A stretch of 64,000 bases of DNA from Eledone cirrhosa (taxonomy: Eukaryota): the NCBI GenBank assembly GCA_964016885.1, contig OZ024740.1, positions 349,432,001-349,496,000 on the forward strand. The letters are read 5' to 3'. The translations under genes were made by a program, and so were the position numbers. The notes under the pieces are model-generated. The model was given only the letters and a program-made list of their open reading frames with translations, ran no database searches and was not told the DNA's origin. Positions 1 to 64,000 of this stretch are shown here, piece after piece (position 1 is the first letter of the stretch; each line of letters starts with the position of its first letter).

Positions 1-601
1 AACAGTATTAACTGTTTCGCTATAATAGTGTGTTAAAGGATATAGCTGCATATTTTAGCGAACAGTCCTTGTAGTACACAAATGTAAACACCTTGACACC
101 ACATGCAGCACTTCTTTGAGAGAAAAAGAAGGATGAGCCGGATTAGTTCGAAACTTGTGTTTGGAGTTCATCAGTTACTGAGTACTTTCTATTACAGGAC
201 ATAGTGATACTATTTAGAAATGCACTATTAAGGGTCTACATATGTTCTGTTATTAATAAAAAAAATTTACAACAGGATGGAAACTGGACTAGCCGATCTA
301 GATCTACGTTTAAACAACTGTTTTTAACTCCACTCCTAAAATAGCAGCTATGTGTGGAAAACGGTGCCTCGACAAATATCATTTTGAATGTCATTTGCTA
401 ACGTAAGTATTTCTCATCAATGAGAGTAAAAACATCATTCCTGGTGATTCGTAAAATGATCTTGTTGATACGTCAAGTCAGAAAAATGTACGTTTCAGCC
501 TCTAGTCTGCTTCCACCCTTATAGATAGGACATGTATGTATGTATGTATGTATGTATGTATGTATGTATGTATGTATGTATGTATGTATGTATGTATGTA
601 T

Positions 602-4850
<4,249 letters not shown>

Positions 4851-4911
4851 TTATGTGGATGGTGGTGGTGATGGTGGTGGCAGTTGATGTGTGTGTTTTT
4901 TTGTTTTTTTT

Positions 4912-6154
4912 CTGATTCTTGCACTGCCCTAGGATTGACTGTCAGTCTCAAGAAAACCGTCGTCATGTACCAACCTGCCCCAGGTCGGCAATACTGTGAA
5001 CCAAATATCTATGTGTATGGTAAACGACTTGGAGTGAGTGGTTGATCAGTTTGTCTACCTGGGAAGCACTGTCAATCGATACAGCAACCTTGATAATGAA
5101 ATCCCACTCAGGATTAGGAAAGCAAGTAATGCTTTCGGAAAGCTAGAAAGGCGACTCTGGGATCGGCGAGACATATGCAAGATGACAAAGGTACAAGGCA
5201 TGTGTGCTCTCTTCTCTTCTTTATGCCTGCGAGACCTGGGTCACATATCGACACCACCTTAAGCAATTGGAGCGTTTCCATCAGATGTGTCTCAGACGGA
5301 TCCATGGCGTTCACGGGAGGGACCACATCAGTGATGTCGAGATTTTGGAAAGCTTTCTGTGTGACAGTATAGAAGCTCTTGTGCTTAAGCAAAGACTCCG
5401 TTGGAGTGGTCACCTTGCCAGGATGAAGGATTCTAGAATACCAAAACAACTCTTTTATGGAGAGTTAGTTAAAGGAAAACGACCTCCAAATATTGCTGCT
5501 GATCGTAATAAATGGAGAAAGACTGTATATGAGGGAAAAGTTGCCTTTGAGGCATCTCGAATCGCATACGAGAAAGTAAAGCGGGATGTGAAGAAGGGCA
5601 TTGCTGTTGCACTTCCAGGCGGCGAAGGTCCTCCTATGGTGCTGACATGCAGCGTATGTGCGAGACTCTGCCTAAGCAAAGCTGGACTCGAAAGTCATCT
5701 TCGCAGTCATAAAGTAAGACCAGTGGTTGACTACCAGGCTGCTGTTGCTACTCATCATGCTTGCCAAGCACGTGATAGAGAATGTAAATCAGCAGGAGGG
5801 CTCAAACGACATGCAAAAGTACATGAACTCCAACCACAGCCGGTTATTCCCAGTGAATGTTTTATTTGCCAAGTCTGTGCAAAACATTTTAGATCATTGG
5901 TTGGGCTGAAAAGCCACATTCGATCGCAGCGCTGTTAGTTGCTATCGTGTGTGTGTGTGTGTGTGTGTGAGTGTGTGTGTGTGAGGGGGGGATGCATGTG
6001 TGTGTGTATGTGTGTGTGTGTGTGTGTGTGTATTATTATTGTTGTTGTCGCTATTATTATTGTTGTTGTTATTATTATTATTATTATTATTATGTTTTGG
6101 GGGTTTTTTTCTCGTGCAATGGCCATACTCGATAACGAAGGGGCAGCCATCATG

Positions 6155-6188
<34 letters not shown>

Positions 6189-6222
6189 TGTATGTATGTA
6201 TGTATGTATGTGTATATATGTA
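4912..6222 (+). mobile_element. 5'-truncated RTE-ZF LINE (copy 2), head-to-tail behind copy 1
   Basis: Starts in the RT C-terminus (CTALGLTVSLKKT). In-frame deletion between RPP and NIAADR. Finger region, 3' UTR, hairpin and (TATG)n tail follow. Confidence 0.93.
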
Positions 6223-6394
6223 TGGATGGAAGGATGGATGGTCACGTAACTCCCTTCTGATGGAGTCACAGGGGTGCCGTATTGACATACGGCATTTCTA
6301 TGGAATATTGTTATTCTGGCAGAGCCCACCTCTCCAGTCTTCCAGAAAAGGATTGAGAATGAGAGAGACAGTGAGAAAGAGATATAGAGGAAGA

Positions 6395-6515
6395 ATCGAC
6401 CCCAGTACTAGACTGGTACTTTTTTATCGACCTCGAATGGATGAAAAGCAAAGTTGACCTTGGTGGGAAAAGCGTTCTATCCCACATTCTAACGACTCTG
6501 CCAATTAACCGCCTT
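6395..6515 (-). mobile_element. tRNA-derived SINE (family A), partial
   Basis: Reverse complement of the core GCCTTTCATCC..GGTCGATAAAA..AGTACCAG that recurs about ten times in the window. Confidence 0.65.
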
Positions 6516-6622
6516 TGGATAAGATAGACTGTGTCTTATTTAAGTTTTTGGGAAAAGCTTTCTAGGAAACATTGGAAAAGTATGTGGAGTGGTTTGATTA
6601 ATGCCTAATGGAAGTGTTTTAA

Positions 6623-6808
6623 TAATTGTTTCTACTTTTGGCAAAAGGCCAGCAATTACCCAGTGCATTACTGGTACTTTATTTTATCGACCCCCATAAG
6701 GATGAAAGACAAAGTTAACCTCGGCGGGATTTGAACTCAGAATGACAAGGACCGTAACTCTATGCGTCAAAGTATGGCGTCCGACCCTCTACCGATACTG
6801 CCAATCCA
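6623..6808 (-). mobile_element. tRNA-derived SINE (family A)
   Basis: A-box-like TGGCAGTATCGG, B-box GAGTTCAAATCC and conserved core. Near-identical to 12270-12447 and 13205-13393. Confidence 0.8.
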
Positions 6809-7481
6809 GTTTGTAGGAAAGCCTTCAAAACCTGTTTTAGAGCTTAGGCTATATACAATCCTATTGTGTTATCAATAGCAGAAATATCCCTCCCAGACTG
6901 TTCTCTGCCAGTGAACGTATGTCTGAATATGTGTGTTTTGTAAAGTATCCATCAATTTTACAAATGTATGAAAAAGAAAAACTACATTTTTAACTTGGGA
7001 ATGATATGGCATATTGTTATTCTGGCAGAGCCCACCTCTCCAAGTCTGGACAGTGTATTATTTAATATAACGGCATTTATTCATTACAAAATGGTGAGCC
7101 ACTTCTTGATTAAGCAAAAACTGGATATGAACCAGTAATAAGTAGAAGCATGATCGAAACAGCCCTGCACACCTTTGATTATATTCCAACCCATATTGAT
7201 TTTAGGATAAAACATTTTTTAAACCCTCGTATACTCCATAAATTCTATTTTAGGATGGCGCAGTATAACGTATCGCATATAATTATAAGTCAAATTTTGA
7301 AGTATCTTTTAATATTCAAGTACATTAATTATATTTACCGAAGTCGGGAAGCTGTGTTGACACACATACTAACAACAACAGGGAACAATGCCGATTCTTT
7401 AGTCAAGACTATAATTACCAAATCCGGTTTCATATATATATAGACATATATGAGAGTTTCTATATATATAGGATTTATATG

Positions 7482-7556
<75 letters not shown>

Positions 7557-7562
<6 letters not shown>

Positions 7563-8273
7563 GAATAGAATAATCGAGTATCGGAAAATCAGCTCACGAA
7601 TTAACGATAAGCAATATCCGATATGAGTGGCAGAGGGCTCAATAATTTGGATAAATCAGAGCTATAACTATCGTTAAATTACCAACACATAGAGATTATG
7701 CCTAAAATCACCCGTGCAGCCGAAAAAGAACGACCAGGAAGATTCGGTTCACTCAAATAAAATATCAATAAATCAATAATTTAAATGAATGTAAAAAACT
7801 TACCCGGACCCGCTAGAAGGGTGTTAAATCTAGCTTCTTGGGTTTCTGCAATTCCTTAATCCGTTCACTATCAGCCCACATAAAATTATATAAGACTTCT
7901 AGGGAAGGAGTGGACCGGAAGAGCTTTATCAACGGGTTCCCTCCGATAATAAAGAAGTGACCTTTAGCCAGACACGCACATGGTGCCCAGCAAGGGAGAT
8001 AACCTCTATATTAGCGAAAAAAATTTCGGTAATGTGGAAACCATGTAGGAATACAAAATATCACATATCGAATCAGAGTGCTCAATAGACATGTTAAAAT
8101 AAACAGGAGCTATTCATCAGTCAATAGAATCGACAAAAAAATGATCAATAAAATTAACTGGTCAATAGCTAGGTCTAGAGCTAAATATAATAGAATAATC
8201 GAGTATCGGAAAATCAGCTCACGAATTAACGATAAACAATATCCGATATGAGTGGCAGAGGGCTCAATAATTT

Positions 8274-8277
<4 letters not shown>
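7557..8277. repeat. ~720 bp unit bounded by ~90 bp direct repeats, embedded in (TA)n
   Basis: AATAGAATAATCGAGTATCGG...AATAATTTGGATA occurs at ~7562-7653 and ~8189-8277, with (TA)n on both outer sides. Confidence 0.75.
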
Positions 8278-8360
<83 letters not shown>

Positions 8361-8396
8361 CATATATGACCCTATATATATGTATATATGTGTGTG

Positions 8397-8483
<87 letters not shown>

Positions 8484-8719
8484 CTAGTTTCTGAGGAATA
8501 CGGTGACATTAATCAGAAATGTTTATATACAGATATAGAGGGATACATCATGTTTGGGTAAACCATGTCCGCCTTTGAAGGAAAAATGAAGTGTGTGCAC
8601 TTCAATAAATGATTCATTTGATATTTCCATCAGACCTCTATTGTTGTTTATTTAATCAGTTATCAGAAAACATATGATCTATTTAACCGCTTGTATTTGT
8701 GATCGGATTCTTTCGGTGA

Positions 8720-9430
8720 TTACTCAATATCCAGGGCCATAGATAAGGGTCGGCACGTATACCGAATTGAAGATAGTGAGTTTCGCTTTTACACCTACCT
8801 CCCTTCTTCTGTTTACCGAATGCTGAAGCTGGTGCATTACTGCACCAGCTCTTGCAATTCTTGCACTTAATCCAGACTCTTGCCTTCCATCACTCGTGAA
8901 AACGGTCCCGAGATATTCGAATGTCTCCACTTGTTTCAGTGGAACTCCATTCACATGTAGAGTGCACTGCGCAGGCTTCCTTGAGAGGACGAGTGTCTGC
9001 AGATTCCAGTCAACTGATTCTACACCTGTGAGTCGTGATACCGCTTCCAACCCGGCTGCGCATGTCAATCCTGATCATGAAAAAATGAACAAAAGAGGTG
9101 ACCATACTCATCCTTGGCGAAGTCCGACTCCCGCGTTGAATGGTTTCGATTTAGCACCATTTATCCGAATACAAATACTTAGGCATTCGTATAGAGACAT
9201 CAGAGCAGCAAGAAGCTGATCATCAATCCCATACTCCTGCAGAACCTTCCACAGCAGGCCTCGTTGAATACGGTCATAAAACTTTTCGAGATCTACAAAG
9301 CTAGAATACATCTCATGGCAGTATTCTCACGATTTTGTCAAACACATGCCGCAGTGTGAATATTCTCGGTAGAGCTGTTCTGATGGAGAACGTGTCGCAG
9401 GTGGCGGATTTGATGATTTGTTGTGATGTA
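8720..9430 (-). pseudogene. Degraded RT fragment of a second RTE-type LINE family
   Basis: FVDLEKFYDRI..LWKVLQEYGI, GVGLRQG, QVETFEYLGTVFTSDG, YVPTLIYG. Confidence 0.85.
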
Positions 9431-9434
9431 AGCC

Positions 9435-10935
9435 ATCAGCTGCCGGACGAATAAGCAACTCTGGACCAACAATGGTAAGCTACAAGGAGAGATAAAGCAA
9501 TGGTTAATACCTGTAGCTCCCAAGAAAACATTGACAACCCGGTAATATAGCTATGACGAGGCGAGTAGAGGTCGCCTCTAAAAAGCCTAGTTTTCACCGT
9601 TTTAAGAAGGTACCAGATTGGTGACTGGCACGAATAAGACCACCATAACCTCAAAATGGTGAGACAAGGAAATTAATCATACCTCATTGCCCTTCGCATG
9701 GGTTAACAAGGGTTTTTTTTCGGCCTTAGATAGAGAAGTCTGTTCGGAAAATGTATTGCAGTTTCCATTTCATGCCGTAAAAACTGGCGGTGAGCCTGCG
9801 ACCTGTCCTGGGAGGCATTGGATGGACTCACAAATATTGCGTATCATGAGATCCCAAAGAGAGTTCGGAAGGAAGAAAACCTTGACAATTGGAACCCGGA
9901 ACATCACAACTCTTACAGGTAAGGAACAATTAGTGGAGGAGGCTAGATATAGTCGGGGTTTCCTCAACAAAGTTCCGTGGCTCTGGTACTGTAAATATGG
10001 ATGGCGGATTGAAACTCCACTATTCAGGTGTGGCACCAGAAATGACTGCATGGGCGTGAGTGGAGATACTTCCAAGTCCCCGGTTATCAGAATGTGTTAT
10101 GGACAGGATAACATTAGGAGTAAGGATTTTCTTCTTGAAACTTAGACTAAAAGATAGGTCTCTGTGGATGGTGCAAGTTTATGCACCAAACAGAATTTGG
10201 TTACAGATTCTTCCTTGATGTAGTCACTGCAGCGTTAAATATAGTTAAGAGTGAGTCATATATCCTAATGGGGGCCTTCAATGTACTGGCTGGCACTAAC
10301 CACATGACATGGAAAGGAGTGATTAGAATAAACTGCGATCCCAATCTAAATACGAATGGAGAGGCCTTATTAGACTTTTGTTTTAGCAATGGACTCTCTA
10401 TTATGAACACCTTCCAGCATAAAGACATCCATAAATATACATGGTATAAGGGGATGCAGGGAATGAGATCAATAACTTATTTTGTTTATGTATCTAGTCT
10501 CTTCGATTCTATGCTGAATGTTCGTGTTAACAGAGGGGCTGAGCTCTTAATTGATCACCATCTAGTTGTCTGCAACTTGAGACTATCTAAAGCCAAAAAG
10601 CCCAAAACACTGGCAGGTCCAAGTCGACCTACTGGATAATGTGGGGAGAGTTGGTGGATAAGGAAGTCTGGACCAGGTATGTAGATACTGTTGCATCCAA
10701 ATTCAGAAAACTCGCTGAGCAATCTGAGGACGTTTAAATGGAATTAACTTTGTTCAGCTCAAAATGTTCTGCTTAGCTGTTAAATGCTGCGGTCGAAAGA
10801 GGCTTGGTGTAGCACTGGATGGCATGAGGACACCTTTGTTCAATTAAGAAGTCAAAGATGTCATCCGTACAAAGAAGGAGATCTACAAAGCTTGGCTTGG
10901 GAATAAATCCTCTTCCGGCACTTGCGATACAAGCA
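9435..10935 (+). pseudogene. 5' UTR and degraded APE endonuclease of the second RTE-type family, back-to-back with the RT fragment
   Basis: IGTRNITTLTGKE, MGAFNV, NGEALLDFC, NTFQHKDIHKYTWY, IDHHLVVCNL. Confidence 0.8.
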
Positions 10936-11064
10936 GTTAGTATTGTTAGTTGTGGGGTGGGCCAAGGGGGTGGAGGCGGTTAAACTGAAGAGTGTGTTAG
11001 TGGTGTTAGTAGGGGATGTGTGTGTGGTGTCGGGGGGGTCCGTTGAAGGCTAAAGGAATAGGGG

Positions 11065-11275
11065 TGGGGAATTCAGGCCGGGGGGAGGGGGTATGTAGGA
11101 TAAAGATGGTGTGTTGTTCGACCGTGAAGCGGGTGGCGGGTGTCCCATGGCATTGGATCAGGCCACAGACTGTGAGGTGGTGGGCGGAATGTCCAGGAGA
11201 GCCAAAGTGGTGGGCGATAGGGGAACTCCAGCCGAAACGAATATCGCGGAGGTGCTCCTTGAACGGATCCGCATG
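11065..11275 (-). pseudogene. Penelope-like GIY-YIG endonuclease C-terminal fragment (not in the ORF track)
   Basis: Manual translation: FKEHLRDIRFGWSSPIAHHFGSPGHSAHHLTVCGLIQC..RFTVEQHTIFILHT, then GLN after a frameshift. Confidence 0.75.
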
Positions 11276-11582
11276 CGGCGTAGGTTGCGAAGTCCGTAGA
11301 CGAGGCTGGAGGGGGTGCAGAGGAAGGGGAGCCGGACAGAGAGATAGTGGCTGTTGGGACCCTGGAAGGTGGTGGTGTTGGTGATGTGGGGGCAGGTGTG
11401 TCAGCGAGGTCAGGAGCAGGGAAGGGAACCGGGGGAGGGAAGAAAAGCGTGTCGGACTGGAGAGAAGAAAAGCGTGTCGAACTGGAAGCGTCGAAAGAGG
11501 CGGGGGATGGTGCGGTGGATGGGTAGGGTGGAGGGGTGGTATGTGATGGGGAAGGGGAGACGGATATATATATATATTTATT

Positions 11583-11646
<64 letters not shown>

Positions 11647-11692
11647 ATTATATATACTTATGTATATACCCATGCACACACATACACACACA

Positions 11693-11772
<80 letters not shown>

Positions 11773-11801
11773 GTTATGTAATACACAACATAAGACAATT
11801 A

Positions 11802-11861
11802 TTCCATTTACCAGTGGTTTCTTAAAAGCAAAAAATTTTGCTTTCAATCATCAGAATGAAA
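11802..11861 (-). ncRNA. Type I hammerhead ribozyme motif
   Basis: Stem I TTTCATT/AATGGAA, core CTGATGA, stem II TTGAAAGCAAAA/TTTTGCTTTTAA, GAAA, stem III ACCA/TGGT, triplet GUA. Confidence 0.8.
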
Positions 11862-11870
11862 AAATCCTGG

Positions 11871-11946
<76 letters not shown>

Positions 11947-11975
11947 GTATATATATATATGTATATATATATATG

Positions 11976-12238
<263 letters not shown>

Positions 12239-12269
12239 ACTTACCTCAACAAAATTTTAAGTCATTAAT

Positions 12270-12447
12270 TTGGCAGTATCGGTAGAGAGTCGGACGCCAT
12301 GCTTTCCAGCATAGTTACGTCCCTTTGCGGACTGAGTTCAAATCCTGCCGAGGTTAACTTTGCCTTTCTTCTTTTCGGTGTCGATAAAATAAAGTACCAG
12401 TAATGTACTGGGTAATTGCTGGCCTTGTGTCAAAAGTAGAATCAATT
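12270..12447 (+). mobile_element. tRNA-derived SINE (family A)
   Basis: TGGCAGTATCGG...GAGTTCAAATCC...GTCGATAAAATAAAGTACCAG. Confidence 0.8.
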
Positions 12448-12695
12448 AATTTTTAGTTTTTAATTCTTATTAATTCTCTTTAATTGTAATACTCAGCATT
12501 TGATAAGATGAATTTTACTAATACATCAAAACCGGTTATAATTTATATATTTTATATATATTATAAAACTTGTTTTAAGAAGAATTGCCCCCCTCATTTT
12601 TTCAATAATGTCACTTTGACAAATCAAAGAAAAGAAAGAAAAGAAAAACAGACGACTAAATATATTTTCCGTGCTATTTCCAATCTCACCTTCTC

Positions 12696-12786
<91 letters not shown>

Positions 12787-13055
12787 TAGGAAAATATTCA
12801 GGACCCCGACGGCAGAGCTCAATCCGTTTCGGTGGCTATTTCTGGACATATATATATATATATACTGATACTTGTCCACGTTTTTTTCTTTCTCTCTCTC
12901 CGTCTTTTTCTTTCTCTCCGTCTTTTTCTAATTGTCCTTAACACTATGACTTATTAAAATAATATAAACAACTCACTATCCGGATGGCTTCCAAAAATAA
13001 TGGTTGCATTTTAATAGGGTACGTCAAAGCTTATTTGTAAAACTGTTATATATTG

Positions 13056-13120
13056 TATTTTGTCTGATGAAGGCATACCATAATTTAATTTGGTATCCCT
13101 GAAATATGTATAATGAAATA
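13056..13120 (+). ncRNA. Type I hammerhead ribozyme motif (same family as 62828-62893)
   Basis: Stem I TATTTTGT/ATGAAATA, core CTGATGA, stem II AGGCATACCA/TGGTATCCCT, GAAA, short stem III, triplet AUA. Confidence 0.7.
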
Positions 13121-13159
13121 AATATGGTTTTATAAATATAGTTTCCATTTATTAATATC

Positions 13160-13190
<31 letters not shown>

Positions 13191-13204
13191 TATATAGATA
13201 TATT

Positions 13205-13393
13205 AATTGTTTCCACTTTTGGCACAAGGCCATCATTTAACCAGTACATTACTGGTACTTTATTTTATCGATCCTGTAATGATGAAAGGCAAAGTTAACC
13301 TCGGCGGGATTTGAACTCAGACCGTAAAGGGACGTAACTATGCTGGAAAGCATGGCGTCCGACCCTCTACCGATACTGCCAATCCACCGCCCT
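13205..13393 (-). mobile_element. tRNA-derived SINE (family A)
   Basis: Same A/B boxes and core as the other family A copies. Confidence 0.8.
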
Positions 13394-13860
13394 TTATATA
13401 TATTAATATATTAATAAAAACATTTGTGTTTATGTCAAAGACTCTCATTCTATAATTAATTGTATACAATGCATATGTTTGTATTATACTGACGTTTAAA
13501 CACAGAAAATGTATTAATAGATATATTGGGTGTGTATAGAGATTGAGGACGGAACATATATCCTTTTGAAGAAGTCGTTGAAATATTCTAAAAATATTAT
13601 ATCTAGTAGTCATGTCTATACGGTGAAGAAAGCCGATTTGGAGCCTCCTAGTTCTAGGTTAGGTCACGTTGTGCGGCATCTTGGACAAGGGTCTACTACT
13701 ATAGCCTTGGGATGGTAATTCAGCAAGCGGTAACTGCAGAAGCCCGCTGTATATATATATATATGTCAGTATAATACAAACATATGCATTGTATACAATT
13801 AATTATAGAATGATAGTCTATATATATATATAGTTATGTAATAAACAGCATAAGATAATT

Positions 13861-13935
13861 AATACATTTACCCATGGTTTCTTGAAGACAGACGAGCTTG
13901 ACACTTATGTCTGCCTTCATTCCTCAGAACGAATT
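13861..13935 (-). ncRNA. Type I hammerhead ribozyme motif (left arm of palindrome 13831-14060)
   Basis: Core CTGAGGA, stem II TGAAGGCAGAC/GTCTGTCTTCA, then GAAACCATGGGTA, stem I AATTCGTT/AATGTATT. Confidence 0.75.
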
Positions 13936-13951
13936 TATTAGCGAATTTATA

Positions 13952-14030
13952 AATTCGTTCTGAGGAATAAAGACAGACATAAGTGTCAAGCTCGTCCGTC
14001 CGTCTTCAAGAAACCATTGGTAAATGAATT
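13952..14030 (+). ncRNA. Type I hammerhead ribozyme motif (right arm of the palindrome)
   Basis: Stem I AATTCGTT/AATGAATT, core CTGAGGA, GAAA, stem III ACCA/TGGT, triplet GUA. Confidence 0.75.
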
Positions 14031-14341
14031 AATTATCTTATGTTGTTTATTACATAACTAAAAAGCTCTTTAGTCTACATAGAGCACTCTCTTTTCCTTT
14101 ACATTTCCTTTACATTTTGTAAACAAAAGCTGAAAATGCGTTGTATCTTATAAAAAAAAACGCGATAATATTGCTTTATGCTGAACTCCATATCTTTTGT
14201 TGAGTTTTTTCGGAATGTTTTAACTGCTGTTTCTTGTAAACGGACATTCTTCTCATTCTGACGTCACTAGCCATGTCTCCATGTGTGTTTATTAATTCAA
14301 TTCCACACGAGGTTTGACTAGCCTGCTTTTAACGTTGTTGA

Positions 14342-14422
14342 GCACTACTGAGGAACGATTCCAACCGTGACTAACCCCACTGAAAAGTTTCGTGAAATAG
14401 TCTTTTTAAGACTATATAGTGC
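14342..14422 (+). ncRNA. Full type I hammerhead ribozyme with a stable stem III
   Basis: Stem I GCACTA/TAGTGC, core CTGAGGA, stem II ACGA/TCGT, GAAA, stem III ATAGTCTT/AAGACTAT, triplet AUA. Predicted cut after 14416. Confidence 0.88.
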
Positions 14423-14672
14423 ATTTGTAGATTTTCCAAATTGACGGATAAGTATTTACTCTTAATTTTATTTTGAGTTAAGATTCTATTAGTTTTTTCC
14501 CCCGGATTACACAAAATCTGTGGATAAAATTTCTGGTCTTGACTTGTTTTGAATTGGGATTAAATTATTTTCCCATATCTTACGTTAAATATTTTTCATC
14601 TTGACATAATAGTCACTTATATGTCTGAATTACTGTTGGCTTCTTGCTTACATTAATTTCTCTATTTTCATT

Positions 14673-14761
<89 letters not shown>

Positions 14762-14954
14762 CCGACTGAACACGCACGTTATTTTTCTTTCCTCATTTTC
14801 CCCGTTCCTTCCTCTTATCACATTCTATTTATCTTCTATTTATCTTTCTATTCTATTTATCTTTCTATTTATCTTTCTATTTATCTTTCTATTTATCTTT
14901 CTATTTATCTTTCTATTTATCTTTCTATTTATCTTCTATTTCTAAGTCTATCCT

Positions 14955-14983
14955 CTGATGAAGGACTAGTGTCGGAAACGTTA
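14955..14983 (+). ncRNA. Degenerate minimal hammerhead in a PLE-like terminus
   Basis: CTGATGAAGGACTAGTGTCGGAAACGTT; stem I is poorly paired. Confidence 0.45.
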
Positions 14984-15489
14984 AAACTCTCTTCCTGCTA
15001 TTTCAAACTAATATATTTCCTCCATGTACGGTGCCGTTTGTTTTGTTATTTTTGATATATCTGTTTACCTTTTACACACACACGCATACATATACAATAT
15101 ATATATATAACCAAAGTTTATATTGTTCGTTGATTATTCAACGAATACAATTTTACAGTAGATTAGAAGCACTCGACAGACATTTTCTGGAGTATTTAAT
15201 ATTATTCAAAATATTAATAATGAAAAATATTCTCAGAATATATATTTTATTATACATATTTAAAAGTACAATGGTGTTTCAGTACCTTTTCATCAGATAA
15301 AATATATGAGAGACATACCGCTACAGTTTTCATTATTCAATTCCTGTAGTGGTATGTCGCATATCCAATCTCTCTCATATATTTTATCTGATGAAAACGT
15401 ACTGAAACATCATTGTACCTTTGAAATATGTATAATAAAAAATATATTTTGGTTATGAGAATATTTATCATTTATTAATATTTTGAATA

Positions 15490-15523
<34 letters not shown>

Positions 15524-15723
15524 TCAGAAGAGATTGTTTTGGTAAAAACAGGAGTAAGCAGGAGAAAGCTCTCAACAATCGTAGCTTTTAGTCACGATAG
15601 AGAATTTTATAAAAATGATAAAATAAGATGCTGAGGTTACATATATCGTTTAAATGTCTGCTGGGCAGACAAGCAATAGAACGTGTGTTTTTTTCTTCCA
15701 GCGACATATCAAACATATCGGAT

Positions 15724-15803
15724 ATCATCTGAGGATACCGTTCTCATAACAACAGCAAATGCATCCCGATTGCATGGATAACCGTGGAAATAAGTATAAT
15801 GAT
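15724..15803 (+). ncRNA. Type I hammerhead ribozyme motif
   Basis: Stem I ATCAT/ATGAT, core CTGAGGA, stem II TACCGTT/AACCGTG (one mismatch), GAAA, triplet AUA. Lies inside inverted repeat 15611-15843. Confidence 0.7.
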
Positions 15804-15867
15804 TAAACGATATATTTAACCTCAGCATCTTATTTTGTCATTTATATATATATATATATAGATATAT

Positions 15868-15946
<79 letters not shown>

Positions 15947-16102
15947 CAGAAGATCCCGTTAATGCTGAAAGCAGCAATTCTTTACTTAAACTTTAATCTG
16001 TTATGTTAATAAATATTTGCTCTATGGTTCTTATATATTTGATATATATTTATCCTTATCGAGCCCTCTTTGGATTTTAGTCTTCACATTTATTATTATT
16101 AC

Positions 16103-16236
<134 letters not shown>

Positions 16237-16675
16237 ATATATGTATATACATATATATATATGTGTGTGTGTGTGAAAATTAAGAGTAGTTACTTCATCA
16301 TAATTGCTTTATTGCATGATATATATTTCTGGTACATGGTTATGCATGGGATTTCATCATATGCTCATACAATCATAGGTGTAGTTATGCAATCATGGGG
16401 ATATGTCGCTGGTCATGTATTACCATCAAGTTGTGATGCAAGCAGACATATGTCGTACATTTTTTCTGCAAATTCTTTAATTGCACCTTTTTGTTTCCAC
16501 TTATGTATTTTTTCAAAATTTTATTTATTAGTTATAAAAAGTAAATGACACCATTGTAGTTGTCTCCTGGCAACCAATATTTTTAGACTCAGTCGGCCAC
16601 TACATACATACATACATACATACATACATACATACATACATACATACATACATACATACATACATACATGCATAC

Positions 16676-16826
16676 ATGGTGGCTGCCAACTCGTTTTCGA
16701 GTACGGCCACTACTTTATATCCATGTAAGAGAACCCCTACCGATGCGCTGAACGAGTGTAACTTTTTAGTCCAGCCAGAGACTTGAAAACTCTGGTACAA
16801 ACACTACACTTGTGACAATTATTGAC
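16676..16826 (-). mobile_element. 5'-truncated bipartite RTE-derived non-autonomous element
   Basis: Matches the 3' 150 nt of the units at 16903-19169; (CATA)n on both sides. Confidence 0.85.
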
Positions 16827-16902
16827 ATACATACATACATACATACATACATACATACATACATACATACATACATACATACATACATACATACATACAT
16901 AC

Positions 16903-17491
16903 ATGGTGGCTGCCAACTCGTTTTCGAGTACGGCCACTACTTCATATCCATGTAGGGGTACCCCTACCGATGCGCTGAACGAGTGTGACTTTTTAGTCCA
17001 GCCAGCAACTTGAAAACTCTGTTACAAACACTACACTTGTGACAATTATTGACACAGTGCTGGGCCCATGGTACCATGTGACGACAAGTGCAGAGAGATC
17101 TCCAGATATAAAGCAATGCCTGTGCCGTGAAGCTTTTATAGTGAGCAAAGGCACTGCACAAAGCCAGTCCCACTCTCTTAACCAAGATGATATTTACCAA
17201 AAAGAAGAACAAGTCAACATCATTGGATACCATCAGGGTTGCAAGTATTATATCAGAGTTTTCCTTCTCCTAGAATTCTGCCTTGACAAAGGCTAAGGGG
17301 TCATCTCTCCCGGTGATTTTGGATGGGCATTGACTCTTAAGAGCTCCTTTGCCCTTTGACAGGTTTTGTTTTTAGTCCTGCAGGATGTCCAAAGTCACCC
17401 TCCTCACCAAGAAACCTTGGTGGGGTCGCCAATTTAGTCGCCAACGACCCGACCATGAGACAGGTTGTACTGGTGCTACTGGTAACATGTA
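16903..17491 (-). mobile_element. Bipartite RTE-derived non-autonomous element with a short 5' inversion
   Basis: Near-identical to the next two units; 17474-17491 is an inverted piece of the 5' end. Confidence 0.88.
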
Positions 17492-17882
17492 TATACATAC
17501 ATACATATATACACACATACATACATACATACATACATACATACATACATACATACATACATACATACACACATACATACACACATATATACATATATAT
17601 ACATACATACACATACACATACATACATACATATACATATACACATATATACACAGATACACACACATATATATATACACATACACACATACATATACAT
17701 ACATATATATATATATACATATATATACATATACATATATATACACACATACATATATATACATATATACATATATATATATACACACATACACACATAC
17801 ATATATACATATATACATATACATACACATACATATACACATATATACACATACATACATACACATATACATACATATATAT

Positions 17883-18492
17883 ATGGTGGCTGCCAACTCG
17901 TTTTCGAGTACGGCCACTACTTTATATCCATGTAGGAGAACCCCTACTGATGCGCTGAACGAGTGTGACATTTTAGTCCAGCCAGCGACTTGAAAACTCT
18001 GGTACAAACACTACACTTGTGACAATTACTGACACATAGTGCTGGGCCCATTGTACCCTGTGACGACAAGTGTAGAGAGATCTCCAGATATAAAGCAATG
18101 CCTGTGCCGTGAAGCTTTTATAGTGAGCAAAGGCACTGCACAAAGCCAGTCCCACTCTCTTAACCAAGATGATATTTACCAAAAAGAAGAACAAATCAAC
18201 ATCATTGGATACCATCAGGGTTGCAGGTGTTATATCAAAGTTTTCCTTCTCCTAGAATTCTGCCTTGACAAAGGCTAAGGGGTCATCTCTCCCGGTGATT
18301 TTGGATGGGCATTGACTCTTAAGAGCTCCTTTTCCCTTTGACAGGTTTTGTTTTTAGTCCTGCAGGACGTCCAAAGTCACCCTCTTCACCAAGAAACCTT
18401 GGTGGGGTTGCCAGTTTAGTCGCCAACGACCCGACCATGAGACAGGTTGTACTGGGATACATGTTACCAGTAGCACCAACTGGTGACCTGAC
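17883..18492 (-). mobile_element. Full-length (~610 nt) bipartite RTE-derived non-autonomous element
   Basis: Contains an RTE-like 5' leader, a remnant of the last zinc finger, the 3' hairpin and a (TATG)n tail. Confidence 0.9.
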
Positions 18493-18564
18493 ATACATAC
18501 ATACATACATACATACATACATACATACATACATACATACATACATACATACATACATACATAC

Positions 18565-19169
18565 ATGGTGGCTGCCAACTCGTTTTCGAGTACGGCCACT
18601 ACTTTATATCCATGTAGGAGAACCCCTACCGATGCGCTGAACGAGTGTGACTTTTTAGTCCAGCCAGCGACTTGAAAACTCTGGCACAAACACTACACTT
18701 GTGACAATTATTGACACATAGTGTACATGGTACCATGTGACGACAAGTGCAGAGAGATCTCCAGATACAAAGCAATGCCTGTGCCGTGAAGCTTTTATAG
18801 TGAGCAAAGGCACTGCACAAAGCCAGTCCCACTCTCTTAACCAAGATGATATTTACCAAAAAGAAGAACAAGTCAACATCATTGGATACCATCAGGGTTG
18901 CAAGTGTTATATCAGAGTTTTCCTTCTCCTAGAATTCTGCCTTGACAAAGGCTAAGGGGTCATCTCTCCCGGTGATTTTGGATGGCCATTGACTCTTAAG
19001 AGCTCCTTTGCCCTTTGACAGGTTTTGTTTTTAGTCCTGTAGGATGTCCAAAGTCACCCTCCTCACCAAGAAACCTTGGTGGGATTGCCAGTTTAGTCGT
19101 CAATGACCCGACCATGAGACAGGTTGTACTGGGATACATGTTACCAGTAGCACCAACTGGTGACCTGAC
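18565..19169 (-). mobile_element. Full-length (~605 nt) bipartite RTE-derived non-autonomous element
   Basis: Same organisation. Encodes [26 protein letters not shown], compared with the LINE's CRLCARHFRSLAGLKSHIRSQHC*. Its 5' end abuts the (TATG)n tail of the intact LINE. Confidence 0.9.
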
Positions 19170-19287
19170 ATACATACATACATACATATATACATACATA
19201 CATGATGGCTGCCCCCTCGTTATCGAGTATGGCCATTGCACAATAAAAAATAAAAAAAAAAAAATAAAAAATAAAAATAAATAAAAA

Positions 19288-19356
<69 letters not shown>

Positions 19357-19362
19357 AATAAA

Positions 19363-19394
<32 letters not shown>

Positions 19395-19399
19395 AAAAG

Positions 19400-19432
<33 letters not shown>

Positions 19433-19554
19433 TATACATATATATATACATACACGTATATATACACACACACATACATACACATACATACATATATACA
19501 CACACACATACATACACATACACTCACACATATATACACACATACATTAATAAC

Positions 19555-19603
<49 letters not shown>

Positions 19604-22600
19604 GCAATAATAATAATAACGACAACAACAATAATAATATACATATTCATATATATATACACACACACGCACGCACATAAGCATATCTACACACACACAC
19701 ACACACACAAACACACGATAGCAACTAACAGTGCTGCGATCGAATGTGGCTTTTTAGCCCAGCCAATGATCTAAAATGTCTTGCACAGAGTCGGCAACCA
19801 AAACATTTACTGGGAATAGTCGGCTGTGGTTGGAGTTCGTGTACTTTTGCATGTCGCTTGAGTCCTCCTGCTGATTTACATTCTCTACCACATGTTTGGC
19901 AAGCATGATGAGTAGCATCTCCAACAGCAGCCTGGTAGTCAACCACTGGTCTTACTTTATGACTGCGAAGATGACTTTCGAGTCCAGCTTTGCTTAGGCA
20001 GAGTCTCGCACAGACGCTGCATGTCAGAAACATAGGAGGACCCTCGCCGTCTGGAAGTGCAACAGCAATACCCTTCCTCACGTCCCGCTTTACTTTCTCG
20101 TGTGCGATTCGAGATGCCTCAAAGGCAACTTTTCCCTCATATACAGTCTTTCTCCATTTATTACGATCAGCAGCAATATTTTCCCATGTATCAGCAGAGA
20201 TGTTAGCGTCTTTCAGAGAGGCCTTCAAGGAATCCTTATACCTCTTTTTTGGTTTATGTGGCGGTCGTTTTCCTTTAACCAACTCTCCATAGAAGAGTTG
20301 TTTTGGTATTCTAGAATCCTTCATCCTGGCAAGGTGACCACTCCAACGGAGTCGCTGCTTAAGCACAAGAGCTTCTATACTGTCACACATAGAGCTTTCC
20401 AAAATCTCGACATCACTGATGTGGTCCCTCCAGTGAACGCCATGTATCCGTCTGAGACACATCTGATGGAAACGCTCCAATTGCTTAAGGTGGCGTCGAT
20501 ATGTGACCCAGGTCTCGCAGGCATAAAGAAGACAAGAGAGTACACATGCCCTGTACACCTTTACCTTTGTCCTCCTGCATATGTCTCGCCGACCCCAGAG
20601 TCGCCTTTCTAGCTTTCCGAAAGCATCACTTGCTTTCCTAATCCTAAGTGAGATTTCACTGTCAAGGTTGCCGTATCGATTGACAGTGCTTCCCAGGTAG
20701 ACAAACTGATCAACCACTCCAAGTCGTTTGCCATACACATAGATGTTTGGTTCAGTGTACTGCCCACCAGGTGCAGGTTGGTACATGACGACGGTTTTCT
20801 TGAGACTGACAGTCAAACCCAGGGCAGTGCAAGCGTCAGAAAATACATTCAAAATGTGCTGCATATCACTCTCTGTGTGCGCTACAAGATCGCAATCATC
20901 TGCATACAAGAGGTCTCTTATGACTGATGTAAATACTTTTGTCTTCGCAGCAAAGCGCCTGATGTTAAATATGCTGCCTGAGGTTCGATATCGGATGTAA
21001 ACACCATGCTCGCAATTCCTGAATGCAATACAGAAAACCATTGCAAAGTATATGGCAAACAGGGTCGGTGCTGGAATATCCCCCTGCTTCACTCCATTTT
21101 TTACTGAGATAGGCTCCGACATGTTACCTCCGACATTAACCCAAGCCTTCATGTCGTCATGGAAAGACCTAACTAAAGCAAGGAACTTATCAGGGCAACC
21201 AAGTTTCTGGAGAACCTTCCATAATGCATCTCTGTTGACAGTATCGAAAGCCTTTGTCAGATCGACAAAAACCTGATACAGATCCAAGCCCTGTTCAATG
21301 CACTTCTCCTGGAGCTGTCTAGCTGAGAAGATCATATCAGTAGTGCCGCGTCCAACACGAAAACCAGATTGACTTTCAGGAAGGACACAATCTGCAATGT
21401 GTGTCAGCAGACGGTCCAGAAGCACCCTACATAAAACTTTCCCCACGACAGAAAGCAATGATATACCTCTGTAGTTCCCACAATCATTCCTGTTACCCTT
21501 TCCCTTGTACAAGACCACCATTACTGCATCTCTCCAGTCCTCAGGCACGGATTCATTAGCCCATATCCTTCCAAACAGAGAGTGAAGATGTTGCAGGAGT
21601 CTCTCACCACCATATTGTAGGAGCTCAGCATGTATGCCATCCATACCTGGAGATCTTCCACTGTTCAGCTTCGAAATAGCCACTGCAACCTCCACAAGTG
21701 TCAGAGGTTCTGCGAGAGCTACTTTCACAGGACTTTCCGGAATGAGATTGAGGAAATCTTCACTGACGACAGACGGCTGATTCAAAAGATCATCAAAGTG
21801 CTCTCGCCACCTTCGTAGAATTCCCTGTGAGTCACGAAGAAGTTCTTTGCCATCCTTGCTGCGAATCGGTGTCACCAGAGAAGAAGACGGTCCATAAACC
21901 TCACGCAAGAGACTGTACAACAGCTTTGTGTTATTGCAATCAGACGCAGTTTGTATCTCACCAGCCTTCTCACTCCACCACTGATCCTTCATCTGAGAAA
22001 GACTCCGCCTAACACGTGATTTTACATCCCTGAGCTCCTCATGCAACGTATTCCTCTCCTGTGGTTTTGCCGTCAAGTAGCGTGACAGAGCGCGCCTCTT
22101 ATCAGCCAACAAGTCATCTATATGCACATCTTTCTCATTAAACCAGTCCTGATGTTTTCTCTGCACCAATCCCAGAACACGTCTGCCTACATCATAAACC
22201 GACTTTTTAAGGGTCGGCCAATCCTCACCAAGATCTGCAGCCTGCATCTCTTCTTCCAATGTCCTCTTCACATTTTTATCCTTAAGACGAGCAGCATTCA
22301 ATCTTTTGGGCAGGGTAACACCAGGAGCCCGGATTTTACGTTTGGTGATTAGATTCACTTTTGCGCGTACCAGGCGGTGGTCCGTCAAGCACTCAGCTCC
22401 ACGAAGAACACGAACACACTGCACATCCTGTCTGTCACGCATCCTGACTAGGACGTAGTCCAAAAGATGCCATTCCTTAGATGCAGGATGCATCCATGTG
22501 GTCTTGAATTTGTTCTTTTGTTGGAACATGGTGTTGGTAACACACAGATCCAGCTCCTCACACATCTGCAGCAAGAGCATACCATTGCTGTTACACTTTC

Positions 22601-23278
22601 CCACCCCATGCCTTCCGATTACATTCCATGTGTTAAAATCCCTACCCACTCTAGCATTAAAGTCACCAAGCACGATGACTTTGTCTGCCTGAGGGATATT
22701 TCTTAAAACACCTTTCAAGGCATGGTAAAAGGACAGTTTTTCTTCATCGACAGAATTCATAGTTGGAGCATACACACTCACCAGGGTAGCATATCTTCCC
22801 TTGTCCAGCGGAACTCTCATGGACATAAGACGCTCACTAATCCCCACTGGGAATTCTTCTAATTTATTCACCAGTACAGTCTTAACAGCAAATCCTACCC
22901 CAGCCTCTCTTCTGGTTCCTTCATCTCTTCCTTTCCAGAAGAATGTATATTCTCCACAAAATTCCGTAAGATGACCATCTCCAGCTAACCTCGTCTCAGA
23001 CAAAGCCACGATGTCAAGATCGTAACGTCGAAGCTCCTTCGCAACAAGAGCGGTCCTTCGTTCAGGACGCTCCAAAGAATCCCTGTCAAGCAGCGTCCGT
23101 ACGTTCCAGCAGCCAAGACTAAATGCCCTGTTTGGCTCTATTACAATGGCACGATGACTGGCGGGCCCAGGTTGTGATAACTTGGGGCCCCTGCCCTTAT
23201 TGCCAATGATCTTTTTTGTTCCAGAACCCAAATTGGCAATTATCTCGTTTACATTGTTCTGGAACATCATTGAATTGG

Positions 23279-23310
<32 letters not shown>

Positions 23311-23315
23311 TAATA

Positions 23316-23352
<37 letters not shown>

Positions 23353-23652
23353 ACTATTAATAATTATTAATGCACTCGTGCAATGCCTGTGCGTGACGAA
23401 TATTTTTAAAGTGAGGAAAGACTGTGCACTGAACCAATCCCACTCTCTGAGCGACAGTAGCTATAACCCGAAAAGAAGAAAAGATCAACATCATCGGTAA
23501 CTACTGAGCCGCAGGTTTTATATCGGAGTTAACCCAGTTTCCTGAGATGCCTTCTCCTAGAAGAATACCCTGACATGGGCTAGGGGTTCTTCACTCCCAG
23601 TGGTTTAACTGCGCGATCGGGCATCCAGCCCGATTATTTCTATGTCCCCGCG
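19170..23652 (-). mobile_element. Near-full-length RTE-ZF LINE (copy 3) with 5' UTR, microsatellite-rich 3' UTR, 3' stem-loop and (TATG)n tail
   Basis: 5' UTR 23271-23652 matches 602-877 and 45072-45268. The 3' end GCAATGGCCATACTCGATAACGAGGGGGCAGCCATC-(ATGT)n matches 6116-6222. Confidence 0.92.
19725..23270 (-). CDS. Intact RTE-clade LINE ORF (1181 aa): APE endonuclease, reverse transcriptase, 3 C-terminal C2H2 zinc fingers
   Basis: Uninterrupted ORF from MMFQNN. APE motifs: WNVRTL, LSETR, VYAPT, GDFNA, LDYVL, TDH. RT motifs: NYRGISLLS, QSGFR, FVDLTKAFDTV, GVKQG, LLYADD, YLG. RTE-type RLRWSGHLARM...RIPKQLFYGEL. Fingers: CSVC..HLRSH, CQTC..HAKVH, CRLC..HIRSQH. Confidence 0.95.
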   Translation of the reverse strand: MMFQNNVNEIIANLGSGTKKIIGNKGRGPKLSQPGPASHRAIVIEPNRAFSLGCWNVRTLLDRDSLERPERRTALVAKELRRYDLDIVALSETRLAGDGHLTEFCGEYTFFWKGRDEGTRREAGVGFAVKTVLVNKLEEFPVGISERLMSMRVPLDKGRYATLVSVYAPTMNSVDEEKLSFYHALKGVLRNIPQADKVIVLGDFNARVGRDFNTWNVIGRHGVGKCNSNGMLLLQMCEELDLCVTNTMFQQKNKFKTTWMHPASKEWHLLDYVLVRMRDRQDVQCVRVLRGAECLTDHRLVRAKVNLITKRKIRAPGVTLPKRLNAARLKDKNVKRTLEEEMQAADLGEDWPTLKKSVYDVGRRVLGLVQRKHQDWFNEKDVHIDDLLADKRRALSRYLTAKPQERNTLHEELRDVKSRVRRSLSQMKDQWWSEKAGEIQTASDCNNTKLLYSLLREVYGPSSSLVTPIRSKDGKELLRDSQGILRRWREHFDDLLNQPSVVSEDFLNLIPESPVKVALAEPLTLVEVAVAISKLNSGRSPGMDGIHAELLQYGGERLLQHLHSLFGRIWANESVPEDWRDAVMVVLYKGKGNRNDCGNYRGISLLSVVGKVLCRVLLDRLLTHIADCVLPESQSGFRVGRGTTDMIFSARQLQEKCIEQGLDLYQVFVDLTKAFDTVNRDALWKVLQKLGCPDKFLALVRSFHDDMKAWVNVGGNMSEPISVKNGVKQGDIPAPTLFAIYFAMVFCIAFRNCEHGVYIRYRTSGSIFNIRRFAAKTKVFTSVIRDLLYADDCDLVAHTESDMQHILNVFSDACTALGLTVSLKKTVVMYQPAPGGQYTEPNIYVYGKRLGVVDQFVYLGSTVNRYGNLDSEISLRIRKASDAFGKLERRLWGRRDICRRTKVKVYRACVLSCLLYACETWVTYRRHLKQLERFHQMCLRRIHGVHWRDHISDVEILESSMCDSIEALVLKQRLRWSGHLARMKDSRIPKQLFYGELVKGKRPPHKPKKRYKDSLKASLKDANISADTWENIAADRNKWRKTVYEGKVAFEASRIAHEKVKRDVRKGIAVALPDGEGPPMFLTCSVCARLCLSKAGLESHLRSHKVRPVVDYQAAVGDATHHACQTCGRECKSAGGLKRHAKVHELQPQPTIPSKCFGCRLCARHFRSLAGLKSHIRSQHC

Positions 23653-23918
23653 CAAAAAAAAAAAAAAAAAAAAATTACTTATTGACACTTATACGTACGA
23701 CATACACACACACGCATACATATGCGTGCACACAGCAACACTCACACACACAACAAACACACACACACGCTACTCTACTCACTTACACGCACACACACAC
23801 ATATATATATATATATTACCGTCATTACTGATACAAGATTACCAGATTATGTCAACTGTTGACTTTCAAGAGTTTGTATAGTTGAAGCCGATCGTATTAC
23901 AGTCCAGTATTACATGTA

Positions 23919-23949
<31 letters not shown>

Positions 23950-24026
23950 CATACATACATACATACATACATACATACATACATACATACATACATACAT
24001 ACATACATACATACATACATACATAC

Positions 24027-24280
24027 ACGACTAGTTAGGAAATTACAAACACGACTAGTTAGGATATTAAAATCTCGACTAGTTAGGAAATTACAAACAG
24101 GACTAATTAGGAAATTACAAGTAGAAACATGACTAGTTACGAAATGACAAGTACAATCCATTAATGGAACAGTAAAAATATGTAAAATATTCCAAAAATT
24201 CTGCATCTAATAACTGCATATACACTTGTACAGATACAAACCATATGCAAACATTTGTGAAATTATAAAACCAGAAGAAC
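24027..24280 (+). mobile_element. 3' stub of an R4/Dong-like element with ~5 stuttered ~24 nt repeats
   Basis: Matches 26508-26610 plus 26785-26810. GACTAGTTAGGAAATTACAA is repeated. (CATA)n on both sides. Confidence 0.8.
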
Positions 24281-24387
24281 ATACATACATACATGCATAC
24301 ATGCATACATACATACATACATACATACATACATACATACATACATACATACATACATACATACATACATACATACATACATACATA

Positions 24388-26810
24388 GTCAGTCAACGTG
24401 ATCAGTAGCACATTTTGGCGTCGAAGACTATTCCTTAAATTTAAGATGAATACTATCTCCGAGAGTAATGCCACAACTACCAGTCATGTTGAATAACTGG
24501 ATATTCTTCTAACTATATCCACGGAAGACACATTTTATTAGAATTCGTAGAGATATCCGACTAAATACATAATTCATTTTACAAGGATTTGCTACAAACA
24601 GCATGGCTGAACACAACATCAGTGGAATACCGAAGAAAAACGAGAAAGGTAAACAAAATTTGTCAGTTGTAGCTACAGAAGAAACCGAAATTATAAATCG
24701 CATTTCTCTTGGAGCTGCGAACTTAATGATGATTTGTTTAATTGTTATAAAATGGCAAAAAACAATCCCTCCATTCTCTATATGAACAGAGCTAAATCCC
24801 TTCACAGCGAAACAATTACGCCAACAAGCGACGTTTATTGAACGTAAAATTAAGATAAATATTATTAATTGTAAGTCCCCCAGAACAAACATGGAATCAA
24901 CAACACGTGCTACAGGTCGCCATGCTACTAGACTTCCTAGTAGCCAGGTCGAACAGTGCCTTGAAACAACTATGCCCGTAAGAAATTTGACACCACGTGT
25001 ACCATCTAAGTCTACCTCGAATGCTGGGGAAAACACTATCGATAATAATAATAATCGAAGAAATAATAATAATAATCGAAGAAATTTGACACCACGTGTA
25101 CATCCGAGTCTACCTCGACTATTGTGGAAAATACTATCGATAATGATAATAATAAAAAATATAAACAATTGAAAATTTTCCACAACGAAATCTTTCAGAG
25201 AGAATTTAATTCATGTATAAACATTTCTCTTGTTGAACGTATTAAAACAATAATATTTAATAAAAAACCAAATAATGAAATATTACTTGTTATTGACGAA
25301 ATAGGGGTTGAATATTTACGACGGATAAAAACCCCTACATTTTGGCAAATCCAAAAGAACTATTGCTCCTACACTACAACAAAAACATATGCCTTAGCAA
25401 CGACAGTGAATACTCAATTGGACGATAGACGAAATCCGAGCGATTGATGCTAGAACTCGAAAAATACTAAGCAACACCGGAAACTTCCACATCAACAGTA
25501 ACATAGACCGCCTTTACTTGAAACGTAAGCAGAGAGGCAGAGGCCTAACATCAGTCCAGACAATATTTGAATGTCGCATCATATCCCTCCAACAACATCT
25601 ACGAACCTCAAAGCGTAGGACCCCGCCACTCGAGCAAGTCTATCTGCATGAAACAGATAAGATCATGAGAGTTGGGAAGGAACTCCTCGAGAGGTATTCC
25701 CTGTGTGAAAAACTCACACCCAGAGCAGTCGCTCAGCAGTATCGTAGTGAATCCATGGATGAAAAACTGCATGCTTATCAGCAAAAAAATCATGCGTGGA
25801 TATGTTGCCAGGAAGCTCCAGAGTGAGAGTAATATAGATAAAGAAAGTAGTCTATCTTGGACCAACAACCGCTATATTGGCTCCCATTTTGAAGGATACG
25901 CTTTTGCAATCCAAGAATAGGAATCAACACGAAATATTTTATTCACAAAAGAGATAGGGAGGCAGGCAAAACACTAAGATGCGTTAACAAGTGCAGACTC
26001 TGCAGAATTAACATCGAAGAAGTCACCCATGTCATAAGTAGCTGTCCAAAGATGTCATCGCGCTACTATCTACCTATGAGGCATGATGTAGTGGCCAAAA
26101 CACTGTACAATGCAATCCGTAGAAAAGATAGCCCCGGTAACAAACACATTAAAAGCTACAGCAATGTGGAAGACATACATATACATAATATGAAAGAGTA
26201 CTGGTGGAATGTTCCAGTAAAAACCCCAATAAAATGCAGGCATAACAGACCAGATATTATGATATGGGACAGGGAAAAGAAGGCATGCACAGTAGTGGAA
26301 GTTAGCAGTCCAGTAGATGCCAATATAATATCAAAGATTAGCGAAAAGGAGAATATTTATGCAGAACTGATGAGAAATCTGCAGATACTCCACCCTGATT
26401 ATACCTTCATATTTATGCCTGTGATTATTGGGGCACTGGGATATGTTAGTAACTGCCTCAATACAAATCTTGAGAAGCTGCGCTTCACAAGAACAGAAAG
26501 AACACAGCTAATTAGGAAATTACAAGTACAATCCATTAATGGAACAGTAAAAATATGTAAAACATTCCAAAAATGTTGCATCTAATAACTGCATATACAC
26601 ATGTACAGATACTAAGCATATATACACATGCACACGTACAACTCGAAACATCCACATCCACACATACAATAACATCATATCTACACATGCAGACATGCAT
26701 ACATATCTACCTATTTGATGTTGTGTAAATTCTAATGAGAGAGTCTTGTGTCTGTTAGAAACCGACTCTCTTTCTATTGGCAAAAATTTGTGAAATTATA
26801 AAACCAGAAG
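24388..26810 (+). mobile_element. Internally deleted R4/Dong-like RLE non-LTR element (RT missing)
   Basis: N-terminal ELNPFTAKQLRQQA joined to post-RT DARTRKIL..GNFHINSNIDRLYLKRKQRGRGL. Also CRLC..THVISSC, YLPMRHD, RPDIMIWD..VVEVSSP and PVIIGALG. Flanked by (CATA)n. Confidence 0.88.
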
Positions 26811-26905
26811 AACATACATACATACATGCATACATACATACATACATACATACATACATACATACATACATACATACATACATACATACATACATACATA
26901 CATAC

Positions 26906-29900
26906 AGTGTCCAATAATCGGACGTGGGTAAATACGGCTTACATGAAGGCAACATACCATATATTGGAAAAAGTTGAGCTAGATTACGCAGTAAGATTAC
27001 ATACAATAATTCTACATAAGTGTTTGAACTGTAAGTGTGTTGTAAAACACCTATTTATATGAACGATACATACACTTATGATATATGAATGATACATACA
27101 CTTATGATATATGAACGATACATACACTTTAACATATAAATGCAACGTTGTTATATTACATTTATAAAGAAATATGCAAGTAACGTTTTCGATTCAGAAA
27201 CAAAAACATAAGTGTTTAAACTGTGAATATGTTGTGAATAAGTTGTAGAACACCTATCTATATGAATGATACATAAACTTTAACATATAAATACAGCGTT
27301 GTTATATTATATTACATTCATAAAGAAATATACTAAGTAACGGGTTTTTTTTTGTTCTCGATTCAAACGATTCAAGAACAACGTTTAAAACACAGTTGTA
27401 GAATTAAAAACTAACTGAAAAGAAATATTACCCAAGCTGTGAATAACTTTAAATTTGATTCTGACAGAACTTTTTGTCGAAACTTTTAAAGAAGATCATT
27501 GATTATTTTGAAAAATAAATACAAAATATTAGTGAATAGACGAACTCATCATGACAAAACGTACAAGTCTCCTTCGACCAAATCGCAACTACAACCGTTG
27601 TATACAGTGGAGCTACGAGCTTAACAAAGAATCTGAACCCCAAAAGTTCGGTTTTATGCAAAGGCTAAAAACTTTATGGAACTCCAAACACCCAGAATTA
27701 GACTTTTCTCCAAAGCATTTAAATGAACAGGCAAAACGTATCATTAGATGTAAATTGATACATCTAACGGAATTGAGTGATACTACAAATATAGCCCTTG
27801 TAGACAATCACCCCACCTCCACTGACAGACAAAGAGAATGGCCAGCTAAATCTAACAGTGAACAGCTCACCAACAATTTTGCTGAAATCCATCTCACTTA
27901 CATTGGAGAACAGCGAGAGTGGTCAGCTAACTCTAGCAGTAATTGTTACCACATCAACAACGAGGCTGAAATTCATGACTCTACTGTACAAACAGAACAC
28001 CAAAAACTTGTGGACACCTTACAAGTGATATGGGACGATATGTTTCAAGAGATACACAGCCTTAATGTGAGTGACAGACCATACAACACCAGAATCAGTA
28101 AAGAACCTACTAAATTAGAATTGGAAGCGGTGAACGAAATAGCTGGCAATTATCTGAAGGCTATACGATCTAAAGATGTAGAAACGACATTTGAAACGCT
28201 TAATATTTTGTTATATGTTTCAGCTGTCACATTGCTATCATATAACACACATCTAAAACCACACAAGATACAAACAAAAAGCCCGAACCAGCGTGGATGC
28301 GAAATTTAAAAAGCAAAATTTTGTCTCTGAGACGAAGTATCTCACACATCGCAGTCGTTATGAAATGCAACATAGAGAGCAACTTCACACGGCACCAGGA
28401 AGACCTAAAAAAAAGTTAGAGAGACGATTTGGAGATACAAAATTTAAAACTTTGAACTCCAAATTACACCAGTTGAAACAACAACTCACAGCTACAACAG
28501 AAAGACTAAAATATAAGTCAACAGCACATAAACGACAAGTGTTAAATAGATTGTTTGCCAGAGATCCTAAATCAGTTTATCGCAGCTTCGGTGGCAAAAG
28601 CTCAATCCCTATAAATGACACCCCTTCAAAATAACAGGTTGAGAGCTACTGGAGATCTGTATGGGAAACGGATGACGGATTCAACAGACAAACTAATTGG
28701 CTAAAAGAACTGGAACAGGACTACTGCCAACATGTCCAGACAAAACAATATGACATAGATGGGTCAATACTGGAAACAGCTCTACAGAAAATGTCGAATA
28801 GGAAATCACCAGACCCAGACCGCATTACAGGATACTGGTTGAATAATTTCACTTTCTATCGGCAAGATCTCATATGGCTGTTTACAGAAACCATTAAAGG
28901 CACACAAGAACTGCCCAGATGGTTATCAACTGCCACTACTCTCCTCATTCCCCAAAATAGCCAAACCACCCTTGCTAAAAATTACCGCCCAATAGCCTGC
29001 CAAAACATCATGTATAAATTATATACTGGGTGCCTTAACCTGTTCTTACAGGATCACTGTGCTACCAACAACATCATAACACCTGAACAAGCTGGTGGAA
29101 AGATGGAGGTGTGGGGTTGCATAGATCACCTACTAACTAATAAAATGATTCAAGAAAAAACAACAAAGAATCGCAGAAACATGACTGTCGTGTGGCTGGA
29201 CCATCAAAAGGCATTTGATAGTGTGGACTATCAAAAAGCATTTCATGGATGGATTGTTAAGGCTTTACAGTTATCCAAAGTCCCACAACCACTGGTAGCT
29301 GCTGTTGAACGTCTGACCAAGAACTGGTACGCCAATTTGATCCTTAGAGGTGAGAAGGAGCAAGTTAAGACTGATAAGATACATTACCAGAAGGGCATCT
29401 TTCAGGGTGATAGCTTGTCAGTGCTACTCTTCGTTCTCTCACTAAATCCACTCTCTTACCTACTCAGGAAACAAGGTGGTCAAAGAAGTGGGTCCAGAAG
29501 TATCTCCCATCTTTTCTTTGTTGATGACCTGAAGTTGTATGGACCAAATATCAATGACATCAAATATCATTACACAATTTTCAACGCCAACTTTTGGCCT
29601 GCTGAACTGGTCATTGCAAGAACTAAGTGAGATGGATGTTAGAACTCGCAAACTTATCAGTGTTACTGGAAACTTTAACATCAATGGTGATGTGGATAGG
29701 CTATACTTCTCACCCAAGGAAGGTGGCCGGGGTCTAAAATTCATATTAACATCATATGAGACCCGGATAGTAACACTGAAGCAACACCTGCATCAGAGGA
29801 AAAAGGTTGGCAACTATCTTGCCCAGGTTTATGAGCATGAAAAAAAATATATCATTAGAATAGCGACTGATCTGGAGGAGAGATATGGAATAAAGCCTGA

Positions 29901-30812
29901 TATAAATCTCTCACCCAGAGAAATCGGAAGATCCTATTCAATGTTCAAGCAAGATGAAAAAATTGACCAATTCACAGAAAAAGTTGTGCATGGATACTTG
30001 AGACGTAAAACTAAGACCATAGAGGAGATAAACCACTCAAAAAGCCTGGCATGGAGTTCCGACAGGTTTATGACATCACACCTTGAGGGATATCTCTATG
30101 CAATACAGGAACAAGAACTCCCTACCAAATATCTGCTGCACAAAAGGGGAGGGCCATCAGCTGACAATAAATGTAGGCTATGTAAAACAAAGATCGAGGA
30201 TGTAAGCCACAATGTTGCCAGCTGCGAAAGAATGTCATCTCGCTACTACCTCCCCATGAGACACGATGGGATAGCTAGAACCATCTGGAACGCACTTCGG
30301 AAAACAAAATTAACAACAAACGAGGAAGAATATATTGGAGACAGATGGCACTAAGGAATACTGGTGGAACCTGAAAATAAAAACTGCCACCAAATTAAAG
30401 CACAACCGGCCTGATATTGTTGTTTGGGACCACACATTGAAAACGTGTTCTGTTGTGGAGATCAGCTGCCCACTTGATGTAAACGTTGTCAGAAAAATAC
30501 AGGAGAAGGAGGACATCTACGGACCATTGATGAGGAGTTTACAAATCCACCTTTAGCTTCATACCCATCATTATTGGAGCTACGGGTTATATACCAACCC
30601 GCTTGGACCAAAGTATGACTGAACTTGGATTTGCGGACAAAGAGCTCAGCTCCCTAATACATAGTCTACAAATGGCTGCGATAGCTGGCACCTTTAAAAT
30701 TTGCAAAACATTCTTGCGATTCAAGGGATGACAATTTCTTTTCTTTTACAACCTTGCCACCAGGAAGGTGGCCGGTCAAAAAAATATACTCGAAATTAAG
30801 AGAAAGAGATAA
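26906..30812 (+). mobile_element. Near-full-length degraded R4/Dong-like non-LTR element (RT, CCHC knuckle, restriction-like endonuclease)
   Basis: KSPDPDRI, NYRPIAC, WLDHQKAFDSV, KGIFQGDSLS, HLFFVDDLKLY, CRLC, RHD, RPDIVVWD..VEISCP. Multiple stops and frameshifts. (CATA)n at both ends. Confidence 0.92.
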
Positions 30813-30826
30813 CATACATACATACA

Positions 30827-30860
<34 letters not shown>

Positions 30861-31137
30861 ACTACATACTTAAGACTTACACAACATTCACATGCATTCA
30901 CATTATTTATTCATTACAAGACAACTTTACATAACTAGTCTTGTGAATGTCGTTATCAAACGAACACAACGAGTTCATTTTCCTAATATGGTTTCCCCCG
31001 TTTTTAACAAAGACATATAACCACTATTGTATATTGTATATATATATATATACATACACATACATACATACATACATACATACATACATACATACATACA
31101 TACATACATACATACATACATACATACATACATACAT

Positions 31138-31173
<36 letters not shown>

Positions 31174-31725
31174 GTGTATATGTGTGTGTGTGTTAGTGTG
31201 TGTGTGTGTGTTACGTACTTATTTAACGCACCCCAGTTCTGATGGAAAGTGCCGTATGTAGGTTGAGGGTTAAAAGTTAAGGTACAATAAGTAGATCTAT
31301 TGTTTAGATACCTCACGTATGTAACTATCTGAAAACTATACATTCTAATCCCACATACTCGTAGGTTAACGGCAGAAAGTACATTATCCCATAGGCTTGG
31401 CATGATATATTGTCTCCCCTGTCAATATATATGTATACTTACACACCTATATTTCGCAGTAATGACCACTGCGGGACAAACCACGTACTGAATAAATGTT
31501 AGGTATGTATGTGAATGTTGTATAAGTATTAAGTATGTAGATATGTATTTATGTAGATATGTATTTATGTATTGTTATACTTTGGGAGGGTCATGTTGCC
31601 AATAAGAAACACACGCACCAGTTGCTTTCACTTCAATTTATTATAATAAATTTATAATAAATTTATAAATTTATAAATTTCTGGTTGGTTGGTTGGTTCC
31701 ACAACCAGATAGTTGTTTATATATC

Positions 31726-31768
31726 GTCATAGTTCTTTCGTCACACACTCTGTGACCTCTTCAGTGAC
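31726..31768 (-). ncRNA. Minimal type I hammerhead in the PLE pLTR
   Basis: GTCA-CTGAAGA-G-GTCACA/TGTGAC-GAAAGAACTA-TGAC. Confidence 0.8.
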
Positions 31769-34057
31769 TGGAGATTCCTTTCTTTGTTTCTGTGCCTCTC
31801 CTTTGTTCTGTCCTACGCCATTTTGTTTCTGTGTGTGTGTTGTGTGCTCAGTCTGCGCATGCTCCACATCCGGGTGTCTGTGTGTGTTTATGTTCATTTA
31901 TTTATTTGTTTATTTATTTACATGTTACTGGTTGGTTGTTTGTTCTATGTGTGTGTGTTTTCATTTTGTCCTTAATTGTAAGTTGTGATGTTGCTGTTCC
32001 ACTCATATTTTCTATTTAATTTTGGTTGTAATTCTTTTATGTTTATTGCCTCTGTGATTTGTCTAAACATTGCGTCTTTTCTGTGTGTAGATTCTATTTT
32101 TATTTCTATGTTCTCTAATGTACCCTTGTGTTCTATTTTAGCATGTTGGTAGAGTACAGATGATTCTTTACTATCTTGAAGGTCTCGCCAGTGTTCATTT
32201 ATCCGTTCCCCTACACTACGATGCGTTTCACCTATGTACACTATATTTTTGTCTCTACATTGTCCTTCAGTACATCTTATGCTATACACTACATTTCTAG
32301 TTTAACAGTTAATAATTTGGCTTATTTTACAGGTTATACATTTCTTATCTATACATGAGGGTCTTTGAAAAGGGTATGTCTTGCTAATAAGTGTTTTTAC
32401 GGAGGTACCTGGTCTTTCTACTATCTTAATGTTGAGTTTATGTTTATCTAGGGCCCTTCTAAATTTGTAAGCTAATTCACCTCTAGGGGTTGTATCGATG
32501 AACATTACACTCTGGTATTTATTGCTATCATACCATGAGTTAATTCTATTAGCCTTGTTCCTAGTTCTTTCTATTCTATTCCAAAATTTGCTCCTATACA
32601 AGGGGCAGGTCCCATTTATGTCATTATTTACCATTTTTTCCCATTTGGTTCTGGCTCCTCTATACACTCTGATTTTATTTCACTGATTGTAGCCAGAGAA
32701 CTGCATACGGTGGATGAAGTGTTGTATGTGTCTCTCTAGTTCTTCGGGGTTGCACATGCGGGACACGTTTCTCATCACCCGTACCAAATCCGCAATCAGT
32801 ATGTTGATTTTGGTATGGTCCGAAACGGCCGAGTTTCGGTGGATCAGATGTTTGGAAGTCATGGGTTTGGCATAATGGGAATGGAGGATATTTTTTTTGT
32901 TATTACTGGTATCTAACCAGAGCTCTGTGTCTAGTACAGGTAATCGATGGTTGGGGTGTTTACTTGGGTAGTCTATAGTAACTCTAATGCCCTGGTGGAT
33001 GGAGTTAGCTATTTGCTGGATGCTTTCCATTGTGTTTTTCTCTAGTTCCTGACTGTTCTCTAGTGGGGGTGTCTTAACTACGATATTTATATCATCAATG
33101 TAGCGGGAGTACATTATCAGGGTTAAGGGGTCTTCTAATTGTTCTTTAAGTTTAAGTTTAAGTCTACTGTCCCACCATACCATGAATAAGTTAGCTATGT
33201 CGCCTGCAATGCTAACTCCAACGGCCAGTCTGTGGAGCTAACATTGCTAGTAACTACAGACTGTCCTACTTCCTCTCCCTGATCATACGCCCCATCATTG
33301 AAATGTCCCCAGATGTATGTGACAGCACGGAGGACCTCCTCAGCAGAATCGGCGAGAGTAACCGATCTAGGGACCTAACAAACTGCATAATAGGTAGTAT
33401 TGATGTTGTGTCCCTGTATCCATCTATTGACGTGGATTTTGCTGTGGAGAAATGCGTAGAAATGATCAGTGAGAGCAATGTTGAGTTCCGTGGGATTGAT
33501 ACCAGTGAGCTGGGATTCCTACTTAAACTTACCTATAGTAATAATAAGATGTACTGAAGGACAATGTAGAGACAAAAATATAGTGTACATAGGTGAGACA
33601 GCACGTAGTGTAGGGGAACGGATAAATGAACACTGGCGAGACCTTCAAGATAGTAAAGAATCATCTGTACTCTACCAACATGCTAAAATAGAACACAAGG
33701 GTACATTAGAGAACATAGAAATAAAAATAGAATCTACACACAGAAAAGACGCAATGTTTAGACAAATCACAGAGGCAATAAACAAAAGAATTACAACCAA
33801 AATTAAATAGAAAATATGAGTGGAACAGCAACATCACAACTTACAATTAAGGACAAAATGAAAACACACACACACATAGAACAAACAACCAACCAGTAAC
33901 ATGTAAATAAATAAACAAATAAATAAATGAACATAAACACACACAGACACCCGGATGTGGCGCATGCGCAGACTGAGCACACAACACACACACATAGAAA
34001 CAAAATGGCGTAGGACAGAACAAAGGAGAGGCACAGAAACAAAGAAAGGAATCCCCA

Positions 34058-34100
34058 GTCACTGAAGAGGTCACAGAGTGTGTGACGAAAGAACTATGAC
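34058..34100 (+). ncRNA. Minimal type I hammerhead in the PLE pLTR (inverted partner)
   Basis: Same motif as 31726-31768. Confidence 0.8.
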
Positions 34101-34324
34101 AATATATAAACAACTATCTGGTTGTGGAACCAACCAAACAACCAGAAATTTATAAATTTATAAATTTATTATAAATTTATTATAAATTTATTATAATAAA
34201 TTGAAGTGAAAGCAACTGGTGCGTGTGTTTCTTATTGGCAACATGACCCTCCCAAAGTATAACAATATCGGTTTCAACACACGATTTCAGATAAAGAATC
34301 TTGCTAAACAAATTCAGAAACGAA

Positions 34325-35040
34325 ATGTATTTATGTAGATATGTATTTATGTATGTATATGCATGTATGTAGATATGTACTTATGTATATGCATGTATGT
34401 ATGTATGTATGTAGATATGTAGTTATGTAGATATGTATTTATGTATGTATTATGCATGTATGTATGTAGATATGTACTTATGTATTATGCATGTATGTAT
34501 GTATGTATATATGTAGTTTTGTAGATAAGTATTATGTATGTATATGCATGTATTTATGTAGATATGTACTTATGTATTATGCATGTATGTATGTATGTAG
34601 ATATGTAGTTTTGTAGATATGTATTTATGTATGTATATGCATGTATGTATGTAGATATGTACTTATGTATATATGCATGTATGTATGTATGTAGATATGT
34701 ACTTATGTAGATATGTATTTATGTATGTATATGCATGTATGTATTTATGTAGATATGTATTTATGTAGATATGTATTTATGTATGTATGTATGTAGATAT
34801 GTACTTATGTATATGCATGTATGTATGTAGATATGTACTTATGTATATGCATGTATGTATGTATGTAGATATGTATGTATGTAGATATGTAGTTATGTAG
34901 ATATGTAGTTATGTAGATAAATATTTATGTATGTATATGCATGTATGTATGTAGATATGTACTTATGTATATGCATGTATGTATGTAGATATGTAGTTAT
35001 GTAGATATGTATTTATGTATGTATATGCATGTAGATATGT
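34325..35040. repeat. Compound ATGT-derived minisatellite
   Basis: Mosaic of ATGTAGAT, ATGTATTT, ATGTACTT and ATGC units. Confidence 0.9.
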
Positions 35041-36199
35041 AAGAAATGTCATCTTTGCTGTCATGAATATAAAGCTCCTATCGATTACCAGATTGCCATG
35101 GCCAGAAACGCAGTGCTATATACATGCAGTGCCTGTGGCAAAGAATGCAGGTCATCAGGTGGCCTAGACAGGCTCATTAATGTGCATAAATGAGCCTCAA
35201 GAGGCCAATAATGTTATGACCGGGGCGTGGCACACCTGCCAACACTGCAAAAAACTGAAAGTCGTTTGCTTACTTAAAAAGCTATATTCATTTGCAACAC
35301 CTACAGAGCTCAAGCTGATGACATTCGATAACCATCCTCGATCATTGAGTGGCTGTCATCAAGTATGTATATAGGTATGCATATATTGATTCTTTTTTTT
35401 TTTTTAAATAGGTGTTTAAATTCGCAAATATATATAAGATTAAAATAATACATATATTGTACCTATGCTTTTTTAAATGGATCTCCGTTGGTTTCAGTTA
35501 TTCGTTAAACAAAACAGTCAAATCGTTAATTAACACATAGGTAACTGTTATTATTCTACAGACATAATAATAGTTACCTATGCGTTAAATAACGGGTAGA
35601 CTGTTTCATTTAACGAATAACTGAAACCATCGGAGTTCCATCCTTACGGGGTCGATAAAATAAAGTACCAGTAATGCACTAGGATAATTGCTGGCCTCGT
35701 GTCAAAAAGTAGAAACAATTATTATTCTACAGACACCTTTTCTCTTAACGTAATTCTCGTGATACATTGTTTGATAAAGCTATCTGTCTATCTATTTATC
35801 AACTATCTGTCTATCTATTTATCAACTGTCTCTCTATGACTGTCATGTCGCCATCTGAGGATGCGAAACATTTTCTCCCGATATATACTATCGAACGTTT
35901 TCTTAAAATCAATAAATATTATGACAGCTTTTCTGTTACTGCGTTAAACACACTCAATTATACTTCTAAGTGCCAAAATGTGTGCCACTATCGGTCTTCC
36001 AGGACGGAACCCATTTTGGCTTCTTCTAAGAAGCTGGTCAATCTTTGGCTGGATATGATTCAATATTATCTTTTTTATGACCCTGGAGATCATAGAAGAG
36101 ACACTTATTCCCCTGTAGTTTCCCGTGTCACCAATTCGCCTGGTTTAAGCAAATGAATTAGGTTTGAATCTACCTATAATCAGTTTGTTAGGAGTAGCA

Positions 36200-36990
36200 A
36201 CTATCCATCACATACAATTTTCTTTGCTTTCAAAAGTTCTGCCATTACGAAGGGTTCATCATTATTTCCCAGAACTTTCAGGAGAGGCAAAATGTCTTCC
36301 CTTCATCTTCATCTTGTACATCTGGTTTCTTCCCTAGAAGATCTTTCAAGAGATTATACCAAAGCTTTATTCTTTATCATTGGCTATTACTTTTAATCAA
36401 ACCTCTTTTCTACCGGAAATATCGTTGATCAACCACCAGCTTTAACCACATCTGTATTTCAAATCTGACTCATTTAATTTCTGAACTATTTCATTCCGTT
36501 TCTTTTTTTCTTTTGTTGAGTAAAGTTGTATTTGCTTCTCTCTTTCTACTTGAAGTTTACTTTGAATCTCTGGTTTACTTTGAATACCTGGTATTCATCC
36601 ATGTTTTCTATCTGCTACAATACGGCCTTCATTAGCTATGTCATTTCGACTATCTTTTTTCGCCCATGGAATTATCTTTTCAGAAGCCTTTTTATCGGTT
36701 TTCCCGACTTCCCTTAACCTTTTGGCACCAACAATTCTTTATATCTTTTGGACACTGTCACCGTGTAGAGCTTCTGCAAGTTTGAATTTTTCAGAGCACC
36801 CCAACCATATCCGATTTTCACCGGTTGCCTTTCTGCCTTGCGTGGACTCAATTTCATCTTAACTGTTAGTTTTCGAAGGTCAGATTCATGACTTACTATA
36901 GCAATTAAATGTATCCACATATTTGACAGAGTTTTGACAAAGATGGGCCTTTGAATTACAGACACAATCCATCCGCCAAGCCTACAAATA
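36200..36990 (-). pseudogene. Old degraded LINE fragment (APE C-terminus and linker)
   Basis: SDLRKLTVKMKLSPRK...LKNSNLQKLYTVTVSKRY resembles RTE post-APE sequence; weak support. Confidence 0.4.
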
Positions 36991-37379
36991 GTTTCTGTTT
37001 CCAAAATTTCATTTACAAATCTATAGCCCGAGGCTATAGTAAAAGACAATAGCCTAATATGTCGCGCATTGGAACCGAAACCCAAACCCCATTATGTGAA
37101 ACAAACTTCGTCAGCATTCAACTATAGCCTTTTACTATATACTCACTGTGTGGACACAGCATGGTCGAATAGTTAAGAAATTGACTTCACAGTCAGAATA
37201 CCTCGGTTTAATCCCACTGGAAGTCACTTATTTACATAGCTTTAGATCAACCTAAGCCAATTGAAAGAAAGTGGATGGAGAGAAACTGAATGGAAGCCCG
37301 TAACTAGAATATTATGAGTCAGACTAGTCAAACACTGTGTCATGCTGAACTTCCCAGAGAATTAGGTAAACGGTACAGA

Positions 37380-37696
37380 TACACTCAGTTTCAAAATAAT
37401 AGGGGGGGGGGATAAGCGGAGGGGTGGACATTTGCTTAAATTCTTATAAGCGTGGGTAGTTGGAATAAACGGGGGTGGTGGGAAATAGGTAATTGTATAG
37501 TGTTTAGTTCGTAAATATGAGATTTCTTGTAATGTACTTTCTTGTGTCATATATATGTTGTTTTTTTTATGTAAAATAAAATTATTATTAGATTGTAGGA
37601 TATAGATTACAAAAATTTAATAAGAGGAGTTGGTTGGAAAAATCTGAAAAATAGATAAGCGCTTGGGTGGAGACGATTATTCAAGACCTGGGAGTA
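37380..37696. mobile_element. Possible MITE with imperfect terminal inverted repeats
   Basis: Left end TACACTCAGTTTCAAAATAAT versus reverse complement of right end TACTCCCAGGTCTTGAATAAT. Confidence 0.4.
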
Positions 37697-37999
37697 TGAG
37701 GAATATTCAACCACTTGCCAATCTATTCTGCTGCTTTCCAAATGTTTTAACATCGTTTCAGCAGTACATATGGTTCTCAATTTAGAACACTTCTTTTCTC
37801 TATATAAATCTATATACATTGCTATAACCATGTTAACTGATGTGACCCAGTACGACACATTTTGTAACTTCCACTAGTAAACAAATGTTTGGGGAAGTTT
37901 TCTCAAGTATTGTCATGTCTTGTTTTTTACCTATTCATAATGTTCAACTGTTTGCATAATCAAACACTGCAATACTTGTACTACTTCCCTATAAAATAG

Positions 38000-38066
<67 letters not shown>

Positions 38067-38241
38067 TTCTCTCTCTCCCCCTCTCTTTCTCTCGCTTTCT
38101 CTCTCTCTCTCACTCGCTCTCTCTCTCTTACCTTTCGCGCTACCTGTGATTCATGCATATACATATTTAGTTACAGTCCTTCATTCAGCTTGACTTTCAA
38201 CGGAACGAATTATAAACATATATATATATATATATGTGTGC

Positions 38242-38345
<104 letters not shown>

Positions 38346-38705
38346 GTGTATGGGTATATGTGTTTATATTCGGTCTGTTGAAATGCTGAATGCCAAACCA
38401 ATTGAGCATGTCAAGGACCTCCTTCGGCTTTGATGACGAGTGTCTCTGCATTTCGAACAGAACAACCTACTCGGAAATTAACATGCAAGTGTCTGAGCAT
38501 TTCATTGATACGTGTAACTTTAACGTAGTTCTTGAGAAGATTCAGCGTGACTGAAATGCACCCATTGATTTAGACGTATTTTCGTCTTTAACCCGCAGAT
38601 AGTTCGGAGTTAAATCAAACTGTTAATATACTCAACTTCGACATTATGTGTTTGTTCTCTTTTTCTGTTTGTACCCACAAGCATATATATGTGTGTGAGC
38701 ACCTG

Positions 38706-38807
38706 TGGGATTGACTCAGTGCACAGTCTTTCCTCACTTTAAAAAATATCTTCACGCACAGGCATTACACGATCGTGCAATGGCCATACTCGACAACGAG
38801 GGGGCAA

Positions 38808-38813
<6 letters not shown>
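38706..38813 (+). mobile_element. Mini RTE-ZF derivative: LINE 5' UTR fused directly to the 3' hairpin
   Basis: 38706-38772 matches LINE 702-768. 38773-38813 matches the LINE 3' end at 6112-6152. Confidence 0.85.
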
Positions 38814-38871
<58 letters not shown>

Positions 38872-38957
38872 CGTGTGTATAAAGACGAAGTTTTCTGTAT
38901 GTGTGTGTATGTGTGTGTAGACAGTTTTTAATGTGGGCTCATATATTCTAAACCATT

Positions 38958-41064
38958 TGTAGCAAGAGTTGCCTCCCTTATCACCAGTAGCGCTCTCTAG
39001 ACAGGACGTGGCTGGAGTTACTTCCCGTTGAGGTGGCAGAACCTTCTTTGTCACTTCCGTCCTGTGACCCTATAAAAGGGATAGCTGAAAGCTGTCCCTC
39101 TCTCTTCTAACCTGCCTGCGTCTTCGGCCAGGCTCGCGTTCGCCGAGGCTATACGATCTGGCAACCTGAACATGGTAATGTAAAGACCACTTGGTCTCTT
39201 GCGAGATGACTTCAAAACGGTAATACAAATAACTTTAATTCGTTCTTTCATCTAATCTTGGCATGTCAACTATTCTGCTCTACATAACTCAACCTTGTTA
39301 AATAAACATTGAACATACAACCGAGTGTCGTCCTTTTATATTCATACAACCCAGTGTTCTGTTATAAGTGGTGACCCCGAGAAAAAAATAATAGGATCTG
39401 GTGTTGTGTGAATGTAAAAAAAAAAAAGAGAAAATTAATTAGCAGTATTTCAAAAAGAAAAAAATTCCTCTAACAACATTCCACATGGATTTTGTCTAAA
39501 ACGAAAAATAGAACTAATCTTTTTCTCAGCAGCAAACAAACAAGAAAAAATTTTGTTCTTCACCTAACGTGTTTACATCGTTTAAATGTCGCTGCTTTTT
39601 TATCACTTTCAAAAAAAAAAGAAAAATTGAACATCTCGCCATATACAAAGTGAATATAGCCTTTACTTCTTTTTCATTATATTATCACGTTCACACAAAT
39701 TTTTCAAAATGGCTGCCAACGACCTGTTGCACTATCATTTTCGCGCCATTTTCTCGTACAATAGAAATATTTTCTTTTCAACTTGACTTTAACCTTGTTT
39801 CGGCACGTGTGGGAGCGCACATCTCGACTCACTGACATAACATACGCCATAGGTAATGTTTCTTGCCAAGGATTCTCCAGCCTTAAGCTATATTTGCCGG
39901 TTTAAAAATTTACCACGTAAATTTGCCGTTGAAAACTGCGCATTTATTCAGAATGCTTATTTCTTTGGTTGCTGGCCTCTTGGCCCTTCCAGGTCAACGC
40001 ATTATCAACATCGACCATCAACTCTGGCTGTTATTTCTAGCACTTTGCGCAACTCATTTTTTCTGGAAAACTGTTTACTGTGAACGGAAACAACATCGAA
40101 TAGGCTCACTCCGCGAGACAACAACATCAACAACAACAACACAGCTTCATCAACAACCAAAACCAGCAGAACAAGACAGAGAATTTATTTTTGCAGCACT
40201 CTTCCTGTAAGAAAATCCCTTCGGAGGTTGGGAATTTCACGTTGTACCACAGTCCAGAAACCACCTGCATACATTCTCTGGAACACACTTTCTTTCCTGC
40301 TGTCACCTGTGAACTGTATTTTGAACATTTGAACCTTTTTTTTTTCTAATAACTATGTTCGAGCACGTTTCTTTGCTCCTTTGACCTCTTCTTTTAGTTT
40401 GATTACATTGTATCTTTGAGTGATGGATAGACAGATGTCCAGTCGTTCTCTGGCCAAGAGCGGTTGGCTACCTTGATATCTATCATTAATTTTTGCATGC
40501 TTATATTTTGCTGCTTTCCTTTTATTGCAAACATTATTTTTTTGTAATTCTCATGCCTGGACTTTGGTGTTACATGCTCGCCATCTTACTTCATACATGG
40601 TTTATCCGATTTTTGTGTTTTAAAAATCTGGCGGGAGATAATGTAGCAAGAGTTGCCTCCCTTATCACCAGTAGCGCTCTCTAGACAGGAAGTGGCTGGA
40701 GTTACTTCCCGTTGAGGTGGCAGAACCTTCTTTGTCACTTCCGTCCTGGGACCCTATAAAAGGGATAGCTGAAAGCTGTCCCCCTCTCTTCTAACCTGCC
40801 TGGCCCTTCGGCCAGGAGTCTTCGGCCAGGCTCGCGTTCGCCGAAGCTATACGATCTGGCAACCTGAACATGGTAATGTAAAGACCACTTGGTCTCTTGC
40901 GAGATGACTTCAAAACGGTAATACAAATAACTTTAATTCGTTCTTTCATCTAATCATGGCATGTCAACTATTCTGCTCTACATAACTCAACCTTGTTAAA
41001 TAAACATTGAACATACAACCGAGTGACGCCTGTTATATTCATACAACCCAGTAACCCTGTTATA
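38958..41064 (+). mobile_element. Complete non-autonomous LTR retrotransposon (Gypsy-like signals, non-coding interior)
   Basis: LTRs at 38958-39366 and 40642-41064 with TATAAAA and AATAAA. PBS TGGTGACCCCGA at 39369-39380 is complementary to the tRNA-Trp 3' end. PPT-like GGCGGGAGATA. 4 bp TSD CATT. Confidence 0.93.
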
Positions 41065-41744
41065 CATTCATGCGATTTCTTTGAATTTTTTTACAGAGCT
41101 TCTTCTTGCACAAAACCTGTACATGATCTACAAAGGCTTTTAAAAATCGATATTGGGGCCTTTGGAGACATTTTAAAAGTTTCGGTTATTTGTGTGAATT
41201 TTCGTGATTAAGTAAGACAAGAGTTATCTTTAAGTAAGACAAGAGTTATCTTTCGTAATTCGGCTCATTCGGATTTTAATTTAGTCTTTATACTTGAAAC
41301 AAAAGGTACGATTCCTTGAGACTAACAATATCATTTTGTATATTTCACAACCAACAATTTCTAACAGATTACTAAGTTAAGTTATAGATTTGACATTGTA
41401 TAATTTATCGTTTCAAGCTTGATGTTCAAACATTAAGTGATGACATAACTTTTACAATATTATGCTTTGTACATAATAGTGTCTATTATTCACTTCACTT
41501 CTCTATTTCATGATGCGCTTTTATTGTTGTAAAAAAAATGTATACCTAGACTGGATTTCTGTTGTTACATGGTATAACGGATGACGCCGAGCTCACATAT
41601 TAATTATTTCGCTGGAAAAGTGCCTAAGGTTTTCATGTTTACATAAAGTACGTTTTTCTTCTATCTATTCAAATTTACTTTGTTTAGTTTAATGAGCTAC
41701 ATCGAAAGCTACTTGAACCGTCCCAAGGATGGTTAGTTTGGCTA

Positions 41745-41784
<40 letters not shown>

Positions 41785-41940
41785 TAGCCAAACTACCCAT
41801 CCTTGGGACGGTTCAAGTAGCTTTCGATGTAGCTCATTAAACTAAACAAAGTAAATTTGAATAGATAGAAGAAAAAAAAAATATATATATATATACTAGC
41901 TAAACTACCCATCCTTATATACCACTCAGCCATATATATA

Positions 41941-42052
41941 TGGCTGAGTGGTTAGAGAATTGGATTCACAATCTTGAGATTGTGAGTTCGATTCCTGGAC
42001 CGGGCGATGCGTTATGTCCTTGACCAAGACACTTTATTTCAGGTTGCTCCTT
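41941..42052 (+). mobile_element. tRNA-derived SINE (family B)
   Basis: A box TGGCTGAGTGG and B box GAGTTCGATTCC, followed by the body motif GTCCTTGACCAAGACACTT. Confidence 0.7.
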
Positions 42053-42793
42053 CTACCTGGAGTTGCGAACGATAGATAGTATTAGCAACTGGAAAAACCG
42101 ACGAAAAACATTGTTTCCTCGGTCCGATTTGACGAAAGTCGATCGATCCTTTTATATATATATTATATTCGTTGTACTGCCTCTCTGTTTTGTTCCTGTT
42201 CAAATTTTTACATTATATATAATACACGCTCACACGGCTTCCATTCCTTTGGAACATAACTTAACTACCGGCTCAACCCCGATCTAATCCGCCGTGACCA
42301 TTATCCGAACTTTACACACCTTCCTACACTTGGTCTTTCCTTCCACGCATTACCTTTGTTTGATCTTGTTACTGTACTTGTTTATTTCCGTATATGATTC
42401 TTTGCCTGTGTTCTTACAATTTTATTTCTATGATTTTTTTGTTCACGATTGCCTGATTAAAGACAAAAAATCATAAAGGTAAAAACCTTTATGATTTTTT
42501 GTCTTTAATTTTCTTGTGTATACTCCCCCCTCCTTACGTTTTTCTGTTTCATTTTCCCTTCCCCGTCTCTGCCTATCCTTCGCACTCACTCATTCGTTCA
42601 CTCCACCCCGCTTCACACCCCTGCTTTCTCATCCCTCCCCCTGCTTTCACCCAACGCCCACCATGCCCAGCCTATTTTGATCATGCTTTATTTTTATTTT
42701 TATTTTTAATTTCATTCGCACCGTTTCCTTTCGCTATATGTTTCTCCACCACTCCCCTACACACCCTTTGAACTCTGTTCCCACACACTTCTC

Positions 42794-42825
42794 ACCTGAG
42801 GAAGGGCTTATGCCCGAAACGTCGT
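42794..42825 (+). ncRNA. Minimal hammerhead in a C-rich PLE-type terminus
   Basis: AC-CTGAGGA-A-GGGC-TTAT-GCCC-GAAAC-GTC-GT, with palindromic ACGT stem III and GUC triplet. Confidence 0.7.
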
Positions 42826-42915
42826 TCCCCACCACCACCTCACTCTCCAGAGCGTGAAATTAATAAACATTCGTTGTACTACCTCTCTGTTTTGTTCCTG
42901 TTCAAATTTTTCCAT

Positions 42916-42998
<83 letters not shown>

Positions 42999-43188
42999 AA
43001 AAAGTATGATCCCGACATCAGAGCTGAAGCCGTTTCGACGGCTATTTCTGGACTCTAGAAATAGCCGCCGAAACGGCTTGAGCTCTGCTGTCTGGTTCAT
43101 ACTTTGTCCTATTACCCAGTCTACTAACCTAAGTATTGAGTACTCTGGTGCGTTATGGTCCATCTGGTTCCTTACCACAATTCCTTCG

Positions 43189-43232
<44 letters not shown>

Positions 43233-43236
<4 letters not shown>

Positions 43237-44197
43237 TATAAAGCTGACGGCCGTATGAAGTAACAAACTTTCCGCCAAACGGCTGGACCAAACAGCACCA
43301 AATTTGCACCATAGATGTAACTTTTTCCAAGTAAAAAAGTGAGGGTATTTTTGTCTACTGAATTTTGTTAAAAGATTAAAGACATTATTTAAATATTCAC
43401 TTCTTTAAAATTTCAAATGTCAACACTTCCGGTTATACGTCATTCCTCACTTTTTCTTATGACGTCGCACAACATTCCCCTCTTTTTCTTAGTCTGTATG
43501 TCTGACTGTCTGCATTAGATAACGTTTATGGAAATATTTACTTCTGAGTTGACAGACTGATTTTTTTAAGTTTCAGAAGATCCCGTTAAGGGTGAAAGCA
43601 GGCATTCTTTGCTTAAACTTTAATCTGTTATTTTAATATATATATTCGTATACAGATATTTTTGCATACACAAAAACAAAAACCTATTTATTTCACGAAA
43701 GCACAGATGGCTTATCGACATTGTTACTGTTCGAAGTTAGAGGACCACAGTCTTCCCAAGATCTGAGAACCATCAATGGCCATCAATGTTCCATTGACCG
43801 TTTGGCTTGCCAGATGCGTGGTATGTTACACGATGACAGCCATTGGCATCTCACCCTGCAAGAAGCAGCAACTGTTAAAGTCCTTTCTCAGCTGCGAAAA
43901 CTTTTGCTATTATGCTGCACAACTGCGATCACGCCGACCCTCTAGCAATGTGGAACAACTACCGCAAAAGTCTAGAAAGTGAGGAATGACGTATAATCGG
44001 AAGTGTTGAGATTTGAAATTTTAAAGAAGTGAATATTTAAATAATGTCTTTAATCTTTTAACAAAATTCAGTAGACAAAAATACCCTCACTTTTTTACTT
44101 GGAAAAAGTTACATCTATGGTGCAAATTTGGTGCTGTTTGGTCCAGCCGTTTGGCGGAAAGTTTGTTACCTACATACGGCCGTCAGCTTTATAGTAT
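43233..44197. mobile_element. Helitron-derived fold-back element (~220 bp inverted arms) in (TA)n
   Basis: Arms at 43233-43453 and 43976-44197. Interior encodes LLFEVRGPQSSQDLRTING..ACQMRGMLHDD.HWHLTLQEA, typical of the Helitron RepHel linker. Confidence 0.75.
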
Positions 44198-44207
44198 AGA
44201 TATATAG

Positions 44208-44283
<76 letters not shown>

Positions 44284-44289
44284 ATATTA

Positions 44290-44387
<98 letters not shown>

Positions 44388-44614
44388 CGGGTAAAATTCC
44401 CGAGATCTATGTCTGTCCTTAGGGCATCAACATACGTTAGCCTCTTCCTCTTCCAGTGTGTCCATGTAGGGGCTCCCACAGGAGCACTGAGTGCAATGTC
44501 AACTCTGGATGTCGGTTAGCATGTCCAGCTAACCTCAGTCTCCTGAAAAGAAAAGAAATATATATATATGTATGTATATATGGATGCATATATGTATGTA
44601 TATATATATGTATT

Positions 44615-44646
<32 letters not shown>

Positions 44647-44656
44647 TGTATATATG

Positions 44657-44755
<99 letters not shown>

Positions 44756-44784
44756 ATATGTATATATGTATATATATATATTAT

Positions 44785-45268
44785 GTCGGGTCACTCTTGA
44801 GTGCTACTGGTAAAATGCGACCCAGTTCAAACTGTCGCATGGTCGGGTCATTGGCGACTAAGCCGGCAACCCCACCAAGATTACTTGGTGAGGAGGGTGA
44901 TTTTGGACACCCTGCAGAACAAAAAACAAAACCTGATAAAGGGCGGAAGAACTCATAAGAGTCAACGGCCAACCAAAAGTGTGTAAATATGTATATACAC
45001 ATGTACATATATACATATACATACATGTATATGTATATGTGTATATATCTGGGTGGGTGTGTATGTATATACGCGGGGACATAGAAAAGGTCGGGATGGA
45101 CACCCGATCGCGCGGTTAACCCACTGGGAGTGAAGGACCCTAGCCTTTGTCAGGGCATTCTTCTAGGAGAAGGCATCTCAGGAAACTGGGATAACTCCGA
45201 TATAAAACCTGCGGCTCAGTAGTTACCGATGATGTTGATCTTTTCTTCTTTTCGTGTTATAGTTACTG
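44785..45268 (+). mobile_element. Isolated 5' leader of the RTE-ZF LINE, including the extreme 5' structured region
   Basis: 44785-44978 is homologous to the 5' end of the bipartite units. 45072-45268 matches the LINE UTR at 23652-23456. A microsatellite lies between them. Confidence 0.85.
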
Positions 45269-46582
45269 ACAGTTCATCGCCAACAATTACGAGATCCGAT
45301 TACTAGACAGATACCACTAAGTGCACATCTAGACATATGCGCAAGTAATAAGACACCCAAATTCCAAGTCTTCCCATTTTATCTTTGCGCTGACAATACA
45401 ACAGAATAAATACGAATAAATAAGGAAAATATGTTTATTCAAAAATATAGACCAGCATTAAATATTGTTTAATATACATTATGTCAACACCATAACATGC
45501 TAACCATCCAAACAGACACATACACACATAACACCTTCTATTATAGATAATAAAAACCAGAACTAAATAAACCTTAACATACGTTAATACTCTAACACCT
45601 TAACATGCTAACCACACCCCCACACACACATAACTCCCTCCCCCATTTCTTCTAACGGAATCATTTTCCTACACACACACACACACAAATATATATATAT
45701 TCTCTCCATCGTAACATGCTAACCATACTCCCACACACACATACACACACACACACGCACACACATAACACCGCTACACACACACACAACTCTCTACCCC
45801 ATTTCTACTAATAGAATCATCTTCTAACACACACACACACCAGCACACAAATAAACATATCTCTACTTGCTTTATTTCAATAGAAAGTCTGAATTTTGAC
45901 ACCCCAGCACACCAGCCATATTCACTGAACCAGAACAATTCTCCCCATCCCGTTTTTCTTGACCATTATCTTTTGTTTGGCACAAAATTCTCTAAAAGGC
46001 TACAAAACAAATTCCAAATACGGGCGCGAAATTTAATGTACTTGTTCACGTGACAGTCATAATTTCATTTATAACCAATCAAATTACATTTATTTTTAAA
46101 AAAAGCCTTCGTGAGACACCTTTTTTAAGTAAAAAGAAATTCAAACACAAACTGGCGCGAAAGCTGATGTGCTTATTCACGTGACTGCATCAACCAACCA
46201 AACTTCACTCATATATGAAAAAAAACAACCTGAGCCCCCCCCCCCCTTTTTTTTAAGGCAGATGTAATAAGAACTTTGTAACGCGAACTGGTGCGAAATT
46301 TATTAAACTTATTCACATGACAGTCATCAACCAACCAAATTACTTCTCTAAAAACCTAGCATTTCGAGCCACTTTTTTCCATATAAAACAGAAATAACAT
46401 TCAAACACCAACCAGATGTGAGAAAAACCACAAACCCTCCATCTCAATTCTACTTTTGAAAAGCAGAAGAACTGCGAAACCGGTAAAGGAACCAAATAAA
46501 TATATATATTTTTTTAAAAAGACTCCAGTTGCATTTTCGATTTCATCTTTTTTCCTTATATATATATATACACAAAGACGAA

Positions 46583-46715
46583 TTGGCAGGACGTCGGAAT
46601 GGTTTTCATTCCGGCACTATATTCTCTGAGTTCAAATCCCACCGAGATCGACTTTGCCTTTCATCCTTTCAAGATCGATAAAAAAAATGTACCAGCCTAG
46701 TACTGGGTTCGATTC
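46583..46715 (+). mobile_element. tRNA-derived SINE (family A)
   Basis: GAGTTCAAATCC, GCCTTTCATCC and GTACCAG core. Confidence 0.7.
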
Positions 46716-47344
46716 TTCCTCTATGTCTCTTTCTAAAGCTATAGTAAAAAGCACTCGAAGTCGATTCTTTAACTACACAGTCACGATTGTTTCTTAATTT
46801 CTTGATGTTATCTAATTGCAATAATCAGTTTGCCTTCTCTACTTTCTAAATATTTTTCTAGAACTCCTTTGTTATAATGCCATAGTTTTCTATTTGTATC
46901 AGACGCTATATTGTTCTGCATGCTAAATATATCTACAATATCTTTAGTATGATAACTTTGGAATCTTGCTTGTAATTATCGAGTTCTCATATCCAAGCTC
47001 TTCCATTAATTTCACTTCTAATTTATTATTTTGAAGCTGTAACAAATGACGTGCGTAGTGAGTGTAATTATACCTAGTGGCGGGTGAAAGAGAATAAACA
47101 CATACAAACACATACGCGGACAACACACACACAACGAACACACACAAAAACGTGTATGAGAAATAATATATAAAAACATACATACATGTACAGATATAGA
47201 CACATATGTATGCAAAGGCCAAATACAGAAAAGACAATTTTAGATTAAATCAAAACAAAGAGAAGACACAAAGGTTCAGAATCTGTAACAAAAGAGCTTT
47301 CTCAATCAAATATGACTGAGGAATGAATTAGTTATATGACTAAT

Positions 47345-47557
47345 AATTGTTTCTACTTCCAACACTAGGCAAGCAATTTGAAGGGAGGAAACAAAATGAA
47401 AAAAAATCGAACCCAGTACGTTTCTAGTACTTAATTTATCGATGGATGAAAGGCAAACTAACTTCGGCGGGATTTGAAATCAAAACGTAAAGGGCCGTAA
47501 CTATATGCCAAAAAGCATGTTGTTCGACGCACTCCTAATACCGCCAATCACCGCCCT
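47345..47557 (-). mobile_element. tRNA-derived SINE (family A), diverged
   Basis: Reverse-complement core GGATGAAAGGCAAA..GGCGGGATTTGAA. Confidence 0.65.
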
Positions 47558-48254
47558 TACATAACTAACAAATAAACTGAAATGAAACTGAAGCGTGTGC
47601 TTTTATGGGCAACCTGACTCTCCCAAAGTATAACAATATATATATATATATATACAAATGAATATATGATAGGGATAAACACTGATACAAGTATACATGT
47701 GTTTGCATTGCAAATGACCAAGTTAGCTAGATTGAAAAATACTAATTAAAATAATACGGTTTGCCTGTCTCGATTTAAAATAATAAATCAATAAAAACAA
47801 ACCTATATTGGCAACAGCCGTGATACCTGGACAAATTTTAAATTTTAAATTTTAAATTTGTTTCGCAACAATTAAGTGAAATTTCCTATTCCTGTGCTCT
47901 TCTGCAGGTATCCAGAAATTGGTAAGTTTCACTTCAAAATACTTAAGAAGACTGAGAGAAATACATTCCAGACAACTCTAAGAAAGTATAAGATAACCAT
48001 CCTGCAACACGCGGCAGAGAGATGTGACAGCGTGCATAGGACAGTAAACCAGTGGTATCTGAGGGACGAGTTGCTAGAAATGGCAGCCCAAAACCACTCA
48101 AAGAGATGTGCTCAACCAAATAGAGAAAGAGTAAAGACTGTTATAAGGAGCGAAATATCAAGATAAATTAACGGAGCCATAGACTCGTTATTCCCTGTAA
48201 ATTATGTGCTCAAAGGAAAAATAATCCTGAGCTCTTTAAAATACAATATGTAGA

Positions 48255-48770
48255 AAGTTTTCTCTCTCTGTTTGGTTGAGCACATCTCTTTGAGTGGTTT
48301 TGGGCTGCCATTTCTAGCAGCTCGTCCCTCAGATACCACTGGTTTACTGTCCTATGCACGCTGTCACATCTCTCTGCCGCGTGTTGCAGGATGGTTATCT
48401 TATACTTTCTTAGAGTTGTCTGGAATGTGTTTGCCTTACACACGCTGATGAACCATAGGCGCTTCCATTTCAGTCAATAATTTCTTGGCGAAACAGATCT
48501 ATTCTGATTTGTACGTGTGTGTTATATAGTTATAGAGGTGCGTATGCGCATTTTAATTTATATTTTTAATTATTGTGTGTCTACCCTGCCTTCCATAGGT
48601 TATAGATTCCATACACTAGTGGTTTCCCTGTTTTATTGATGGCACACGCTCTCTATCTCTAGAGTGTTACCCTTTCTACATATTGTATTTTAAAGAGTTC
48701 AGGATTCCTTTGAGCACATAATTTATAGGGAATAACGAGAATCTATGGCTCTGTTAATTTATCTTGTTAT
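48255..48770 (+). mobile_element. Hammerhead-bearing short element (second copy 59706-60140; inverted partial copy 47958-48212)
   Basis: Direct sequence match between the copies; both end in (TA)n. Confidence 0.75.
48438..48520 (+). ncRNA. Full type I hammerhead ribozyme with a stable stem III
   Basis: Stem I ACACACG/CGTGTGT, core CTGATGA, stem II CCA/TGG with A.C closing, GAAA, stem III ACAGATC/GATTTGT, triplet GUA. Predicted cut after 48513. Confidence 0.82.
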
Positions 48771-49228
48771 ATATATATATATATATAATAAAGAAAGAAT
48801 TTATATCTAGTAACATATATATACATACAAATGCATATCGATGCTAGCAAATATATAGGTTTTGTCTTAATAACATGCATTGAACCACAATGTTATTAAG
48901 ACAAAACCTATATATTTGCTAGCATCGATATGCATTTGTATGTATATATATGTTACTAGATATAAATTCTTTATTATTATCTCCAAAATATTTGTCGAGC
49001 AATACTGGCCATGACTGCTGCTACGGTAGTAGGCTGGCTGCTGTCTTTCCACCGATTGACCTCGATGTCACGTGTTCGATTCTTTTTGAATTTGCCACAG
49101 ACACAGAGGCAGTGATTTTCTTAATGGCTAGGAAGTAAGTCCACGCTCTGCTATTTCCTATTCACTGATTTATTTTTTAATAAGCTTCCAGAGTTCCTCG
49201 CTTTGCCTGGAAACTTATATGAGAATAG

Positions 49229-49310
49229 ACTTTCCTGATGACGGGATGTTTCTCCACACCTTCTTCGGAAGATGTATCTACTCCATTCCAGAAACTAATT
49301 AGTTGGAAGT
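49229..49310 (+). ncRNA. Type I hammerhead ribozyme motif
   Basis: Stem I ACTTTC/GGAAGT, core CTGATGA, stem II GGGATG/CATTCC, GAAA, palindromic stem III ACTAATTAGT, triplet GUU. Confidence 0.8.
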
Positions 49311-49358
49311 GATATTTTAGTAAGTAAGTTAATTTTATAATTTTCTTATCTTACGTCT

Positions 49359-49416
<58 letters not shown>

Positions 49417-49528
49417 TTGAAATAAAATGAAAACGAAATTTCATTTCTCACTCTTAGTACGGCACTTACTTAAATGTAAGTATGTGTGTATACGTACATA
49501 CATATATGTATACAGACGTACAGTAGCA

Positions 49529-49569
<41 letters not shown>

Positions 49570-49750
49570 GTTATTCCGGGTTGAATCGGAGGTAACCACA
49601 GTAAGTAAGGTACTCAATACATTGCAGAGTATAAAAGTTTTAATATAGATGAGATTCTACAGGACTAGAACTGTTTCATTCTTTAGAAATCATTAGATGA
49701 TTTCTAAAGAATGAAACAGTTCTAGTCCTGTAGAATCTCATCTATATTAA

Positions 49751-49852
<102 letters not shown>

Positions 49853-49952
49853 TCAGGTTATCAATAATGCAGTGATAATATATCGTTACGTTAGAGATGA
49901 ACAGCGTACGTGCAGGTTTGCTCAACGAGTATAAATTATATTCCGGAGAAAT

Positions 49953-51677
49953 GTAGAAAGGATGAATATAAAATGAAAGTGCTTTTGTAAAAAAGGAATT
50001 TATTAGGTGTTGACATATGTTTCTGTAACAGACCGAATACCTATGTATCGCTGCTTGCGTAATCATATAATGTTAGCAAGTATTCGATAGCAAATGTATA
50101 ATCAGTTGTCACTTCTTCAGAGATTTTGGATAAACTGGATAAAATCAGAAAAATTGAAGTATTTATAACCCAAAATAAATCACATAGGAGTAGAAATAGC
50201 ACAGAATCACCACCATACATACACTACCGCAATAGACACAATAATAGTCGCACACCACCAAACAGAAGGCGATGTAAGGAGTATATCTGGTACAACCCGG
50301 TCTATAACAACTCTATTAAAACCAATCTACCCTCAAAATTCTTTCGATTAGTTAGAAAACACTTTCCAACATCACATAAATATAATAAAATCTTAAACCC
50401 TAACACTATTCGACTTTCATATTCAACCGCCCCTAATATTGAACAACATATAAAAAAGCTTAACGCAAAACGGTTGTATAAACGCCTTCCAACACATAAC
50501 AATACACGTAAAACATTAGCTATAACATCACAAAACAACAAACAACATCCTGTCCTACATAAGCAACCTCATCAACCCATCCATGGCAATACAACAACGC
50601 AAAATTATAATTGCAACTGTGTCCAACCAGGAATGTGTCCGTTGAACAATCAGTGTCTTGAACGCAACATCGTATACAAATGTACTATCGAATCGGATAG
50701 ACAGAAGTGGTACTATGTGGGATCTACAGCCACCTCCTTCAAATCACGCCTTTATAGACATCGTTATTCGATAAAACATGAAAACCAGCGTTATGTAACA
50801 ACACTCGCAGACAAGGCTTGGCAGCTGCGTGAAAATAACCAACAATTTCACCTAAAATGGGATATAATAGCGGCTGCCCCCCCCCCCCCCCCCCATAATC
50901 CAATGGACAGGAATTTTGTAAATTATGTAATGTAGAATTATTTTGTATTATGAAATCCAAAAACATTTTATTAAATAACAGAATAGAGCGATCGTTATAC
51001 TGTAACCATCGCTTAAAATCTACATTTTCATATTATAAATACTACCAGGATTGAACGCCTGTCTCTATCCCCGTTTGATTGTCAAAATAGATATGAACAT
51101 TCTTTATTAGTCTTAATTCTATCAACTCTTCTATTATTTACAAACTGCTATAGATAAAATGAGATTTCTGATTTCTTGATTCAATTCCCTAATGCATATA
51201 CCAGCTGGCTACTAGCATTGATGTTATTTAGTAGCAATCGAAATCCCCCTTCCCCAATTGACACTTTATAATTAATACTACTGCACCAAATGACCAGCCC
51301 TGTCCACTGTCCAGTTGGTCAAGTAGAGATTAAAATTGGCACTCCCAAAATTCTTATTTAGATTTACTCATGGTATTCTCATTAAAAACCCATTATATAC
51401 TTGTCTAGCAGTAAATTATTTTACCATCTGTCATATACTATCCCCTCTGTTCCTTCCTCTTTTACTAATATAAATACTTCAATTTTTTTGATTTTATCCA
51501 GTTTATCCAAAATCTCTGAAGAAGTGACAACTGATTATACATTTGCTATCGAATACTTGCTAACATTATATGATTACGCAAGCAGCGATACATAGGTATT
51601 CGGTCTGTTACAGAAACATATGTCAACACCTAATAAATTCCTTTTTTACAAAAGCACTTTCATTTTATATTCATCCT

Positions 51678-51682
<5 letters not shown>
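49953..51682 (+). mobile_element. 5'-truncated Penelope-like element (second family) with an inverted terminal segment
   Basis: IWYNPVY..KHFP..TIRLSYS, CNC..CPL..C, IVYKC..YYVGST..FKSRLYRH (GIY-YIG). 49953-50168 is the reverse complement of ~51468-51682. Confidence 0.88.
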
Positions 51683-51747
<65 letters not shown>

Positions 51748-51865
51748 GTACACATACATATATGCACGTATCAATTCAGGCTGTTCAGTTTGTTTACAAA
51801 CGAACAAAGCGGCGTTATAATAAGCGTCCGCTAAACTGATACGTGCATATATGTATGTGTACCTG

Positions 51866-51918
<53 letters not shown>

Positions 51919-51936
51919 GTATATACACATACTTAC

Positions 51937-52023
<87 letters not shown>

Positions 52024-52040
52024 GGGAGAGAGAGAAAATG

Positions 52041-53242
52041 TTATCGAATAGAATGGACACAGCTTCGGTCGTTTCCTCACTCACTCAACAATTTAATTAA
52101 GTCTGAATTATTAAAATTCGAACCCAACCGATTACATTGTACACTTAAATGTTAAGCAGTGAGGCAGATGACTTCGTATGGGTAGGACATTTGAGTTACC
52201 TGGACCGATGCACCAGTTTCTGCGATTTCGATCTGCCGGTGGTGGTCCGAATAGAACCGCCATGTGTAGAAATTAGGTAATGTTAGTATATATTACGTAT
52301 TTATGAAATAACCGTTTCGTCAGCGGGGGTTTGCCTCCATGGTCATGGAAAGTTCCGTATGGCTATCCAGCAACAAATGAAATGTTAAATCGTTTGTTGC
52401 ACACTGTCATCATACCAATATTATATACCTATGACTCATACACACACACCCTATCCTTCACGCATATATACTCTCTTTCTCCTCCTTTCTCGCGTTCTCT
52501 CCCTCTCTCCTCCTCTCTCTCCCTTCCCCCTCTCCCCTTCTCTCTTTCTCTCCCTCTCTCTCAAAACGGATCCTACCTCATTAAATGTGATAACACAAAA
52601 GATTAAGAGACATTAATATTATTATCCTTTACGTTCTGATTTAAAATCCTGCTGACGTTAGCTTTGCCTTTCATTTTTACACGGTCGATAAAATAAAATA
52701 CCAGTAATGCACTGAGGTCGATTAAGTCGACTTTCCCCTTTCCCAGAATTTTTTGGCCTTGTGCCTAAATCAGAAACCAATATTATTTTCCTCATTCTAA
52801 TAACCAATCATGGGTTTACTAATTCATTAAATACTCGTAAGGGGATTCAACAAGGTTCTGGAAATTTTATTAATCCCAAGGGTTTTCTAATTTCTTGTAA
52901 TCTTTATCGCATTACTGAATTACTTGTTAGATGTGATCAGCAATGTTTGTGGCGTTATTACATTTCTGATTGTTGGATAACTAATTAGAATGCCAATTAA
53001 CAAGCCGACAGGCTTACAGAACCAAGTATTTAGGCTTCAGAATTAGTAGAAGACTTCAGATTGTTGGTTATCGATGTCACTTACACGTTCCACACATACA
53101 CGCAGTCGATACGGCAGATCTCACGTTTTGCTTGAGAATGCCAACTTGATTTTCTCATTACACTTTCCCAGTAGGGGCGCTTGGACAAAAAAAATATTAT
53201 TTCCGATTCATTGTACTTTTTCAATTGCATTGAATGTTTTTG
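52041..53242 (+). repeat. 1.2 kb near-identical direct duplication (partner 60315-61583)
   Basis: Short ORFs at 52331/60673 and 52431/60773 are identical, and 52761/61103 differ at one residue. Includes a family A SINE remnant. Confidence 0.93.
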
Positions 53243-53521
53243 TTATTATTTTTCCTTGAACTTCTACTGATATTACAGGTGTGGCATCTACTATTTTAAT
53301 GTCGTTCTGTTTTGTTACTGTAGTTGATTTTCTTTTTTTGTGAATTGGAATTTTTTGTTGTTGTTATTTTTTTGGGGGGGTGGGGGGGGGGGGGGGTCTC
53401 AAAATGTCTTGTTCTCATGAAAGAAGCTCTCACGCTTTTCGAAGCATGACTATATTGATGTGATTTGCTTCAGCTTTTTCTTTAACTTGCATGATGTCCT
53501 CATTTTTATATCATATCACAC

Positions 53522-53624
<103 letters not shown>

Positions 53625-54767
53625 TTAAACTGTGCCGTATCTTAAAAGTCATTGTATACACCTTGTTACTCTGTTAATCACTTTCTTTGAAATACACTGT
53701 TCTGTTCAAATGTATTTTTAGATTTGGAAAATTTCCCCAACTTTTGACGTAATGTGATTGGTGATCAAGGTAATGATTGGAGAGAATATGCGAATAGAAA
53801 AGAATATTAGGTGGTTATGGACACCACTTCTCTTCTTAAGACTGCCATATCGACATATTAGACAACAAAGCTATATCACGTTTCCAAGCTCTAACAAACT
53901 AGTAATAGGACCGGACCAGATGTGAATTTTAGCCCCATTTAAAACTAATCGTTCAGTATTTTACTAATCAGAACTAATTATATATGATTTATGCATGTGA
54001 TAAAAGTATATAGCTGTACATGTGGTGCACTTGATGTACTTAAAATCAACAAAATACTTAGAATTTGAAATCGCTCACCAATAACAAGTCGCTTCGCTGT
54101 TTTCCCCCTCCTCTTCTCTTGGTTCTCACCTATCGATTCTTTACTAGTTCAGAATACTACCATTCTCACTTATTCTTCTGCCACGTACTGTTGTTAAGAT
54201 GTATGATTGTTATGTATTTCCAAAAAATACTTCACACGAACCCCGAACAGATAGGAATTTATAATTCTTTGCCATAATTATCAATTATATCATTACAGCA
54301 TTTATGTAGCTATTTTATCTTGGAAACAAAATAAAACATTTGCGCCAGATCTCCAATCAGCTAAATTCTATAAAACATAGGACTCAATACTTCACTTAGA
54401 AACCTTTGAAGACCTTGTGATTAAGGAATTGATAGACGGGAACGGTTTTAAATGACTCTTTCTACTACTGCATAAAAGGATTTAAGCTCATCTATGTCAC
54501 ACAACGAATATCATAGCTTTAATTAATTACTAGCTATTATAAGGGTAACATCTACAGAGGTTTGCTTACAATTTAGAAACGCTTTTATATGTAAGCTGCA
54601 GAGGGTCATTGACTATCCATATCTGCGACATGTATTCAATTCCAGGTATTTTTTTTTATATTGTTTTAGATCAGACCCATACCAATCTTGATAAAATAGG
54701 CACATGTTCAAGGATCCTCTAGCCATGACCGTCCCGCTACTTTGTATCATGATATATATATATATAT

Positions 54768-54840
<73 letters not shown>

Positions 54841-55564
54841 GAGGTTTATCTGAGAGAAATTGGGTTCTTTTTAGACGGTCAAGAAACCATATACAGGTAA
54901 GAGGTTTTCTAGCTGGCTCGTAGAAGCTCCATCCTTTGCCTGCAGAATTGCCATGACTGTCTCTGTCGTTGACTCAGAGAGGCTCCAGGCTTTATTTATA
55001 GAAGTAACTTCGTCCAATTGATTCTCAATAGAGCCGCATTTTTTCACTTAATTCTCGTGTTTGAATTTTCATGCCTTAGTCCTGTGAGTGCGAGCCTATG
55101 ATGTAGGTGTCAGCAGAGAGATGCTACGGTTTTCTCTAATACGGAGGCACGTGATGTACTTTGAAAAACTATCTGCAATATTATGTAATATAAAGATTAT
55201 TTATAAACAATTAAAAGCTAAAGGGCATGTAACTCCTGATATAATCGTAGGGACACCGCCCAGATACATGGAGTGTCTTGGGCATTTTAAACCTGGCGAA
55301 CTAAGCCGATTCCTTCTAGAGAAATGGACAAATTGATAAAGACGAAAAATCAACACCAGTAATTTAGTTATCAAACTCAAAAGGATGACAAATAATGTTA
55401 ACTTCGAAGGTATTTGAATTCAGAGTGCAGTGAGCCGGACCAAATATAGATAAATATTTAATCTGACGATTCTGCCTTACTATAAGCAATTACATTAAAT
55501 TAAACTACATATGATACTCAAATAATAATATCAAATATTAAAAATTTTGACACTAAACAATCAA

Positions 55565-56086
55565 TGTGGGAGTCGAACACCACCAAGGGTGTGTAGTGTC
55601 ACCTCTCCTGTTTATAATCTTCGTGAACAGGATTGACATTCACAACCGGGTTGAAAGTAGTACCAAGACTGGTGGGTGTAGGATCAGTCGGCTGGATTTT
55701 GTAAATGACATGGTATCACTTAATTTGTCAGAAAGTGATCTCCGACATGCACTTCATAGGTTTTATGCCGAGTGCGGCAGGGCTGGAATGAAAATCAGTG
55801 CTGCAAAGACTGAGACACTTGTCCACTCAAGGAAGCTTAACCAGCAGTACACTCTACATGTGAATGGAGTTCCTCTGAATCGAGCGGAGAAGTTCAAATA
55901 CCTCGGGGTCGTGTTTACGAGAGATGGAAAGCAGCGGGTGAATTAAGTACAGGAATTGCAGGAGCCGGTACAGTAATGCGTCAGCTTCAGGATTCGGTAA
56001 TCAGAAGAAGAGACGTAGCTGTAAAAGCCAAACTTGCTATCTTCAATTCGTGCTAACCCTTACCTATGGTCATGAATCTTGGGTAA
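55565..56086 (+). pseudogene. RT fragment of the second RTE-type family
   Basis: QGCVVSPLLFIIF, LDFVNDM, GMKISAAKT, KFKYLGVVFTRDG; similar to 8720-9130. Confidence 0.85.
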
Positions 56087-57290
56087 TGAATTTCTCTAGA
56101 CTGGAAAGTTCTGAGAATCCAGGAACATTTCCTGCGGGCCAAGTCAACTTTGGTGTTTATGTGAGTTTTCCAGCTTAAGTTGTTGTCAACAATTACTCCA
56201 AGGTCTCTGGTGTTGTTTGATGCCATGAGGGTGCCATCTGAGGGAAGAGGATATTTTAATTTCAATGCAACCTTTTTTCCAAAGTGGATTAATTCAAATT
56301 TATCCTCGTTTAGTAGCATATGATGTTTGAAGTAATGAAGTGTCATGGACGCAACACAGTGCCTTGTGGGACTCCACTACTGACTTCAATTGTGTTTGTC
56401 GTATTCCTTCGACCATAACATGCTGGAATCTGTTTGTCGGGAATCATTTAAACCATTGCAGTACGTTTTCACAGACTTCAATTCTGGGGAGTTTCTTCAA
56501 CAGGATGTTGTGATCGATGTGAGAGGCGAGGGAGATCGAATAATAATTCACTGCAAGGGACTTGTTCTCCTTTTTGAAAGCTGGGACGACAGACTAGAGC
56601 AGGAAATGTTCAGGGATATAGCCTGCTTCAAGTGTGCTTCTCTTAAGATTAACAAGAGGAACTGCAAGTTGATGTCGGCAATTCTTCAGAACACTAGCAG
56701 GGAACCTATCGGGGCCTACTGTTGTGTTGTGCTTGATTTTGTTTATTGCCGCTAATATATCAGCGATGGTAAACATTATGTCAGATATAGTGAGTTGCAG
56801 GGTTACATCACTGATCCGGTCCAGATCTACCATATCCGGATTACTGAAAACAGCAGTATTGTGTCTGCAGTGTCTCAGTCATGGTTTTAGCATTATCATG
56901 GAAGGTGTTACTTTCATCAACCAGAAGGCCAACAGTTGAGGCAGGAGATCATATGTTTTGGGGGGAAAGGAAAAGAACCTGGTTGAGCTGAATGGTCCAG
57001 TCTTCCTCAGCTTTTCTTTGGTTATGGATGATCGTCTTCGTGTTACTTTGGAGGTTATGTTGCTTTTTATTGAAGCATTGCAATAGCAGTGGAATGTATG
57101 TGCTGCTGCTATTGGTAGTATTTTTGATTGTTTATTTTTGGTTGGTTATTTTTATTGTTCTAATAATAGTTCTGTTTCTGGCAATTCTGCACTTAGTTTT
57201 GTTCACAGATCTTGTTGGGGCATGTGTTGCACATATATTTGTAACGGTGTCTGCAAATATCTGCCAAGATGGTAAAATGTTGGTGGAGGT
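56087..57290 (-). pseudogene. Degraded CR1/L2/Jockey-group LINE fragment
   Basis: GPDRFPASVLKNC..LAVPL..IPE, LNEDK, TRDLGVIVDNNLSWKTHI. Confidence 0.75.
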
Positions 57291-57599
57291 AATGCGCGTG
57301 CGCGCGTGTATGTGTGTGTGTGAAAAGCCAGTCAACATGTGAAAGATCGTGAATTATTGGATCCCAGTTTGTATTATGAAGATCTATGTCATTAAATGGA
57401 TGAGCTCTGGAGAGGTTATTTTGTTAAACTGGTGGAATTTTAAATTACAGATAACCATCTGAATGGTCTGAGAAGAGGGCTTTTCTATTGCAGTATTGTG
57501 AAATGTGTTTGTGTGGTTAGTAAACACAAGACCTTCATCCGATCTGTACTGTGTTCAAATCTAGTCATAAGGCACCTATTGGCATCTATTGTAATGTCC

Positions 57600-58985
57600 A
57601 TTTTCCTTAAAATATAAGATGTTAAAAGGTATTTAAATATTGCATAACATGATTTTAAAATATATATTTAGAATATCTAAATACATAAAGTAATAAAGAA
57701 AACAATAAAAGAAATGTATTCTACGAAAATTATAAAACATTTACAGAACTTTAGTATATACAATGTTTTTAACTTTTCTATTTGGGGTTTATATGAAGAG
57801 TTTGTGGGGGCGTCCTACTCTAGAACAACCTACATACTATTGACCATGTGAGAAACAACCCTCTTCTAGATGGAGACCGACAACCTACAGTGTTTGACCT
57901 TGGGGCTAGTTGATGGTCATTGCATAACTAACTCTCACTGGGAATTGCAATAATTTGAAATGAAAGGGCACATCTGTTGGTATTAGCGGTATTCTAGATA
58001 TAAATACAATGTATCCCTTACTACATCCAGTGAGGAGATTGTCTTCGATAATGTGAGGCTGTAGTTCGGTCACAACCATATACGTCCCATTGAAGAATCT
58101 TGGCTGATCCAAGTTTCTGAGAAACATGATGACTGCGCCCTTCTTCAATTCCAGGTTGCTTGGTAGCTGTTGGTTTTTAAAATGCGTTTGGTGATATGTG
58201 GCCACAAAGTTCTTGATGATTTTAGGCAAGCTCAAACTTCCTCGGGACGAGTCCCATTTGATCTTCCTTGTTTCCACCGGTTCCACTTACCTCTCTGGTT
58301 TATCAAAGTTGTAGTAGGATGGTATTCTTCCGTATAAGAGGGTTCGTACAAATTTCAGAATATGCTAGCAATGCTGTCTTTCTTGGTGCTAGGGCTTGTT
58401 GGGCTACATTTTGATCTGTAAAATATACTCGTTGTCCATTTTCCAAATAGAAATCAATTTTTGCACCGGTGGTAATGGGCCAGAACTGAGAATCCATGAA
58501 TACGCCAGAATGCTTCGTTACTGCTGATATATGATCTGTGTTGGAAGTTGGACACTTCGTCGGATATATTTCGTTGTTGTAGCGTAAACATAGCAGGATC
58601 GGAACCCATGTTGACGCATTTGCGCACATACTTTATATGTTCCCCCTCTCTCCGACCCCCACCCCATATTTTCGGGAAGGGGGGCAGTCGATTGCAAGCA
58701 TGTCGGAGGTCAGATTAATTGAAAACTCTCGAAAAAACCTTGGAAAATAAAAATGTCTTCGCGATCCCGAACGGGTGCTTTTGTGTAAATTTAAATGGCT
58801 GAAATGTGCTTCACTCAACTCCGAAGATTCCCCTCCCTTCACGTCTCCATTTTCGGAAAAAAGAGTCGTTGGCGAATGTCTCAGATGTCAGATCGGTCGA
58901 AAACAAACGAAAAACCTATAAAAGAAAATTTTATTTAGTGTTATGAACGGTCAACATACAAACAAACTTCCTTTTTATAAATGTC
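57600..58985 (-). mobile_element. Internally deleted Helitron remnant with PIF1-like helicase C-terminus
   Basis: LELKKGAVIMFLRNLD...NGT, RIPLIPTDVPFHFKLLQFPVRVSYAMTIN, QGQTL, FSHGQ, YLENGQRVYF. Boundaries are approximate. Confidence 0.82.
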
Positions 58986-59052
58986 CTTTCCGAGGGCATT
59001 TAATCGTCTCACGCCGGCTCTGCTTTCACTGTTGTAAATATTCTCGATTATA

Positions 59053-59120
<68 letters not shown>

Positions 59121-59574
59121 ACAAAGAAAGTGTGGTAAGGAACCAGGTGAACCATAACGCACCAGAGTACTCGATACTTAGGTAGTAGAGTGTGTAATAG
59201 GAAAAGAGTATATAATATATATATATATTGATGTTGATTTAGTTATTAATATTAATATTATTGGGCACCCACTGAAGATTTGTAAGAGCCCACTTGCATA
59301 AGAATCCATTGATCTTACACAAGTTTCTACATAATTTGGTATAATTTCACCCACCATTTAGAAATCTTACAATGAAGCGATTCGTTTGGGAAATGAGTTA
59401 TTTATTATCTCATATAAAATAATACAGCCAATTATCCACACAATTATCCACACAATACAATATAGTTAGCACTCCAAACGTTTAATTGGGAATATACTCC
59501 GGCATTTCCTAATGTTTGTTGAGTGAGTTGGAAATTGGGCGAAGTATCGCTAATAGCTTTCTCCGTTTATGTAG

Positions 59575-59658
<84 letters not shown>

Positions 59659-59832
59659 GTATGTATGTATACGTACATACATATATGTATACAGACGTAC
59701 AGTAGTTTCTAGCAGCTCGTCCCTCAGACACCACTGGTTTACTGTCCTATGCACGCTGTAACATCTCTCTGCCGCGTGTTGCAGGATGGTTATCTTATAC
59801 TTTCTTAGAGTTGTCTGGAATGTATTTGCCTT

Positions 59833-59915
59833 ACACACGCTGATGAACCATAGGCGCTTCCATTTCAGTCAATAATTTCTTGGCGAAACAGATCTATTCT
59901 GATTTGTACGTGTGT
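59833..59915 (+). ncRNA. Full type I hammerhead ribozyme (copy of 48438-48520)
   Basis: Same core and stems; predicted cut after 59908. Confidence 0.82.
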
Positions 59916-60137
59916 TATATAGTTATAGAGGTGCGTATGCGCATTTTAATTTATATTTTTAATTATTGTGTCTACCCTGCCTTCCCTGTGGTTTCCCTGT
60001 TTTATTGATGGCACACGCTCTCTCTATCTCTAGAGTGTTACCCCTTCTACATATTGTATTTTAAAGAGTTCAGGATTCCTTTGAGCACATAATTTACAGG
60101 GAATAACGAGAATCTATGGCTCTGTTAATTTATCTTG

Positions 60138-60233
<96 letters not shown>

Positions 60234-60254
60234 GGGGGGGGGGGTGGGGGGAGG

Positions 60255-60314
<60 letters not shown>

Positions 60315-61583
60315 TTATCCAATAGAATGGACACAGCTTCGGTCGTTTCCTCACTCACTCAACAATTTAATTAAGTCTGAATTATTAAAATTCGAACCCA
60401 ACCGATTACATTATACACTTAAATGTTAAGCAGTGAGGCAGATGACTTCGTATGGGTAGGACATTTGAGTTACCTGGATTATACACTTAAATGTTAAGCA
60501 GTGAGGCAGATGACTTCGTATGGGTAGGACATTTGAGTTACCTGGACCGATGCACCAGTTTCTGCGATTTCGATCTGCCGGTGGTGGTCCGAATAGAACC
60601 GCCATGTGTAGAAATTAGGTAATGTTAGTATATATTACGTATTTATGAAATAACCGTTTCGTCAGCGGGGGTTTGCCTCCATGGTCATGGAAAGTTCCGT
60701 ATGGCTATCCAGCAACAAATGAAATGTTAAATCGTTTGTTGCACACTGTCATCATACCAATATTATATACCTATGACTCATACACACACACCCTATCCTT
60801 CACGCATATATACTCTCTTTCTCCTCCTTTCTCGCGTTCTCTCCCTCTCTCCTCCTCTCTCTCCCTTCCCCCTCTCCCCTTCTCTCTTTCTCTCCCTCTC
60901 TCTCAAAACGGATCCTACCTCATTAAATGTGATAACACAAAAGATTAAGAGACATTAATATTATTATCCTTTACGTTCTGATTTAAAATCCTGCTGACGT
61001 TAGCTTTGCCTTTCATTTTTACACGGTCGATAAAATAAAATACCAGTAATGCACTGAGGTCGATTAGGTCGACTTTCCCCTTTCCCAGAATTTTTTGGCC
61101 TTGTGCCTAAATCAGAAACCAATATTATTTTCCTCATTCTAATAACCAATCATGGGTTTACTAATTCATTAAATACTCGTAAGGGGATTCAACAAGGTTC
61201 TGGAAATGTTATTAATCCCAAGGGTTTTCTAATTTCTTGTAATCTTTATCGCATTACTGAATTACTTGTTAGATGTGATCAGCAATGTTTGTGGCGTTAT
61301 TACATTTCTGATTGTTGGATAACTAATTAGAATGCCAATTAACAAGCCGACAGGCTTACAGAACCAAGTATTTAGGCTTCAGAATTAGTAGAAGACTTCA
61401 GATTGTTGGTTATCGATGTCACTTACACGTTCCACACATACACGCAGTCGATACGGCAGATCTCACGTTTTGCTTGAGAATGCCAACTTGATTTTCTCAT
61501 TACACTTTCCCAGTAGGGGCGCTTGGACAAAAAAAATATTATTTCCGATTCATTGTACTTTTCAATTGCATTGAATGTTTTTG
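60315..61583 (+). repeat. Partner of the 52041-53242 duplication, with an internal 68 bp tandem duplication
   Basis: ATTATACACTTAAATG...TACCTGG occurs at 60410 and 60478. Confidence 0.93.
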
Positions 61584-62557
61584 CATATTAACTGCAAGTG
61601 AAGTCATTCTTTTCCTTTTTTCAAAATATACCTAACTGTACCAACGATCTCACGCATATTCCCATATATATATATATATATATGCCATTGCCAAGTTCTT
61701 TCCCCCCCCCCCCCCCCCCCTTGCACCATAAACAGCTGCTTAGTTGGCCTAAGTGTGTTTGTTTTATGTTGTCAAGTTGTCAATATAACTTACGTGACTC
61801 TATCATAGCGTAATTATTTGATTAACTTGTGATCTCGCATCAAATCACTTGCCAAATAAATATCAAATTTGTTATACGAAAACTGAATGAAAAGCAAACA
61901 ATGCAAGGGAATTAACTTTAGTAATTGTTTAAAGAGTAATCGCCCTTGTAAAATGCTTCTTGCTGTAATACATCAATATTTTGTTGTCAATTATTACGTG
62001 GAGAGTAATTGTAGCGGAGCACTGTGTGACAATTCAGTTAAATAGGCGTTGGTAGTGAAAAGGTTGGGAACATATCTATTTATAAGGGAATTTCCTTTCT
62101 TTGATTCATCAAAGTGACATTATTGAAAAAATGAGAGGAACAAATTCGTTTAAAAAGAATTTTAAAAACAGACCCTAAAATATGTTTTTTGTGCTATTTC
62201 CAACTTCACCTTTTCTCTATATCCACTGTTTTGTATAGAACATTACTTCCCTTTTCTAATATATATATGATGTGAGAAAAACCACAGACCCTCCATCTCA
62301 ACTCTACTTTTGAAAATCAGAAGAACTGCGAAACCAGTAAAGGAACCAAATAAATATTTTAAATAAGACTCCAGTTGCATTTTCGATTTCATCTTTCTTT
62401 CTTTATACTTTCACTCGTGTAGGACACCTCGGTTATTTTTCATTTTTAAAAAAAAAACCTCACTTTCTAATATATATATATATATAGTGGTAGAACACTG
62501 GAAGGTAATATCCGTAGGGTAGAAGTGGTTACACAACAGTTAGTTGTATAACCATGT

Positions 62558-62607
62558 CCATTACGAGCTGAGGATCCGCTAAGGTGAAACAATTGTTCTC
62601 GGTATGG
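62558..62607 (+). ncRNA. Minimal type I hammerhead inside a long hairpin
   Basis: CGAG-CTGAGGA-TCC-GCTAA-GGT-GAA-ACAATTGT-T-CTCG. Outer arms GGTTACACAACAGTTAGTT/AACTAACTGTTGTGTAACC span 62527-62628. Confidence 0.82.
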
Positions 62608-62634
62608 TTAACTAACTGTTGTGTAACCTAACCA

Positions 62635-62700
<66 letters not shown>

Positions 62701-62827
62701 AAAGTTTTATTTAAAATTGTTGGGTTACAACAAGTAAATATTTTATAACTGATATAAAGCACTCAACAAGTTTTGGAGTAGATATACGATATTAAACAAA
62801 TGGAAACTATATTTATAAAACCATATT

Positions 62828-62893
62828 TATTTCATTATGCATATTTCAGGGATACCATATTAAAAATATGGCATGCCTTCTTCAGATAAAATA
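62828..62893 (-). ncRNA. Type I hammerhead ribozyme motif
   Basis: Stem I TATTTTAT/ATGAAATA, core CTGAAGA, long stem II, GAAA, palindromic TATGCATA, triplet AUA. Confidence 0.78.
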
Positions 62894-64000
62894 CAATATA
62901 TAAGCAGTTTTATAAATAAATTTGACGTACCATAAATATTGATCAACTTCCATGTGCGAAGTTGGTTTGGTAGTGAGATGTTTATAAATATTTAGTGTTA
63001 AGCACAGTTAGAAAGAAAGACGGAGAAAAGGAAGAAGTGTATGTAAAGAAAAATAGAGAGAGATAGAGAGAGATAGGGGAGAGAGAAATAGTGAGGAGGT
63101 GAAAAATGAGAGGCAGCTGAGGCAACAGATGAATAATAATAGTTCATCATACAAATTGAGAGAATTAGGAGGGAGGGAGTACTGTAATTATTTATTTATT
63201 TATTTAGTTATAGTGTTAAGGAGACGGAGAGAAATAAAAAATAAATAAAGAGAAAACAGAGAGGTAGAGAAAGATAGAGGTGGGAGGAAAAATAGGTAGA
63301 CCGAATAATAATAATTATATATGGGGAGGTGAGAGAAATAGGAGAGAAGTAAGAGAGAAAACAATAGAGAAGCTCGAGAGGCAAATTTCATCATGTATAG
63401 AGGGAGGAGAAGAAAGAGCTATATCTAGAGAGAGGATGATATATTTACAACTTTACGTTATGTCCTATCAATTTGAATTATCAATTCATATGAATTGGGT
63501 ATTATAATGTAAATATCAATATTCATGAATGAGACATAGATATATAATGTGTGAAAAATAATGACCATATGTTTAGTTTAAAAATTCTTAGGTCGATGTA
63601 CCAAAAACTGAGATAAAAACCTCAAAAAATACGGAAATACATAAGTATATATGTACTTTCCGGAAAAAGAAAGAAAGAGAAAAAGAGAAGGTCTTCTCAA
63701 GTTCTAGTTGACACTATAGACATACCCGTGGAACTTACGTGATCATCTCTGTAATTTCTTATTTCACATGAAAAAATTTTCCCTTGCGTTATAAAAGATT
63801 TTACTATATATATATACATACATACATACATATATATAAAAAAATATATATTAATATTAATATTCCTGCCCTCACATACATGATTATCGTTCATGTATAG
63901 AATATTATGCATATCTGTAACATATCCAGAACCATAGCCACACATACATATATATATATATGCGTGCGCACATAATATGTACATGGACAGATAAATAAAC

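Follow-up and report, generated by a model that had tools for sequence, protein, structure and literature searches.

Most LINEs are thought to recognise the 3′ tail only. Bipartite non-autonomous derivatives of RTE elements are known, among them Bov-A, RTESINE, WALLSI, MonoRep87 and SINE2_Gav, and few LINE groups form derivatives that carry both ends, 'for unknown reasons' (Kojima 2018, PMC5786205); some SINEs retain the 5′ part alone after tail exchange (same source). RTE LINEs and Au-like SINEs share a terminal hairpin before the microsatellite tail, which has been proposed as a signal for reverse transcription (Nishiyama and Ohshima 2018, PMC6007223), and engineered RTE-1_MD templates carry both cognate UTRs, optimised by screening (PMC13708176). 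These statements, and all comparisons with published work below, refer to the excerpts of the cited papers that were available. In full-text literature searches, a scope that excludes key older papers and patents, no listed paper announces 5′–3′ pairing in RTE RNA in its title or the opening of its abstract, and such pairing is not stated in the available parts of PMC5786205, PMC6007223, PMC13708176, PMC9115989, PMC3747384 or bioRxiv 10.1101/2022.11.04.512097. The bipartite RTE derivatives are already known, and what stands out here is a covarying helix that joins the two ends of the element.

The window is the whole stretch of 64,000 nucleotides of Eledone cirrhosa DNA that was analysed. It holds autonomous-type LINE copies and two families of short bipartite elements, designated F1 and F2, with the following features:

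602–4856, plus strand: autonomous-type LINE copy, 5′-truncated, its ORF broken by stops and frameshifts
759–769 and 4815–4825, plus strand: arms of this copy, an exact 11-bp match
4908–6153, plus strand: 5′-truncated LINE copy with its 3′ arm at 6111–6121 and a terminal hairpin at about 6128–6139
19204–23720, minus strand: full LINE with a single open frame at 19725–23363 (APE endonuclease, RT, C2H2 fingers)
23375–23385 (5′ arm) and 19234–19244 (3′ arm), minus strand: arms of the full LINE, G.U variant
either side of the ORF of the full LINE, minus strand: (TTA)n/(T)n runs
16904–19165, minus strand: F2, the second bipartite family, three tandem copies with arms that differ from those of F1
17104–17118 and 16935–16949, minus strand: arms of the last F2 copy, forming a helix of 15–16 bp that includes G.U pairs and closes a loop of about 154 nt
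38705–38812, plus strand: F1-SINE copy (the mini-copy), bipartite non-autonomous RTE-type, 5′-truncated, 33-nt loop absent
38763–38782, plus strand: zero-loop junction of the 5′ arm with the 3′ arm, showing an AT microhomology of 2 nt when set against the usual junction
38705–38762, plus strand: 5′UTR module of the mini-copy with a predicted hairpin and a candidate pseudoknot, ending at the AGG junction
38783–38847, plus strand: 3′ terminal hairpin, GCAACCATC end and (AT)n tail

The intact LINE of the window consists of one frame of 1,212 codons (19725–23363, minus strand; PF03372 and PF00078), in which an N-terminal APE endonuclease is followed by an RT and no ORF1 is present, and the 3′ tails of the window LINEs are short tandem repeats, (ATC), (ATGT)n or (AT)n, rather than poly(A). 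Both traits are those of the RTE clade, and the assignment is one of ORF layout and tail, with a likeness of the UTRs to named RTEs that was judged by eye and an RT tree that holds unnamed relatives only. Compared by description, RTE-2_OV (Petrosino 2022, PMC9115989) resembles the window LINE in that one ORF encodes endonuclease, RT and C2H2 finger and in its microsatellite-rich 3′UTR, with an ORF of 1,109 aa versus about 1,180 in the window LINE. Upstream of the first ATG, at 23280–23363 (minus strand), the (TTA)n/(T)n run is free of stops in the frame of the ORF and would read as poly-Tyr followed by poly-Phe; it is probably untranslated.

The F1-SINE is like the derivatives described by Kojima in combining a 5′UTR piece with the extreme 3′ end and a microsatellite tail, and its 5′ module (GAGAGTG..CTCACT..AA..CGCA) matches those of RTE-1_PSi, RTE-3_AMi, RTE-3_PM and RTE-14_Lch by eye (PMC5786205). 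Complementary arms can also be picked out by eye at the same place in RTE-1_PSi, RTE-3_AMi and RTE-11_AMi (supplement of PMC5786205), and in WALLSI1, MonoRep87A/B, SINE2_Gav, SINE-1_Pmo and BOVA2, with loops of about 2–21 nt (PMC5786205); SINE-1_Pmo and BOVA2 carry a different 5′ module, which suggests that pairing extends beyond the subgroup of elements analysed in this work. The terminal hairpin of PMC6007223 is local to the 3′ end, whereas the elements described here have, directly before that hairpin, an additional long-range helix with the 5′UTR.

The preliminary description of this DNA had reported an exact 11-bp complementarity between 5′UTR and 3′ end. Its motif CATTGCACGAG is indeed present exactly at 759–769 (plus) and 23375–23385 (minus), with the exact reverse complement at 4815–4825 and 6111–6121. 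The exactness holds for the older copies; the intact minus-strand copy reads TGTGCAATG at its 3′ end, a change that turns a G-C pair into G.U, so that within a single element of the window an exact 11-bp match occurs only in the broken plus-strand copy (759–769 with 4815–4825). Among 19 young genomic copies examined, TGTGCAATG was present in all 18 in which the 3′ end was found. The youngest LINE copies thus retain the pairing via G.U.

The window protein was aligned with 42 of the 120 homologues listed, and this alignment retrieved 80 metagenome loci, of which 30 span most of the ORF and 18 were kept. The 12 loci dropped from the 30 lacked the 5′ module (L066, L073, L074, L087, L091), duplicated another locus (L072, of L071), ended without the 3′ end (L093, L115, L129) or were full-length with no recognisable module or end (L090, L123, L125). 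Together with F2 and the window LINE, the latter represented by the 5′ flank of one copy and the 3′ end of its neighbour, the 18 loci make up 20 elements with RT identities of 48–80% (median 53%). In windows of 30 and 25 nt placed by conserved motifs, the arms of the same element pair at −17.9 kcal/mol versus −10.6 (sd 3.6) for mismatched arms, a difference reached in 0 of 200,000 permutations; the anchors were picked after the sequences had been seen, so this test is not blind. Under this first anchor rule, which mis-anchored L092 and L105 (both kept), the own partner ranked first in 11 of 20 rows and 13 of 20 columns, and shuffles gave p ≤ 0.03 in 16 of 20 elements; pairing was weak in L063 and L069. 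A second anchor rule, which mis-anchored L080, L085 and L107 (all kept), gave −18.2 for own and −9.3 for mismatched arms, again with 0 of 200,000 permutations, and helices of at least 8 bp for 13 of the 20 own combinations, as against 8.4% of the mismatched ones. The mean identity between arms of different elements is 27%. Examples of own arms that pair are CATGACTTCA with TGAAGTCATG in L064, CTCCGGTC with GACCGGAG in L067 and CGTCAGTG with CACTGACG in L077.

It is important to point out that the significance of the arm pairing comes from the fixed position and the covariation across relatives, and not from energy alone. When the 3′ arm was scanned by energy against whole 5′ flanks of 700 nt, shuffles gave p ≤ 0.05 in only 1 of 20 elements; with the whole flank of up to 700 nt left free, 10 of the 20 elements have their best duplex beginning no more than 3 nt from an anchor, with 1–7 candidate anchors per 5′ flank. 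Folding of full-length sequences recovered the helix in one of two cases (L089, not L064). Within the window LINE family, 3′ ends were obtained for 10 of 20 older loci, and at the 11th pair seven of ten older copies with a 5′ T keep the 3′ C and none has an A; with no A opposite the T, there is no compensation within this family. As far as sequence comparison can tell, end-to-end complementarity in RTE-type elements is genuine and general. The preliminary description had made its idea depend on conservation in relatives, and the complementarity is indeed kept despite unrelated arm sequences in distant RTE-type elements; the panhandle is therefore well supported as a selected feature. The 5′ flanks of L063–L115 also show that most of these elements have about 350 nt of extra conserved 5′UTR between the arm and the ORF, which the window LINE lacks.

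Upstream of the 5′ arm lies a module in which covariation is likewise observed. Over 17 aligned 5′ modules, its hairpin is paired in 95% of cells with changes on both sides in 4 of 8 pairs, and the helix of a candidate pseudoknot, for which there are two possible registers, is paired in 67% with changes on both sides in 5 of 6 pairs. Overall, 83% of cells are paired and 9 of 14 pairs have changed on both sides, a score that none of 500 shuffles reached and that slid registers fell below, in a test biased towards this structure, which had been derived from the very sequences on which it was scored. Both families of the window genome use a shifted pseudoknot register. A free search for the pseudoknot helix was noisy and often returned other helices, with own pairs beating mismatched ones at p = 5e-4. 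In the mini-copy the predicted hairpin is formed by GTGGG with CTCACT at 38733–38738. Rfam gave no hit at gathering score for the 5′ module in 19 loci, only weak hits, and an HDV-like reading of the module was discarded as a misfit by eye. In roughly half of L063–L115, a self-complementary hexamer makes up the loop of the module's hairpin.

The mini-copy at 38705–38812 had been presumed to be the product of a deletion of about 4 kb from the LINE by a reverse transcriptase jumping across the base of the panhandle. The junction is there: at 38763–38782 the two arms are joined without a spacer (CATTACACGA|TCGTGCAATG), with one G>A change in the 5′ arm. Splicing had been considered unlikely, and rightly so, as the skipped 33-nt loop has no GT..AG ends. 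The origin proposed for the copy is not supported. A genome search with the mini-copy gave 768 candidates, of which 40 were scored, and most of the relatives fetched have a longer 5′ side and an AT-rich loop between the arms. They belong to the F1-SINE family, which combines a 5′UTR part with the extreme 3′ part of its partner LINE, has no ORF and behaves as a propagating unit, with 2,441 copies that share a 30–33-nt loop and one master junction. At the one diagnostic site that it covers, the mini-copy carries the SINE allele, as do 40 of 56 bipartite copies (15 being undetermined and 1 LINE-type) in a sample that was partly retrieved by likeness to the query; the same allele occurs in 1 of 53 LINE 5′ ends, the genome having 1,337 candidate ends of this kind. 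The other two zero-loop copies have SINE-type alleles further upstream. Set against the usual junction, the zero-loop one shows 2 nt of microhomology, and no longer match is on offer at which 33 nt could be deleted with both arms preserved. CATATATATGTGTGTG at 38682–38697 is repeated past the (AT)n tail, by eye resembling a target-site duplication around the copy.

On the strength of the diagnostic allele, the loop counts, the 2-nt microhomology and the possible target-site duplication, the copy at 38705–38812 is very likely a SINE copy with a secondary loss of its loop, either during reverse transcription or later in the DNA. A direct 4-kb loop-out was rejected for this copy on the basis of the diagnostic alleles and copy counts, which point to a SINE parent, and of the usual junction, which keeps the 33-nt loop. 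In the genome search that had been suggested for the junction, three zero-loop loci that share one breakpoint were found under a looser pattern, and the exact 27-mer junction occurs once, so that a propagating zero-loop family was rejected. The three loci have no private change in common over the aligned 5′ part. Contigs of four runs show the usual loop at the junction in three, and the zero-loop junction is unbridged among the pieces listed, which is neutral evidence. Folded alone, the mini-copy is not notable (z = −1.2), and an F1-SINE copy with the full loop reaches z = −2.2, with 3 of 200 shuffles as good. The single mini-copy is, in short, ordinary.

No tRNA head was identified in the F1-SINE, and Rfam returned nothing at gathering score for a tRNA, 5S or 7SL head in L004 and L013; the F1-SINE head resembles the 5′ region of F2. 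In the 5′ head of F2 and of the F1-SINE, at 18400–18492 (minus strand) and in L002, L004 and L013, small hairpins are stacked in an arrangement that looks partly like an HDV ribozyme by eye and has no match in Rfam. A genome search for an autonomous partner of F2 came back empty, in a search that skips very common words, and F2 was accordingly tested as a short element only. The three F2 elements at 16904–19165 (minus strand) lie directly behind the microsatellite tail of the LINE, and families of the F1 and F2 type apparently use one another's (ATGT)n tails as insertion sites. The idea that the arms are terminal inverted repeats of a DNA transposon was rejected, since the arms are internal to the element and both are kept.

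The genome-wide spectrum of loop lengths was obtained with patterns that require intact arms and are blind to how rare arm-cutting deletions are. With exact arms, 2,441 copies have a loop of 30–33 nt (of the first 100 listed, 99 have 33 nt) and 186 a loop of 0–29 nt; a slightly looser pattern gave 82 copies with 34–63 nt. Among the first 100 short-loop copies listed, 45 are shorter by 10 nt, consistent with loss at a 9-nt direct repeat, and 2 are loopless. Another, looser pattern, for loops of up to 10 nt, picked out 9 loci in 15 matches: three loci have a loop of 0 nt, one of 4 nt, three of 7 nt and one of 9 nt, and one is an unrelated sequence. At the level of the LINE-to-short-element transition, the F1-SINE breakpoint is some 25 nt beyond the 5′ arm, within a TTA-rich stretch, a sequence that we infer to be common to both LINE UTRs, the parental 3′UTR not having been found. 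The F2 junction keeps a loop of about 154 nt. In L192 (C331:83700-85200) the 5′UTR of a young LINE is joined to the 3′ end within the shared (TTA)n/(T)n and the entire ORF is absent; this is one copy on a small contig, and an assembly error is possible. The breakpoint falls at the stem in none of these three LINE-derived junction types.

The arms with their fixed position and covariation, the covarying hairpin upstream and the loop-length spectrum of the genome are matters of observation, and a split recognition element would connect them. The arms, of 8–16 nt, lie one within the 5′UTR and the other immediately ahead of the 3′ terminal hairpin. In the RNA they are predicted to pair, and their pairing would dock the structured 5′UTR module beside the 3′ hairpin and the microsatellite tail, where target-primed reverse transcription starts. 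The element's own reverse transcriptase would read the composite of 5′ module and 3′ end; only RNAs with both halves would be copied well, and full-length RNA would be favoured. A deletion inside the loop would yield a mobile bipartite element, and a deletion that cuts an arm would be lost; in this genome, loop deletions appear to arise mainly at direct repeats and microhomologies, the loop then being trimmed further. That the helix docks the module, that the protein reads the composite and that non-autonomous derivatives thus keep both ends is, in our estimate, moderately probable, and a need for both ends in recognition would explain why RTE elements have both-ended derivatives. More tentatively, this may be an undescribed mode of RTE recognition in which the covarying long-range helix clamps a pseudoknotted 5′UTR module to the 3′ priming end in a telomerase-like layout that selects full-length RNA. 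The core of telomerase RNA has a pseudoknot near the template and a long-range helix that closes the domain, and the likeness to the arm clamp is one of analogy only. The same is true of the UTR pseudoknots of R2, where, in the sources available in part, pseudoknotted RNA is bound by a non-LTR-type RT near the template in another clade and with another sequence.

Several alternatives compete with a split recognition element, and SINEs that carry the 5′ part alone after tail exchange (PMC5786205) count against it. In the version that follows the preliminary description, the panhandle makes the reverse transcriptase jump at the top of the stem and is thereby the main source of bipartite elements, including the copy at 38705–38812 directly from the LINE. 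Pairing would juxtapose both RNA ends, the three zero-loop loci share one breakpoint, and loops read by eye are short in MonoRep87 (6 nt), WALLSI1 (6 nt), SINE2_Gav (about 5 nt) and SINE-1_Pmo (2 nt) (PMC5786205). Yet the mini-copy is SINE-type at its one diagnostic site and the two other zero-loop copies are so further upstream, the master junctions lie within loops of 33 or about 154 nt or in a shared microsatellite, away from the stem, and a jump leaves the compensatory upkeep of pairing in autonomous elements unexplained; we regard such jumping as an improbable main source. The three zero-loop copies and several published SINEs with 2–6-nt loops would still allow jumps guided by the stem as a lesser route. 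A little less doubtful, though still unlikely, is that pairing serves translation or RNA stability, as a closed loop or as a switch between translation and template, with the bipartite structure as a by-product. The 5′ arm is upstream of the start and the 3′ arm frequently borders on or overlaps the stop codon (as in L064, L075, L077 and L082), but untranslated derivatives retain the helix and have even made it longer (12 bp in the F1-SINE, 15–16 bp in F2), which argues against a role in translation only.

Finally, the arms could act on DNA or cDNA, by fold-back priming of the second strand or completion of the 5′ end, or could recur through fold-back copying without function. A comparison of G.U with A.C changes gave no clear strand (G.U 10, A.C 12, other 14; n = 36), and fold-back palindromes of the 5′UTR with a reverse-complement arm exist at three loci, as an action at the DNA level would allow. 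The helices of F2 and of the young LINE copies, however, depend on G.U pairs and fit the sense strand (for F2, −20.4 on the sense versus −9.0 on the antisense strand), and a fixed register at both ends at a median RT identity of 53% is hard to obtain by chance fold-back. A DNA-level or accidental origin is the least likely of the explanations and appears very improbable.

Should the clamp exist as proposed, it would explain bipartite RTE SINEs across animals and would provide a design rule for the templates of RTE gene writers; the pairing bears on the RTE-1_MD templates used for gene insertion. The covarying 5′–3′ helix makes the question of bipartite origin testable by break-and-rescue mutation.

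Pieces of the LINE 5′UTR also occur in other arrangements. At L183/L184 (C1:289357930-289357979) the 5′UTR forms a fold-back palindrome centred on an AT-rich palindrome just past the 5′ arm; further loci are C2:47306115-47306164 and C2:47310719-47310768, of which the C1 locus was the one read. Such fold-back palindromes yield a reverse-complement arm. Within the window, a lone 5′UTR fragment of LINE or SINE origin at 45072–45268 (plus strand) is 92% identical and stops before the module. In L162–L212, other recurring insertions often split the (TTA)n run of the LINE 5′UTR, as if it were the target site of another element, and L186–L191 (C1:296.78-296.84 Mb) form a tandem cluster of near-identical old LINE 5′UTR pieces fused to one unrelated sequence.
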